From Flavobacteriales bacterium (lineage in GTDB: Bacteria; Bacteroidota; Bacteroidia; Flavobacteriales; BACL11), in assembly GCA_002712715.1 (NCBI GenBank), contig PAUF01000017.1:3796-67795 (forward strand): DNA of 64,000 nt, given 5' to 3'. Every line of letters begins with the position of its first letter. Within the stretch, counting starts at the first letter, position 1. Positions 1 to 64,000 of this stretch are shown piece by piece. Below the pieces are notes generated by a model. That model ran no database searches. It saw nothing but the letters and a program-made list of their open reading frames with translations, and was not told the origin of the DNA. The position numbers were made by a program, and so were the translations under genes.

Positions 1-27
1 TTGTTTACTTCTATATTTAATTTATTT

Positions 28-963
28 TTAATCATGTTTTTTTAAAAAAACCTCTGCCATCATACATCTAACACTTCCTCCACCATTAGTTTCAATTATA
101 TTCAAAGGTATGGTCAAAATTTTATTAAATTTTTTAATTAAATTTAATTGATTATCTGACAAACTATCCTTCGCTCTTTCGGACATAACCAAATACACAT
201 CATCACCGCCAACTTGAAGCATATTTCCAGCAAAACAGTCTTTTTGTTCTTCAGAAATTTCAATTATTCTCTTTCCAGTTTTGCTTAACAAAGATATCAA
301 ATTATTTCTTTCTTGTATATCATCAATTGCATCTAAACAAACAATTGCATACCTATCAGCAACAGACATCATGACATTTGTATGGTATATAATTTTTCTT
401 TCACCATTAACACTTTGAAATGCATTAAAAGAGCACAAATCATATCCAAACTTATTACACCATTGATTTAATAAGTCAATATTGGTTCTCTCAGACTCTG
501 CAGCATAACAAATCTTTTGTACCCTATCTAAAACCATACTTCCTGTACCTTCCAAATAAATATTGTCCTTTTCATATTTTGACCAATCAAAAAAAATCTT
601 GATATCAAAATTAAAATCATTAGATAATATATTAACTATATCCATTCTTCTTTCAGCTCTTCTATTTTCCGCACACATAGGATAGAAAATCACCAAACCA
701 TCATCATGCATTGAAATCCAATTGTTAGGGAAAATAGAATCAGGTGTATGAGGGATTTTGGTATCTTTAAAAGTAATTACATTAACACCTACGTTTCGTA
801 ATTTATTTACAAAACATTGGAATTCTTTAAGAGCTAATTTTTGAATCTCAGATCTAATTATATTTTGACTCTTTTTTTGATAATAATTATTTATTGATGT
901 TTCTTTATTATAACAAAAGTCTACAGGCTCAATCATTAAAATGGTATTTGTGTACTGTTTCAT
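28..963 (-). CDS. ctlX: Citrulline utilization hydrolase CtlX-like amidinotransferase superfamily protein
   Basis: Motifs ILMIEPVDF, TPDSIFPNNW, LEGTGSMVLDR, IYHTNVMM, GGGSVRCMMAE (catalytic Cys). Start moved to the ATG at 963, which overlaps the upstream TGA (ATGA coupling). Confidence 0.8.
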   Translation of the reverse strand: MKQYTNTILMIEPVDFCYNKETSINNYYQKKSQNIIRSEIQKLALKEFQCFVNKLRNVGVNVITFKDTKIPHTPDSIFPNNWISMHDDGLVIFYPMCAENRRAERRMDIVNILSNDFNFDIKIFFDWSKYEKDNIYLEGTGSMVLDRVQKICYAAESERTNIDLLNQWCNKFGYDLCSFNAFQSVNGERKIIYHTNVMMSVADRYAIVCLDAIDDIQERNNLISLLSKTGKRIIEISEEQKDCFAGNMLQVGGDDVYLVMSERAKDSLSDNQLNLIKKFNKILTIPLNIIETNGGGSVRCMMAEVFLKKHD

Positions 964-1871
964 TTTCTTAATAATGGCATTGTTGAACATCTTAATAACC
1001 CCCCCATCTTCGCAATCTCTCCATATTGAATCTGTTCAACAATAAACCCTCTTTCATATAATTTTTGATTTAATCTCTCGAAACGAACATCAGAAACAAT
1101 AATATTTTCAGAAATTGAAAACACATTAGCTGCCATTTCATACATCTCATGTCTTGAAATATATATTAAATTATCAATACCAAATAGTTCTTCTAAAAAA
1201 ATCACATCCTCTTTATTTTTAAATCCTTCGACACAGATAATTGCCATTCTTTGTCCAATTGGCTGAAAACAACAGTCTAAATGCAGTGTGTTTGATAACG
1301 CATCAGTATCAGATTTAATAAGTTCAAATGAGTATATTTTTTTTTCTGGAAAATTGGATTTTATAAACTCCACAGCTGCATAGTTAGTTCTTGCTACTTT
1401 ATACTTATTAAAATCAGATTCACTAGAACATCCAATGAAAATAAAATCATTATATAACAATATATCACCACCTTCTAGTCTTGTATCAGCAGGCATTTTC
1501 AAAAACTCTAAATCATACATTACTTTGTTTTCTAGCAAACCTTGAACTTCCATAGATCGGTCATTTATTATATTAGGAATAATTAATTTTTTACCTATAA
1601 CACAAGCAATATCTCTAGCGAAAATTTGATTAAGAAATTCAATGTTTTTAGGAATAATGACATCAACTTTATACTTTAAAAGAATTTGATGAAAAAGATT
1701 CATCTGATGAATAACATCATATTGTGTAGGATAAGTGCCATTTTGAACATTCTCTAAAGATTTTGGATCAAAACACTCATTGGGCAATGGCGTTTTGCCA
1801 AAATCTTCTGAATTACCTAACATAACTGTTTTTAATTCAGAAGTTTCATTATTAATATTTAATTCTAGCAT
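960..1871 (-). CDS. Dimethylarginine dimethylaminohydrolase / arginine deiminase-like amidinotransferase family protein
   Basis: NQIFARDI, LEGGD, LHLDCCF and GGLLRCSTMPL pentein motifs. Confidence 0.85.
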   Translation of the reverse strand: MLELNINNETSELKTVMLGNSEDFGKTPLPNECFDPKSLENVQNGTYPTQYDVIHQMNLFHQILLKYKVDVIIPKNIEFLNQIFARDIACVIGKKLIIPNIINDRSMEVQGLLENKVMYDLEFLKMPADTRLEGGDILLYNDFIFIGCSSESDFNKYKVARTNYAAVEFIKSNFPEKKIYSFELIKSDTDALSNTLHLDCCFQPIGQRMAIICVEGFKNKEDVIFLEELFGIDNLIYISRHEMYEMAANVFSISENIIVSDVRFERLNQKLYERGFIVEQIQYGEIAKMGGLLRCSTMPLLRK

Positions 1872-1884
1872 TTAATTATACTTG

Positions 1885-1892
1885 CAAACATA
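1885..1892 (-). promoter_or_regulatory. Bacteroidota sigma-70 -7 element (TATGTTTG)
   Basis: Matches TAnnTTTG, 13 nt upstream of the ATG at 1871. Confidence 0.6.
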
Positions 1893-2015
1893 AGTATAAG
1901 AAACTCAGACTAAAAATCAAATTGATATTTTTTTTAATAAATCAACTCCATAATTATTAACAAAACACTGCTAATATGTATAAATAAACTAAATCTTTAT
2001 AAGATGCTATTTGTT

Positions 2016-2023
2016 TAAATTTG
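2016..2023 (+). promoter_or_regulatory. -7 element (TAAATTTG) for ftsK-lolA
   Basis: TAnnTTTG 11 nt upstream of the ATG at 2035. Confidence 0.6.
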
Positions 2024-2034
2024 ATTAAAATAAT

Positions 2035-4332
2035 ATGAAGAAAAAAAACAATAAAAACATTAAACACAGATTTAAAAAAACCATAGATTTCTTTCAAAAT
2101 GAAAGTAATCAAAGAGTGATTGGATTTATACTAATATTATTCGGAATATTCTGCTTTATATCCTTCACCTCTTTCTTTTTTAACTACAGAGATGACCTAG
2201 ACTTAGCTGAAAAAGGCCCCAAATATTTGTTTGAAAATTCTGAATTAATTAAAAATCATTTAGGAGTTTTAGGTGTTATTTTATCGCATTTTTTCATCTA
2301 TTTAGGTTTTGGAATATCTTCATATGTAATCCCCTTTTTCTCTATAATAACAGGCCTATCATTATTGGGTAAAAAAATATATCCAATTAAAAGTTTTCTT
2401 TTTGACAGTGTATGGGTATTATCAATAGTACCAATAATTATTTTTCACTTCCTTGAATTACAAGTATACTCAGGAAGTATTGGAACTACAATTACATTAC
2501 TACTATATTCGTTAATAGCAGAAATAGGAACTACGCTACTAATAATAGCAATTCTATTAATTTATTCAACTATTAGATTTAAGTTGACCAAGAATAAAAT
2601 TAATAGTATTTTAGACAGATTAAAACCAAAAAATGATACAATAATCAATATATCAAAAAAAAATGAAAATTTACCTACTAAAGATAATCAACAAACTAAT
2701 GATTTAAAAAAGGAAAATAATTTAAAAGACGATACTGCAGATAAAGAAGAGACCATTGATAATGATATTAAAATTAAAATATCATCCCAAATTGAAGAAA
2801 AAACTACAGAAATAAATAAAAATTCTCTAACTAAATATGATCCTACATTAGAACTTTCATCTTATAAATTTCCTATATCAGACTTACTAAAAAAACATGG
2901 TTCTGGCGAAATAAACATAGACAAATCTGAACTTGAGGAAAATAAACAAAGTATTGTTGATACGTTAGGGAACTATAATATTGGAATAGATTCAATAACA
3001 GCAACAATTGGGCCTACTATTACACTATATGAAATTGTGCCTGAAGCAGGGATTAGAATTTCAAAAATAAAGAATTTGGAAGATGACATCGCACTTAGTC
3101 TTTCAGCTGAAGGAATTAGAATAATCGCTCCAATTCCTGGCAGAGGCACTATAGGTATAGAAGTACCAAACAAAAAACCCACAACTGTTTCAATGCATAC
3201 TGTATTACAATCAGAAAAGTTTCAGGAAAGCAACATGGATCTACCAATTGCTCTTGGAAAAACTATTTCAAATGAAACATATATATTAGATCTAGCCAAG
3301 ATGCCTCATCTATTAATGGCAGGGGCCACAGGGCAAGGGAAATCAGTAGGACTTAACGCAATTCTAACATCTTTACTTTATAAAAAGCATCCAGCTGAAA
3401 TTAAATTTGTTTTAGTTGACCCTAAAAAGGTAGAACTTACACTATTCAACAAAATTGAAAGACATTTTTTAGCAAAACTACCTGATAGTGAAGAAGCTAT
3501 AATTACAGACACAAAGAAAGTAGTTAACACCGTGAACTCTTTATGCATTGAAATGGATCAAAGATATGAACTGCTAAAAAACGGAATGTGTAGAAATATT
3601 AAAGAGTATAATCTAAAATTCATTTCAAGAAAATTAAACCCTGAAAATGGACATAGGTTTTTACCTTATATTGTTTTAGTTATTGATGAATTTGCTGATT
3701 TAATTATGACTGCTGGTAAAGAAATTGAAACCCCTATAGCAAGACTAGCCCAATTAGCAAGAGCAATTGGTATTCATTTAATTATTGCAACACAAAGACC
3801 ATCTGTAAATGTAATTACAGGAATTATTAAAGCGAATTTTCCTGCAAGAGCGGCTTTCAGAGTAACTTCAAGAATTGACTCACGAACTATATTAGACTCT
3901 GGAGGCGCAGATCAATTAATAGGTAAAGGAGATATGTTAGTTTCTACAGGTTCAGAATTAATAAGGCTTCAATGTGCATTCATTGATACCCCTGAAGTTG
4001 AAAAAATATGCGAATATATTGGAAGTCAACGGGCCTATCCATCTGCATATTTATTGCCAGAATATTTAGATGAAAAAAATTCTAACTCTTCAGAAATAGA
4101 TCTTAATGAAAGAGATGCACTATTTGATGATGCAGCACGTTTAGTAGTTAAACATCAATCCGGATCCACCTCAGCAATTCAAAGAAGAATGAAAATAGGT
4201 TATAATAGAGCAGGAAGGATTATAGATGAATTAGAGTATGCTGGAATAGTAGGTCCCTTTGAAGGAAGTAAGGCTAGACAAGTCTTAATTAAAAATGAAA
4301 TAGAATTAGAAGAATTACTGAAAAAAATTTAA
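2035..4332 (+). CDS. ftsK: DNA translocase FtsK
   Basis: N-terminal TM region; MPHLLMAGATGQGKS Walker A; IDEFADL; ATQRPS; C-terminal gamma domain (IGYNRAGRIIDELE). Confidence 0.97.
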   Translation: MKKKNNKNIKHRFKKTIDFFQNESNQRVIGFILILFGIFCFISFTSFFFNYRDDLDLAEKGPKYLFENSELIKNHLGVLGVILSHFFIYLGFGISSYVIPFFSIITGLSLLGKKIYPIKSFLFDSVWVLSIVPIIIFHFLELQVYSGSIGTTITLLLYSLIAEIGTTLLIIAILLIYSTIRFKLTKNKINSILDRLKPKNDTIINISKKNENLPTKDNQQTNDLKKENNLKDDTADKEETIDNDIKIKISSQIEEKTTEINKNSLTKYDPTLELSSYKFPISDLLKKHGSGEINIDKSELEENKQSIVDTLGNYNIGIDSITATIGPTITLYEIVPEAGIRISKIKNLEDDIALSLSAEGIRIIAPIPGRGTIGIEVPNKKPTTVSMHTVLQSEKFQESNMDLPIALGKTISNETYILDLAKMPHLLMAGATGQGKSVGLNAILTSLLYKKHPAEIKFVLVDPKKVELTLFNKIERHFLAKLPDSEEAIITDTKKVVNTVNSLCIEMDQRYELLKNGMCRNIKEYNLKFISRKLNPENGHRFLPYIVLVIDEFADLIMTAGKEIETPIARLAQLARAIGIHLIIATQRPSVNVITGIIKANFPARAAFRVTSRIDSRTILDSGGADQLIGKGDMLVSTGSELIRLQCAFIDTPEVEKICEYIGSQRAYPSAYLLPEYLDEKNSNSSEIDLNERDALFDDAARLVVKHQSGSTSAIQRRMKIGYNRAGRIIDELEYAGIVGPFEGSKARQVLIKNEIELEELLKKI

Positions 4333-4337
4333 AACAT

Positions 4338-4976
4338 ATGAAAATACGGTTATTTATATTATGTTGTATTATTGCAAATAGTTATCTATATTCTCAAGAT
4401 TTATCAGCAGACAAAATATTAGAAAAAACCATCAATAAGAACAAATCTTATTCTGATATGAAAATAGAATTTTCATACTTTTTTTCTGATTCAATTAACG
4501 ATATTAATGAAACGATGGAGGGAACAATGTTCTTAAAAGGTGGAAAATATAGGATTGATACAGATAATGATCTATCTATAATTAATAATGGAGAAACATT
4601 ATGGTATTTCATGAAAGATGTTAACGAAGTTCAAATAACAAATAACGACCCAAATGATAGTTTTAACCCAAATAAATTATTTACTATTTATAAAAATAAA
4701 TTTAAAAATAAATTTAATGGGATTAAAATATTTGATAATTACAAAGCATACAATATAAGCCTTTTCCCTGAAGAAAAAACAAATAATATATCTAAAATTA
4801 CATTATATATTCATATTGAAAATAGTGAAATTATGATTGCAAATATCTATGATAAAAATGGTGGAGTAATGAAATATATAATAAATGATTTTATAACAAA
4901 TTCTTCATTAGAAGATGAAATATTTGAATTTAAAACTTCAAATTATCCTGACTTGGAAAAAATTGACTTGAGATAA
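4338..4976 (+). CDS. lolA: Outer-membrane lipoprotein carrier LolA family protein
   Basis: Signal peptide; G-x-M-x-LKGGKYRI and NGETLW...NEVQI motifs; usual position after ftsK. Confidence 0.85.
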   Translation: MKIRLFILCCIIANSYLYSQDLSADKILEKTINKNKSYSDMKIEFSYFFSDSINDINETMEGTMFLKGGKYRIDTDNDLSIINNGETLWYFMKDVNEVQITNNDPNDSFNPNKLFTIYKNKFKNKFNGIKIFDNYKAYNISLFPEEKTNNISKITLYIHIENSEIMIANIYDKNGGVMKYIINDFITNSSLEDEIFEFKTSNYPDLEKIDLR

Positions 4977-4983
4977 TAACATG

Positions 4984-6273
4984 TTATCTTATTAACTGAA
5001 AATTTCCTTGAAATCTCTTTTCACTTCCTAATTCGTCTAATATATTTAACATCCATATATATTTACCACTTTGACAAATATTAAAATCTGAACCACTAAA
5101 TGTGCCATCCCACCCAATATTTGGATCTAAACTTCTAAAAACCAATTGACCCCACCTGTTATAAATTGTAAATTCATAATACTCCAAGTATTCTAATCTA
5201 TATCCTTTTGGCGAAAAAAAATCATTTAAATTATCTGTGTTTGGAGTAAATGAATTAGCAACATAAATTATCAAATCAGGATCTACTATAACTTGATGGA
5301 TTATAGAATCTTTACACATATTAGAGTCATATACAATTAATTTAACATCATAAATTCCTGGGCTTTCAAACCTATGTAAAGGATCTATTTCATAAGAATA
5401 TGTAGAATCTCCAAAATCCCACGAATAATATTCCCAACTTTTAGAACTATTAAATTGAATATATGGATCCAAAATAGAAACTCTATTAGGGACAAATTGA
5501 AAATTTGCATTAGGTAATGGGAAAACTTCAATATCTTTCACTAATGAATCCTTACATCCAAATTCAGAATACACACTTAATTTAACACTATATAAATCAA
5601 TAGATTTAAATTTATGAGATTGTGAAGACCCACTTGCAAAATTACCATCACCAAAATCCCATAGCCAAGTATCTATTGAATCTATTTGAGATATGGACAT
5701 ATCATGAAAAAAAGTTTCTTGTAAAAAACACTGATTCTGAATAGAAAAATCTGCAATTGGATTAGGATGCACAGCAATATCTATTACATTTGATGAGTTT
5801 GCACATCCATTATTATCCACTACATTAATATAATAACTTCCAGAACTGTCAACAAGAATAGATGATAAATTTACCCCATTATTCCAAGAATAATTTATAT
5901 AATTAGAATCTGATATCAATAACACATCGCTTCCTTGACAGAATTCTATATTCCCTTGAGCAAAAATATTGGGACTAGGTAATGGATGAACAATAATTAA
6001 AATACTATCTATTGAATTACATCCATTTAAATCAGTTTCCTCAACGTACAGCCAAAAATCTCCAACATTATAAACTTCTAATTGAATATGTTCTGTGCCA
6101 TTTCCATAAGTAATGTTCGCCAAATTATGCGACATAGTCCAATTATAATTAGAACCATAATGCAAAGGGACAGAAAAATTCTGCAATGTATCACCAACGC
6201 ATAAACTAATACTACTCTGTGAATATAAAGTATTAGCAATGAGAATTAATAAAAATGAAATTATTTTTTTCAT
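4984..6273 (-). CDS. Secreted PKD-domain protein with T9SS type-B (gliding motility-associated/CHU_C) C-terminal domain
   Basis: Signal peptide ...LYS|Q; two WDFGD PKD motifs; CTD YVANSFTPNTDNLND...IYNRWGQLVF...GWDGT...GNFQLIR. Confidence 0.9.
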   Translation of the reverse strand: MKKIISFLLILIANTLYSQSSISLCVGDTLQNFSVPLHYGSNYNWTMSHNLANITYGNGTEHIQLEVYNVGDFWLYVEETDLNGCNSIDSILIIVHPLPSPNIFAQGNIEFCQGSDVLLISDSNYINYSWNNGVNLSSILVDSSGSYYINVVDNNGCANSSNVIDIAVHPNPIADFSIQNQCFLQETFFHDMSISQIDSIDTWLWDFGDGNFASGSSQSHKFKSIDLYSVKLSVYSEFGCKDSLVKDIEVFPLPNANFQFVPNRVSILDPYIQFNSSKSWEYYSWDFGDSTYSYEIDPLHRFESPGIYDVKLIVYDSNMCKDSIIHQVIVDPDLIIYVANSFTPNTDNLNDFFSPKGYRLEYLEYYEFTIYNRWGQLVFRSLDPNIGWDGTFSGSDFNICQSGKYIWMLNILDELGSEKRFQGNFQLIR

Positions 6274-6279
6274 TTTTTA

Positions 6280-7863
6280 CTACCAATGGTTAATTGGGCC
6301 TGTATTAGGAACTGAGAAAATCTCTAAAGTGACACTTGCAGCTGGACTAACACATCCGTTCGAACTAACTTCTATAACATAATAAGTATAAATTCCTATA
6401 TTAGTTTGACCATGAACAAAAGGAGAATTATTACCAACAATAGTAGTTAATGCAGCATCAGAGTACCATTCAAATGAAGTACCAACACCAGAAACAGTTA
6501 AATTAGGAATATTAGCTCCAAAACATGCAGAAACTGGATTTGTTATAGGCATTGAGTTAAAAGAATTAATAGTAAGAGTAACTAATGATACAGGACTCTC
6601 ACAACCGTTACTATTTGTCTCTGTTACATAATAAGTATAAGTACCAACTGTTGTTTGACCTGTATTAAAACTATTACCAGTATAAATAAGATTTGTTAAT
6701 AAAGAATCAGAGTACCATGAAACATTATTACCTATTGCACTTAGATTTGGAATAACACTTCCCTCGCATGCAGTCTGATTTGAAATTAATGGAGCAGAAG
6801 GTAAATTAAAGATTTCTAATGAAATAGTTGATGGAGTACTCTCACAACCATTAATGTCAGTATCAGTAACATAATAAGTATATACACCAACAGCTGTCAT
6901 TCCGGTACTAAAATTTGTTCCAGTAGAAACTAGATTAGTTAATGTGGGATCAGTATACCATGAAATATTATTCCCAACTGCAGTCAATGCAGGTATACTA
7001 GATCCAAAACACACTGTCTGATTAGCAATAATTGGAGATGAAGGGACATTATAAATCTCTAATAAAATAGTTGATGGAGCACTTTCACAACCATTCATAT
7101 CAGTATCAGTAACATAATAAGTATATACTCCAACAGCCGTCATTCCGGTATTAAAATTTGTTCCAGTAGAAACTAGATTAGTTAATGTGGAATCAGAGTA
7201 CCATGAAATATTATTACCAACAGCAGTCAATGCAGGTATACTAGATCCAAAACACACTGTCTGATTAGCAACAATTGGAGATGAAGGGACATTATAAATC
7301 TCTAATGTAACTGGTGTAGATGGACCTTCACAACCATTTAATGTTTCAGTTACATAGTAAGTATATATCCCTACAGATGTTTGACCTGTATTAAAACTAT
7401 TACCAGAACCAACAATAGTAGATAATAACGCATCAGAATACCAGGAAACATTAGCACCAATAGCTGTTAATGGAGGGACACTACTTCCAAAGCATGCTGT
7501 TTGATTTGTAGCTAATGTAGCTGTAGGAAGAGGATTTACTGTAACCTCAACTGTTACTGGCAAACCAACACATCCATTTATATCGGTTTCAATTACAGAA
7601 ATTGTATATACTCCTGGATTAACTCCCCAATCTACAGTTATTTGATTACTTGTAATTCCTGTATTTATAACCCCTCCACCACTAATAGACCACTGATAGG
7701 TAGAACCAGAATTTGGGGGATTAATTAAATATGGTTCTGATAATGATCCAGCACATACGGTTTGCGTTGGAGAAGTATTAGTTTGTGAAATAGATGTATT
7801 AAAAGAAAAAATACAAATAGTTAATACACAAATGAAGCTGTTAAATTTAATTATTTTTTTCAT
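6280..7863 (-). CDS. Secreted protein with N-terminal PKD-like domain plus five ~80-aa Ig-like repeats; no T9SS CTD
   Basis: Signal peptide ...SIS|Q; repeats QTxCxG...WYSD...YTYYVT...NGCES; ends NTGPINHW. Confidence 0.85.
   Translation of the reverse strand: MKKIIKFNSFICVLTICIFSFNTSISQTNTSPTQTVCAGSLSEPYLINPPNSGSTYQWSISGGGVINTGITSNQITVDWGVNPGVYTISVIETDINGCVGLPVTVEVTVNPLPTATLATNQTACFGSSVPPLTAIGANVSWYSDALLSTIVGSGNSFNTGQTSVGIYTYYVTETLNGCEGPSTPVTLEIYNVPSSPIVANQTVCFGSSIPALTAVGNNISWYSDSTLTNLVSTGTNFNTGMTAVGVYTYYVTDTDMNGCESAPSTILLEIYNVPSSPIIANQTVCFGSSIPALTAVGNNISWYTDPTLTNLVSTGTNFSTGMTAVGVYTYYVTDTDINGCESTPSTISLEIFNLPSAPLISNQTACEGSVIPNLSAIGNNVSWYSDSLLTNLIYTGNSFNTGQTTVGTYTYYVTETNSNGCESPVSLVTLTINSFNSMPITNPVSACFGANIPNLTVSGVGTSFEWYSDAALTTIVGNNSPFVHGQTNIGIYTYYVIEVSSNGCVSPAASVTLEIFSVPNTGPINHW
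6811..7306. repeat. Near-identical intragenic tandem duplication, period 243 bp (81 aa)
   Basis: aaatagttgatggag recurs at ~6822 and ~7065; long identical blocks such as gcagtcaatgcaggtatactagatccaaaacacactgtctgattagcaa occur in both copies. Confidence 0.9.
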
Positions 7864-7885
7864 GATTTATTATCTTATTATGTTT

Positions 7886-9733
7886 TTAATTATGACTTAT
7901 TGGTGGAGTATAATACTGACTAACTGGCACAGTTATTACGGATGACCAAGAACTAATAGCACATCCCCAATCCTCTCTAACTCTAACTCTAAATTGAGTT
8001 AAAGCAGTGATGTTATTATATATTATTGGGTTTAAAGTACCCCAGCCTCCATTATTAGTAGTAATGATATTTTGCCATCCAGAACCAATATTATATTGAA
8101 ATCTGTATCTAATAACTGGAATAGAAGTATTTGCAGTCAACACAATATTATCATTTAAACACGCAGTTGAAGGCAAAGCTGTTACAGATACAGAAGGCAC
8201 AGGATTAACATAAATTGTAACTGTATCTGTAAGAATACATCCTGGTGCAGTAAAGGTCACTATAAAATCAGTAGTAGCTGTCAATGTACTAATGAAATTA
8301 GGATTGGAAATATTAGCATTATCTAAATAAATTGAAGGATACCAAGAATAGGTTCCGCTAACATTTGAAAAAGCCGTTAACTGACTAGGAGTAGAACCGT
8401 TACATATTGTTTGTGATTGACTAGTATTTAGAGAAACATTATTATTTCCTAATATATATACTGTATCTATAGATGAACAATTATTAGCATCAGTCACGGT
8501 AACATAATAAATTCCAGGAATAAGACCAGTAGCTGTTTGAGAAATTTGTCCATTTGACCATGAATATACAACCGGAGTAGCTACTGATCCATTAATTAAT
8601 ATAGTATAGTCTTCTGTTTCACCAAACCATGCAGTATTAAAGTCACATGCATTAGCTAGATTATTTGGTTGGTAATCATTATTTTGCATAACAATTCTTA
8701 ATCTACTAAATCCAGGAACAGAATTAATTGGAACTGTAAAGGTAATAATATGGATAGAAGGACTTTGTGTAGGAGAAACTTCAGCAACTAATTCATTAAC
8801 ATCATCAAAATCACCATCAATATTCCAATCAATGTATACACTAGCAATATCAACCAGAGCGAAACCACTCGGATGACAAGTACCTAATGAAAGATTTAAA
8901 GTATATGTATTTCCTGGGGTTAGATCCGCAGAAATATTTGTATAATCCGAGTAATCACTACAATTGTTTGAAGTATTATTAGTAATCGAAATACTATCTC
9001 CATTCAACTCCACATTATCAATGGTTGAATAGTTTATATATTGAGGGGATGAAGCACAATAATTATTTAATTGAGAAGCTCCTACTCCATCAATATTAAC
9101 AGTAGCACTTCCTAATTGATTACAAGTGGCATCAACAACACTAGTCGACAATATCATCGGAGCAAATTGAGAGATCCCAAAATTATTAACTCCACATGAT
9201 TGACCATTTGCAAAAATTTCTATAATGTGTGGCCCTCCACATAAATTAGTAGCAGGATCTACTATAGGTAGAATAGAAGAATTATCAATAGAATATGAAT
9301 AAATATTCGGTAAAATAGGATCAAGTAGAGATACGTTTAGCTCAACATCACACAAATTAGGGCAAGCTTGTGTTGGAACAGGCTGCAAATCGACAATAGG
9401 CATTCTGATTTGAAAAGTATCAGAATAAATAGTATCAGGACAAATAGAAGCATAAGGAGAACTAGCTGTAATTACATAATAACCTGCATCAAGGTCATAC
9501 CTATTTGTACCTCCATTTCCACCACCTCCATTGTACAATTGACCATTGCTAGTATTTTGCCATGAATAATTTAAATATGTAGCTTGAATAATCTGTGCAG
9601 AACCAACTGAACCTCCTTCAGGACAAATAATATGAGAAATATTTGCAGTATCTACATTTACGCTACACTGAGAATAAATAGTGAAATGTGAAAAAATAAA
9701 AAATATTACAAATATTGCAGTCCTATTGATCAA
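7886..9733 (-). CDS. Secreted GEVED-domain / SprB-repeat / Ig-like protein; no T9SS CTD
   Basis: TTG start; signal peptide ...IYS|Q; YIDWNIDGDFDD...SRLRIV...GETEDYTI (GEVED); WSNG...GIYYVTVTDANNC (SprB repeat); ends TPPISHN. Confidence 0.85.
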   Translation of the reverse strand: MINRTAIFVIFFIFSHFTIYSQCSVNVDTANISHIICPEGGSVGSAQIIQATYLNYSWQNTSNGQLYNGGGGNGGTNRYDLDAGYYVITASSPYASICPDTIYSDTFQIRMPIVDLQPVPTQACPNLCDVELNVSLLDPILPNIYSYSIDNSSILPIVDPATNLCGGPHIIEIFANGQSCGVNNFGISQFAPMILSTSVVDATCNQLGSATVNIDGVGASQLNNYCASSPQYINYSTIDNVELNGDSISITNNTSNNCSDYSDYTNISADLTPGNTYTLNLSLGTCHPSGFALVDIASVYIDWNIDGDFDDVNELVAEVSPTQSPSIHIITFTVPINSVPGFSRLRIVMQNNDYQPNNLANACDFNTAWFGETEDYTILINGSVATPVVYSWSNGQISQTATGLIPGIYYVTVTDANNCSSIDTVYILGNNNVSLNTSQSQTICNGSTPSQLTAFSNVSGTYSWYPSIYLDNANISNPNFISTLTATTDFIVTFTAPGCILTDTVTIYVNPVPSVSVTALPSTACLNDNIVLTANTSIPVIRYRFQYNIGSGWQNIITTNNGGWGTLNPIIYNNITALTQFRVRVREDWGCAISSWSSVITVPVSQYYTPPISHN

Positions 9734-9748
9734 AATAATGTTTTAAAA

Positions 9749-9756
9749 CAAAGTTA
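9749..9756 (-). promoter_or_regulatory. -7 element (TAACTTTG) for the 9733-4984 operon
   Basis: TAnnTTTG 15 nt upstream of the TTG start at 9733. Confidence 0.6.
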
Positions 9757-9765
9757 ACAAAATTA

Positions 9766-10998
9766 TTAATCCAAAGAAAAGAGTCTAAAATCTTTATATT
9801 TTCTAATCTGAATATCAGTATTGATATGACCCTTTCTATTGGGAATCATATTACGAAAATCTAACAACTCACTGTCAGGCTTGCAGAAATACATTATTGA
9901 ACGAAATGACATTAAAGAGTGATTATTTATTTTTTTATAAAATTTATCTTCAAAAGATTCAAGAAAATTTACATTAAGAGAATCTGAGCTATCAAAAAAG
10001 TTAGATACTGGAATATGAGTATTTAAACGCATTAATGTATGAATATTTAGCTCTGGAATTTTGGAAATAATTTCAGTGCCAAATAAAGAGATGGTTGAAT
10101 CAGATGCTCCACAAAATGAAACAACTTTTTTAACAAATGATTTATTTTCAGATAAAATAAAGATTACATTATGAGTATCCTTAAGAAATCTAAAAGATTT
10201 TTTATCAATTTGTTGTAAATTATCATATTTTATATTTTGGATGTTTGAATATATATTAGATAACTTTTTCTCAAATGAATAGTAAATATTATTGAATTTT
10301 TCATCTGCGAAAGAAATAATATATAGATTGTCCCTAAATTCATAACTTTTCAAGGAAATAAATAAAGAATCTAAAGATTGCTTAAATGTAGGTGTAAGAA
10401 AATATGTGTTCTTGGACAATAAGTCATAATTTTTGGAGAGTGGATTAATTAGAATTTTATCATTGTCGCCTCTGAAAAAATTACGAACCAATTTAAAATT
10501 TGCAGAAAATAAAGGTCCAAAAACTATATCTGATGATTTGAATTTTTTATTCTTTAATATTTGTTTAACTGTATCTGAATTATTTTCTGTGTCAAATACA
10601 AATAATTGAATATTAAATCCTAAAGACTTTAAAGAATCAACAGCCATTATGATACCATCAATAAAGTCAATCGATATAACAGACTTTTTATATATTTGAT
10701 TTGTATCTTCATCATTTGACAACCAATACTTAACTAAAGTGTCATTCCTTGCTACATAAAATGGCAACAATACAGATATTTTGATAGTGTCATCTGCAAT
10801 AAAAGAAGATGAAAATTTACTATCAATATATTCTGAAAAATTTGAATCAATATTATTATTTTCTAAGTTTTGATCATTAATTTTCTGAAAACTCTTGGCC
10901 CTCCCTTGCTTATCATGATATCCATACTTTATTTCCTGAGCAATAATATATTCCACAGAAAAAAAAATTATTGAAAAATATATAAATTTTCTTATCAT
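9766..10998 (-). CDS. Periplasmic binding protein type 1 (ABC substrate-binding-like) secreted protein
   Basis: Signal peptide ...IIA|Q from the ATG at 10998; IKISVLLPF...DFIDGIIMAVDSLK..G..IQLFVFDTE...DIVFGPLF. Confidence 0.7.
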   Translation of the reverse strand: MIRKFIYFSIIFFSVEYIIAQEIKYGYHDKQGRAKSFQKINDQNLENNNIDSNFSEYIDSKFSSSFIADDTIKISVLLPFYVARNDTLVKYWLSNDEDTNQIYKKSVISIDFIDGIIMAVDSLKSLGFNIQLFVFDTENNSDTVKQILKNKKFKSSDIVFGPLFSANFKLVRNFFRGDNDKILINPLSKNYDLLSKNTYFLTPTFKQSLDSLFISLKSYEFRDNLYIISFADEKFNNIYYSFEKKLSNIYSNIQNIKYDNLQQIDKKSFRFLKDTHNVIFILSENKSFVKKVVSFCGASDSTISLFGTEIISKIPELNIHTLMRLNTHIPVSNFFDSSDSLNVNFLESFEDKFYKKINNHSLMSFRSIMYFCKPDSELLDFRNMIPNRKGHINTDIQIRKYKDFRLFSLD

Positions 10999-10999
10999 A

Positions 11000-12535
11000 T
11001 TACTCCCATTCAATTGTTGCAGGAGGCTTGGATGATATATCATACACTACCCTATTAATTCCTTTAACTTTATTTATAATTTCACCAGAAATATTTGACA
11101 AAAAACTATAAGGTAAATGAACCCAATCTGCAGTCATTCCATCAGTAGACTCAACTGCTCTTAACGCAACAACATTTTCATAAGTTCTTTCATCGCCCAT
11201 AACTCCTACTGATTTGACTGGTAAAAGAATAGCTCCAGCTTGCCAGACATCATGATATAGATCATTTTCTATTAAAGATGAAATAAAAATACTATCTACT
11301 TCTTGCAAAATCCTAACTCTTTCCTCAGTAACTTCTCCTAAAATCCTAATAGCCAATCCTGGCCCAGGAAATGGATGGCGAGACAATAAAACATCATTTA
11401 TACCTAATGATTTTCCAATTAATCTAACTTCATCTTTAAAAAGTGTATTTAAAGGTTCAACAATTTTTAATTTCATATAATCAGGCAGGCCACCTACATT
11501 ATGATGAGATTTAATTGTTGAGGATGGGCCTCCAGTAGCTGAAATAGATTCAATAACATCTGGATAAATTGTTCCCTGAGCTAGCCATTTAACATTTTCA
11601 ATTCTTTTAGCTTCTAAATCAAAAACATCAATAAATTTATTGCCAATATTTTTTCTCTTTATCTCAGGATCAGAAACTCCGTTGAGAACTTCATAAAAAT
11701 CCTTTTTCGCATCTACACCTTTAACGTTTAATCCAATTTTTCTATACTTTTCTAATACATCATTATATTCATCTTTTCTCAATAAACCATTATTAACAAA
11801 AATACAATGTAAATTATCACCAATTGATTTATTCAATAAAACAGCAGCAACTGTAGAATCTACTCCACCAGAAATGCCAAGAATAACCTTATCATTAGAT
11901 AATTTTTCTCTGAGATCATTTATAGTTTGATCAATAAAAGAATCGGGTGTCCAATCTTGTTTAATTCCTGAAATGTTAATTAAAAAGTTACTAAGCACAA
12001 TTTTACCATCTTCAGAATGATAAACTTCAGGATGGAATTGTATACCAAAAGTATCTTCATTTTCTATTTTATAGGCAGCAACCTCTACATCTCTAGTACT
12101 GGCTATAATACTAAAATTTTTAGGCAGTTTTGAGATAGTATCACCATGACTCATCCAAACCTGAGAACCTAATTTGACTCCAGAAAATAATAAATTTTCA
12201 TTTGATATCTCAGTAAGATTTGCTCTACCATACTCTCTGATCTCAGAAGATGTTACAATACCACCATTTTCATTAGCGATAAATTGCGCACCATAACAAA
12301 CAGCTAATATAGGGATAGTACCTTGAATATTTTCTAAATTTACAAATGGAGAATCAGGTTGTAAAACTGAACAAGGACTCCCAGATAAAATTACAGCACT
12401 TATAGTATGGTCAATAGCTGGTAATTTTGAATATGGATATATCTCACTATATATATTTAACTCTCTAACCCTTCTCGCAATTAATTGAGTATACTGTGAA
12501 CCAAAATCTATAATAAGAACCTTTTTTTGAATCAT
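11000..12535 (-). CDS. guaA: GMP synthase (glutamine-hydrolyzing)
   Basis: [50 protein letters not shown]. Confidence 0.98.
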
Positions 12536-14068
12536 TATTTTTCTTTTAATGACAAAACTAAGAAATTTGTGTCTAGTGGTTCTATAACTTGCATTAATGT
12601 TTTTATTAAGTCTTCTCCAAAAACTATATAATAAGAAATAAAAGAGTCATATCTTTCCTGTAAAATGTTTTGAGGAAATAACTTATTTCTAATTTTTTTT
12701 AATTTTCTCAAATCAACATCATATTTATCTTTATATGACTTAATAATTTTTTTTTTCAATTTTATCTAAAGATTTTAAATTATATTTCCTACTAGAATCA
12801 ATAGCGTCCTTTAAACTTTGATCATCAACAATTGACATTATTGACTTATAGATCGAATTAATTTTTGTTTTGTTAGAAGAAAAATTAATATTTTCTGAAC
12901 ATTTTAAATAATTTGCAGTCAACTCATCAAAATTTCTGAAAATATCTGATAAATCGAATCCTAATTTTGAAAGAAATTTAGAATCTTTTTGGGGGAGTAA
13001 TGCAACTGAATTTCTTAAAACCATACAAGGATAAACCAAATCTAGATATTCAAAAACATCAATCAACTGAGACCAGTAAGATAACTCAGAACCACCTCCG
13101 ACATAAGCAATGTTAGGCAAAATTATTTCTTGATATATAGGCCTTGTAAGAACATTAGGACTAAATTCTTCATAATTTTCTAATATATGATTAATAGAAA
13201 TCTTTTCAGTAACAGGAACTCGATCATCTTTTGTTAATTTAAAAAAATTTATATTCTTAACTTTAGCTTGTATTTTATAATCTCTAGAAAAATTAAATGA
13301 GGTTTTATTTATAATTTTAGATAAGTTGTTTTCACATACATCCTCTTTAAGTATAGGCAACATTTCTCTTTTTAATTTCTTATCATCTGGATCAAGAATA
13401 ACTATACCATATTTTCCAAAAAAATGATTAACAAACAACCTGGTAGATTCAGATAATGTATTACCATTATAACATTGACTAAGTATGGAAAATAAAGCAT
13501 GAGAATTTTCATTATCACCCATCCTAATTTTCAAAGACTTGATCAGTTCTGAAATTGCAGTAGTATGAACATCTCCAACTTTACCTTTAGAATCAATATT
13601 CCATAGAAATTTATCACCAAAAAAATTTACATTATTAACTTCATCAAAATCATGATCTTCAGAAGCCATCCAAAATAGTGGAACAAAATTGTAATCAGGA
13701 AATGATTTTTTTAACTTTTTAGTAAGATTTATAGCGGTAATAATTTTATATATAAAAAACATAGGTCCTCCAAAAATACATAACTGATGACCTGTTGTTA
13801 CAGTATAAGTGTTCTCTTTCTTCAAGTCATTAATATTACATAATGATTTTTCACTTAAGCAAATTTCTTTATTCTGTGAACTTAATACATCATACAATAA
13901 CGATCTGTTAAATTTTTGATTATTCTTTTCTATTATTTTTTCACGAAATGAATTCAATGAAGGAAGTTCACAATCTTTTAAAAAATCTGGTAATTTTTTA
14001 TCCATATAATCACAAATATATTTAGAAAAATATCCCGTATTATTATATGGTATCTTTTGTTTTTTCAC
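12535..14068 (-). pseudogene. bshC: Bacillithiol cysteine-adding enzyme BshC, split by a +1 frameshift in an A10 run (12747-12756)
   Basis: VTTGHQL, FWMASEDHDFDE, FSPNVLTRP, YVGGGSELSYW in the upstream ORF; LFPQNILQERY in the 74-aa downstream ORF; removing one A joins them. Likely GTG start at 14068. May be a sequencing error. Confidence 0.85.
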
Positions 14069-14127
14069 AATGCTAAAATACAAATTGTATTTCGTTATTT
14101 AAATAAGTATTTTATACTATATTTTCA

Positions 14128-14135
14128 TATTTTTG
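14128..14135 (+). promoter_or_regulatory. Possible -7 element (TATTTTTG) for the mutL operon
   Basis: TAnnTTTG immediately upstream of the ATG at 14140. Confidence 0.4.
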
Positions 14136-14139
14136 TAAT

Positions 14140-14352
14140 ATGGAAGCCCCTAGACTACCCTCAATGTTTAAAACTTTTAAGAATAAGAAATTCGACTTTA
14201 AACCGAGATACCTCAGTAATAAAAATAAATCTAAACGTTCATCTTTAAAATTTAGATCAAAAAACAATGCTCAAAAACAACAAAATCAATCTCTAAGAGT
14301 TGTACTTTTTATTATGATGATTGGATTAATTATATATTTAATATTTAGATAA
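14140..14352 (+). CDS. Small basic membrane protein (hypothetical)
   Basis: FKTFKNKKFDFKPRY N-terminus, C-terminal TM helix; sits directly before mutL. Confidence 0.7.
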   Translation: MEAPRLPSMFKTFKNKKFDFKPRYLSNKNKSKRSSLKFRSKNNAQKQQNQSLRVVLFIMMIGLIIYLIFR

Positions 14353-14353
14353 A

Positions 14354-16099
14354 TTGGATATAATATCAAAACTACCAGAAAATATTGCAAATCAAATTGC
14401 CGCAGGAGAAGTCATTCAAAGACCATCATCTGTCGTAAAAGAAATGATGGAGAATTCAATCGATGCAGGAGCAGATAACATCGAGGTAAATATTAAAGAT
14501 TCTGGCAAAACATATATTCAGGTAATTGATAACGGAGTAGGGATGAGTCCTAATGATGTATTGATGAGTGTTGAGAGACATGCTACTTCGAAGATTAAAA
14601 AAGCCGAAGATCTCTTCTTGATAAATACAATGGGATTTCGTGGAGAAGCTATGTCATCAATATCTGCTATTGCTCATGTAGAAATATTATCAAATCAAAA
14701 AGAAGATGAATTAGGTACAAAAACTATTATGGAATGGAGTAATTTTATTTCACAAGAAGAATTCAATTGTAAAAAAGGGACATCAATTAAAATAAAAAAT
14801 CTTTTCTATAATGTTCCAGCTAGAAGAAACTTTTTGAAGTCTGATAAAATTGAAAAGAAACATATAATAGAAGAATTCAAGCGAGTTGCATTAGCATACC
14901 CCACTATTAAACTCAAGCTTATATTTAATCATGTTAGCTATTTCAATCTCAATGTCTCAAATTTAAGACAACGAATAGTTAATATAATTGGTAGTAAATC
15001 AAATGAAAAATTAGTTCCTATTGCAGAAGAAACAAGTTTAATTAAAATTGATGGTTTTGTTGGGAAACCTGAAATATCCAAGATTAATAGAGGCGAACAA
15101 TATTTCTTTGTAAATGGAAGATTTATCAAAAACTACTACTTAAGTCATGCTATTAGAAAAGCATTTAAAAACTTAATCTCTGAAAAACATCACCCTTCAT
15201 TTTTTATATATTTAATTATAGATCCATCCAAAATTGATATAAATATTCATCCAACAAAAACTGAAATAAAGTTTGAAGATGAAAAAGCTATTTATTCTAT
15301 AATTCATGCGTGTATTAAAAAATCCTTAGGACAATATAATATTGCACCCAGTATAGATTTCGATATAGAAACAGCATTTGAAATACCATCCTTCAAAGAA
15401 GGACATACAATATCAGAACCTAAGATAAAATTAGATAAAAACTATAATCCTTTCGAAGTAAAAGAAAATCCAAAAGAAAGTCTATCATTTTTAAGTGACT
15501 TAGATGGTTTACAAACAGAAATTGACAATTTAAAAATAGACAACAAAGACTATAATTTATTTCAAATTAAGAAAACATACATAATTGCCAAATCAAATGA
15601 AGGTATAATTATCATAAATCAAGAAAGAGCTCATAATCGTATTATATACGAACGATTCATTAACTATAATCAACTATCACATATAAGTCAAAAATTACTT
15701 TTTCCAAGTAAATTTGATTTAAATTCAGATGAATCATTGTTATTAAGTGAAATGAAAAAAGAATTATTCAACTTAGGTTTTGAAATATCTATTAATAAAA
15801 ATCAACTTGAGGTCTCATCCGTTCCATTAGAGTGTATCAATGAAAATATCGAAGAATTATTCAAAATGATACTTGTTTTCAATGAAAACATGGAAAGTCT
15901 TGATAAAAATATTAATCATAATATTTGTAAAGCCATGTCAAAAAAATTATGCATTAAAAATGGTAGAGAACTAAAGATTGAGGAAATGAATGATATATTT
16001 AATCAATTAATGAAATGTGATAACTCATCAATCGACCCTAATGGAAATATCACATTTATTAACTTGGAAATCAAAGAAATAATAAAAAAATTTAAATAA
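14354..16099 (+). CDS. mutL: DNA mismatch repair protein MutL
   Basis: ANQIAAGEVIQRP, DNGVGM, RHATSKI, GFRGEA, NIHPTKTEIKF; TTG start. Confidence 0.96.
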   Translation: MDIISKLPENIANQIAAGEVIQRPSSVVKEMMENSIDAGADNIEVNIKDSGKTYIQVIDNGVGMSPNDVLMSVERHATSKIKKAEDLFLINTMGFRGEAMSSISAIAHVEILSNQKEDELGTKTIMEWSNFISQEEFNCKKGTSIKIKNLFYNVPARRNFLKSDKIEKKHIIEEFKRVALAYPTIKLKLIFNHVSYFNLNVSNLRQRIVNIIGSKSNEKLVPIAEETSLIKIDGFVGKPEISKINRGEQYFFVNGRFIKNYYLSHAIRKAFKNLISEKHHPSFFIYLIIDPSKIDINIHPTKTEIKFEDEKAIYSIIHACIKKSLGQYNIAPSIDFDIETAFEIPSFKEGHTISEPKIKLDKNYNPFEVKENPKESLSFLSDLDGLQTEIDNLKIDNKDYNLFQIKKTYIIAKSNEGIIIINQERAHNRIIYERFINYNQLSHISQKLLFPSKFDLNSDESLLLSEMKKELFNLGFEISINKNQLEVSSVPLECINENIEELFKMILVFNENMESLDKNINHNICKAMSKKLCIKNGRELKIEEMNDIFNQLMKCDNSSIDPNGNITFINLEIKEIIKKFK

Positions 16100-16101
16100 A
16101 A

Positions 16102-16827
16102 ATGTTTGGAGATATCAGTTTCAAATCACTACCTATAGTTGTTAAAAATTTACTTATCATAAATGGATTAATTTTTCTTTCTACATATACATTTCCAGAA
16201 ATTAAAACATTTTTAGCATTACACCCTATACAATCCGAAAATTTTCTGCCTCATCAAATTATAACCCACATGTTCATGCATGGGAATTTCTCACATTTAT
16301 TTTTCAATATGTTTGGACTTTGGATTTTTGGCAAATTATTAGAAAAAATATGGGGACCTAAAAAATTCCTTACTTATTATATGGCGACCGGACTCGGTGC
16401 TGTATTAATTTACTCTATTATTCATCAAATAGAAATTTCAATAATCGAATCTGGTTTAACAAGTATGGAAATTGCAAGAGTAAATAGTGTTAAGCTAATA
16501 CCGGGTGGATACTATGGCACCCCACTTAGTGTTATTGAAGAAAAACTATTTTTATTCTACAATACACCAGTAGTAGGAGCCTCAGGAGCTATTTATGGAC
16601 TATTGCTAGCCTTTGGATATCTTTTTCCTAACTCAGTCATTTATTTATATTTAGCAATTCCAATAAAAGCGAAGTACTTTGTATTAGGATTAGGTTTAAT
16701 TTCACTTTTTTCTGGAATTATGCCTAACCCTAGTGATAATGTGGCTCATTTTGCTCATTTAGGTGGTATGATATTCGGATTTATTCTACTTAAATATTGG
16801 AAACAAGACAGAAATAACTTCTACTAA
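16102..16827 (+). CDS. Rhomboid intramembrane serine protease
   Basis: HMFMHG..HLFFNM, GASGA (Ser), AHFAHLGG (His). Confidence 0.93.
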   Translation: MFGDISFKSLPIVVKNLLIINGLIFLSTYTFPEIKTFLALHPIQSENFLPHQIITHMFMHGNFSHLFFNMFGLWIFGKLLEKIWGPKKFLTYYMATGLGAVLIYSIIHQIEISIIESGLTSMEIARVNSVKLIPGGYYGTPLSVIEEKLFLFYNTPVVGASGAIYGLLLAFGYLFPNSVIYLYLAIPIKAKYFVLGLGLISLFSGIMPNPSDNVAHFAHLGGMIFGFILLKYWKQDRNNFY

Positions 16828-16828
16828 T

Positions 16829-17659
16829 TTGAAGAAAATTAAAAATATTAAGAAGCATTTGAATTTTAAAAAGCCTTTTCTTGCTATTTTATATTTAAAT
16901 TTATTTGTGATTATAATCTATACTATTGTATATATTTATATAAATAGTTCCGAAGATTCATCAACAAGAATATTACTGTTAAACAACAACTATTTAGAAT
17001 TACCTAATTCATATACTGAATTACTACATAAACCTTGGACAATAATAACATATTCGTTTTTACATAAAATAGAAAATTATGGATTTTTCCATTTACTAAT
17101 TAATCTTCTTATTTTATATGTTGTTTCTAGGATATTTCTAAATTACTTTAATAAAAAACATTTCATCATCACTTATTTATTAGGAGGAATTGCTGGCGCA
17201 TTATTTTTCATAACATTCTCTACTATACTTCCCTCAATCTTCACTCAAAATTATCTTTATGGAGCCTCAGCAAGTGTTACTGCAATTTTCATAGCCTCTA
17301 CTACAAGAATTCCTAATTATAAAATACGGATTCCTATTATTAGACATATTCAAATCAAATATTTTGCACTAATAATGATTTGTTTCTTTCTAATTGGGAT
17401 TAACTCAAGTAACCCTGGGGGTCATATAGCCCATTTAGGAGGAGCTTTATTGGGTTTTTTATTTGCTAAATTTAATAAACAAACAAATAAGATAGATTTC
17501 TTAAAACATAAGAAAAAAATGACTAATGATGATCACTTCAGAAGCAAAAGAAAAGAAAAAAATGATAGAATAAATCTCATACTGGAAAAAATATCTAAAT
17601 CAGGATATGATAGCCTTTCCAATGAAGAAAAAGATACTCTTTACAACGCAGGCAAATAA
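16829..17659 (+). CDS. Rhomboid protease with C-terminal DUF6576-like tail
   Basis: PWTIITYSFLH, GASAS, GHIAHLGG, ILEKISKSGYDSLSNEEK. Confidence 0.9.
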   Translation: MKKIKNIKKHLNFKKPFLAILYLNLFVIIIYTIVYIYINSSEDSSTRILLLNNNYLELPNSYTELLHKPWTIITYSFLHKIENYGFFHLLINLLILYVVSRIFLNYFNKKHFIITYLLGGIAGALFFITFSTILPSIFTQNYLYGASASVTAIFIASTTRIPNYKIRIPIIRHIQIKYFALIMICFFLIGINSSNPGGHIAHLGGALLGFLFAKFNKQTNKIDFLKHKKKMTNDDHFRSKRKEKNDRINLILEKISKSGYDSLSNEEKDTLYNAGK

Positions 17660-18669
17660 TGAGAAAATTGTTTTTTTATATATTATTAACCCTGAATGTA
17701 ATTCTAAATTCACTTTTACTCTTATCTTTATTATCCCCATATACTCATCCCAGTTTTATGTGGCCTATCTCTTTTATAGGGCTGTTCTTTCCCATATTTA
17801 TATTAGGAATTATATGTACTTTAATTCCTCTATTATTTTATAACAAGAAAATTATCTATATCAATCTGATTGTAATTTTAATATCGTTACCTTTTGTCAC
17901 TAGATTTTTCGCTATTAGCATAGAAGAAAGTGAGAATAATCATGAAAATGAATTAACTATCATGTCTTATAATGTAAGACTATTCAATCAATATAAATGG
18001 ATAAAGAACATTAATATTGAAGATGAAATTTCTCAACTTGTTTACAAAAATAATATTGACATAGCTTGTATTCAAGAATATAGACAGACAATAAATCCTA
18101 TAAATTTTAAATATAATTTTACTTCTAAAAACTTAGGAATTTATAGTAACTATCCTATAATTAATAATGGAGAAATTAAAAGTGAAAAGAACCTGATATG
18201 TATTTTTGCGGATATCCAATTTACAAATAAAGTAATTAGAGTATATAATCTGCATCTAGCTTCAAATTCTTTTTCCAATGAGAATCTAGCTCTAATTCAA
18301 AGTTTAGAAATGGAAAGAAATATTGGAGAGAGTTTAGGAATTATCAAGAGACTTAGAAATTCTTTTATTCTTAGAGGAAGAGAAGTAGATCTGATAAAAT
18401 CGGAAATCGAAAAAACTGATCTTCCTATAATAATTTGCGGTGATTTCAATGACACTCCAATGTCATATGCTTATGAAGAACTTAAAAAAAATATGAATGA
18501 TGCTTTTATAGAATCAGGCCAGGGGTTTGGAGACACATTTATCAAGATTCCAATGCTAAGGATCGACTATATTCTTTATCATAAAGAATGGAAATCAAAA
18601 GAATTTATAACTCATCAAGAAAACTACTCCGATCACAGAGCAATTTCTACATCAATAGTGATGGAATAG
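17659..18669 (+). CDS. Endonuclease/exonuclease/phosphatase family membrane protein
   Basis: N-terminal TMs; MSYNV, CIQE, CGDFND, RIDYI, SDH. Confidence 0.92.
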   Translation: MRKLFFYILLTLNVILNSLLLLSLLSPYTHPSFMWPISFIGLFFPIFILGIICTLIPLLFYNKKIIYINLIVILISLPFVTRFFAISIEESENNHENELTIMSYNVRLFNQYKWIKNINIEDEISQLVYKNNIDIACIQEYRQTINPINFKYNFTSKNLGIYSNYPIINNGEIKSEKNLICIFADIQFTNKVIRVYNLHLASNSFSNENLALIQSLEMERNIGESLGIIKRLRNSFILRGREVDLIKSEIEKTDLPIIICGDFNDTPMSYAYEELKKNMNDAFIESGQGFGDTFIKIPMLRIDYILYHKEWKSKEFITHQENYSDHRAISTSIVME

Positions 18670-18673
18670 AGAA

Positions 18674-18991
18674 CTAAGATTTAAGTTTATTAGAATTTGA
18701 CTTTTCTTCATTCGACTGTCGTGATGCAATAGCAGATCTTGATATTTTCATCTTCATCCCATAACTTTCTATTACAATTGAATTTTCATTAATTTCTGCG
18801 ATTTTACCATATATACCTCCAATGGTAACTACCTTATCTCCTTTTTGCAACTCACTTCTGAATTTGTCCTGATCTTTCTGTTGTTTCATTTTTGGTCTAA
18901 TCATAAAAAAATACATTACTCCAAACATTAACAACATCATTATTAAGAATGGGGTTCCATCTTGAGACTGATCTAATAATAGTACATTCAT
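18674..18991 (-). CDS. yajC: Preprotein translocase subunit YajC
   Basis: MYFFMIRP...LQKGDKVVTIGGIYGKI. Confidence 0.95.
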   Translation of the reverse strand: MNVLLLDQSQDGTPFLIMMLLMFGVMYFFMIRPKMKQQKDQDKFRSELQKGDKVVTIGGIYGKIAEINENSIVIESYGMKMKISRSAIASRQSNEEKSNSNKLKS

Positions 18992-19200
18992 TATTTAATG
19001 TTTTTAATTATATATCCAGAAATCATTAATATTTATATTTCAATTTCTGGATTGACATTTGTTAAAACTCTAATTGACTTAACTTTTTCACTATCCAATT
19101 TCAGGATCAAAAGTAATAATAATTTCTGATTTCTTTGAAAACAAATAATTTAAGATTTATATTAGGAAATAAACATAACAAGAAAAAAAATACTAGACAT
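18991..19200 (-). pseudogene. Degraded remnant of a DUF1573 (Ig-like) lipoprotein gene
   Basis: Minus-strand fragments read MSSIFFLVMFIS*, KSEIIITFDP and EKVKSIRVLTNVNPEIEI*ILMISGYI...*, resembling the DUF1573 C-terminus, at its usual nusB-DUF1573-yajC position. Confidence 0.6.
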
Positions 19201-19214
19201 AGAATTTCAGAAAA

Positions 19215-20156
19215 TTACAATAAACCTCTTCCCTGTTTATGAATTCTATTGTTTCTTTTAAAATTATTTACTATTTTATCAAGCATGCCATTTATAAAAA
19301 CCTTGGAATTCTTAGTGCTATAGTATTTAGAAATCTCAATATATTCGTTAAAACTTACATTTACAGGCATCTCATTAAATGACACAATTTCAGTAAGTGC
19401 CATATTAATTAGTAATATATCCATATTAGCAATTCTATCTAAATCCCAATTTTTTGAATAATCTTTCACTAGATTATTAAACTCATCATAATTTTGAATA
19501 GTGCTCCTAAACAAAGAAATAGCGAAATTTTTATCCTCAATATTCTTAAAAGAACTTTTAAGAATATGAGATGTGTTTTTATTTTTTAAAAAACTAATTT
19601 GATTATTTAGGAAAATTGATACAAAAGGCAAATCGTCCATCCAATAAATATTATGCTCTTTTATGATTTGATGTAAAAATTCATTGTCAAAAATAAAATT
19701 ATTTAGAATCAACTTTATAAAACTTTTATCTAATTCAAAAGTATCCTCTTCATCTAATAAATAATCACTATACTCTGGACTTTTAATTATCTCCACATAC
19801 ATCCTTCTGATCAAATCTAAATCATTATTCACTAACATTCTTATAGATCTGTTATTTTTTTGCCTAAAAAAATCATCTGATATTAACAACTCAATAACTC
19901 TATTATTAATAAATTTTCTATTTGGATCTAAATCATCAATAGTAGGCAAATGTTTCAATTTATTTGTTTCAATTTGGTCTTTTGCGTAATTTCTTAACAA
20001 CATTAAAATTGAGAGGAATAACTTGTGCAAATCCTTTACTGATTCTATACTTTTAATCATATTTTTTTCAATCTCAATACGATCATATTCTCTTAAAGTA
20101 AAATATGAGTAAAGAGACTGCATAACTTTTATTCTAATATGCCTTCTACTAATCAT
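19215..20156 (-). CDS. nusB: Transcription antitermination factor NusB (long Bacteroidota form)
   Basis: MISRRHIRIKVMQSLY; NWDLDRIA; NEYIEISKYYST..S..FINGMLD. Confidence 0.95.
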   Translation of the reverse strand: MISRRHIRIKVMQSLYSYFTLREYDRIEIEKNMIKSIESVKDLHKLFLSILMLLRNYAKDQIETNKLKHLPTIDDLDPNRKFINNRVIELLISDDFFRQKNNRSIRMLVNNDLDLIRRMYVEIIKSPEYSDYLLDEEDTFELDKSFIKLILNNFIFDNEFLHQIIKEHNIYWMDDLPFVSIFLNNQISFLKNKNTSHILKSSFKNIEDKNFAISLFRSTIQNYDEFNNLVKDYSKNWDLDRIANMDILLINMALTEIVSFNEMPVNVSFNEYIEISKYYSTKNSKVFINGMLDKIVNNFKRNNRIHKQGRGLL

Positions 20157-20165
20157 AGATAATGA

Positions 20166-21239
20166 TCATTTTTTATGAAGTCGATTCAAAGCTATTTTCA
20201 TTGCTGAATCTTGAGGTGTAATATTATTTGTTTCCGAATTTAAAAGTATCTCTAGAGTAGTGTCATATATTTCTTTAGTTTTTAACAATGATTTTTCCCT
20301 ATTGTATCCTTTTATTTCAGAATATACATTTATCAACCCACCTGCATTAATTAAAAAATCAGGTGCATAAACAATTCCTCGATTATAAATTAGGTCAGAG
20401 TGAATATTTTCATCAGCACATTGATTGTTTGCAGCACCCGCAACTATAGAACATTTAAGTTTAGGTATGGTTACAGAATCTAAAGTAGCTCCTAAAGCAC
20501 ATGGAGAATATATATCCATATCAATAGAATATATATCTGTATTAGATTCTACAGAGGTAACTCCAAATTTTGAACAATAATTTTCAACTTTATTATGATC
20601 AATGTCAGAAATAAGAACCTCAGCTCCTTCTTCTAATAAATGTTTCATTAGATAATAACCAACATGGCCTACTCCTTGTATAAGAACTCTTTTACCATGA
20701 ATAGAATCAGAACCCCACTTAAATTTAGCAGAAGCCTTCATACCCATATATACACCATATGCAGTAAAAACAGATGGATCACCACTACCTCCCATTGATT
20801 CAGGAATACCTGTGACATGTTTTGTTGTAGATCTTACATATTCCATATCTTGAGGGGTCATACCAACATCTTCAGCTGTTATATATTTACCACCAAGACT
20901 ATCCACAAAATTTCCGAAACTCTTCATTAATTGCTCTGTCTTTTCTTTATTAGCGTCGCCTATAATTACAGCTTTACCTCCACCAAGATTAAGTCCAGAA
21001 ATTGCCGCCTTAAATGTCATGCCTCTAGAGAGCCGTAAAACATCATTCAAAGCATCCATTTCATTTTTATAATTCCACATTCTAGTACCTCCTAAAGCGG
21101 GACCAAGAGTAGTATCATGTATTGCAATAATTGCTTTTAATCCAGTTTTCTTGTCATTACAAAAAACAACTTGTTCATGTCCCATAAACCCCATAGAACT
21201 AAGTACATCATTAGGAATCTTATCAACAACTTCTATCAT
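20166..21239 (-). CDS. ldh: Leucine dehydrogenase (Glu/Leu/Phe/Val dehydrogenase family)
   Basis: IAIHDTTLGPALGGTRM, GGGKAVI, TAEDVG, QGVGHVG, GAANNQ, PDFLINAGG. Confidence 0.9.
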   Translation of the reverse strand: MIEVVDKIPNDVLSSMGFMGHEQVVFCNDKKTGLKAIIAIHDTTLGPALGGTRMWNYKNEMDALNDVLRLSRGMTFKAAISGLNLGGGKAVIIGDANKEKTEQLMKSFGNFVDSLGGKYITAEDVGMTPQDMEYVRSTTKHVTGIPESMGGSGDPSVFTAYGVYMGMKASAKFKWGSDSIHGKRVLIQGVGHVGYYLMKHLLEEGAEVLISDIDHNKVENYCSKFGVTSVESNTDIYSIDMDIYSPCALGATLDSVTIPKLKCSIVAGAANNQCADENIHSDLIYNRGIVYAPDFLINAGGLINVYSEIKGYNREKSLLKTKEIYDTTLEILLNSETNNITPQDSAMKIALNRLHKK

Positions 21240-21304
21240 TTATTTTAAAATAGTTAAAAATAAAATATCTTTTATAAGATTAATTCATTTTTTTTAATGG
21301 TTGG

Positions 21305-21325
21305 CAAAATTAGTTATTATTTTTG
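21305..21325. promoter_or_regulatory. Back-to-back divergent -7 elements (minus TAATTTTG 21305-21312; plus TATTTTTG 21318-21325)
   Basis: Two TAnnTTTG matches between the divergent ldh and ABC transporter genes. Confidence 0.45.
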
Positions 21326-21350
21326 GGCAATCAAAATATATTGTATTTTA

Positions 21351-23108
21351 ATGAAAAATCTATATACACTTAACAGATATATAAAAAAATATACTCATCT
21401 ATTATTAATTGGCTCTATTTTCATTTTAATATCAAATATTTTCGCATTATATCCAGCAGAATACGTAAAAGAATCATTTGATACAATAGAAAATTCTCTA
21501 AAAAAGGATAACCCAAATATCAAATATGAACTATTTGTTTTTGGTACATTAATTTTATTTTTTGCTCTATTAAAAGGAATTTTTATGTTCTTTATGAGAC
21601 AAACAATTATTGTGATGAGTAGGAAAATAGAATTTGATTTAAAAAATGATATATATAAAAAATATCAATTTCTAAATTTATTCTTTTACAAAAAGAATAA
21701 TACTGGCGATTTAATGAATAGAATAACAGAGGATGTTAGTCGAGTGAGAATGTATTTAGGACCTGCCATAATGTATGCAATTAACCTAATATTTTTATTC
21801 AGTCTAGTGATATGGAGAATGACAAGTATCAGTCCTACACTAACAACATATGTACTAATTCCACTTCCAATCCTAGCAATTACTGTATACTTTGTTAGTC
21901 ATCACATAAATAAAAATAGTGAAAAAGTTCAAATTCAATTATCAAATCTTACTTCAATAAGTCAAGAGTCGTACAGTGCCATTAATATCATCAAAACATT
22001 CCAAAATGAAGATAATTCATATAAAATGTTCTTTAAATCATGTAAAGAATATATGCAAAGACAATTAAAACTTGTATCAATAGAAGCCTGGTTCTTCCCA
22101 TTAATAATATTTTTAATAGGGATTAGTACAATTACGACCATATATATTGGAGGTATAGAAAGCATGAAAATTGGTTCAAATGTCACGACTGGAACTATAG
22201 CTGAATTCATTATTTATGTGAACATGCTCACTTGGCCAGTAGCTTCCGTTGGTTGGGTGACATCTATAATTCAAAGAGCTGAAGCCTCCATGCAAAGGAT
22301 TAATGATTTTAAGAAAAATAATAATATAATTCCTAACACTAATTTGATTAAAGTTAAAACAATAAAAGATATTAAATTTGAAAATGTTAGTTTTAAATAT
22401 AAAGATACTAATATACAAGCTCTCAAAAACATTAACTTTCAAATAAAAAAAGGAAAAACTCTTGGAGTTTTTGGCAAAACTGGAAGTGGAAAATCAACTA
22501 TTGCAAATTTAATATGTAGATTATATGATTGTGACTCAGGAAAAATTTTAGTTAATAATAATAATATAATGGATATTAAATTATCAGGGATAAGAAGTAA
22601 AATAGGCTATGTACAACAAGATTCATTTCTATTTTCAGGAAACATTGCAGAGAATATTGCATTTGGAAAAGATCAATTACTGTATGAAAAAGTATATAAA
22701 TGCGCGGAGACTTCTAGTATTCATGAGGAAATACTGTCCTTTCAAAATAAATACTTTACCCTTATTGGGGAAAGAGGTGTTCAACTATCAGGTGGACAAA
22801 AACAAAGAATCTCTATTGCAAGAGCTATTTATACAGATCCAGAAATTTTTATTTTTGATGACTGTTTATCTGCTATTGATGCAGATCAAGAAAATAAAAT
22901 TCTCAAAAATATCAAAAATCAAACACAAGACACTTCTACAGTAATCATTAGCCATAGAACTTCATCAATACAGCATGCCGATGAAATAATAGTGCTAGAA
23001 AAAGGCTCCATTTCTTGTAGAGGCACTCACAAAGAATTAATGGAAAGTGAAAATTTTTATTCTTACATGCATAAAGAACAAACTAAAAAAAACAATTTAT
23101 ATTTGTAA
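21351..23108 (+). CDS. ABC transporter, fused permease/ATPase (MdlA/MsbA-like)
   Basis: 6-TM domain; GKTGSGKS; LSGGQKQR; IFDD; start set at MKNLY (21351). Confidence 0.93.
   Translation: MKNLYTLNRYIKKYTHLLLIGSIFILISNIFALYPAEYVKESFDTIENSLKKDNPNIKYELFVFGTLILFFALLKGIFMFFMRQTIIVMSRKIEFDLKNDIYKKYQFLNLFFYKKNNTGDLMNRITEDVSRVRMYLGPAIMYAINLIFLFSLVIWRMTSISPTLTTYVLIPLPILAITVYFVSHHINKNSEKVQIQLSNLTSISQESYSAINIIKTFQNEDNSYKMFFKSCKEYMQRQLKLVSIEAWFFPLIIFLIGISTITTIYIGGIESMKIGSNVTTGTIAEFIIYVNMLTWPVASVGWVTSIIQRAEASMQRINDFKKNNNIIPNTNLIKVKTIKDIKFENVSFKYKDTNIQALKNINFQIKKGKTLGVFGKTGSGKSTIANLICRLYDCDSGKILVNNNNIMDIKLSGIRSKIGYVQQDSFLFSGNIAENIAFGKDQLLYEKVYKCAETSSIHEEILSFQNKYFTLIGERGVQLSGGQKQRISIARAIYTDPEIFIFDDCLSAIDADQENKILKNIKNQTQDTSTVIISHRTSSIQHADEIIVLEKGSISCRGTHKELMESENFYSYMHKEQTKKNNLYL
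23098..23105 (+). promoter_or_regulatory. -7 element (TATATTTG)
   Basis: 16 nt upstream of the ATG at 23122. Confidence 0.55.
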
Positions 23109-23121
23109 CAATTTAATATGA

Positions 23122-23892
23122 ATGAAAACAATAATTAGTATAGCAACAAGAATTATCCCAAGGCATTACCTTCAACATGTCAGTCATTATTTCTTAACAT
23201 TTTTTTCTCTATTTATGAGAGGAAATAATTTTGAGGACCCAATAAATAATAGAACATATAAATTTCTTTTACCATACGGAAGAATAAATTCAAGACAAAA
23301 TGCACTAGCACCAGACAGCATGAGTTTAGAAAGACATAGATTATTATGGATTTTTCTTAAAGAAAAAACAAATTTTTTTGATTCAAAACTTAAATTCTTA
23401 CATGTCGCTCCAGAATTTTGTTTTATTAAAATATTTAAAAAAATGGAAAATCTTGAATACATTACAGGGGATCTCGTATCTCCATGGGCTGATATTAAGT
23501 TTGATGTACATGATATACCTTTTCCAGATCAATCTTTTGATGTTATAGTATGTAATCATGTTCTAGAACATGTTAAAGATTATAACAAAGTAATGCAGGA
23601 ATTTCATAGAGTAATGAAGCCAAATGGATGGGGTATATTTCAGGTGCCAATTGATTATAACAATGAAGATACCCTAGAGGATGAAAATATAACAGAGCCA
23701 AAAGAAAGAGAAAAACTTTATTGGCAAAGTGATCATTTACGATTATTTGGACTAGACTATGCTCAAAAACTAAGAAAGAATGGATTTAAAGTTACAGAGT
23801 ATAATTTGACTAAAGAATTAAATCCTGATTTGGTAGCAAGGTATGCTCTCCCTAAGGATGAAATAATATACTTTTGTGAAAAAATTTCATAA
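23122..23892 (+). CDS. Class I SAM-dependent methyltransferase
   Basis: SLERHRL, LHVAPE, FDVIVCNHVLEHV, EFHRVMKPNG. Confidence 0.88.
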   Translation: MKTIISIATRIIPRHYLQHVSHYFLTFFSLFMRGNNFEDPINNRTYKFLLPYGRINSRQNALAPDSMSLERHRLLWIFLKEKTNFFDSKLKFLHVAPEFCFIKIFKKMENLEYITGDLVSPWADIKFDVHDIPFPDQSFDVIVCNHVLEHVKDYNKVMQEFHRVMKPNGWGIFQVPIDYNNEDTLEDENITEPKEREKLYWQSDHLRLFGLDYAQKLRKNGFKVTEYNLTKELNPDLVARYALPKDEIIYFCEKIS

Positions 23893-23898
23893 GATGTT

Positions 23899-24519
23899 TT
23901 AACAGAATTTCTGATATATTATCTTTTTTGAAACAAAAAAATTTTCACTATAAAATTCTGATATATCTACAACCTCTAATTTATCGATTCCTTTTATCTC
24001 TTCTTTGAGATCACCACCTTTCAAATATATAATACCATTAGGCATAACATTATTATGAACATTAGAAATCTTCCCACCTACCCATTTATTTATAACAGAA
24101 ATTTTCGCTACAGCTCTACTAACAACAAATTCAAATTCTTCATTCAAATTCTCAACTCTTCCATTATCAAAACTCACATTTTTTAAATTTAAATTTTTAG
24201 AAATGACTCTAAGCGCTTCTATTTTTTTATATTTACTATCATTCAATATAAATTCAACATTAGGAAACATTATGGATAAAGGTATACCTGGGAAACCACC
24301 ACCGGTACCTAAATCTAAAACCCTAGTTCCATTGCTAAAATTGATAAATTTTGCAATGCTCAGTGAATGTAAGATATGTTTTAAACAAATAAATTCAATA
24401 TCCTTTCTGGATACTAAATTTATTTTCATATTGAATCTAGGATAAATATCAGCTAATTGAGCAAACTTACTCAATTGCTCATTTGACAAATCATGAAAAT
24501 ATTTCAAGACTAAATTCAT
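23899..24519 (-). CDS. rsmG: 16S rRNA m7G527 methyltransferase RsmG
   Basis: KINLVSRKD, HILHSL, LDLGTGGGFPGIPL, VSRAV, LKGG. Confidence 0.96.
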   Translation of the reverse strand: MNLVLKYFHDLSNEQLSKFAQLADIYPRFNMKINLVSRKDIEFICLKHILHSLSIAKFINFSNGTRVLDLGTGGGFPGIPLSIMFPNVEFILNDSKYKKIEALRVISKNLNLKNVSFDNGRVENLNEEFEFVVSRAVAKISVINKWVGGKISNVHNNVMPNGIIYLKGGDLKEEIKGIDKLEVVDISEFYSENFFVSKKIIYQKFC

Positions 24520-25121
24520 TAAAAAGTATCTCTAGTATCAGCGATTATTTTAAATAACTGCTCTCTACTACGATGTAATTGTGCCTTTACAGAACCCAAA
24601 GGCATATTTAATTCTTTTGAAATTTCATCATAACTAAATTCTTTAAAATATCTCAACTTTACTAAAGTTCGATATTTAGGCTTTAGCATATTTACTATTT
24701 TTCTAAGAATTTTAATTCTCTGTTTTTTAATAAATATCTTTTCTGGATCATCTACACTTGAAGGCAAATCAATAATATTTTTTTGACCAGAATCGCTGAT
24801 TAAAACTTTATCAATAGATATAGTTTGCAATTTTCTTTTTCTAAGATAATCAATTGCATGATTTCTAGCAACAGTGAAAAGCCAAGTACTAAATGCATAA
24901 TCAGGCAAATACAAATGCAACTTCTTAAATGCCTTGCCTAAAGATTCTATCGTAAGATCTTTTGCTAAATCTTCATCTCCAACTTTTTCATAGAACATAT
25001 AAAATAAAGGATCTCTATATAGATTCATTAATTCAGAATATGCTTTAGGGTCACCTGTTTTTAATGCCCTATTAATTAATTCTAAATCTCTTTGTCCTTT
25101 ATTAGTTAACTCTTTACTCAT
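24519..25121 (-). CDS. ECF RNA polymerase sigma-70 factor
   Basis: AFSTWLFTVARNHAIDYLRK; SYDEIS..L.MPLGSVKAQLHRSR; ATG at 25121 coupled to the upstream TGA. Confidence 0.93.
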   Translation of the reverse strand: MSKELTNKGQRDLELINRALKTGDPKAYSELMNLYRDPLFYMFYEKVGDEDLAKDLTIESLGKAFKKLHLYLPDYAFSTWLFTVARNHAIDYLRKRKLQTISIDKVLISDSGQKNIIDLPSSVDDPEKIFIKKQRIKILRKIVNMLKPKYRTLVKLRYFKEFSYDEISKELNMPLGSVKAQLHRSREQLFKIIADTRDTF

Positions 25122-26221
25122 GACCAATTACCTTCAGGATTTTTAGGTTTCAATAATACAAAAAATAACTGTAAAAAAATATTAACAAACTCTAATAATG
25201 GAAAGAAAATATACATATCAAAAACATGAAGCTTCTTCATTATTCTGTAATACAGAATATAACATAAAACAATACGAAATATAAATATAGATAAAATTAT
25301 TAATATATATTTACTGAATATCAATAACAATACTGATGAAATCCAAAACAAAAAATTAGAAATACTCCAAAGCAATAATAAAAATTTATATTTTAATTTA
25401 TATTTTTTGGATGTTGAAAAGTGTCGTTTCTTTTGAGAAATCCAAGATGAAAGAGTAGATTTAGGAATTGACTCGATTATAGATTCCGGATGAATTTGAA
25501 TACTTACATTATCTTTATTAGCGATCTGCTGAATAAAAAGATCATCATCACCAGATGCAATCTGTATATGTGAAGCAAAACCTTTAACATTAAAAAAAAG
25601 TTTTTTCTTGTAGGCTAAATTTCTACCAACGCCCATATATGGCAAACCACATAAAGCATATGAGAGATATTGGAGATTTACATTGAACTCATCAAATCGA
25701 ATAAACTGATTTAGTAAACCTGGACTTTTCTTAAATATACTCAACCCTAATATAACTTCTTTTTTAGAAAAATTGCTAGACATATATGATAGCCATTTTT
25801 TCGATTTAGGAATACAATCAGCGTCAGATAATAAAAGATATTTATACTTAGCAGTTTTAATACCCATTGTTAAAGCAAATTTCTTTCCTAGAGGACTTTT
25901 AATGTGTGGCTCTATAATAACTACCTTTAACTTAGGATATCTTGTCTCATATTCTTTCAAAATAAATCGAGATTGATCATTAGATTGATCATCCACAATA
26001 ATTAATTCGAAATTATGATATTTTTGACTTAAAAAGCTTTCTATTAAACTTTCAAGTTTTGCTTCTTCATTTTTAGCGCATATTATGACAGAAACACCTT
26101 CAGAAAAACTATCTAAACTATTATTAACTTCATCTTTATGTACATATAATTTATAAAAATAGACTATAAGAAAATATAACTGCACAATAAAGATACATAT
26201 ATATATATATAATAAAATCAA
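25118..26221 (-). CDS. Family 2 glycosyltransferase (membrane)
   Basis: VSVIICAKNE, VDDQSND, GKKFAL, DADC, SGDDDL, QKKRH. Confidence 0.92.
   Translation of the reverse strand: MILLYIYICIFIVQLYFLIVYFYKLYVHKDEVNNSLDSFSEGVSVIICAKNEEAKLESLIESFLSQKYHNFELIIVDDQSNDQSRFILKEYETRYPKLKVVIIEPHIKSPLGKKFALTMGIKTAKYKYLLLSDADCIPKSKKWLSYMSSNFSKKEVILGLSIFKKSPGLLNQFIRFDEFNVNLQYLSYALCGLPYMGVGRNLAYKKKLFFNVKGFASHIQIASGDDDLFIQQIANKDNVSIQIHPESIIESIPKSTLSSWISQKKRHFSTSKKYKLKYKFLLLLWSISNFLFWISSVLLLIFSKYILIILSIFIFRIVLCYILYYRIMKKLHVFDMYIFFPLLEFVNIFLQLFFVLLKPKNPEGNWS
26197..26211. repeat. (AT)7A microsatellite near the 5' end of the GT2 coding sequence
   Basis: atatatatatatata read directly. Confidence 0.8.
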
Positions 26222-26235
26222 GAAAAAATCTAATA

Positions 26236-27177
26236 TTAACTTAGGTAAGATAAAATATTGTTCTCAACTCTAGAAATAATATTAGAAACATCTTCTCTAA
26301 TAAACTTCTCTCCTAAAATATGCTCATATAATTCTATATATCTTTCAGATATAGAAGTAATGTGTTCTGGACTCATATATGGAATCTGTTGACCTTCTTT
26401 ACCTTGAAAACCATTTTCAATTAACCATTGTCTTACAAATTCTTTAGAAAGTTGTTTTGGAGATTCTCCTTTTCTTACCTTATCCTCATAACCATCTATA
26501 TAAAAATACCTTGAAGAATCAGGAGTATGAATTTCATCAATCAAAATAATATTTCCATTAACATCTTTTCCAAACTCATATTTTGTATCTACTAAAATCA
26601 AACCTCTGTCTTTCGCCATTTCTAAACCTCTATTAAAAAGTTTTCTTGTGTAATCTTCAAGCTTAATATAATCTGAATCACTAACTAATCCTTGTGACAA
26701 GATATCTTCTCTAGAAATATCTTCATCATGGCCAACATCTTCCTTAGTAGTTGGTGTAATTATTGGAGAGTCGAATCTTTGATTCTCAACCATACCTTCT
26801 GGCATAGACACACCACATAAAACTCTTTTTCCCTTTTTATATTCTCGCCAAGCATGACCTGTCAAACAGCCTCTTATTACCATCTCCACTTTAAAAGGCA
26901 CACACATTTTACCTACAGTAACATTAGGATCAGGTGTTGCCTCTTTCCAATTTGGAACTATATCACTTGTAGCATCAAGAAATTTAGACGCTATCTGACT
27001 TAAAACTTGACCTTTATAAGGGATACCTTCTGGAAGTACATGATCAAAAGCTGAAATTCTATCAGAAACTACCATAACTAATTTATCTTTTCCAATAGTA
27101 TACACATCTCTAACTTTTCCTTTATAAAATTTTGTTTGATTGGGAAAATTAAAATTTGTTTCTTTAATTGAGTTCAT
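26236..27177 (-). CDS. purC: SAICAR synthase
   Basis: [51 protein letters not shown]. Confidence 0.97.
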
Positions 27178-27182
27178 AATTT

Positions 27183-28118
27183 TTAATTTTTATATGCTTT
27201 AATAATTGTTTTAACTAATTTATGTCTAATTACATCTTTTTCATCTAAATAAACGAATCCTATATCTTTTATATTTTTTAACTTATTCTGAGCGTCACAA
27301 AGACCAGATTTTTTATGATTGGGAAGATCTATTTGTGTTATATCTCCATTGATAACAAACTTTGCTGAAACTCCCATTCTGGTCAAGAACATTTTCATCT
27401 GAGATTCAGTACAGTTTTGAGCCTCATCAAGTATAACGAAGGATTTATCTAAAGTCCTTCCTCTCATGAATCCTAAAGGAGCTATTTGAATAATACCATT
27501 TTCTAAATATTCTTTTAATTTATCCGTGGGTATCATATCAGACAAAGCATCGTGTAAAGGTCTAATATATGGATCTAATTTATCCTTGTAGTCACCAGGC
27601 AAGAAACCTAAACTTTCACCAGCTTCAACCGCTGGTCTTGTTAGTATAATTCTTTTAACTAATTTAGATTTTAAAGCCTTAACTGCTAAAGCAACAGAAG
27701 TATAAGTTTTACCTGTTCCTGCTGGCCCAATTGCAAAAACAATATCCTTTTTATAAATAACATCTAATATTGCTCTTTGATTAGAAGTTCTAGCCTTAAT
27801 AGTCTTTCCATCATTACCATACAAAATAAAATCTTGTTTATTCTCAAAAACTTTTATCTCATCATCAAATACAAGTCGCTCAATTTGACTCATAGTCAAG
27901 CGATTATATTCATCAATATGTGATAACATTGCATTCAATTTAGATTCGAAAAAATTAATATGTTCAACATTACCTATCGCCTTAACTATATTTCCCCTAG
28001 AAATTAACTTAATATCAGGGAATAATTTCTTTATTCTATCAAATTTCTTATTATTTGATCCAAATAACAAAACTAAATCTATACTCCCTAAATCTATGAT
28101 TTTTTCACTAATCGACAT
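27183..28118 (-). CDS. phoH: PhoH family protein
   Basis: [43 protein letters not shown]. Confidence 0.95.
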
Positions 28119-28199
28119 AAATTTATTCTATAATTATATTAATTTTGTTATGCAAATAAACAATATTTAAAGCAAACAAAATAAAGTTTTCCATTCTAT

Positions 28200-28988
28200 A
28201 TGCAAATTATCACGCTTACCACAGATTTAGGCATAAAAGATCATTATGTAGCTGCTGTTAAAGCAGAAATTTATAAAGGTATAAATGAAGTCAATATTGT
28301 GGATATTTCTAACATGATTAGCAAATTTGATATTCAACAAGCTGCTTATGTTTTCAAAAGTTGCTATAAAGATTTTCCTGAGAAAACAATACATATTATC
28401 AGCGTAAATGACGAACTATCAAAGGACAGTCCTCACCTAGCAATAGAATACAAAAATCAATTTATAATTGGGCCTGACAATGGCATTTTCTCTTTAATTT
28501 TTAATGAAATAATGCCTGATAGGATATTTCTAATTAATATCGACCAAGCTACTAATTTACTGACGTTTGCAGCAAAAGACATCTTTGTAAAAGTAGCTTG
28601 TCATATTGCTAGAGGAGGAACATTGGAAATGATAGGCACAAGAATTAATCATTTTCATAATACGGTTACATCTCTAAAACCAGTAATAGAAAAAAACATT
28701 ATTAGGGGTATTGTTCTTAACATCGATTCTTATGGAAACTGTATTACTAACATAAATATTGACACCTTTAAAGATACTGGATTAGGAAGAAGTTTTTCTA
28801 TTATATATGGAAACGAAAATGAAAAAATTGAAAAAATACATGAAAAATACAAAGATCAAATGGAAGGAGAAAGATTAGCAATGTTTACTTCAGATGGATT
28901 CTTAGAAATATCTATTAATCAAGGAAGAGCTAGTTCTCTTCTTGGAATACATCTATTTGATAGTATAAGAATTGAATTTAAATTATGA
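28200..28988 (+). CDS. SAM hydroxide adenosyltransferase / chlorinase-fluorinase (DUF62) family
   Basis: IITLTTDLG..DHYV, GPDNG, IDSYGNCITN, LEISINQG.AS.LLG. Confidence 0.9.
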   Translation: MQIITLTTDLGIKDHYVAAVKAEIYKGINEVNIVDISNMISKFDIQQAAYVFKSCYKDFPEKTIHIISVNDELSKDSPHLAIEYKNQFIIGPDNGIFSLIFNEIMPDRIFLINIDQATNLLTFAAKDIFVKVACHIARGGTLEMIGTRINHFHNTVTSLKPVIEKNIIRGIVLNIDSYGNCITNINIDTFKDTGLGRSFSIIYGNENEKIEKIHEKYKDQMEGERLAMFTSDGFLEISINQGRASSLLGIHLFDSIRIEFKL

Positions 28989-30460
28989 GAAATATTTTAA
29001 AAATTACAATCTTAATTATTTTGTTTTTTAACGCTTGTCAAAAAAAAGTTGAAAAAAAAGTTGAACTTAATCTGGAAACTCAACAAATATTATCATCTTT
29101 AAATGACAAGATTTATATTAATATATATCTAAGTGGTAATATTAGTCCACAATTCAATAAATTACAAGATTCGATTTCATCACTCTTACATTCATTTCAA
29201 GATTTTTGTCATAAAGAATTAGATTATAATTTCATCGAAATCAATAATGATCAGAATAATCAAAATTCATTAATAGAATTACAGATGTATCCAATCTGGG
29301 TAAAATTAGATTCAAATTACAAAAAGACATTTCCTTTTGCAACTATTCATTATAAAAACAAATCTCAAACTATACTTTTACATAATAGTATATACTTAGA
29401 TACTATTACAGATTTAACATCGCTACAACTTAAACACTCAATCAATCAACTGGAATACAGATTCATTGAATCAATTTATATTCTTCATCAGAAAGAAAAA
29501 CAAAATATTGCCTTTTTACAAGGACATTCTGAACTAGATTCAAATCAAGCTTGGGATATCGCCAATACTCTAGAAAAATATTATAACGTAGATTTCTTTG
29601 ACCTTAGGTCATTTGAAGTAAATCAAACAACTAATTCACCCGACTTAAATAGGCAGTTACAAAAAATAAATAATTATAAAACAATTATCATTGCTAAACC
29701 TAAAAGTAAATTTTTAGATATTGACAAATATTTAATTGATCAATACATTATGCATGGAGGCAGAATTCTATGGTTAATTGATGGAACAACAGCGAATATT
29801 AATAGTTTGAAAAATCCATTTTTTTTATTAGAAAAAAAAGAACTTCTTTTAGGCAATTTCCTATCAAATTACGGAGCAAAGATTAATCATGATTTAATAA
29901 TGGATGAATTTTGCTCAAAAATAGCAATTAAATATATAGATAGAATTGCATATATAAATTGGAAATATAATCCTAATTTAGTTCAAGAAAATCACGTTAT
30001 TTCCATGAAAATAGATTCACTATTAACCAATTTCACAAGTTCAATAGACATAATAAATAAAGAAACTACCACTAAGTTATTATCATCTTCTATAAATTCT
30101 AAAAAAATTAACTTAGGAGACACTATTTTTTTCAAAGATTATTTTAATGATAAAGATATCTTTTCTAATCAAAAACTAACAACTGCTGTATTAATAGAAG
30201 ACGAATTCAAATCTTTTTTCTCTAAAGATCAGTATTCATCTGATTTAAATATAAAATTACAGAGTCCTAAGAACAAAATGATTATAGTTTCAGATGGAGA
30301 TATAATATCCAATTTATTTCAACCACCTAACTTCTATTATCCACTTGGATATTATCAATATGGAAAAAATATTTACAATGGGAATACAAATTTTATTTTG
30401 AATTGTGTCTTATATTTATGTGATGATGAAAATTTAATTAAAATTAAAAACCAACAATGA
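28985..30460 (+). CDS. gldG: GldG-like ABC auxiliary protein, atypical (lipoprotein N-terminus, no C-terminal TM)
   Basis: IAFLQGHSEL, IIIAKP..KF...DKYLIDQYIMHGGRILWLID, MIIVSDGD, PLGY..Y....Y.N..FILNCVLYLCDD. Confidence 0.8.
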   Translation: MRNILKITILIILFFNACQKKVEKKVELNLETQQILSSLNDKIYINIYLSGNISPQFNKLQDSISSLLHSFQDFCHKELDYNFIEINNDQNNQNSLIELQMYPIWVKLDSNYKKTFPFATIHYKNKSQTILLHNSIYLDTITDLTSLQLKHSINQLEYRFIESIYILHQKEKQNIAFLQGHSELDSNQAWDIANTLEKYYNVDFFDLRSFEVNQTTNSPDLNRQLQKINNYKTIIIAKPKSKFLDIDKYLIDQYIMHGGRILWLIDGTTANINSLKNPFFLLEKKELLLGNFLSNYGAKINHDLIMDEFCSKIAIKYIDRIAYINWKYNPNLVQENHVISMKIDSLLTNFTSSIDIINKETTTKLLSSSINSKKINLGDTIFFKDYFNDKDIFSNQKLTTAVLIEDEFKSFFSKDQYSSDLNIKLQSPKNKMIIVSDGDIISNLFQPPNFYYPLGYYQYGKNIYNGNTNFILNCVLYLCDDENLIKIKNQQ

Positions 30461-31413
30461 AAAAAATAATTATTATAATTTTTACTATATCATTTTTTTC
30501 CTGTGACAAAGAAATAAATGAAAAAGACTTCCATATTCAAGAAATTGAAAGTATAAATGAAATTATAATGACAGATAAATATGGAAGTAAGCTTATATTA
30601 ACTAAAATCAAGGATCAGTGGTTAGTCAATGATACATTTATTGCATGGAAAGAACAGGTTGAATATACACTGAATGTAATGAAAGATATTAGAATAAAAA
30701 GTTCAGTTCCAGAATCATTTGAAGATTTTGCAATGCAAAGTATAATAACAAAAGGTGTAAAAATAGAGATCTTCAAAAACAATGAATTACTTAAAACATA
30801 TTACATTGGTGGAAACACTAGAGATCATCTAGGAACATATATGATCAAAGAAGGATCAGAGAATCCATACATCATGCATATTCCAGACAGACATCCCGGT
30901 ATTCTAAATCCAAAATATGGTTTACAAGGAAATAAAGTTAATCCTCATATTTGGAGACAACCAATAAATATTTCAATATCTTCTTCTAAGATATCCTCAA
31001 TTAAAGCAAGTGACTATTTAAACGCCAACCAATCTTTTACTGTTTATAATCAATTAGATACATTTAATGATATGCACAATCAATTAAAAGTGTATAATTT
31101 AAATAATGAATTCGTTAAAACTAAATTTGACAAAGTAAATGAGTATATTAATAGTTTTAGCACATTAAAATGTGGAAAATATAAGCCTTCTCTAAAAAAA
31201 TCTCAACTTAGACTTATCAAAAAAATATCAATTAATCAAGAAAATACAATAGATAGTTTACTAATATTTGATAATCCTTACTATAAAGAAAATAATAAAC
31301 AAGTTCATCCAAACGTTGAAATTTTATTTGCTTCGTATAACAACTCAGATTTAGTAATTATTCAAAAAAATATTTTTAACAAAGTGTTAATTACTCTTGA
31401 TGATTTGAAGTAA
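30457..31413 (+). CDS. DUF4340-like lipoprotein
   Basis: Lipobox FFS|C; DF.I..I..I..I..TD, W.VND, KTYYIGG.T.D.LGTYM, PYIMHIP; usual position after gldG. Confidence 0.65.
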   Translation: MKKIIIIIFTISFFSCDKEINEKDFHIQEIESINEIIMTDKYGSKLILTKIKDQWLVNDTFIAWKEQVEYTLNVMKDIRIKSSVPESFEDFAMQSIITKGVKIEIFKNNELLKTYYIGGNTRDHLGTYMIKEGSENPYIMHIPDRHPGILNPKYGLQGNKVNPHIWRQPINISISSSKISSIKASDYLNANQSFTVYNQLDTFNDMHNQLKVYNLNNEFVKTKFDKVNEYINSFSTLKCGKYKPSLKKSQLRLIKKISINQENTIDSLLIFDNPYYKENNKQVHPNVEILFASYNNSDLVIIQKNIFNKVLITLDDLK

Positions 31414-31442
31414 TAAGATATTTTTTTTAATCAACAATGTAG

Positions 31443-31450
31443 TATATTTG
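31443..31450 (+). promoter_or_regulatory. -7 element (TATATTTG) for dnaN
   Basis: 26 nt upstream of the ATG at 31477. Confidence 0.6.
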
Positions 31451-31476
31451 TATTATATATCTCTAAAAATTATTTT

Positions 31477-32595
31477 ATGAAATTTATTATTAATAGTCTA
31501 GATTTGTTAAAAGAAGTACAGAAATTAAGTGGTGTTTTAAGCAATTCAAATACGCTTCCAATTCTAGACAACTTCTTATTTGAAATAAGTAAATCAAATT
31601 TACATATTACTGCTTCTGATTTAGAAACTACAATGACATGTAACATTAGTATGAAAGCTAATGAAGAAGGATCAATAGCTATGCCTGCTAAACTATTAAT
31701 GGACACTCTAAAAACATTTTCAAATCAACCGCTTACTTTCTTAATCAATAAAGATAATTTTAATGTTGAAATTAATTCTGAAAATGGCATATATAAATTA
31801 GCAGGACAGAATGCTAGTGAATTTCCTAAGACACCTTCCATGAACGAAGGAAAAAAAATATCCATTAACTCTATGTCATTTGTTAATGCTGTAAATAAAA
31901 CTTTGTTTGCTTGTGGAAATGATGAATTGCGTCCTGTGATGTCAGGACTTTATTGTGAACTGAATGCAGAAAAAATATCCTTTGTAGGAACTGATGCTCA
32001 TAAACTAGTTAGACACATTCAAACTGGAATAAAGGGAGATGTATCCGCTTCATTTATTCTTCCAAAAAAACCGCTATCAGTTTTAAAGAGTATTATTAAT
32101 GAAGATACTGATTTAGAAATTGAACATAATGAAACAAATACACTATTTACTATAGGTGGAACAAAAATAATATGCAGACTAATTGATGGTAAATATCCTA
32201 ATTATGAAGCGGTGATTCCCAAAGAAAATCCTAATAAATTAACCATCAAAACTGCAGAATTATTAAATTCAATTAAGCGTGTATCAATTTATGCCAACAA
32301 AACTACTCATCAAATTAGATTAACAATTAAAGGAAGTGATCTTCAAATTTCTTCTGAAGACTTAGACTTCTCAAATCAAGCAGAAGAAAGATTAACATGT
32401 CAATACGAAGGAGCAGATATAAGTATAGGTTTTAACTCTAAATTTATAATAGAAATGCTTAATAATATTGGATCGGAAGAAATTTGTCTAGAAATGAGTG
32501 AGCCAAATAAAGCAGGCATATTACTACCATTAGATAATCAAGATGAGAATGAAGATACTCTAATGTTAGTTATGCCAGTAATGCTCAATTCATAA
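31477..32595 (+). CDS. dnaN: DNA polymerase III beta sliding clamp
   Basis: NTLPILDNFLF, ASDLET, GTDAHKL, RLIDGKYPNYEAVIP, IGFN, LVMPV. Confidence 0.97.
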   Translation: MKFIINSLDLLKEVQKLSGVLSNSNTLPILDNFLFEISKSNLHITASDLETTMTCNISMKANEEGSIAMPAKLLMDTLKTFSNQPLTFLINKDNFNVEINSENGIYKLAGQNASEFPKTPSMNEGKKISINSMSFVNAVNKTLFACGNDELRPVMSGLYCELNAEKISFVGTDAHKLVRHIQTGIKGDVSASFILPKKPLSVLKSIINEDTDLEIEHNETNTLFTIGGTKIICRLIDGKYPNYEAVIPKENPNKLTIKTAELLNSIKRVSIYANKTTHQIRLTIKGSDLQISSEDLDFSNQAEERLTCQYEGADISIGFNSKFIIEMLNNIGSEEICLEMSEPNKAGILLPLDNQDENEDTLMLVMPVMLNS

Positions 32596-32605
32596 ATTGA
32601 ATTAG

Positions 32606-32613
32606 TATATTTG
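32606..32613 (+). promoter_or_regulatory. -7 element (TATATTTG)
   Basis: 17 nt upstream of the ATG at 32631. Confidence 0.6.
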
Positions 32614-32630
32614 CTAAAAAAACTTTAGAA

Positions 32631-33320
32631 ATGAAAAAATCAATTCTCTTAATTTTTATATTATCTTTTACATTAAGTACATATTCTCAGAATCTAAGTG
32701 TACCCAAATTTGGAATAAAATTTGGAACAAATTATACAAATTTTAATTTTCATCAATATAACTATATTTTTCTAGGAACTTCAGAAATATCACCAGGAAA
32801 GGCAAAACCTGAATCTACTAGTAATTTTGGAGTTCAAGGTGGTTTTTTTGTAGATTTTAAATTGAATGCAAATTGGTATTATATTCCATATGTAAATTAT
32901 AGTCAATTTTCAACAAATACTAAAATCAATAGAACTTTTGATATTGATACAATTAGAACAAAAGGAGTCGAAAATAATGAATATATTATTGAATATATTT
33001 CATTAGATAATAATTTCAAATGGAAGTTCAATGATAGAATGTCTATTTATCTTGGTCCATCTATTAAATATGCAATTTCTAACGAATTAAACAAAACAGT
33101 TGTAAATTCTCCTAATGGATTAGATGAAGATTATTCTGGAGAAATCATAGGATTTAATGAGATAGATGGAGGAATCATCTTTGGAACCTCATTATTCATT
33201 ACAGAACATATAGATATTGATCTAAATATGTATATAGGACTATTAGAAGTAGAAAGCAATGATGATGGATACAACCGCGCAATACAATCGTCAAGTTTTT
33301 CCATTGGATATACTTTCTAA
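32631..33320 (+). CDS. Outer-membrane beta-barrel (porin family, 8-stranded type) protein
   Basis: Signal peptide ...TYS|Q; KFGIKFGTNY; alternating beta strands; terminal FSIGYTF. Confidence 0.8.
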   Translation: MKKSILLIFILSFTLSTYSQNLSVPKFGIKFGTNYTNFNFHQYNYIFLGTSEISPGKAKPESTSNFGVQGGFFVDFKLNANWYYIPYVNYSQFSTNTKINRTFDIDTIRTKGVENNEYIIEYISLDNNFKWKFNDRMSIYLGPSIKYAISNELNKTVVNSPNGLDEDYSGEIIGFNEIDGGIIFGTSLFITEHIDIDLNMYIGLLEVESNDDGYNRAIQSSSFSIGYTF

Positions 33321-33327
33321 TAAAAAA

Positions 33328-34050
33328 TTAGTATTTAATAAGTTTAATTCTCTCACCAGCATACATTGGAACATTTTCACTAGAAATAGAAGGATTTAAA
33401 CAAAACTTAGTATCATTTTCCATGGATAAATTTTTTAGTCTGTTTCTATGGGCTGATTGTTTCAAAAAATCATATAAATTACCTTCGCTTAAATTACTTA
33501 AATGAGTAGAAATACGTAAAGAATCACATTTAGTAGAAAAATTGCCAGAATTCATTAACTTGTTAGACAGTGATCCAGCAAAAATTGCATCTTCCATATT
33601 CACTTTCCCTTTCCATCCTGAACAAAAAATCAAAACATTATTGATAGTATGATTTAATATAAAATTCAAAAGTGCATCAAGATTAATGTATGAACCTATA
33701 ATTAACTGACTTTTTTTAGCTAAATTGATTGCGTTCGTTCCATTAGTAGTAGTCAAAACTAAAGATTTGCCTTTAATATCCTGATTCATATATTGAAAAG
33801 GAGAATTGCCATAAATAAATTCATCAATTGGTTTAGCGTTTCTTTCAGCAGCAACAATATAATTATCATCATGAAGATAAGCACGTGCTTCTGAAATTGA
33901 TGAAACTGGTATTACTGATTTAATACCATATTCAAAAGCAGTACATATTACACTAGTAGCTCTTAAAATATCCACAACAATAACTAAATCTTCAGGATCT
34001 TGATATAAATGATATAAATCTGGAGAAAGACATACTCTTATTTCTCTCAT
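33328..34050 (-). CDS. comB: 2-phosphosulfolactate phosphatase family (ComB)
   Basis: VVDILRATS, AAER, YGNSP, LTTTNGT, CSGW...EDAIFAG. Confidence 0.9.
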   Translation of the reverse strand: MREIRVCLSPDLYHLYQDPEDLVIVVDILRATSVICTAFEYGIKSVIPVSSISEARAYLHDDNYIVAAERNAKPIDEFIYGNSPFQYMNQDIKGKSLVLTTTNGTNAINLAKKSQLIIGSYINLDALLNFILNHTINNVLIFCSGWKGKVNMEDAIFAGSLSNKLMNSGNFSTKCDSLRISTHLSNLSEGNLYDFLKQSAHRNRLKNLSMENDTKFCLNPSISSENVPMYAGERIKLIKY

Positions 34051-35117
34051 TTCACAAATGGTATTGAGACAACCTTAGCTTTAATAAATTTTTTTCTAAT
34101 CTTAATAAGAATAATAGTGCCAAGAGTAGTATTCTCCTTGGAAATATATCCCAAAGAAATTGGAACGTTTAAAGTTGGAGAGATCGAACCAGAAGTTACA
34201 TTCCCAATCTTATTTTCATTTAAATTATATACTTCATATCCTTTTCGAGCTATACCTTTTTCTGTTAATTGTATACCAACTAATTTTCTATTTATATTTT
34301 TTTTATTTTCTGATAAATTATCTGAGAAAATAGATTGCTTATTTATATCAGTAATCCAGGATAGTCCAGCTTCAAAAGTATTGGTGTCTTCATTGATATC
34401 ATTTCCATATAAGCAATAACCTTTTTCTAACCTAAGTGCGTCTCTAGCAGCTAAACCAATTGGCAATGGAGAAATATTACTTGCAAAAATTGCTTTCCAA
34501 AGCGGAACTATATCAGAGTTTTTAACATATAATTCAAAACCTAATTCTCCAGTATATCCTGTTCTAGAAATAATCACATTATCTATTCCTGCAATAGTAG
34601 ATTTTATAAAAGAATAATATTTAAGTTGGCTAATATCATCAATTGTCAACTTCTTGATCAACTCTAAAGACAAAGGGCCTTGTACAGCTAACAATGACAT
34701 ATCATCAGACTTATTCTTAATAGTTACATCAAAATTATTAAAAGATTGCAGCCAATCATAATCTTTATCTATATTAGAAGCATTTACCACCATCATATAA
34801 CTATCATCAGAAAACTTATATAATAACAAATCATCAATAATACCGCCATCAATATTTAGTAAACATGTATACTGCACCTTTCCATTAATTAGCAGGTCAA
34901 CATTATTAGAAGTTAGATGCTGTAGGAATTTTTTAGATTCTTTACCAGAAATATAAATTTGCCCCATATGTGAAACATCAAAAACACCAACCCTATTTCT
35001 AACAGCATCTGTTTCTTCCCTAATACCAGTGTACTGGATGGGCATATAAAAACCATGAAAGTCAACCATTTTCGCCCCATATTGAGTATGAATATTGTAA
35101 AGTTTTAGTTTTTTCAT
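34047..35117 (-). CDS. gcvT: Glycine cleavage system aminomethyltransferase T
   Basis: GVFDVSHMGQ, VVNASN, SRTGYTGELGFE, GLAARDALRLEKG. Confidence 0.96.
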   Translation of the reverse strand: MKKLKLYNIHTQYGAKMVDFHGFYMPIQYTGIREETDAVRNRVGVFDVSHMGQIYISGKESKKFLQHLTSNNVDLLINGKVQYTCLLNIDGGIIDDLLLYKFSDDSYMMVVNASNIDKDYDWLQSFNNFDVTIKNKSDDMSLLAVQGPLSLELIKKLTIDDISQLKYYSFIKSTIAGIDNVIISRTGYTGELGFELYVKNSDIVPLWKAIFASNISPLPIGLAARDALRLEKGYCLYGNDINEDTNTFEAGLSWITDINKQSIFSDNLSENKKNINRKLVGIQLTEKGIARKGYEVYNLNENKIGNVTSGSISPTLNVPISLGYISKENTTLGTIILIKIRKKFIKAKVVSIPFVK

Positions 35118-35133
35118 AAATCTAATTGAAAAA

Positions 35134-35141
35134 CAAAAGTA
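35134..35141 (-). promoter_or_regulatory. -7 element (TACTTTTG) for gcvT-comB
   Basis: 16 nt upstream of the ATG at 35117. Confidence 0.55.
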
Positions 35142-35243
35142 TAAATAAATGAAGATATTAATGATTTATACAATAATTAATTTTCATTTTAACACATTAT
35201 TTAAAGGTTAAGAAATAACAACGAACTAAAAAATAAATTTTTA

Positions 35244-35251
35244 TATATTTG
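35244..35251 (+). promoter_or_regulatory. -7 element (TATATTTG)
   Basis: 29 nt upstream of the ATG at 35281. Confidence 0.55.
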
Positions 35252-35280
35252 TATAAGTATTAATTAAATAATTCTAAAAG

Positions 35281-35652
35281 ATGTCAGAAAATAGAGATGA
35301 GATTTATTCAAAATCATTAAGAGCAGGAAGACGAACATATTTCTTTGATGTAAGATCAACAAGGGCCGATGATTATTATTTAACGATAACTGAAAGTAAG
35401 AGAGACTTTAATGAAGACGGCACACCATTCTACAAAAAACATAAAATCTATCTATACAAAGAAGATTTTAAGAATTTTACCGAACACTTAAATGAAATGA
35501 CTAAGTATATTATTGATGAAAAAGGTGAAGAAATCATATCATTAAAAACCTCAGAACCAAAGGTTGATTTAGAAACTGAAAAATCATCAGAGACTCCTAC
35601 AACTAATTTTACTGAAGTAGATTTTGATGACTTAGGCAATGAAGATAATTAA
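35281..35652 (+). CDS. DUF3276 / PUR-family nucleic acid-binding protein
   Basis: IYSKSLRAGRRTYFFDV, YYLTITESKR, KHKIYLYKEDF, acidic tail. Confidence 0.88.
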   Translation: MSENRDEIYSKSLRAGRRTYFFDVRSTRADDYYLTITESKRDFNEDGTPFYKKHKIYLYKEDFKNFTEHLNEMTKYIIDEKGEEIISLKTSEPKVDLETEKSSETPTTNFTEVDFDDLGNEDN

Positions 35653-35724
35653 TACTCATATAAATTAATATCTAGAATTACTATAAATTAATTCTTAAAA
35701 ACTTTTAATATTTTGTTAATAAAG

Positions 35725-35768
35725 AAGCATTTTTAAAATGCTTTAAAAATGATTTAATCGTAATTTTG
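35725..35768 (+). promoter_or_regulatory. parA promoter region: 9-1-9 palindrome (35725-35743) plus -7 element TAATTTTG (35761-35768)
   Basis: aagcatttt-t-aaaatgctt read directly; TAnnTTTG 18 nt before the ATG at 35787. Confidence 0.5.
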
Positions 35769-35786
35769 ATTTGAAAATCTATCAAA

Positions 35787-36572
35787 ATGGGTAAGGTAAT
35801 ATCTATAGCAAATCAAAAAGGAGGCGTAGGAAAAACAACAACAGCTATTAATCTAGCCGCAGGATTAGGCGTTTTAGAAAAAAAAGTTTTACTTATTGAT
35901 ATTGATCCTCAAGCCAATACAACTTCGGGAATAGGTTTTGACCCAAAATTAATTCATGCTGGAACGTATGAATGTTTAATCCATAAATCTAAACCGGAAG
36001 ATGTTATAGTTGAAACCTCCAGTCCTAATTTATTTCTAATGCCAGCCAATATAGATTTAGTCGGAGCAGAACTTGAATTAATCAACGAAGAAGATAGAGA
36101 ACACCTAATGAGGAAATTCTTAGAACCAATAAGAGGAAAATTTGATTTCATTATAATTGACTGTGCCCCATCATTAGGGTTACTCACACTTAATGCAATA
36201 ACAGCATCCGAATCAGTAATTATTCCAATACAGTGCGAATACTTTGCGCTTGAAGGACTTGCAAAGTTATTAAATACCATAAAAATAGTCCAAAAAAGAC
36301 TCAACCCAAATTTAACTATTGAAGGATTACTATTAACAATGTATGATACTCGACTGCGACTTGCAAATCAAGTTGTTGAAGAAGTCAAAACACACTTCCA
36401 AGATATGGTATTTAAAACAATTATTCATAGAAATGTAACACTTGGCGAAGCTCCATCTCATGGTAAATCCGTAATTGTTCATGATGCATCATCCAAAGGA
36501 GCAATAAATTATATTAACCTAGCAAATGAACTGATAGTAAGACAAAGTAATACAATATCAACTAGTATATAA
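35787..36572 (+). CDS. parA: Chromosome partitioning ATPase ParA/Soj
   Basis: NQKGGVGKTTT, DIDPQAN, IDCAPSLG, QCEYFALEG, EAPSHG. Confidence 0.96.
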   Translation: MGKVISIANQKGGVGKTTTAINLAAGLGVLEKKVLLIDIDPQANTTSGIGFDPKLIHAGTYECLIHKSKPEDVIVETSSPNLFLMPANIDLVGAELELINEEDREHLMRKFLEPIRGKFDFIIIDCAPSLGLLTLNAITASESVIIPIQCEYFALEGLAKLLNTIKIVQKRLNPNLTIEGLLLTMYDTRLRLANQVVEEVKTHFQDMVFKTIIHRNVTLGEAPSHGKSVIVHDASSKGAINYINLANELIVRQSNTISTSI

Positions 36573-37474
36573 TGAAAAAAGAAAATGCGTTAGGAAGAGG
36601 ACTATCAACTATATTATCTAATGAAGATACAGATATAACATCTAACGAGATTTCAAATAACAAATTAGTTGGTAATATTAGTCACATTAAATTATCAGAA
36701 ATCACAACTAATCCATTTCAACCAAGAAATTACTTTGATACACAAAACCTAGAAGAATTAGCAAAATCAATAGATGAATTAGGAATAATTCAACCAATCA
36801 CTGTAAGAAAATTAGGATATGATAGATATCAACTAATATCAGGAGAACGCAGATTCAAGGCTTCCAAAATTGCTTGTCTAGATAAAATACCAGCGTATAT
36901 AAGAATCGCTAATGATCAAGAAATGTTAGAAATTGCATTAGTAGAAAATATTCAAAGAGAGAACCTTAATCCAATTGAAATCGCACTATCATATCAAAAA
37001 CTAATCAAAGAATGTAGCTTAACCCAAGAAAAATGTAGTCAAAGAGTAGGGAAAAAGAGAAGTACTATTGCAAATTTTTTAGGACTACTTAAATTACCTG
37101 AAGAAATACAATCAGCGTTAAAAACAAAAAAAATTAGTATGGGAAAAGCTAGAGCTTTAATTAATATTAAAAACAAAGAAAAACAACTAAATATATTTCA
37201 TGACGCTATAGCTAATCAATTTTCAGTTAGAGAAATTGAACAAATAGTGAAAGAATTTAAAGATTATCCTTACAAAAGGATATCAAAGAATAGACATCCA
37301 AATACGAATTACTTGAATTTTAAAACCCAACAACAAATATTTCATTTAAATACTATCTTAGATAACTCAATTGACATCAAACAAAATAAAAAGGGGGATG
37401 GAAAAATAATTATAAAATACCAATCAGAAGAGGAACTTAAAAAACTCCTTAATAAATTAAATAATCTTGAATAA
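36572..37474 (+). CDS. parB: Chromosome partitioning protein ParB
   Basis: ALGRGL, NPFQPR, GERRFKA, ENIQRENLNPIE, HTH. Confidence 0.96.
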   Translation: MKKENALGRGLSTILSNEDTDITSNEISNNKLVGNISHIKLSEITTNPFQPRNYFDTQNLEELAKSIDELGIIQPITVRKLGYDRYQLISGERRFKASKIACLDKIPAYIRIANDQEMLEIALVENIQRENLNPIEIALSYQKLIKECSLTQEKCSQRVGKKRSTIANFLGLLKLPEEIQSALKTKKISMGKARALINIKNKEKQLNIFHDAIANQFSVREIEQIVKEFKDYPYKRISKNRHPNTNYLNFKTQQQIFHLNTILDNSIDIKQNKKGDGKIIIKYQSEEELKKLLNKLNNLE

Positions 37475-37949
37475 ACTTGTTGTATTACTGATTTTTTGCG
37501 TGTCGATTAACATTTACTCACAGAAAGCTCTAAAATCTCCTAGAAAAGCAGCGATTTATTCATCTATTATCCCTGGGTCTGGACAAATTTACACTAAAAA
37601 ATACTGGAAAGTCCCTCTTATTTATGGCGGACTATCTACATCAATATATTTTATTCATTATAATAACAGCAAATATCTAAAATACAAAAACACACTTTTG
37701 AACAGATATGATGGCATAGAAGATAACTTAGAAAATACTGACTCTGAGTTACTAATCCTAAAAGACTATTACAGAAGAAATCGAGATATTTCGTATTTAG
37801 CTACGGTAAGTATATACCTGTTAAATATTATTGACGCATCAGTTAACACATATTTGTACAAATATGATATTTCAGATGAAATCTCGTTTAATGTAAAACC
37901 TGCTTTTTACGAACAAAATATTGGAATTTCATTAAATTTAAATTTATAA
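37467..37949 (+). CDS. DUF5683 family protein
   Basis: PRKAAIYSSIIPGSGQIY.KKYWKVP; YYRRNRD; LNIIDASV; usual position after parB. Confidence 0.8.
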   Translation: MNKLVVLLIFCVSINIYSQKALKSPRKAAIYSSIIPGSGQIYTKKYWKVPLIYGGLSTSIYFIHYNNSKYLKYKNTLLNRYDGIEDNLENTDSELLILKDYYRRNRDISYLATVSIYLLNIIDASVNTYLYKYDISDEISFNVKPAFYEQNIGISLNLNL

Positions 37950-37960
37950 ATTTGCAGCAA

Positions 37961-39964
37961 ATGAAAAATATTCTTAAAGATTTAAAAAACCTTAATAACT
38001 GGAGTGTTAGAAAAAAAAGACTAGTATTTTGGGGACTATCATCAGTTTGGGTACTAATTTCATATTTAATTGGTGGTGAATGGATGTATCTATTTCCTTT
38101 ATTATTTGGAGATATAATCTTTTGGAAAACATTTAAGTATTCTTTTCTAAAAAAAAGTGAGAAACAAGTTATCAAAAAAAACATTTTTAGAACCTGGTTT
38201 GACGCAATAACTTTTGCTATAATAGCAGCAGTTATTATCAGAACTTTTACTATAGAAGCATATACAATTCCCACACCCTCAATGGAAAAATCACTGTTAG
38301 TAGGCGATTATTTATTTGTAAGCAAATTTCACTATGGACCAAGAGTACCAATGACTCCAATTTCGTTTCCATTGGTACACCATACTCTCCCAATTATTGG
38401 AGGGAAATCTTATAATGAACAACTGAAATTTAACTATTATAGAATGTCTGGAATATCTTCTAAAAATAATGATATTGGAGTAAAAAGAAATGATGAAGTT
38501 GTTTTCAATTATCCTGCCGAACGATTTATATCAAATCCCCAAAATCCTGAATTTAACCCAAAGAAAAATACTTCAGAATGGGGCAGACCAATTGATAAAA
38601 AAGAAAACTATATAAAAAGATGCGTTGGAATACCTGGAGACAACATTAAAATAGTAGATGGAAAAATTATAGTTAACGGCAAATTACAAGCAGAAAACAT
38701 TATAAATAATCAATATCAATACAAAGTTCGAATTAAATCTAAAAAGTGGAGAAACAAGTTCGAATCTTATGCAGAATTCGCTAAATACCTTTATGAAAGG
38801 TATGATATAAAACCTTATATTGACAACAATTCTCCTGGAGATATCCTACCTAACTTTGAAAGTAACTTCTTTCTTATCAATACTACTGAAGAGAATATTA
38901 AAAAAATACAGAAAGAAAAATTTATTGGCTCATATAATAGAGAATATAGAAAATATACAGTTAGTAATAAAAGATTATATCAGGTAACAGATCTTCCCTC
39001 ATATACAATAGAATTTTCTCAAGAAGGAAAGAAAAAAGAAATTAATATGTTCTTAGATACAGTATCACAACTTTTCAAAATGGAAAATGTAGATACAATT
39101 CATTCATTTATTTATAAAGTATATTTTTCTGGCCCTTCATGGGAAAAGAATAAAGACATTAATAATATATTATTAATGTCTAAAAAATTGAATTGTGACA
39201 TAGATACTATCTATCTGAATAAGAGAAAACTAGAATTTAATAATCAACTTCCTTTTTGGAATCCTTTATGCTCAAATCCAGATAACTTCCTTGATGAAAA
39301 TTTCTTTAATTGGGATATTAATAATTATGGAGTTTATTCCGAAATATTATGGGAAAACGACACTGTTTATGAATATAAAGAACATAATGTTCTCAATATA
39401 CCACAAAAAGATCAAACAATAGAATTAAATAAAGAAAAATACATTCTTTACAAGCAGATAATAGATAGATATGAAAACAACTCATCTGAATTGTTAGGTA
39501 ATGATATATATATAAATGGGGAAAAAACTAATTCATATACATTTAAACAAAATTATTATTGGCTAATGGGTGATAATAGAGAAAATTCTGCTGATTCTAG
39601 ATTCTGGGGTTTTGTTCCAGAAAATCATATAGTAGGAAAAAAATTATTTGTATGGATGAGTTATGATAAATACGGAAAAGGAATTAGATGGAGTAGATTT
39701 ATCAATAGTCAATTAATTTTTGTTTTTATTATGACTATTATCTTATTCAAACGATATTATAAAAAAGATTTGCTGGAAAAACAAAAAAATCTATCCATAG
39801 ACATAAAAAATGTTTTGATAATATTTATTTGTTCTGTCACATTTCTTAGTGTAGAAAATTCAATTATAAAATATGGAGTTATGCTTGCATCCATAGTATT
39901 AATTGGGAAAATAACTAATAAATATTCTGAAAAAATATCTAGTAGTATTTTTAAAAATAGTTAG
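37961..39964 (+). CDS. lepB: Signal peptidase I (large form)
   Basis: YTIPTPSMEKSLLVGD (Ser), YIKRC (Lys), MGDNRENSADSRFWGFVP; ATG at 37961. Confidence 0.93.
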   Translation: MKNILKDLKNLNNWSVRKKRLVFWGLSSVWVLISYLIGGEWMYLFPLLFGDIIFWKTFKYSFLKKSEKQVIKKNIFRTWFDAITFAIIAAVIIRTFTIEAYTIPTPSMEKSLLVGDYLFVSKFHYGPRVPMTPISFPLVHHTLPIIGGKSYNEQLKFNYYRMSGISSKNNDIGVKRNDEVVFNYPAERFISNPQNPEFNPKKNTSEWGRPIDKKENYIKRCVGIPGDNIKIVDGKIIVNGKLQAENIINNQYQYKVRIKSKKWRNKFESYAEFAKYLYERYDIKPYIDNNSPGDILPNFESNFFLINTTEENIKKIQKEKFIGSYNREYRKYTVSNKRLYQVTDLPSYTIEFSQEGKKKEINMFLDTVSQLFKMENVDTIHSFIYKVYFSGPSWEKNKDINNILLMSKKLNCDIDTIYLNKRKLEFNNQLPFWNPLCSNPDNFLDENFFNWDINNYGVYSEILWENDTVYEYKEHNVLNIPQKDQTIELNKEKYILYKQIIDRYENNSSELLGNDIYINGEKTNSYTFKQNYYWLMGDNRENSADSRFWGFVPENHIVGKKLFVWMSYDKYGKGIRWSRFINSQLIFVFIMTIILFKRYYKKDLLEKQKNLSIDIKNVLIIFICSVTFLSVENSIIKYGVMLASIVLIGKITNKYSEKISSSIFKNS

Positions 39965-39973
39965 TTCTAATTA

Positions 39974-40582
39974 GTGAAGATTTTACTCCCAATTTCATAT
40001 CTAGGTCCAATTGAATATTTTGCTTTTATTATTCAAAACAAAAAAACAATTATTGAAAAACAAGAAAACTTCTTGAAACAAACCATAAGAAACAGATGTG
40101 AAATATATAATTCTAATGGGATCCAACATTTAACTGTGCACAAAAAAAGAAAGTCTAGTAGCAAAATTAAAATATCTGAAATAGAAATATCAAATGATCA
40201 CCACTGGAAAAAAAATCATATAAAAGCAATAAAAAGTGCCTATAGTTCCTCTCCATTCTTTGACCATTATTTCGAATACTTTGAAGAAATATATAATTTG
40301 ACAGAGAATAAATTATTTAATTTGAATTTGAAATTTATTGAATTAACTTTACAAATACTAGGAAGTAATAATGAAATTACTTACACATCTACATATAATA
40401 ATAATTTTAATGGAATAGATTTGAGAAACTATCAATTTGATACAATTGAATGTGACTATTATGACCAAGTATTTAATAAAAATCATGGATTTATTAGGAA
40501 TTTGTCTATAATTGATTTAATTTTTAATTTAGGGCCAGAATCTTTAAACTACTTAGAAAATATTAAATTAAAACACTTATAG
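39974..40582 (+). CDS. WbqC family protein
   Basis: KQTIRNRC, W.K.H..AI.SAYSSSPFF, Y.QVF....GF..NLSIIDLIFNLGPES; GTG start. Confidence 0.9.
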   Translation: MKILLPISYLGPIEYFAFIIQNKKTIIEKQENFLKQTIRNRCEIYNSNGIQHLTVHKKRKSSSKIKISEIEISNDHHWKKNHIKAIKSAYSSSPFFDHYFEYFEEIYNLTENKLFNLNLKFIELTLQILGSNNEITYTSTYNNNFNGIDLRNYQFDTIECDYYDQVFNKNHGFIRNLSIIDLIFNLGPESLNYLENIKLKHL

Positions 40583-40601
40583 TTGTTAATGAAATAACAA
40601 T

Positions 40602-42233
40602 ATGACAAACTTAGAATTCAATAAAAACGATGACAAAATGAGATTACTCATTTCTGATATGAATCGAAAATTAGGTAAAATTCATTTAGGAGGAGGAAAA
40701 GATAAAATTGAAAAAACTCATAAAAAAAACAAACTAACTGCTAGAGAAAGAATCGAATATTTAATTGATAAAGATTCTTATTTCTTTGAGATCGGATCAT
40801 TTGCTGGTTACGAAATGTATCCTGAATATGGTGGATGTCCTTGTGGTGGGGTTATAGGAGGTATTGGATATATAAAAAACAAACAATGCGTAATAGTAGC
40901 AAATGACGCAACTGTAAAAGCAGGTGCATGGTTTCCAATTACTGGGAAAAAGAATCTTCGTCTTCAAGAAATTGCCATGGAAAATAAACTACCAATAATT
41001 TACCTTGTTGATAGTGCAGGTGTATTTTTACCTATGCAAGATGAAATTTTTCCAGATAAAGAACATTTTGGAAGAATATTTAGGAACAATGCTAAAATGA
41101 GTTCAATGGGGATAACTCAAATCGCTGCTATAATGGGAAGTTGTGTTGCGGGTGGAGCTTATTTACCAATTATGTCTGATGAATCTATAATTGTAGATAA
41201 AACATCATCTATATTCCTCGCTGGAAGTTATCTAGTCAAAGCAGCAATTGGAGAAGATATAGATAATGAATCTTTAGGAGGGGCAACAACCCATTGCGAA
41301 ATATCAGGTGTAACAGACTATAAAGCTACCGATGATAAAGATGCTCTAAACAAAATTAAATCAATTATTAGTAAAATTGGTAAATCTAGTAAAGCAGGTT
41401 TTAATAGAATAACAGCGTTCCCTCCAGAAAAAAATGAAAAAGAAATTTATGGAATAATTCCTAGAGATAGATCAAAACCATATAATACTAAAAAAATTAT
41501 TAATAGAATAGTAGATAAATCAGATTTTGAAGAATACAAAAAAGGATATGGGAAATCAATTATATGCGGATATGCAAGAATTGAAGGCTGGGCAGTTGGC
41601 ATTGTAGCAAATCAAAGAGAAATAATTAAAACAAAGAAAGGAGAGTTGCAATTCGGAGGCGTAATATATTCTGATTCATCAGATAAAGCTGCAAGATTTA
41701 TTGCAAACTGTAATCAAAAAAAGATTCCTCTATTATTTATTCAAGATGTTACTGGTTTTATGGTCGGATCTAAATCAGAACACGGAGGAATAATTAAAGA
41801 TGGTGCTAAGATGGTAAATGCAATGAGTAATTCAGTTGTACCTAAATTTACAATAATTATTGGAAATTCGTATGGAGCTGGTAATTACGCTATGTGCGGT
41901 AAAGCGTATGATCCTCGAATTATTATTTCATGGCCTACAGCCAAATTGGCAGTTATGGGTGGTAGCCAAGCTGCAAAAGTTCTATTACAAATAGAAAAAG
42001 CTTCTATAAAATCTAAAGGGGGGGAAATTAGTAAAGAATTAGAAGAAAAAATATTAAAAGACATTCAAGAAAAATATAACCATCAAACCTCAGCATATTA
42101 TGCGGCATCTAGACTATGGATAGATGAAATCATTGACCCTATTGATACAAGGAAAGTGATTGCTCTTGGCATAGAAGCTGCTAACAATTCTCCAATAACA
42201 GAAAAATACAATCCTGGAGTAATCCAAAGCTAA
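40602..42233 (+). CDS. Acyl-CoA carboxylase carboxyltransferase subunit (methylcrotonyl-CoA carboxylase beta-like)
   Basis: KLTARERI, VANDATVKAG, LVDSAG, GSCVAGGAY, GNSYGAGNYAMCG, VMGG. Confidence 0.92.
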   Translation: MTNLEFNKNDDKMRLLISDMNRKLGKIHLGGGKDKIEKTHKKNKLTARERIEYLIDKDSYFFEIGSFAGYEMYPEYGGCPCGGVIGGIGYIKNKQCVIVANDATVKAGAWFPITGKKNLRLQEIAMENKLPIIYLVDSAGVFLPMQDEIFPDKEHFGRIFRNNAKMSSMGITQIAAIMGSCVAGGAYLPIMSDESIIVDKTSSIFLAGSYLVKAAIGEDIDNESLGGATTHCEISGVTDYKATDDKDALNKIKSIISKIGKSSKAGFNRITAFPPEKNEKEIYGIIPRDRSKPYNTKKIINRIVDKSDFEEYKKGYGKSIICGYARIEGWAVGIVANQREIIKTKKGELQFGGVIYSDSSDKAARFIANCNQKKIPLLFIQDVTGFMVGSKSEHGGIIKDGAKMVNAMSNSVVPKFTIIIGNSYGAGNYAMCGKAYDPRIIISWPTAKLAVMGGSQAAKVLLQIEKASIKSKGGEISKELEEKILKDIQEKYNHQTSAYYAASRLWIDEIIDPIDTRKVIALGIEAANNSPITEKYNPGVIQS

Positions 42234-42237
42234 TTTA

Positions 42238-42245
42238 TATATTTG
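42238..42245 (+). promoter_or_regulatory. -7 element (TATATTTG) for thrS-infC-rpmI-rplT
   Basis: 15 nt upstream of the ATG at 42261. Confidence 0.65.
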
Positions 42246-42260
42246 CATTAAAATAATATT

Positions 42261-44177
42261 ATGTTAGAAATTACATTACCAGACGGAAGCATAAAAAAAG
42301 TTAAAAAGGGAACTACATCCATGGATATAGCTTTAGACATTTCCGAGGGCTTAGCTAGAAATATTTTATCTGCTAATGTAAATGGAGAGGTATGGGATAC
42401 TGATAGACCAATACATTCTAATGCTAATTTAAAATTAAATACCTGGGATGACAAAGAAGGAAAATCAACATTCTGGCATTCATCAGCACACATATTAGCA
42501 GAAGCTTTAGAAAAACTTTATCCTGGAATAAAGTTAGGCATTGGACCTGCTATTGATAACGGATTTTATTATGATATAGATTTTGGTGAAAAAACAATTT
42601 CAGCAGAAGATTTCCCTTTAATTGAAAAAACAATGAAGGATCTTACTAAAAGTAAATCTATTTTTAAAAGGAAAAATATTAAGAAAGAAGAAGCGATTAA
42701 TTATTTTAGTGATAAGGGAGAAGAATATAAAATAGAGCTTTTAGAAAATATGACTGATGGCGAAATTACTTTTTATAGTCAGGGAAATTTTACCGACTTA
42801 TGTAAAGGTCCTCACATACCATCTTCAGATAAAATTAAAGCTATAAAATTATTAAATGTAGCAGGAGCATACTGGAAAGGGGATGAAAAAAGAAAACAAC
42901 TAACAAGAATATACGGAATTAGTTTCCCTAAACAAAAAGAACTTAATGAGTATCTAGTGATGATAGAAGAGGCGAAAAAACGAGATCATCGAAGAATTGG
43001 AAAAGAAATGAAGTTATTTACCTTCTCCAATCAAGTAGGTCAAGGTTTGCCACTTTGGCTTCCTAAAGGCGCTATTTTAAGAGAGAAATTAGAAAATTTC
43101 TTAAAAAAAGCTCAGTTAAAAGCTGGTTATCTTCCAGTAATAACACCCCATATAGGGAACAAAGAATTATATGAAACATCCGGACATTACGATAAATATG
43201 GTGAAGATTCTTTTCAACCAATAAAAACACCAAATGAAAATGAAGAATTCCTGCTAAAACCAATGAATTGTCCTCATCATTGTGAAATATATAAATCAGA
43301 ACCTAGATCTTATAAAGATCTTCCAATAAGATATGCAGAATTTGGAACGGTATACAGATATGAAAAGTCAGGCGAATTACATGGACTAACTAGGGTTAGA
43401 GGATTTACACAAGATGACGCACATATTTTTGCTAGGCCAGACCAATTAAAAGAAGAATTTATAAATGTAATAGATTTAGTACTATACTTATTTAAAAGTC
43501 TAGGGTTTGAAAATTTTGAAACACAAATTTCACTTCGTGATAAAAAGGATACAAATAAATACATAGGGTCAGAACTAAATTGGGAAAAATCTGAAAAAGC
43601 AATTATAGAAGCTACGAAAGAAAAAAGATTGGAATCAATTATTGAATACGGTGAAGCTGCATTCTATGGTCCAAAACTAGACTTTATGGTAAAAGACGCA
43701 TTAGGAAGAAAGTGGCAACTTGGGACGATTCAAGTAGACTATAATTTACCAGAGAGATTTGAATTAGAATATACAACTAATAAAAATAAAAAAGAAAGAC
43801 CAGTAATGATCCATAGAGCACCTTTTGGATCAATGGAAAGGTTTATTGCTATACTTATTGAACATTGTGGTGGAAATTTCCCTACTTGGTTAAGTCCAGA
43901 ACAAGTAATAATACTCCCAATTAGCGAAAAATACCATGATTATGCAGATAATGTATTGCAATATCTAAAAAATTACGATATTTGCGGTCGCGTTGACGAG
44001 AGGTCTGAAAGTACCGGTAGAAAAATCAGAGACGCAGAAATAGAAAAAGTGCCATTTATGATAATTGTGGGAGAAAAAGAAGAAAAAAATAAAACCTGTT
44101 CTCTAAGAATGCGCGGAGGAAAAGAATTAGGAGTGTATGATTTAGAAAAAACAGTTAAAACAATAAATGATAACTAA
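42261..44177 (+). CDS. thrS: Threonine--tRNA ligase
   Basis: [50 protein letters not shown]. Confidence 0.98.
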
Positions 44178-44189
44178 ATAATTAAAAAG

Positions 44190-44732
44190 ATCGCAAAAAA
44201 ACATTTTAGAAGAAAACCAAAGAAATCATTACATAAAATTAATGATGACATTACCGCTCCGTATGTAAGAATCGTTGGAGACAATATTGAATCAAAGATA
44301 ATTTCATTAAAAGAAGCTATGAACATGGCAAATAAGATGAATCTTGATTTAGTAGAAATATCTCCAAACGCAGAACCACCAGTGTGTAAATTAATTGACT
44401 ATAAAAAGTTTATTTATGATCAAAAAAAGAAACAGAAAGCTATCAAATCAAAAGCTGTTAAAGTTGTTGTTAAAGAACTAAGATTTGGACCAAATACTGG
44501 CGAACATGATTTTAACTTTAAACTTAGACATGCAAAAAAATTCTTAGAAGATGGATTTAAGGTAAAAGCCTTTGTTTTTTTTAGAGGAAGAACAATTATA
44601 TTTAAAGAACAAGGTGAAATATTACTCTTAAAATTAGCCCAAGCATTAGAAGATGTAGGAGTAGTTGAACAAATGCCATCACTTGAAGGAAAAAAAATGA
44701 TAATGATAGTTACAGCTAAAAAGAAAAAATAA
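44190..44732 (+). CDS. infC: Translation initiation factor IF-3 with non-canonical start (ATC 44190; ATT 44181 or ATA 44178 are alternatives)
   Basis: Open frame from 44178 encodes [16 protein letters not shown] upstream of the ATG at 44319; [22 protein letters not shown]. Confidence 0.92.
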
Positions 44733-44737
44733 ATATT

Positions 44738-44932
44738 ATGCCAAAAATGAAAACAAAAGCGGGAGCCAAAAAAAGGTTTAAAGTTACAGGCACCGGAAAA
44801 ATAAAAAGAAAGCATGCTTTTAAAAGCCATATATTGACAAAAAAGGAAACAAAACAAAAAAGAAATTTGACGAAAAGCGGTTTAGTTCATAAATCTGACA
44901 CTAAGAATGTCAAGCTTCAATTAGGGATATAA
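44738..44932 (+). CDS. rpmI: 50S ribosomal protein L35
   Basis: [33 protein letters not shown]. Confidence 0.98.
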
Positions 44933-44999
44933 ATATATAAACCAGATTACTAGTTTTAAGCACATTAATTTGTCACTTTTAATCAAAAAAAAATAAACA

Positions 45000-45344
45000 A
45001 TGCCAAGATCAGTAAACTCAGTAGCAGCGAAAGCTAGAAGAAAAAAAATAATTAAAGCAGCAAAAGGATATTTTGGGAGACGTAAAAACGTACATACCAT
45101 TGCTAAAAATGCTGTTGAAAAAGGTATGCAGTATGCATACAGAGATCGTAAAAATAAAAAACGGACATTCAGATCATTATGGATTCAAAGAATTAATGCG
45201 GCAGCTAGAATTCATGGGATGTCATACTCAAAACTAATGGGTCAACTTCATAAAAATAATATTGAAATCAATAGAAAAGTGCTAGCTGATTTGGCAATGA
45301 ATCACCCTGAAGCTTTTAAAAAAATTGTAGAAAAAATCAAATAA
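45000..45344 (+). CDS. rplT: 50S ribosomal protein L20
   Basis: [37 protein letters not shown]. Confidence 0.98.
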
Positions 45345-45348
45345 ACTG

Positions 45349-45795
45349 TTAAATTAATTTCTGTCTTACAATAGATGAAATTATTTTTCCATCAGCCTTT
45401 CCTGACAATTCTTTCATTAGGAGTGACATACACTTACCTATATCAGAAGAAGATTTAAACTGATTATTTTTAATAGTATTGCTAACATATATTTCTATCT
45501 CATTTAGAGTCATCATCTTTGGTAAATAAACTTCTAAAAACTTAGATTGCTTAATCTCTACTTCAGCTAAGTCATTTCTAGAACGCTCAGTAAATATTTT
45601 AGCGGATTCTTTTCTTTGTTTTAACAATTTTAATATGATTTTTTGAGACACCTCATCAGATAATTCTTTAGAACCATCTTTTGACATTTCTAATAAAAAA
45701 GCTGATTTTACTGAACGTAAAGTATCTAGCTTAATCTTATTCTTTTCAATCATTGATTTTTTTATATCTATATTGATCTTCTCAAATAAACCCAT
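45349..45795 (-). CDS. GatB/YqeY domain protein
   Basis: LRSVKSA, KQRKES, DLAEVE, YLPKM, GKADGK. Confidence 0.9.
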   Translation of the reverse strand: MGLFEKINIDIKKSMIEKNKIKLDTLRSVKSAFLLEMSKDGSKELSDEVSQKIILKLLKQRKESAKIFTERSRNDLAEVEIKQSKFLEVYLPKMMTLNEIEIYVSNTIKNNQFKSSSDIGKCMSLLMKELSGKADGKIISSIVRQKLI

Positions 45796-45796
45796 T

Positions 45797-46741
45797 TTAA
45801 TTATATTTTAAATTATCTTCTAAAATTTTATCCAATCTTGATCTAGCTTCCTGATACTGGGGAAATATATTTAAAGCAGTTCGATAATCTTTTTCAGCAT
45901 TAAAAATATCTCCTTTCTTTTCATAACAAATACCTCTAGCAAAAAATGCTTTATAATAATCATTATTCTCAACAATAACATCAGAAAAATAATTAATAGC
46001 AATATTATAATCTTTTAGTTCCATGAAAATAAAGCCCAGATTAAAATTTGCATTAATATTAAAAGGATCATATTTCTTTATTTCATGATACATATCAACT
46101 GCAGAAGAATACTCTTGCATATTTTGATAAAACAAACCTTTTCCATATAAAGATCTTACATTATTTTTCTCAAGATCCAAAACATTATCATAATAAACTA
46201 AGCACTGCTTGTCAAATGACTCAGCATGCATATGTCCAAGTAACAAATTACATTCAACTCTATCATCAATGTCAATTGTATCTATATCTATCAATGTTAA
46301 TAAAATATTAATAGACTTTAATTTGTTTGAATTTCCCGAAAAGGCATTTGCTAAAAGTAAATGAGAGTTATAATTAGTTTTATCAATTAGAATAGATTTT
46401 TCTAAAAAAATTACTGCTTTTTCATAATCATTAATAATTAAGTAACACTCACCTAATTTATTCAATGGAATTACAGAATCCTTCTGACTTGCATAAATTA
46501 ATGACTTTTTAAAAAAAGAAATCGATTGATTGATATTATCAGAATAAATTTTTCTATTAATAAGGCCATTATAATAACCACTTAATAAAGAGTCTCCTTT
46601 TTTAAGATTAGAAACATAATAATTTGACTCAAGTAAATTTAATTTTTGATGATTATTATCATTAGAATTAAAATTTTCTTCATTTGATTCATTATAACAT
46701 GAAACAAACAAAACCAAATAAAATAAGAAAAGTAATCTCAT
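45797..46741 (-). CDS. Tetratricopeptide-repeat lipoprotein
   Basis: Lipobox FVS|C; multiple TPR units (e.g. ANFNLGFIF, AFFARGICY). Confidence 0.85.
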   Translation of the reverse strand: MRLLFLFYLVLFVSCYNESNEENFNSNDNNHQKLNLLESNYYVSNLKKGDSLLSGYYNGLINRKIYSDNINQSISFFKKSLIYASQKDSVIPLNKLGECYLIINDYEKAVIFLEKSILIDKTNYNSHLLLANAFSGNSNKLKSINILLTLIDIDTIDIDDRVECNLLLGHMHAESFDKQCLVYYDNVLDLEKNNVRSLYGKGLFYQNMQEYSSAVDMYHEIKKYDPFNINANFNLGFIFMELKDYNIAINYFSDVIVENNDYYKAFFARGICYEKKGDIFNAEKDYRTALNIFPQYQEARSRLDKILEDNLKYN

Positions 46742-47739
46742 TATTCACCTAGGCTACTTTTGATTTTATCTTCTAACTCATTCATTAATTCTGGATTATC
46801 TTCCAACATGCTTTTTACAGAGTCTCTACCCTGTCCCAATTTTGTTTCACCATAAGAAAACCAAGATCCACTTTTCTGAATAATATCTGCATCTACAGAC
46901 ATATCTAAAATTTCTCCGGATTTGGAAACACCTTTACCAAACATTATATCAAATTCCGCCTTTTTAAAAGGTGGGGCTACCTTATTTTTAACTACCTTAA
47001 CTCTTGTACGATTTCCAACAATATCATCACCATTCTTTATTGCTCCTATCCTACGAATATCTAAACGAACAGAAGAATAAAATTTAAGAGCATTTCCTCC
47101 AGTAGTAGTCTCAGGACTTCCAAACATAACTCCAATTTTCATTCGAATTTGGTTAATAAAAATCAAAGTAGAGCCAGTCTTACTAATAGTAGCTGTTAAT
47201 TTTCTTAGAGCTTGAGACATTAATCTCGCATGTAAGCCCATTTTAGAATCTCCCATTTCACCTTCAATTTCAGACTTAGGAGTTAATGCAGCTACAGAGT
47301 CAACTACAACTAAATCAATAGCTCCAGAACTAATTAAGTGGTCAGCTATCTCCAGAGCTTGCTCTCCATTATCAGGTTGAGAAATTAACAAATCTTCAAG
47401 ATTAACTCCTAAATTTTGTGCATATGATGCATCAAAAGCATGCTCAGCATCAATAAAGGCGGCTATCCCACCCTGTTTCTGAACTTCGGCAATTGCATGT
47501 ATAGTCAAAGTAGTCTTACCTGAAGATTCTGGACCATATATTTCAACAACTCTTCCTTTAGGATACCCATTTACACCCAAAACCATATCTAAACCAATAG
47601 ATCCGGTTGGTATTGACTCAACATCTTCAACTAATTTATCTCCTAATTTCATTACAATACCCTTACCATATGACTTTTCTAATTTACCTAATGTCAATTC
47701 TAAAGCCTTAAGCTTAGAAGATGTTTCTTTATCACTCAT
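46741..47739 (-). CDS. recA: Recombinase RecA
   Basis: [43 protein letters not shown]. Confidence 0.99.
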
Positions 47740-47783
47740 ATCAATTATTTTTATACAAAAAAGAGAAATTAAAAATCAAATAT

Positions 47784-47791
47784 CAAATATA
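47784..47791 (-). promoter_or_regulatory. -7 element (TATATTTG) for recA
   Basis: 44 nt upstream of the ATG at 47739. Confidence 0.5.
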
Positions 47792-47819
47792 TTCTTACGT
47801 ATTTATTAACATTAACAGA

Positions 47820-48464
47820 TTATAGGTAATTATTAATAAAAGATTTACGGCCAATGTTTTTTGTGATAAAATCTTTATTTAATTCATATCCTCTTGCAGG
47901 AGAATATTCTCTAGCGTAAAAAATTATTTGCAAATGCAATTTATTCCACAAATTTTTAGGAAATATTTTCATAGCATCTTTTTCAGTTTTTTGAACATTA
48001 ACACCATTGGAAAACCCCCATCTATACATCATCCTATGTATGTGAGTATCGACTGGGAAAGCAGGTACATTAAATGCCTGACTCATTATAACTGAAGCCG
48101 TTTTATGACCAACACCAGGCAATTCTTCAAGTTTATCTATTTTTTTTGGAACATCACCTTGGTACTTGTGTATTAAAATATTTGAAAGATTATATATATT
48201 CTTTGATTTACTGGGCGACAATCCGCATGATCTGATAATATCTTCTATTTCACTAATAGATAACTTTACCATATCATAAGGATTATCAGCTCTAGAGAAT
48301 AGAGTTGGTGTTACTTTATTAACCCTCTCATCAGTACATTGAGCTGATAATAAAACAGCAATTAATAAAGTGAAATCATTCGAACTATTTAGCGGAATTG
48401 GTGGGTTAGGATATAAATCTTCTAGAGATTGAATTACATATTTCACCTTTTCATACTTTCTCAT
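47820..48464 (-). CDS. nth: Endonuclease III (HhH-GPD glycosylase)
   Basis: LLIAVLLSAQCTDERVN, LPGVGHKTA, FPVDTHIHR. Confidence 0.93.
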   Translation of the reverse strand: MRKYEKVKYVIQSLEDLYPNPPIPLNSSNDFTLLIAVLLSAQCTDERVNKVTPTLFSRADNPYDMVKLSISEIEDIIRSCGLSPSKSKNIYNLSNILIHKYQGDVPKKIDKLEELPGVGHKTASVIMSQAFNVPAFPVDTHIHRMMYRWGFSNGVNVQKTEKDAMKIFPKNLWNKLHLQIIFYAREYSPARGYELNKDFITKNIGRKSFINNYL

Positions 48465-48496
48465 GAAGAAAAAATAAATAAATTGATTATACTAAT

Positions 48497-48703
48497 TTAA
48501 TTATTATTTATAAAAACATCATCAATCAATTTAGACTTGTAACATCTAATAGATTTAGAAAACATTATTATATTATTAATAGTTGTCTTCCTGGGATACA
48601 TTCTATTAAATAGAACAGATTTAGATTTAACACCAAAATTCATCTCATTATCATCATGAGATTTAAAGTTTAATAAAAAAGAGCTAGTAGAGGTTTTTTT
48701 CAT
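48497..48703 (-). CDS. Small hypothetical protein downstream of an ECF sigma factor
   Basis: 68 aa, co-oriented with the sigma gene; P-x-K-x-T-I-x-N-I-x-x-F-S-K motif. Confidence 0.6.
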   Translation of the reverse strand: MKKTSTSSFLLNFKSHDDNEMNFGVKSKSVLFNRMYPRKTTINNIIMFSKSIRCYKSKLIDDVFINNN

Positions 48704-48759
48704 ATAATATTATTTTGTTAATACTAGATAAACGAAAGTATATTATATTTATTGTGAAT

Positions 48760-49347
48760 TTAATTCACATGTAACTCAATATTATTTTTTTCAATTAATT
48801 TTCTAAGGTTGATTATGGCGTATCTCATTCTTCCCAAAGATGTATTAATACTAACATTTGTAATTTCAGCAATGTCTTTAAAACTATAATCTCGATAATA
48901 ACGCATTTCTAAAACTTCTTTCTGATCACTAGGCAGATATTCAATCAATGATTTTAATTTTTTAAAAATTTGGTTAGTGATTATATCATCTTCTATATTT
49001 TTATCTCCATCAGAAATAATGTCAAAAATGTTAAAAGTATCATTTCTTGAAACTGTTTTCATTTTCTTTTTACTTCTAAAATGATCTATAATTAAATTAT
49101 GAGCAATTCTCATAACCCATGGAACAAACTTGCCCTCTTCATTATACTTTCCTGATTTTAAAGATTTAATAACTTTTATGAAGGTTTCTTGGAAAATATC
49201 ATTTGCCAAATCCAAGTTTTTAACTTTTGACATTATAAAAGCAAAAACCTTATCCTTATGTCTAAATACTAACAATTCAAATGATGATTCATCACCATTT
49301 ACATATTGTTTAATTAATATATTATCGGAATTTCTACTAGATATCAT
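48760..49347 (-). CDS. ECF RNA polymerase sigma-70 factor
   Basis: DIFQETFIKVI, YNEEGKF.PWVMRIAHNL.IDHFR, SFKDIA..T.VSINTSLGRMRYA. Confidence 0.94.
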   Translation of the reverse strand: MISSRNSDNILIKQYVNGDESSFELLVFRHKDKVFAFIMSKVKNLDLANDIFQETFIKVIKSLKSGKYNEEGKFVPWVMRIAHNLIIDHFRSKKKMKTVSRNDTFNIFDIISDGDKNIEDDIITNQIFKKLKSLIEYLPSDQKEVLEMRYYRDYSFKDIAEITNVSINTSLGRMRYAIINLRKLIEKNNIELHVN

Positions 49348-49431
49348 CTTACTTAATTTTAATTAATAATTATTTGAAAGTAAATGTGTATATCTATAGA
49401 ATTTATTTTGGTTAATATTGTGTTATACGTG

Positions 49432-49480
49432 CAAATATATTATAAGTTTCAAAATAAAACAAATCATATTCATAAATTTG
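49432..49480. promoter_or_regulatory. Divergent -7 elements (minus TATATTTG 49432-49439 for the sigma gene; plus TAAATTTG 49473-49480 for uvrA)
   Basis: Two TAnnTTTG matches in the divergent intergenic region. Confidence 0.6.
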
Positions 49481-49499
49481 CAAGATTTATATAGAGATT

Positions 49500-52250
49500 A
49501 TGAAAAATACAAAAAGTCAAGAAATAGAAATTATTGGAGCAAAAGTTCATAATCTTAAAAATATTTCATTAAAGATTCCTAAAAATAAATTCATAGCTAT
49601 TTCAGGAATTTCCGGATCAGGAAAATCATCTCTTGCTTTTAACACATTATATGCAGAAGGACAAAGAAGATATATTGAAAGTTTATCTTCATATGCAAGA
49701 CAGTTTTTAGGAAAATTACAAAAGCCAGATGTAGATGATATTATAGGAATTGCTCCAGCAATAGCAATTGAACAAAAAGTTATATCTAAAAACTCTAGAT
49801 CAACTGTTGGGACCACTACGGAAATATATGACTATATTAAACTGCTTTTCGCTAAAATTGGATCTATATACTCACCAGTTTCTGGTAAAGAAGTGAAATG
49901 TCATTCAAAAGATGATATATTAAATTTTATATTAAATAATATCCAAAATGAAATATTAATTTTAACTGAAATAAGCGAACCATCAATAGCAAAACTCCAA
50001 TCATATCATCAGCAAGGATACTCAAGGATTTTAATTGAAAACTCAACTTATAAAATATCAAATGTAAATACTGATAATTTCAATAAATCAAATAAAAAAA
50101 CATATCTAATTATTGATCGAATTATTAATTTAAAAAAAAATAGTAGTCTTATTAATAGACTCTATGATTCAATAGAAACAGCATTATTTGAAGGAAAAGG
50201 ATGCTGTATTATTAAAAATCAAGACTCATTCCAATATTTTTCAAACAAACTTGAAATGGATGGAATTAATTTTGAAAGAAATTCTGTAAACCTATTTTCA
50301 TTTAACAATCCGTATGGGGCATGTAAAAATTGTGAAGGATTTGGCACAATATTAGATATAGATGAAAATAAAGTTGTGAAAAACTTTAATCTATCAATTT
50401 ATGAGGGAGCTATAAGCTGTTGGAATGGAAATAAATTAAGTAAATGGAAAAATAATTTTATTAGAAATTCTAGTGAATATGGATTCCCTATTCATACACC
50501 TTATAAAAATCTAACAAATAATCAAAAAGAATTAATATGGAAGGGAAATAAGAAATGTAAAGGAATAATTGATTTTTTTATAAAAATAGATTCTAAAAGA
50601 CATAAAGTTCAAAATAGAGTGATTTCAGCTAGATTCAAAAGCAAGATGAAATGTAAAGAGTGTGAGGGATCAAGGTTAAGAAAGGATGCTTTATATGTAA
50701 AAATTAATGAAAAAACAATTTTAGATATTGTCAACATGTCAATGGATGAATTATCATTATTCTTTAAATACATAATACTCAATAAACAAGAAAAAGAAAT
50801 TTCAAAAAGAATAATTGAAGAAATAAAAACCAGAATACAATACTTAATGGAAGTTGGGTTATCATATCTAACACTTTCTAGGAAAACATCAACGCTATCT
50901 GGTGGAGAAAGTCAAAGAATTCATCTAGCATCTTCACTAGGAAATAATTTAACTGGAGCAATCTATATTTTAGATGAACCATCTATTGGACTTCACTCAA
51001 AAGATACTATGAATTTAATTAAAGTACTTAAAAGTTTAAAAAAATTAGGAAATACAGTTATTGTGGTAGAACATGATGAAGAAATAATAAAAAACGCTGA
51101 TCATATTATAGATTTAGGCCCCAAGGCTGGAATTAATGGTGGAGAATTAATTTTTGAAGGTAACTTATCATCATTATTAAATTCAAAGACTAGTATTACA
51201 GCAAAATATTTAAATAATAAAAGAAAAATAGAAAATAGTTACCATAATAAATCATTTAAAAACACTTTAAAAATACAAGGAATAAGTATAAATAATATTT
51301 CATCAACAAATATCTCGATTCCATTAGAGTGCTTAACCTTAATTTGCGGTGTTAGCGGTTCTGGCAAATCATCATTAATTAAAGGTGCTGTAGTGCCATA
51401 CTTAGAAGAGAAATTTCATGGAAAAACCTATATTAAAAAAAATTACATAAAAGGATCTATTTCTACAAAAAAATATAATAGATTAGAATTCATCGATCAA
51501 AAATCAATTGGAAAATCTTCAAGATCGAATCCCGTTACATACATTAAAGTATATGATGATATACGAAATTTATTTGCAAAACAAAAATTATCAATAGCCA
51601 GAAATTATAAAGCAGGATATTTTTCATTTAATATAGATGGTGGAAGGTGTGAAAAATGTAAAGGAGAAGGTGAAATAACAATTGAAATGCAATTTATGGC
51701 TGACATTCATATTGTATGTGATGAATGCAACGGAACAAGATTTAAAAAAGAAATATTAGATATCAAATTCGAAGGTAAAAATATTTATGAAATTTTAGAA
51801 CTAACTGTAGATGAAGCTATTGATTTTTTCAAAAAACATAATCAAAAAATTTATAAAAAAATTATGCCGCTAAAAGAAGTGGGTCTGGGATACATAAAGT
51901 TAGGTCAATCCTCATCAACACTGAGTGGTGGCGAAGCCCAACGAATTAAATTAGCTTATTTTCTTAGTAAAGGAGAATATAAAGAACAAATAATATTTGT
52001 TTTCGACGAGCCGACTACTGGACTTCATTCGGATGACATAAATAATCTAATGAATGCCTTTCAGTCTCTCATAAATAAAGGTCATTCCATTATTTGCGTC
52101 GAACACAATTTAGATGTAATTAAATGTGCAGATTGGGCAATTGAATTAGGTCCAAAGGGAGGATCTGATGGAGGGAAAATCATTTTTGAAGGAATTCCAT
52201 CTGAAATGAAAAATAACAAACATTCAATTACTGGAAATTATATACCTTAA
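49500..52250 (+). CDS. uvrA: Excinuclease ABC subunit A
   Basis: Two ABC domains (GISGSGKSS; GVSGSGKSS), LSGGE twice, LDEPS/FDEPT, Zn fingers CEKC...CDEC. Confidence 0.96.
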   Translation: MKNTKSQEIEIIGAKVHNLKNISLKIPKNKFIAISGISGSGKSSLAFNTLYAEGQRRYIESLSSYARQFLGKLQKPDVDDIIGIAPAIAIEQKVISKNSRSTVGTTTEIYDYIKLLFAKIGSIYSPVSGKEVKCHSKDDILNFILNNIQNEILILTEISEPSIAKLQSYHQQGYSRILIENSTYKISNVNTDNFNKSNKKTYLIIDRIINLKKNSSLINRLYDSIETALFEGKGCCIIKNQDSFQYFSNKLEMDGINFERNSVNLFSFNNPYGACKNCEGFGTILDIDENKVVKNFNLSIYEGAISCWNGNKLSKWKNNFIRNSSEYGFPIHTPYKNLTNNQKELIWKGNKKCKGIIDFFIKIDSKRHKVQNRVISARFKSKMKCKECEGSRLRKDALYVKINEKTILDIVNMSMDELSLFFKYIILNKQEKEISKRIIEEIKTRIQYLMEVGLSYLTLSRKTSTLSGGESQRIHLASSLGNNLTGAIYILDEPSIGLHSKDTMNLIKVLKSLKKLGNTVIVVEHDEEIIKNADHIIDLGPKAGINGGELIFEGNLSSLLNSKTSITAKYLNNKRKIENSYHNKSFKNTLKIQGISINNISSTNISIPLECLTLICGVSGSGKSSLIKGAVVPYLEEKFHGKTYIKKNYIKGSISTKKYNRLEFIDQKSIGKSSRSNPVTYIKVYDDIRNLFAKQKLSIARNYKAGYFSFNIDGGRCEKCKGEGEITIEMQFMADIHIVCDECNGTRFKKEILDIKFEGKNIYEILELTVDEAIDFFKKHNQKIYKKIMPLKEVGLGYIKLGQSSSTLSGGEAQRIKLAYFLSKGEYKEQIIFVFDEPTTGLHSDDINNLMNAFQSLINKGHSIICVEHNLDVIKCADWAIELGPKGGSDGGKIIFEGIPSEMKNNKHSITGNYIP

Positions 52251-52265
52251 AATATAATTTGTAAG

Positions 52266-54353
52266 CTATTCTTTTATTAACTTATTTATTACAACATCAC
52301 TTCCTATGATAGTTTCAATAAGATATATTCCCGAATCATAATCAGAGAGGTCTAAAACCATAGAATTCATTCCAGACATTAATCCATAATCTCTTTTAGC
52401 TATAATTTTACCGTCAATACTACTAACTTTAACAAGTATATTTTCAACATCTATTAAGTTAACAGAAATAACTGCAGAAAAGTTAGCAGGGTTAGGATAA
52501 ATGTTTACCTTATCATTAAAATAAGTGTTTGGAGTAATGGAAGTTGAATTACAAGATTGATAACCATTCAGAATAGAAGTAGATAAAGATTCTGAAGATG
52601 CATTATTTATTCCATTATTAGGATCAATCAACATTCCAACAATATGCATTTGTGATAAATCCCAAGTCGGATCAATTGTAAACTGAAAGCATTGAGTCAA
52701 TTGACTGCCTTGAGTATATGAATCATCTAAATTTCCACCATCAAAGGATGGAGATATAGATCTAGCAACATGCCTATATATCATTTGCACATCAGGAACC
52801 CAATTTGGAAGAGTTCCCCAATCAGTACCATCAACATCAATTAAAGTAATTCCATTAGACCCATATGAATTAGATTGGTACCAAGTACCTCCTGTTCCAG
52901 TAACACTATCTTCCAAAAGAACACAAGCTAATTTCCAATTATTATCAATATTTGAAAGAACATCAACAGTTAAAGAAACATCTAATGTAGTTCCATTTTG
53001 AACAGCACCACTATGCAAAGTAGCTGAAATTGGTTGAGTTATTCTATTAATAAAATCAATCTCGAAATCAGCAGGATCAATTTCTGGACCTCTATCTACT
53101 AATGCTGAAGGATAACCCCCTATATAGGGAGATATTCCAAGATCATAATCTGTATTAACCATTGGGTCACCATTATGAACAGCAATACCTTGAAAATACC
53201 CATGATAATCTCTATCCATAAAATTTAAAGCAACCGCACCTCTAGGACACCATCCACACCAAGTACCAGTAGCTTCTTCTCCAATCACTAATTTATTCTC
53301 TGTAGGTGTAATTGCAGTTATCTGAATGGACATAACATCATCAGCTGGATTATCATCCTGTAAAAGTCCATTAACATTAGATACTGTAGCGGTAGCCGTA
53401 TTTGTTCCTCCCACCAAAATTATAGGATTTGGAAAATCAATCTGCATAGCGGTCAAAGACAATAAACCAAAACCTGATTGAATATTAGTAATATTCTCAG
53501 TCATTTGAGTTCCATTATAATCATATGTAATATCAAATGAATAAATAGGGTCAGTTCCAAAGTTTCTTACTTCCACCGAAGGGTATCTTTGTTGACCATC
53601 TAAACCTGAAATAGCTGTCATATTTGAAACTTGAGCGTTGTTTGTATATAATGTAGCTGGAGTATATGAAAAACAAACATCATCTATCCAGAATTCATCA
53701 TTTGCTCGTGGATACAAATCCAACGAAGATATCTGATTTAATGTATTTGCAAATGATCCCTGAGACACACCATCAATAAAGACTTCCCAAACATTATTAG
53801 ATAAATCAATTTCAAATTTAATTTCAAACCAAACATCAAAAGGAAAAGAGGATGTAAATGATGTACCAGTAGTATTACTCATTATTAAATCTCCAGTAGC
53901 ATCAAAATTAACTTCCAAGGCCCAACTAACACCAGGAGTGTTTTCAGCTTGGAAATTGAAGTAGGCTCCGCCTCCACCTCCACCGCGGATATACATCATT
54001 TGAGAAAAATCAAGATCACCAACTACATATGGAGTAGACAATAATGGTAAAGAAGCCTGGGTAATATTCTGCATTGGGTCAAACATTAACAAAATATCTT
54101 CAGGTCCTGCAGCAGCCGTTCCTGGAAAATACAAAGCATTATTACCACTAAATGATTGAAGTGAATTAACCATTGCATCATCGGCAAATGGAGCTACAGT
54201 ATTCGACATTAATTCACCCCAAGTATTCCAAGAAGAAGAAGTTTCTGCAATCGGACTACCAATATTTAAAGAATCAAAATCTTCACAAAAACTAACTTGA
54301 GAATAAGAATTAATTGACAATAAAAGGATGAAGAGGTAATATATGTTTTTCAT
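52266..54353 (-). CDS. Omp28-related (thioredoxin-like WCGWC) T9SS type-A cargo protein
   Basis: Signal peptide ...SYS|Q; EEATGTWCGWCPRG, IAVHNGDPM, GYPS..VDR, HVAR; CTD IYPNPA...GIYLI...KLIKE. Confidence 0.85.
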   Translation of the reverse strand: MKNIYYLFILLLSINSYSQVSFCEDFDSLNIGSPIAETSSSWNTWGELMSNTVAPFADDAMVNSLQSFSGNNALYFPGTAAAGPEDILLMFDPMQNITQASLPLLSTPYVVGDLDFSQMMYIRGGGGGGAYFNFQAENTPGVSWALEVNFDATGDLIMSNTTGTSFTSSFPFDVWFEIKFEIDLSNNVWEVFIDGVSQGSFANTLNQISSLDLYPRANDEFWIDDVCFSYTPATLYTNNAQVSNMTAISGLDGQQRYPSVEVRNFGTDPIYSFDITYDYNGTQMTENITNIQSGFGLLSLTAMQIDFPNPIILVGGTNTATATVSNVNGLLQDDNPADDVMSIQITAITPTENKLVIGEEATGTWCGWCPRGAVALNFMDRDYHGYFQGIAVHNGDPMVNTDYDLGISPYIGGYPSALVDRGPEIDPADFEIDFINRITQPISATLHSGAVQNGTTLDVSLTVDVLSNIDNNWKLACVLLEDSVTGTGGTWYQSNSYGSNGITLIDVDGTDWGTLPNWVPDVQMIYRHVARSISPSFDGGNLDDSYTQGSQLTQCFQFTIDPTWDLSQMHIVGMLIDPNNGINNASSESLSTSILNGYQSCNSTSITPNTYFNDKVNIYPNPANFSAVISVNLIDVENILVKVSSIDGKIIAKRDYGLMSGMNSMVLDLSDYDSGIYLIETIIGSDVVINKLIKE

Positions 54354-54404
54354 AGTTAATAATTTTATAGTACAATAATAAAGAAAATTAATCGTAAAAA
54401 AAAA

Positions 54405-54815
54405 TCATTTATGATTTAGATAATCCTGTAATATTAATGTTGCGCTAACCATATCTACTAATGATTTATCAGATCTTTTTTTCTTGCTTACACCTGAGTT
54501 TAAAATCGCTTGTTTAGCAATTTTTGATGTAAAACGTTCATCAATCATATGAATTCTTATTTTAAAAAATCTAGTATTTAAATTTTCAACAAAAGAACGG
54601 GTTTTAGATGTTATGTCTGTAGATGATCCATCCAGATTAACCGCATATCCAACAACGATATCACTAATTTTTTGAGAAACTATCAAATCATCTAAAAAAT
54701 TATATATATCATTATGACTTATACAAGTAAGAGGGCTAGCTATAGTTTGAGTTAAATCCGAAATAGCAATCCCAATACGTTTGAGTCCATAATCTATAGA
54801 AATTACTTTTGACAC
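54405..54815 (-). CDS. ruvX: YqgF/RuvX family nuclease
   Basis: IDYGLKRIGIAISD, IDERFTS, VDMVSATLILQDYL; GTG start. Confidence 0.95.
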   Translation of the reverse strand: MSKVISIDYGLKRIGIAISDLTQTIASPLTCISHNDIYNFLDDLIVSQKISDIVVGYAVNLDGSSTDITSKTRSFVENLNTRFFKIRIHMIDERFTSKIAKQAILNSGVSKKKRSDKSLVDMVSATLILQDYLNHK

Positions 54816-57800
54816 TAATTTTTTAAAAGAGGGAAAACGATATTTTCAGGAAGTATTTTTAAATGATATAACCCTGAACTTTTTTCTGTCAAATCAAAAG
54901 AAACTCTATCATTAGAAATTTTACTATCGATTAATTTTCCGTTAATATTATAAATCAGAACTTCATGAGTCTGATTGTCATAAAACTCTATAAAAAACTT
55001 CCCAATACTTGGATTAGGAAACACTTTCCAAAGAGAATCATATTTTATAAGTTCAGTTGTATTGTTTATATCAATTGGAGGAAAAACAATATAATCAACA
55101 TATGCACAATCTTGTCCATCAGAAGCAGACCAATCTTTATCATATTCCCATGTAAAAGTATTCATCCCCTGATTGACAGCAAAACTTACAAAGCTCCAAT
55201 CAGAATCAATTCCTGACCATTCATCCATTTTCTGTCCATTTATTCTAAACTTTAAAAAATCATAATCTTGTTCTGAAGACATTTTCTTGTAAAACGAAAT
55301 TTCACCATTCATTAAAACATTTAAGTCAATAGATAATTTAGAATCTGTCTGATCTGGTTGATTAAGGGCTGATCGACTACAGCTAGTACCCTCATATGGA
55401 TTATTTGAAGAAATTATCCAAGGATATGAAGGGTCATTATTCCAATTAAAACTAGTGAAATCACCAGTTTCATAGTCTTCATCAATGACCCCAATAGTTT
55501 CAGAAATAGAATTGCTATGAGCATATATACCATCTGTCAAATCAAAATTAAATAACACTGGGTGACCAATAGGCGCATTAGGGTCAATTGTAATCGTATA
55601 AGAAATATTTTGTTGCTGATTAGCAGCTAAATTAGGCAACAAAAATACAGGACTGGATATCGAAACAAAATTAGAATTGCATGAAATAAATGAATTTATA
55701 TTTGTTATTTCAGCATGACCTACATTCATAACATCTATTTGCACATTTAATGTTTCTCCAGCATCTAACTTACCATTTCCATTTCCTTGCAACTGATCAT
55801 CAAAATAAATACCAACATCAGTTAATACTGGAGAATTCAAAAGTAAAGAGAAATTTGAATTCCAGACATTTCCTAAATTGTCCGTAATCTGTAACTGTAA
55901 TGAAGCAAGATGTTGGTCAGGAACTAAAGCTGCGATCTGTAGGGAAAAAGGGGATCCTAATATTAGTGTGTTATTTGCATTAATAGATGCAACATAATCA
56001 ATACTATCAATAATATTAATATATGGATCATTAGATGATAGTACAACATTTAAACTTTGTGCTGACTGAGCTCCTAAATTATGAACCTCAACATCTAACT
56101 CAATATATTCATTATAATCTGCTAATGCATTATTATTTCCATTAATATCTATTATAACGTGATCATTATAGACTACAAATGGAGAATTTGAAGAAATTAC
56201 AGATATAGAAGAAATATACGGCTGTCTAAATTGTTTTGTAACTACTATATCTATATTACCGATATTAGTAAGATTTGGGAAATTTAAATTAACTATTCCA
56301 CTAATACCTGCCAGCTGAGCATCCAATAATATCCCATTCATAGACAATGCTACATAAGCGTCTTCTTCAGTAGTGACTGTTAATGTTGAGGAACCTAATG
56401 GAATTGCTCCAGAATGAGAAACACTTAATAAAGAAGGAATTCCTAAATATGGCATTAAAGAGGGGTCTCCCATTAGATGGTAAATCTCCCAATAATATTG
56501 GTCAGAACCGCCTGCTTGAGTAACAGCTAAGTTGCCAGAATGAATCATTTGTCCTTGAGTAAAGAACCAATCTGATCTTGATTCACCATTCTCATGGATC
56601 CAACAATCATAAACTCCTAAATCTGTACCTGTATATGAAGGATTAGCAGTAATATTAGATGTATTACCAACTGCCCACCAGTAATCTTCATCCCAATATG
56701 TATTATTAGATCCTCCTATATATCCTACCGCACCTTTATCCTCAGCTCTAAGAACTGATTCTCCAAAACATACAGGAACCTCAAATTTTACAGATTGACA
56801 ACAGTTTCCTATCATTAATCCATACTCATCAAAATTTTGTAATGATGAAACATCAGATGTTTCAAACGATGGATCAGACCATCCTGAACTTCCACAATGA
56901 GCTGTGTAATTAGCAAAAGCTACCCCATCACTAAAGTCAGATATAATAGCTGCAGAAGCTGCTGACATATCAGAAGTAATAGGTGTCCCTGAACCATAAA
57001 GATAGTTATGTATGGTAAGATTATGAGCTGAATTAAAATAGTTATCGGTACCGTAATTAATTTGACCATTTCCATAAACTGGTGCCATACTCTGATCAAC
57101 ACCAGCTACTAAAAGGACTTCATCCAAATAAGAAAAATCTGATAATAAATATTTCTCGTAATTTAAAGTTTTAGTAACTTGATTTTCAATATGTTCAGTG
57201 GTTGTTCCGGAAAATCTACCATAATACATTTCTGGAAAAAAATCTACATTTCCATCAAATTCACAGTAATACATATCAGACACATGTCCACCCATATTAA
57301 AAGAAGGGACCTCATTTATATCACCAACTAATAATAAATATGTAGGTGCTGGATTATTAACACTAGCATTGTCATACATATCATTTAAAAACGTATGTAT
57401 CGATGAGGTGGTATTACCTACCAAAGGATCATTCGTGTAAGCCTCTATTACTAGAAAGCCTTTTTTTCTTTTCCACTCAATAAATGGCTGTAAAACAGAT
57501 TGAAAAAGTGGGTCTGAAACAATTACATATTTTACAGGATATGTAGTAATCACATCCTTGTGAGAATTAGAAATATAATTAATACACTTATTAAATATTG
57601 GCTCAAAATCATTAGAAAAATACTTCTCTTTAATTTGTTTTTCTTGTTCAAAATCAATTCCACTAAAAGATATTCTTACCTCAATTTTAGTAATAATTTT
57701 AAGTTCATTAGATACTGGATTATACATTACAGGCGCAACTGACATTCTAGCTAAATTCACTCCTCTTATTCTACCTAACTTTTCAATAGTTATTATATCT

Positions 57801-58258
57801 TTAGAAACAAAATCATTATTACTATAGGATTCAATATCATAATAAAAAGGTACATCATCAGCATTTTCAGATTTAGATATTGAAGGTTGTTTTGGAAAAA
57901 CATGATAATTATTAGTATTATACTCAGATAAACTAATAATTTCATATTCTTTATTTAATACTTCAATAGTATAATTCGCATTTTCTGGAATTGAAATTAA
58001 CTTATTTAATACTGGAAGCTCCGCATGTCCAATTTCCGAGTTACTTACGTATTTGTCAATATTTATTTTAATAAAAGAATCATCAGCTTTCTTGACAATA
58101 CTTGTACCTATTTCAGAAACTGAATTAATAAATGAGAAAGAGGATGTAGATTTGTCAAATAATTTAAAATACGTCTGACCATCTTTAATTACAATATCTG
58201 CAGCATTGCTATTTGAAAATACCAAAAAAATTAACGGAAGTATGAACTTTATTTTCAC
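54815..58258 (-). CDS. C25 family (gingipain-like) cysteine peptidase with propeptide, Ig-like domains and T9SS type-A CTD
   Basis: G.AELP propeptide; YLLLVGD, YGRFS, NYTAH (His), IGNCC (Cys), YHLMGDPS; CTD VFPNPS...SGLYHL. Confidence 0.92.
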   Translation of the reverse strand: MKIKFILPLIFLVFSNSNAADIVIKDGQTYFKLFDKSTSSFSFINSVSEIGTSIVKKADDSFIKINIDKYVSNSEIGHAELPVLNKLISIPENANYTIEVLNKEYEIISLSEYNTNNYHVFPKQPSISKSENADDVPFYYDIESYSNNDFVSKDIITIEKLGRIRGVNLARMSVAPVMYNPVSNELKIITKIEVRISFSGIDFEQEKQIKEKYFSNDFEPIFNKCINYISNSHKDVITTYPVKYVIVSDPLFQSVLQPFIEWKRKKGFLVIEAYTNDPLVGNTTSSIHTFLNDMYDNASVNNPAPTYLLLVGDINEVPSFNMGGHVSDMYYCEFDGNVDFFPEMYYGRFSGTTTEHIENQVTKTLNYEKYLLSDFSYLDEVLLVAGVDQSMAPVYGNGQINYGTDNYFNSAHNLTIHNYLYGSGTPITSDMSAASAAIISDFSDGVAFANYTAHCGSSGWSDPSFETSDVSSLQNFDEYGLMIGNCCQSVKFEVPVCFGESVLRAEDKGAVGYIGGSNNTYWDEDYWWAVGNTSNITANPSYTGTDLGVYDCWIHENGESRSDWFFTQGQMIHSGNLAVTQAGGSDQYYWEIYHLMGDPSLMPYLGIPSLLSVSHSGAIPLGSSTLTVTTEEDAYVALSMNGILLDAQLAGISGIVNLNFPNLTNIGNIDIVVTKQFRQPYISSISVISSNSPFVVYNDHVIIDINGNNNALADYNEYIELDVEVHNLGAQSAQSLNVVLSSNDPYINIIDSIDYVASINANNTLILGSPFSLQIAALVPDQHLASLQLQITDNLGNVWNSNFSLLLNSPVLTDVGIYFDDQLQGNGNGKLDAGETLNVQIDVMNVGHAEITNINSFISCNSNFVSISSPVFLLPNLAANQQQNISYTITIDPNAPIGHPVLFNFDLTDGIYAHSNSISETIGVIDEDYETGDFTSFNWNNDPSYPWIISSNNPYEGTSCSRSALNQPDQTDSKLSIDLNVLMNGEISFYKKMSSEQDYDFLKFRINGQKMDEWSGIDSDWSFVSFAVNQGMNTFTWEYDKDWSASDGQDCAYVDYIVFPPIDINNTTELIKYDSLWKVFPNPSIGKFFIEFYDNQTHEVLIYNINGKLIDSKISNDRVSFDLTEKSSGLYHLKILPENIVFPLLKN

Positions 58259-58292
58259 TAGTCTTATTATAATTATTTAAATATTACTACAA

Positions 58293-58715
58293 TTACTTTC
58301 TCATCATATAATAATAATGGACAATTATATCCCCATCATATACTACATTAGCGTCAACAAAATACCATCCAAATTCCATAGCTTTATTAACAGCTTGTGC
58401 CATTGAACGGAACTTAGTTGATTCTTCTAGTAGAAGCTCTACTTCTTTATCAAACCTTCCAACATCAAAACTAAATAGAAATTTAGACTTAGATTTTACC
58501 TTCTGTTTCATTTTCATTTCAAGTGAAATATCAACAGACTCTACTTCTTCTTTTGATAAACCTTCTTGATTTAAGTCAACCTCCACACCTTTAATAACCA
58601 TGAATTTAGTAGTATAAGTCTGATTATTTTTGTCCGCATCCTTTTTAGTAGCTCTTTTTTGCGCTGTTACTACCAAAACTGAAATTACTAGTATAAATAA
58701 AATTATCTTTTTCAT
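58293..58715 (-). CDS. Secreted hypothetical protein
   Basis: Signal peptide ...VTA|Q; F.SM..AVN...FGW.FV...YYYMMRK C-terminus. Confidence 0.7.
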   Translation of the reverse strand: MKKIILFILVISVLVVTAQKRATKKDADKNNQTYTTKFMVIKGVEVDLNQEGLSKEEVESVDISLEMKMKQKVKSKSKFLFSFDVGRFDKEVELLLEESTKFRSMAQAVNKAMEFGWYFVDANVVYDGDIIVHYYYMMRK

Positions 58716-58737
58716 AACATTATATTTAAATTATTTA

Positions 58738-59562
58738 TTAATTATTTCCACCTAATATTATTGGCAAATCACCATCTCCATTACCAATAACTATAACCTT
58801 AGCATTTTGCGATTTCGCAATTTCTTGTGTCGCTTCAACTCCCTTCCAACGAAGTAATTCAGGAGTAATTGTGTTATCAATGATTTTTTGAAATTCAGCA
58901 ATACCCATAGCTTCAATTTCTTTCCTCTCCGCCTCTTTTCTAGCTTTATCAATCTTAAAATCATATTCTTCAGCTTGCTGTTCTTGTTTCAATTTTTGCT
59001 CAATAGCAGTTTGAAGTGTCATAGGAAGAGTAATATCCCTAATAAAAACATAAGGTAATTCAATGTATTTCTGATTGACAATTTCTTTAGTTCCCATATA
59101 TATTAGATTTTCTATAGAATCCCGAGCACTAGCATATAACTGCTCTGGCGTATAATTACCAATAACTTCTCTGGTAACAGATCTAACGGCAGGTTTAATA
59201 ATTCTATCAAGATAATCCTCACCAATACTTTCATGCAAATAACCTATTTGATCATGAATTGGATGATGAATAATTGAAAGATCTAATTTAATTAATAAAC
59301 CGTTATTAGAAAGTACTTCTAGCCTCTCAGAGGTTTCTTTTTCTTTTACATCATATAATATCATCTGATTCCAAGGAGCAATAATTTGAAATCCTTGACC
59401 ATAAACCTTCTCTTTATCTAATCCACCTTGAAATGTTTTAAATAAAACTCCTTTCTGACCAGGCTGAATATTTATAAACATCCCAGAGGAAAAACCTAAT
59501 ACTACAAGTAATGCAATTACAATTCCTACAATAGCGCCTTTTGGTAAATTTCTTAGTTCCAT
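58738..59562 (-). CDS. Prohibitin/SPFH (band 7) membrane protein
   Basis: N-terminal TM; GVLF, G...IAPWN, PAVRS..R.V.G.YTPEQLY, AIEQKLKQEQ, EAERK.IEA.G. Confidence 0.93.
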   Translation of the reverse strand: MELRNLPKGAIVGIVIALLVVLGFSSGMFINIQPGQKGVLFKTFQGGLDKEKVYGQGFQIIAPWNQMILYDVKEKETSERLEVLSNNGLLIKLDLSIIHHPIHDQIGYLHESIGEDYLDRIIKPAVRSVTREVIGNYTPEQLYASARDSIENLIYMGTKEIVNQKYIELPYVFIRDITLPMTLQTAIEQKLKQEQQAEEYDFKIDKARKEAERKEIEAMGIAEFQKIIDNTITPELLRWKGVEATQEIAKSQNAKVIVIGNGDGDLPIILGGNN

Positions 59563-59585
59563 ATAATTAATTTTAGTTAGTTAGT

Positions 59586-60620
59586 TTAGTTAATAATTTG
59601 TTCTTTAAGTCGTTCTTGATCTTTTTGTCTTTTTTTGAGAATCCGTATGTATAAAGAAGCTCTTTTCTCACCTAGGTTTTCTGATCTAAGAGCATATTCA
59701 ATAGCTGTACTTAGTGTTCCATTTATTTCAGAAGCTAATGCTAAATTATAATTAGCTTTACGAGCAATTTTAGGGTCATTATTATCTACAAGAGATTTCC
59801 ATAATTTAATTGCCTCATCCCAATCTTGCCTAGAAACATATTTTTTCGCTAATTTTAACTTATCTTCCGGTCCTGAAAAATATGTTCGAGAAACTCTAAC
59901 CCAAAGTGGGGTAATTCTATAGGCGTACTTCTCTCCAGCAAAAATTCCAGCAGATTTTAAAGCCTGTCTTTTACTTGGTAATTTAGAGCGAGCATCATTA
60001 TAACTAGATCCCCAAATTTTTGACTCTTTTAACTCAGTAAAAGTATTTACATCAATAATCTTTCGTTTACTAGCGTCATAAATTCTCCAGCCAGATTGTA
60101 TCTCCATTGCTAATGTTACCGGATATTTTATCTCCCTAACCTTTGCTCCTTTTATTGTCCTATTTCGAACGACAGATTTACCCTCAAATTCCCTAGAGTC
60201 TGAATCAAATGTTGATAAGACAATCAATGCATCTGCATCATATTGATCACAAATTTTCTGAACTTTTCTCCAACTTAAAAGATCAGGAAATTGAGAAGTT
60301 CCAGTTCCTTTTAGCATAATTTCACCCTGATTCTTCAAGGCAAATCTCTCTGAATTACTCAACGCGTTTACTAAACCATTAATACAATATTTGGAACCCT
60401 TTTTATCGCTACCAACAACTTCACCCGTAAGAATACCTTCAACTATATTCTCTGCTAAATTTTCTTTATTTGGGGTACTCCTATTCGCTATAACTACATT
60501 TTTAATATGTAGAGGAACAGTAATATCAGCAGGCCTTTGTACATTAACCATTATAGTAGATGTACCACAAGAGAAACAAAATAAAAATACAATTAATATA
60601 TAAGATATATAACGAAACAT
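59586..60620 (-). CDS. DUF6340-like lipoprotein with C-terminal TPR
   Basis: Lipobox CFS|C; V.RPA, WRIYD, W..V.R.YF, W..A...W, YNLALASE..G; ATG at 60620 preferred because the -7 box overlaps 60638. Confidence 0.7.
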   Translation of the reverse strand: MFRYISYILIVFLFCFSCGTSTIMVNVQRPADITVPLHIKNVVIANRSTPNKENLAENIVEGILTGEVVGSDKKGSKYCINGLVNALSNSERFALKNQGEIMLKGTGTSQFPDLLSWRKVQKICDQYDADALIVLSTFDSDSREFEGKSVVRNRTIKGAKVREIKYPVTLAMEIQSGWRIYDASKRKIIDVNTFTELKESKIWGSSYNDARSKLPSKRQALKSAGIFAGEKYAYRITPLWVRVSRTYFSGPEDKLKLAKKYVSRQDWDEAIKLWKSLVDNNDPKIARKANYNLALASEINGTLSTAIEYALRSENLGEKRASLYIRILKKRQKDQERLKEQIIN

Positions 60621-60637
60621 AAATTTTTTGCTTGACA

Positions 60638-60710
60638 CAAAGTTAATGCAAAAAAAATAAATTATTAAACTTTTAAAATAAAAAGAATTTGAACAAAAAA
60701 TATATATTTG
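60638..60710. promoter_or_regulatory. Divergent -7 elements (minus TAACTTTG 60638-60645; plus TATATTTG 60703-60710)
   Basis: TAnnTTTG matches upstream of both divergent genes. Confidence 0.55.
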
Positions 60711-60745
60711 TAAATATTCATAAATAGTAAAATAATTATTTAGAC

Positions 60746-61861
60746 ATGAGGATAGGTTTTGATGCTAAAAGGGCATTTCATAATTATTCTGGATTGGGAA
60801 ATTATTCTAGAAACACCATTAATATTATGTCCAAAAAATATTTAAGAGATGATTTTTTTCTATATACTTATAGTCAAAAATCATCATATACCAAGTCAAT
60901 AAAGAATATAAAAAATATTACCATCCAAGAACCATTATCTTTTGCAGGAAGATTATCTGAATCATATTGGAGAAGTTTTTCAATTAAAAATGATTTAAAA
61001 AAAGATAAAATTGATCTCTTTCATGGACTGAGTAATGAAATCCCATTTGGAATCAAAAAAACCAATATTAAAACTATTGTAACTATACATGATTTGATTT
61101 TTCTAAAATTTCCAAAATTTTACAAATCAATTGACAGAAATATTTATCTAAAAAAAATTAAGTATGCCTGCTCAACAGCTGATTTAATTATAGCTATAAG
61201 TAATCAAACAAAATCAGACTTGATCAACTTATTATGTGTTCCCGAAGAAAAAATAAGAATTGTCTACCAAGGTTGTGATGATTTATTCCAACAGAAGCAT
61301 AATATGACATTAATACCATCAAAAAAACATACACTTCCAAAAAAATACATTTTGTATGTTGGAGATATTAATCCAAGAAAAAATTTACTGCTGATACTTG
61401 AAGCCATGATAATTATTAAAAATTTAAAACTGGTTATAGTTGGAGAAGGAAAAAAATATAAAACTATATGTCAAAAATTCATATGTAAAAACAAACTTGA
61501 GAGCAGAGTTTACTTTTTTGGGAAAGTACATTCTAAAGATTTAATTAATATCTACTCAAATGCTGACATCATGATTTATCCTTCTCTGTATGAAGGGTTT
61601 GGAATACCAATATTAGAATCTCTTTTTTTAAAAGTTCCTGTAATAACTTCTAATGGGAGTTGTTTAAGAGAAACTGGTGGCAATGGAGCTATGTATATTG
61701 ACCCCTATTCTAAAGAATCATTAATTGAAGCTATAGTCAAAATACAAGAAGATACCAATTTGCGAGAAACATTAATTGACAATGGTTGGAAACACGCACA
61801 GAAATTCACTAATGATAAAATTTCAACTAATATAATGAAGGTTTACTCAGAATTATTATGA
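60746..61861 (+). CDS. Family 4 (GT1-fold) glycosyltransferase
   Basis: MRIGFDAKRAF.N.SGLGNY, VTIHDLIF, PRKN, YPSLYEGFGIPILE. Confidence 0.93.
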   Translation: MRIGFDAKRAFHNYSGLGNYSRNTINIMSKKYLRDDFFLYTYSQKSSYTKSIKNIKNITIQEPLSFAGRLSESYWRSFSIKNDLKKDKIDLFHGLSNEIPFGIKKTNIKTIVTIHDLIFLKFPKFYKSIDRNIYLKKIKYACSTADLIIAISNQTKSDLINLLCVPEEKIRIVYQGCDDLFQQKHNMTLIPSKKHTLPKKYILYVGDINPRKNLLLILEAMIIIKNLKLVIVGEGKKYKTICQKFICKNKLESRVYFFGKVHSKDLINIYSNADIMIYPSLYEGFGIPILESLFLKVPVITSNGSCLRETGGNGAMYIDPYSKESLIEAIVKIQEDTNLRETLIDNGWKHAQKFTNDKISTNIMKVYSELL

Positions 61862-62400
61862 TCTACGAAATAAATAAATCACTAGAATTTCTCAAGAACG
61901 GGAAAATAATTTTATATCCTACGGACACAATATGGGGTATGGGTTGTGATGCTACAAATACAAAATCTGTAAGAAAAATCTACCGAATTAAGAAAAGGGA
62001 TGACTCGAAATCACTAGTAATTTTAGTAAGTGATGAAAAAATGTTACATGAAATTACAAGTGAAGTACACCCACTTTCCTTAGGTAAATTCCCAACAACA
62101 GTCATATATCCTAAAGTCCATGGATTACCAGAACACATCAAATCCATGGATGGTTCTGTTGCGATAAGAATTGTTCAAGATGATTTTTGTAAAAAAATAA
62201 TTTATGCATTAGGAAAACCTATTGTATCAACATCAGCTAATATTAGTGGAAAAAAACATCCATTAGAATTTAATGAAATTTCTAGAGAAATACTGAAAAA
62301 ATGTGACTATATAGTTAATTTAAGAAAAGATGAACAAAACATCAATCCCTCAAGGATATTCAAATTAGAAAAAAATGGAGAAATTATAAAAATTAGATAG
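61858..62400 (+). CDS. tsaC: L-threonylcarbamoyladenylate synthase (Sua5/YrdC/TsaC)
   Basis: YPTDTIWGMGCDA, IKKR, AIRI, PIVSTSANISG. Confidence 0.92.
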   Translation: MIYEINKSLEFLKNGKIILYPTDTIWGMGCDATNTKSVRKIYRIKKRDDSKSLVILVSDEKMLHEITSEVHPLSLGKFPTTVIYPKVHGLPEHIKSMDGSVAIRIVQDDFCKKIIYALGKPIVSTSANISGKKHPLEFNEISREILKKCDYIVNLRKDEQNINPSRIFKLEKNGEIIKIR

Positions 62401-63809
62401 TGAACTTGAAAGCCAAACTTACAGACCCAATTTTTAAGATTTGCAGTACTGTTGCATCCGTCAATAATGAAGAGGTATACGTAATTGGAGGATATGTTAG
62501 AGATTTAATACTAAAAAGAGAAAATCAAATTACAGATATAGACATTTTATGCGTTGGAGATGGTTTAAAATTTGCTAAAAAAGTACATACCACCTTAAAA
62601 TCACCATCTGAGGTTAAATACTTCAAAAGGTTTGGAACAGCGATGATTAAAAATATAGATGGACACTATGAATTTGTAGGAGCTAGAAAAGAATCATATA
62701 GCACTAATTCTAGGAAACCTATAGTAGAAAAGGGGTCATTAGAAGATGATCAAAACAGAAGAGATTTCACAATCAATACTTTAGCCATATCGTTAAATAA
62801 GAAGACTTATGGAGATCTTATAGATCCATTTAACGGAATTGAGGATATCAAAAACAAAAAGATTTGCACTCCATTAGATCCAACAAAAACATTTTCTGAC
62901 GATCCTCTTAGGATGATGAGAGCAATAAGGTTCGCTACACAATTAAACTTCAAAATTAATGAAGAATGTTTTCAAGGAATTATTGAAAATAAAGAAAGAT
63001 TAAACATTGTCTCAAATGAACGTATTATATCTGAATTCGAAAAAATACTTTTATCTAAAAAACCTTCAACAGGAATTAAATTATTATTTGATTCAAAGTT
63101 ACTCAATTGTTTTTTCCCAGAATTAACTGATTTGCAAGGTGTAGAAACTATAAATGGACTAACTCATAAAGATAATTTTTTTCACACTTTAAAAGTAGTA
63201 GATAATATAAGAAATAAAACAGATAACATATGGCTACTTTGGGCTGCACTTCTACATGATATTGGGAAACCCAAAACTAAAAAATTTAACGATAAAATTG
63301 GATGGACATTTCATGCACATGATTTTTTAGGAGCGAAAATGTTGCGAAGTATATTTCAAAGATTAAAACTGCCATTAAACAACAAGTTGAGTTATGTAAA
63401 AAAAATGGTCGAGCTTCACTTAAGACCAATATCATTAACAAAGAATTCTGTGACTGATTCAGCCATCAGAAGATTACTTTATGATGCTGGTGAAGACATT
63501 GATGATTTAATGTTATTATGTGAAGCAGATATCACATCAAAAAATCCAGAGAAAGTTAAAAAGTATCTAACTAATTTTACAATTGTAAGAAAAAAACTAA
63601 TAGAAATAGAGGAAAAAGATAGAATTAGGAACTGGAAACCACCAATAGATGGGAAACAAATAATGAAAATATTTAAAATTGAAGAAGGAAAGAAAATAGG
63701 AATTCTTAAAGATTCACTTAAAGAAGCTATACTTGAAGGAGAAGTCAAAAATAACAGAAAAGATGCATTAAAATTTATAACAAAAAAATGGAAAGAGATA
63801 AATAATTAA
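62400..63809 (+). CDS. cca: CCA tRNA nucleotidyltransferase with HD domain
   Basis: GGYVRD, DIDI, RRDFTIN, DDPLRMMRAIRF, ALLHDIGKP; GTG start. Confidence 0.9.
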   Translation: MNLKAKLTDPIFKICSTVASVNNEEVYVIGGYVRDLILKRENQITDIDILCVGDGLKFAKKVHTTLKSPSEVKYFKRFGTAMIKNIDGHYEFVGARKESYSTNSRKPIVEKGSLEDDQNRRDFTINTLAISLNKKTYGDLIDPFNGIEDIKNKKICTPLDPTKTFSDDPLRMMRAIRFATQLNFKINEECFQGIIENKERLNIVSNERIISEFEKILLSKKPSTGIKLLFDSKLLNCFFPELTDLQGVETINGLTHKDNFFHTLKVVDNIRNKTDNIWLLWAALLHDIGKPKTKKFNDKIGWTFHAHDFLGAKMLRSIFQRLKLPLNNKLSYVKKMVELHLRPISLTKNSVTDSAIRRLLYDAGEDIDDLMLLCEADITSKNPEKVKKYLTNFTIVRKKLIEIEEKDRIRNWKPPIDGKQIMKIFKIEEGKKIGILKDSLKEAILEGEVKNNRKDALKFITKKWKEINN

Positions 63810-63813
63810 TAAT

Positions 63814-64000
63814 ATGCAAATAAAAATCACATTAGAATATGACAATCTAGTATGTAAAGAAATTATTGTGGATGAAAAAAAAAAATTAACTTATCTTCAC
63901 CAAACAATTATTAAACTCTTTGATCTTAAAAAAGATGAAATAGCCTCATTCTTTTTAACAGATGAAAAATTAAATCTTATTCAAGAAATTCCATTGATAT
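63814..64000 (+). CDS. Partial pRiA4b ORF-3 / IS1096-passenger TnpR-like protein (runs off the window end; not in the ORF track)
   Basis: Translates MQIKITLEYDNLVCKEIIVDEKKKLTYLHQTIIKLFDLKKDEIASFFLTDEKLNLIQEIPL; L..LH..I...F.....E.ASFF..DE....EI.L pattern. Confidence 0.6.
   Translation, partial: MQIKITLEYDNLVCKEIIVDEKKKLTYLHQTIIKLFDLKKDEIASFFLTDEKLNLIQEIPLI

Follow-up and report, generated by a model that had tools for sequence, protein, structure and literature searches.

A split Ig-repeat chain of Bacteroidota and their phages, predicted to be joined by C-terminal strand donation and exported behind a single T9SS sorting domain

Background

Cargo of the T9SS is defined by a C-terminal sorting domain (CTD) of its own, and predictions of secretomes depend on that. 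Surface fibres can also be built by strand donation between subunits, and donor-strand filaments reportedly include the archaeal cannulae. Chaperone-usher pili, TasA and TLP-1 have in common an Ig fold that stays incomplete until a different subunit supplies a strand, and the donated strand is N-terminal in the TLP-1, CS17, Tas and CupE fibrils that the source describes (PMC11494351). In Porphyromonas gingivalis the type V pili (Fim/Mfa) have a tip, a stalk and an anchor and use a C-terminal donor strand; in the accounts cited, their pilins are lipoprotein precursors with a double beta-sandwich fold that require gingipain cleavage, and one pilus component, Mfa5, has a T9SS CTD, the CTD-bearing subunit being the tip (PMC13655056, PMC7835359).

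Within the T9SS itself, the orphan type B CTD cargos Fjoh_1123, Fjoh_1720 as well as Fjoh_4934 have the shuttle Fjoh_1677 in common (PMC12618676), while the CTD of PG1035 is uncleaved and anchors on PorP (PMC9143113); these are single chains, for which the cited passages mention no CTD-less partners. Single chains with a type B CTD are also the adhesins SprB of Flavobacterium johnsoniae and GhpA of Aureispira, the latter with disulfides between neighbouring Ig domains according to the preprint (bioRxiv 10.1101/2024.01.29.577165).

The locus described here appears to encode an Ig chain of the SprB/GhpA kind that has been split over three genes, is re-joined by C-terminal strand donation and is co-exported behind the CTD of its third piece, a reading to which we assign a probability of roughly 0.7.

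Genes and domains

The window, i.e. the whole stretch of 64,000 nucleotides of a marine Flavobacteriales bacterium that was analysed, carries three co-oriented ORFs separated by gaps of 22 and 6 bp, as a preliminary description made from the sequence alone had proposed:

7886-9733, minus strand: gene A, the presumed tip or cargo subunit, 615 aa, C-terminal end TPPISHN
6280-7863, minus strand: gene B, 527 aa, C-terminal end TGPINHW
4984-6273, minus strand: gene C, the presumed base or anchor subunit, 429 aa
9749-9756 and 9758-9765, minus strand: two weak promoter-like TAnnTTTG sites 5' of A

An assembly artefact is ruled out by the intact ORFs and by the same gene order across many genomes. Each product appears, as had been claimed, to have a signal peptide, read by eye as a hydrophobic N-terminus that runs up to a Gln, and the mature chains start with Gln and not with a Cys at +1. 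The same description placed a TAnnTTTG promoter before the three genes. Two such sites do lie upstream of A, but the motif occurs 118 times in the window against 116 expected; since this is chance level, a promoter here is plausible only.

Gene A encodes a signal peptide, a GEVED domain, Ig-like stalk domains and a donor tail, with neither a head of the type found in B and C nor a CTD; the early remark that the head is absent agrees with the lack of any Pfam match to PKD_6 in A. Its features are:

8600-8842, minus strand: GEVED domain, aa 298-378 (PF20009, E 2e-15)
8159-8161, minus strand: Cys525, in strand A' of the final domain, putative partner of B Cys98
7889-7915, minus strand: donor tail YYTPPISHN, aa 607-615 (from the sequence and a strand-A profile)

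Homologues of A at the same place in the locus bear other cargo (CUB, L-lectin, C-lectin, IgGFc-binding or of no known kind), and such exchangeable domains support the proposal that A is a variable tip.

B combines a signal peptide, a head, five Ig_7 repeats and a donor tail, and is the only subunit with both an acceptor and a donor. C has a signal peptide, a head, Ig/PKD domains and a type B T9SS CTD:

7525-7785, minus strand: head of B, aa 27-113, a PKD_6 domain without strand A, with Cys98 in the F-G loop (from profile and register)
6523-6525, minus strand: B Cys447 (mature 421), in predicted contact with C Cys85 (mature 67), expected error 1.1 A
6283-6318, minus strand: donor tail of B, aa 516-527 (interface residues 490-501 of the mature chain in the complex model)
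5974-6219, minus strand: head of C, aa 19-100, PKD_6-like without strand A (from profile, register and complex model)
6019-6021, minus strand: C Cys85 in the F-G loop of the head, invariant in 19/19 C proteins
4987-5262, minus strand: type B CTD at aa 338-429 of C (TIGR04131, E 4e-13; PF13585, CHU_C)

That C alone has a type B CTD is confirmed by its CHU_C/TIGR04131 matches, no CTD family matching A or B, and this supports the proposed role of C as the tagged base.

The N-termini of B and C are homologous, as first noticed by eye (31% identity over 115 columns, E 2e-10), and judging from profile and register the head is the known Ig repeat PKD_6 (PF19408) lacking its first strand, A. B scores 29.6 bits against a cut-off of 25 and C 23.5 bits, just below it, and both matches begin only at profile position 8-10. 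The head of C starts 6 residues before the anchor Cys and thus has no strand A. The strand that intact PKD_6 repeats possess (P-x-P-x-I-x-G before V-C) is missing from the heads: counted from the anchor Cys, 77% of 2,246 intact repeats carry [IVL]-x-G at -7/-5, vs. 0 of 36 heads. These intact repeats come from giant multi-repeat proteins, the sole matches of a profile search of representatives, which were not taken as distant B's. An AF2 monomer of a short B homologue (pLDDT 92) has no head strand before A' and leaves the tail unpaired; a single-sequence AF2 model of a one-domain B was uninformative (pLDDT 44). The heads of C also share a conserved Asp-Ser that we take to be a possible glycosylation sequon. 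The tree of B heads is mostly unresolved, with no direction of transfer readable from it.

Putative donor tails

The tail had been described as T-x-P-I-x-H-x. A conserved C-terminal motif is indeed there, with T-x-x-I-x-H-x as its core, of which the P is not part. In B it lies past the fifth repeat, which is complete without it. Homologues of B with an N-terminal head end in I-x-H in 96 of 103 cases, and of 120 short B's all but one (119) have the tail at their end; one lineage (L315-L319) has lost the His and kept the Ile. The genome has 1,790 ORFs that are 70 aa or longer, and A and B are the only two of them that end in the motif, which is beyond chance. A strict pattern run over 401 genomes, class-wide, gave 7 matches where 5 are due to chance, the real ones being in the window's own genome and in G664; with looser patterns the number of matches was no higher than in controls.

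On the strand-A profile the B tails score 3.2 and the A tails 1.7, where the heads score -4.3 and -8.3 and other C-termini -7.2; the tail scores are modest and anchored on the Ile, with 8 unrelated C-termini above the B-tail mean. The His is nearly invariant in tails, yet it is found at this position in none of 2,246 intact repeats, and strand complementation alone leaves it unexplained. From one lineage to another, A and B have swapped tail types (L110, L191, L311), and given these swaps no A/B specificity code is evident.

A complex prediction of the B tail with the C head, which the preliminary description had put forward as a check, passed: ipSAE was 0.73 against 0.00 for the best of 3 controls. 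Of 157 solved pairs 116 attain this mark, and of 215 mismatched ones 2 do, numbers that are approximate with own alignments. Contact agreement between runs was at least 96% and partner pLDDT at least 91. B Ile524 (mature 498) is predicted to sit in the core of the C head, touching F15, V17, L57, V59, D71 and I73. The model covers B-to-C; A-to-B and B-to-B docking we infer. The pass may partly mirror likeness to intact repeats such as those of GhpA (9flp), the two parts of a split domain being prone to pass. GhpA is the best PDB sequence match (E 3e-41, summed over many repeats) and among the top Foldseek matches.

The Cys count is even in B (17/17, 54/55, 20/20 and 215/216) and odd in C before the CTD (13/14, 42/44 and 18/21), with L137, whose B is fused to a phage neck protein and looks chimeric, and L191 excluded throughout and L308, with B in pieces, from one of the B counts. 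Long genomic A's are odd in just 7 of 14, and control proteins are split about 50/50. Within intact repeats Cys co-variation gives no discrimination (phi 0.295 for the same repeat vs. 0.297 for the next). Taken together, the model and the parity suggest that an inter-subunit disulfide probably locks the junction, and by analogy with the B-C complex model A Cys525 may pair with B Cys98 in the same way.

Distribution in Bacteroidota and phages

Of 40 genome regions retrieved through head matches, 37 contain the cassette, which occurs in at least five Bacteroidota families, with the A, B and C trio in 17 of 20 regions of one set and B and C in all 20 of a second set that was chosen by head matches only. 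When the search started from tails only, a head or CTD gene came directly after the tail in 20 of 22 viral (phage contig) and 41 of 43 informative metagenome matches, bearing out the expected co-location; these loci are related by descent, and the counts are not independent. A scan of genome contigs gave only 3 close loci, and two viral scans with a single A or C protein as query returned close copies only.

The fetched loci hold only A, B and C, flanked by unrelated neighbours, and the order of the genes varies (A-B-C, B-C-A). In a huge phage, one chain of 732 aa unites cargo with a unit like B, a head like that of C and a CTD, which means that a fission or a fusion took place. Cultured strains also carry the cassette, and it is native to Owenweeksia hongkongensis DSM 17368, with Oweho_1424 as B and Oweho_1422 as C. 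Hosts and phages have exchanged tips in a modular way. The tail is conserved, co-located with head genes and unpaired in the monomer model; with the register, the complex model and the natural fusion, these observations argue for the original proposal that it docks in the head of the next subunit. Of the refuting outcomes named in the preliminary description, those open to a check did not occur.

Proposed export of the joined chain

The genome encodes a T9SS, with SprA, PorV and six PorP/SprF genes (PF11751), none of the six on contig C17. To judge by their signal peptides, A, B and C would each reach the periplasm by Sec. The tail of A would then be donated as strand A to the head of B and the tail of B to the head of C, the register being observed and the binding predicted. 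The invariant Ile of the tail would enter the acceptor core between strands B and G, and the Cys in strand A' of the donor's final domain would bond with the Cys in the F-G loop of the acceptor's head. The joined chain would resemble a single linear substrate and could pass SprA behind the type B CTD of C; by what is known of the T9SS, A and B would likely ride out with C, the sole tagged piece. On the surface the chain would be held by a PorP/SprF-like shuttle encoded elsewhere and would display the exchangeable binding domain of A.

The literature searched contains no description of such a loading scheme for CTD-less proteins and no precedent for CTD-less cargo through the T9SS or for hitch-hiking through SprA. 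The missing precedent speaks for a reading in which strand donation is real and serves something other than co-export, with A and B reaching the surface by another route (vesicles, lysis or a channel) and being assembled there, or staying periplasmic; phage lysis could free both. We regard this as unlikely, given that A has typical extracellular binding domains, that no further export gene occurs in any fetched locus and that the periplasm is the place of disulfide formation, a point in favour of joining prior to export.

The tail could instead be a new sorting signal that either a dedicated factor or the T9SS itself recognises, with A and B exported independently of any binding to C. Such a signal would suit the conservation of the His and of its fixed distance to the C-terminus, far beyond what intact repeats show, the tail-like end retained by an orphan A on another contig (L333), and a locus with A and B and no C within 3 kb downstream (L205). 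This alternative is weakened, and to us improbable, as the tails are confined to the cassette in the genome and in the 401-genome pattern, one lineage manages without the His while keeping the Ile, the B-C complex model passes, and heads that miss exactly the tail-like strand would be left unexplained. An autocatalytic ester or isopeptide link of the SpyTag type, between the tail Thr or His and the head Glu, has the high conservation of all three residues in its favour; it is nevertheless very improbable, the Glu being found in intact repeats too, the start of strand G offering no conserved acceptor Gln, Asn or Lys, variants without His existing, and the Cys pair being a simpler covalent lock. 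That gene fission left the tails and heads as inert relics in three independent proteins is hardly credible, despite the fused relative and the variable gene order, when tails persist from family to family and in phages as bodies and cargo are exchanged, the tail His is a derived, selected feature, and heads retain otherwise unpaired Cys.

Under the preferred reading of a re-joined, co-exported chain, there may be one B per chain or many. We lean slightly towards a single B, i.e. a fixed trimer, to which the single-B fusion and the internal repeats of B point; many B's, and thus a pilus, have not quite even odds, with loci that hold B and C without A and one-domain B's as signs. No chain of repeated B units turned up in a search among longer relatives of B, which is weak evidence, and a codon-usage proxy put B expression at the 8th percentile, leaving high expression unsupported, although with 2 reference genes the proxy is underpowered. 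A bolder possibility, which we consider doubtful, is a new class of pilus both built and exported by the T9SS, in which B would be a chaperone-free major pilin with C-terminal strand donation and a disulfide at each joint, C would tow and anchor and A would be a swappable tip; large marine phages with miniature versions would put a fibre of their own on infected Bacteroidota and swap tips with host chromosomes.

If co-export behind C is true, a tail of about 10 residues loads CTD-less proteins onto the T9SS, chains of several covalently linked proteins can leave by this system, and secretomes as now predicted are incomplete. Hitch-hiking is directly testable with small parts (a mature B of 94 residues and C's of about 160-175), and the tail/head pair is a candidate surface-display tool in Bacteroidota.

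Comparison with known systems

The cassette would add a T9SS-based route to donor-strand fibre building. Like the chaperone-usher, TasA and TLP-1 fibres it has an incomplete Ig fold that another subunit's strand is predicted to complete; unlike TLP-1-type fibres, its donor strand is C-terminal and export is presumably by the T9SS, and no usher or chaperone gene was found at the fetched loci. A C-terminal donor strand and a tip, stalk and anchor arrangement, as predicted here, would be shared with type V pili, but the cassette, as read from its sequence, has no lipoprotein subunit, its groove would be empty from the start, and its CTD subunit would be the base. No Pfam or NCBIfam match to the Fim/Mfa pilin family was found, nor was that fold among the Foldseek matches listed.

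C resembles the orphan type B CTD cargos in that none of the six SprF-like genes of its genome is adjacent to it, although the cassette comprises three chains where those cargos are single ones. Also close are GhpA and SprB, which have the same Ig repeat family, an N-terminal binding end, a C-terminal T9SS sorting domain and, as described, the neighbour-domain disulfides that are predicted for the cassette. The cassette differs from them in having no adjoining porP/porE gene, in being spread over three genes with a signal peptide each and a CTD on one piece only, and in its junction repeat, which is split after strand A and has a His in place of the conserved Gly.

Anatomy of the cassette

The three cassette genes, their ends and the gaps of 22 and 6 bp between them are as first described. 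Head denotes here the N-terminal PKD_6 Ig domain of B and C, which lacks strand A, and tail the C-terminal T-x-x-I-x-H-x peptide of A and B.

7886-9733, minus strand: A, 615 aa, GEVED domain and tail, no head
6280-7863, minus strand: B, 527 aa, PKD_6 head, five Ig_7 repeats and tail
4984-6273, minus strand: C, 429 aa, PKD_6-like head, PKD domains and type B T9SS C-terminal domain (CTD)

Sequence comparison bears out the homology claimed for the N-termini of B and C; A has no head, as had been said, and the type B CTD is found in C only, in neither A nor B. In the window's own genome (91% complete) the tail motif ends just two of 1,790 ORFs, A and B; 12 proteins carry a type-B-like CTD, and the T9SS translocon SprA, PorV and six PorP/SprF genes are encoded. 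None of these genes adjoins the cassette. The TAnnTTTG sites upstream of A, a plausible promoter, are no commoner than chance.

The GEVED domain of A (8600-8842) appears, as read from the sequence, to be inserted into a SprB-like repeat, with halves on both flanks. Between guaA and A lies a periplasmic-binding-protein-like gene (9766-11043; weak Pfam match PF13458, E 0.005), kept upstream of the cassette in its own family and one neighbouring family. Two genes at 28-1871, judged by their sequence to be amidinotransferase/arginine-deiminase-like, stand side by side.

The tail as a probable first strand

The reference set was 2,246 internal PKD_6 repeats, all intact, from 150 giant proteins. Ahead of their V-C these carry a segment P-x-P-x-I-x-G, in which position -7 is Ile, Val or Leu in 81% and position -5 is Gly in 80% and His in none of the 2,246. 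The heads (36 from 18 loci) start 5-10 residues ahead of the anchor Cys, and [IVL]-x-G occurs in 0/36; the tails align to the first-strand segment of the intact repeats, with Ile at -7 and His replacing Gly. Mean strand-A profile scores are 7.8 for intact repeats, 3.2 for B tails and 1.7 for A tails, as against -4.3 for B heads, -8.3 for C heads and -7.2 for other C-termini (n = 1,125). Since the best of these unrelated termini reach 7.4, the score is support rather than proof. The fifth repeat of B is complete without the tail, which takes the place that the first strand of a following repeat would have. When a two-domain B was modelled with AF2 (82 sequences, pLDDT 92), nothing ahead of A' formed a strand, and the 11 C-terminal residues stayed unpaired rather than joining the protein's own last domain. 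The tail His, near-invariant and lost in one lineage, may cap the new C-terminus, bind metal or mark recognition.

Distribution in Bacteroidota

By a motif test, 103 of the 120 listed B homologues have an N-terminal head, and 96 of these 103, among the matches listed, end in I-x-H; the remaining seven are incomplete sequences or proteins with a type A CTD. The tail likewise ends 119 of 120 listed homologues of the two-domain B. The trio is present in 17 of the first 20 genome regions fetched and absent from three fetched on weaker matches. B and C occur together in 20/20 further regions picked by head matches alone (one B in pieces), with at least one A in 17, and all 20 complete B's of these regions carry the tail, 15 with His and five as I-I-F-N. 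Strong head matches are patchy, occurring in 30/44 genomes of the window's own family, in 14/19, 14/44 and 1/2 of three other families, and in none of three further families at 44 genomes each. A class-wide search with the tail pattern added one real case, a genome that has the cassette twice, arranged B-C-A.

A is an exchangeable subunit: its homologues run from 200 to 1,046 aa, retain the tail and carry as cargo a GEVED, CUB, legume lectin, C-type lectin, IgGFc-binding or unknown 170-residue domain. One locus has the entire cassette duplicated in tandem (B-C-A-B-C-A; L307:2919-8710). At another, a gene between B and C (L309:3999-5126) codes for a protein that begins with a cargo domain and also has a tail and a head like that of B; its Cys count is even, and it is possibly a minor in-shaft subunit bearing a side domain. 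Of the B's looked up, three match public hypothetical proteins of cultured bacteria exactly.

Public proteins identical to B
AEV32420.1, Owenweeksia hongkongensis
WP_210759318.1, Croceimicrobium hydrocarbonivorans
WP_151691756.1, Phaeocystidibacter marisrubri

Phage and metagenome copies

Tails lie beside head-domain genes in viral and metagenomic DNA as well. The pattern alone matched 22 times in viral contigs, 20 of the matches being B genes. The gene directly after each of the 20 encodes a miniature C of about 177 aa, made up of a head and the CTD, and a miniature A stands beside 18 of them. The metagenome scan gave at least 80 loci, with 20 matches not at the end of a 40-aa ORF; among the matches listed, a head/CTD gene follows 41 of the 43 tail ORFs that reach 90 aa and have sufficient downstream DNA. 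Since head-tail adaptor, sheath stabiliser, sheath, ligase and Hsp20 families lie nearby, at least some of the contigs belong to large tailed phages. One A encoded on a chromosome (L121) shares 71% identity with a phage A, and the smallest B's (L164, L138) are one head and a tail in 113 aa.

The uncultured huge phage LR745206.1 (634,780 bp) encodes what by its sequence is a naturally fused version of the cassette:

L283:2801-4999 (LR745206.1): fused type B CTD adhesin, signal peptide, 732 aa

In this single chain, cargo is combined with a unit that resembles B (38% over 157 columns) and with an end that resembles C and includes the CTD (36% over 113 columns). The parts run into one another without a break, and the junctions lack the His.

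Near phage cassettes there are also signal-peptide proteins of 135-157 aa with a Phe end as in outer-membrane barrels (L133:623-1057, L142:2106-2513 and similar; no Pfam match for the two scanned) and other secreted-looking proteins (L145:1-813, L151:3027-4560, L279:1502-3134), one with a T9SS type-A-like C-terminus. A miniature tip domain (L149:2886-3449, about 170 aa, five Cys) matches no Pfam or PHROG family, and its closest ESM Atlas clusters are unnamed and mainly viral. L137:3137-4030, a T4-like neck protein start joined to a B gene end, is probably a chimeric assembly.

Predicted joining and export

Docking of the tail into the next head, as first proposed, was modelled for the B tail and C head, where binding is predicted. 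The C head (mature 1-84) with the last domain and tail of B (mature 410-501) gave an ipSAE of 0.73 (0.74, 0.73, 0.73), the best of three controls 0.00; the benchmark mark is reached by about 116/157 solved complexes and about 2/215 mismatched pairs, counts that are only rough here because our own alignments were supplied to the model. The runs share at least 96% of contacts, with partner pLDDT of at least 91. This is a fit rather than cellular binding, since halves of a split repeat may score through resemblance to unsplit chains, GhpA among them. The B side of the modelled interface consists of the tail (490-501) and residues 419-424; Ile498 contacts F15, V17, L57, V59, D71 and I73 of C, a slot among strands B, F and G, and the tail His contacts head residues 13-15.

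The model also places C Cys67 (Cys85 of the full chain) against B Cys421 (Cys447), and a B-C disulfide is predicted. In GhpA disulfides join neighbouring Ig domains, the pair in a figure legend being 152 residues apart (bioRxiv 10.1101/2024.01.29.577165). Were the A' Cys of each domain bonded to the F-G loop Cys of the next, Cys counts would be even in B and odd in A and in C before its CTD. They are even in 17/17, 54/55 and 20/20 B locus proteins and 215/216 homologues, odd in 13/14, 42/44 and 18/21 C's and in 37/40 and 15/19 A's, yet in only 7/14 long genomic A's. Eight genome sequences and one viral or metagenome sequence, with X or no clear cleavage site, were left out; the sequences are kin, the parity control was uninformative, and a Cys co-variation test did not discriminate.

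What has been shown is the anatomy of the cassette, its conservation, the missing strand and the fused form; binding of the tail in the groove of the head and the disulfide are predicted. In the reading we favour, at a probability of roughly 0.7, A, B and C would be joined tail-in-groove in the periplasm, the joined chain would cross SprA behind the CTD of C, and anchoring would be on a PorP/SprF-like shuttle.

Whether B also polymerises is a closer question, and we put it at slightly below even odds. In favour of a polymer, only B has both ends, one-domain B's exist, A and B tail types swap across lineages, and one locus has two A-type genes per one B and one C. On the same side are three loci where B and C stand without A; an orphan A whose end resembles the tail occurs in one of these genomes, and the other two (99% complete) yielded no A to two queries and 14 candidate motif sites. 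Conservation is also higher in B heads than in C heads (49% vs 39%, 75/91 pairs), and strong hairpins lie 3' of B in four of the six loci where a gap follows it (z between -2.9 and -5.3, with -1.2 and -2.4 in the other two). Against a polymer, the A and B tails of any one lineage consistently differ, the natural fusion holds a single B unit, B grows by internal duplication, from a single domain up to about seven, and the 6-bp gap between B and C in the window leaves no room for a hairpin; codon usage lends a polymer no support, and no chaperone gene was seen.

Comparison with known systems

Searches of full text, mostly outside the subscription literature, yielded no description of the cassette. 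Its building blocks are familiar ones, namely PKD_6/Ig_7 repeats, a type B CTD and complementation by a donor strand. The cassette itself does not fit the type V pili, the chaperone-usher pili or the single-chain T9SS adhesins, though by its predicted binding it would work as a donor-strand fibre does.
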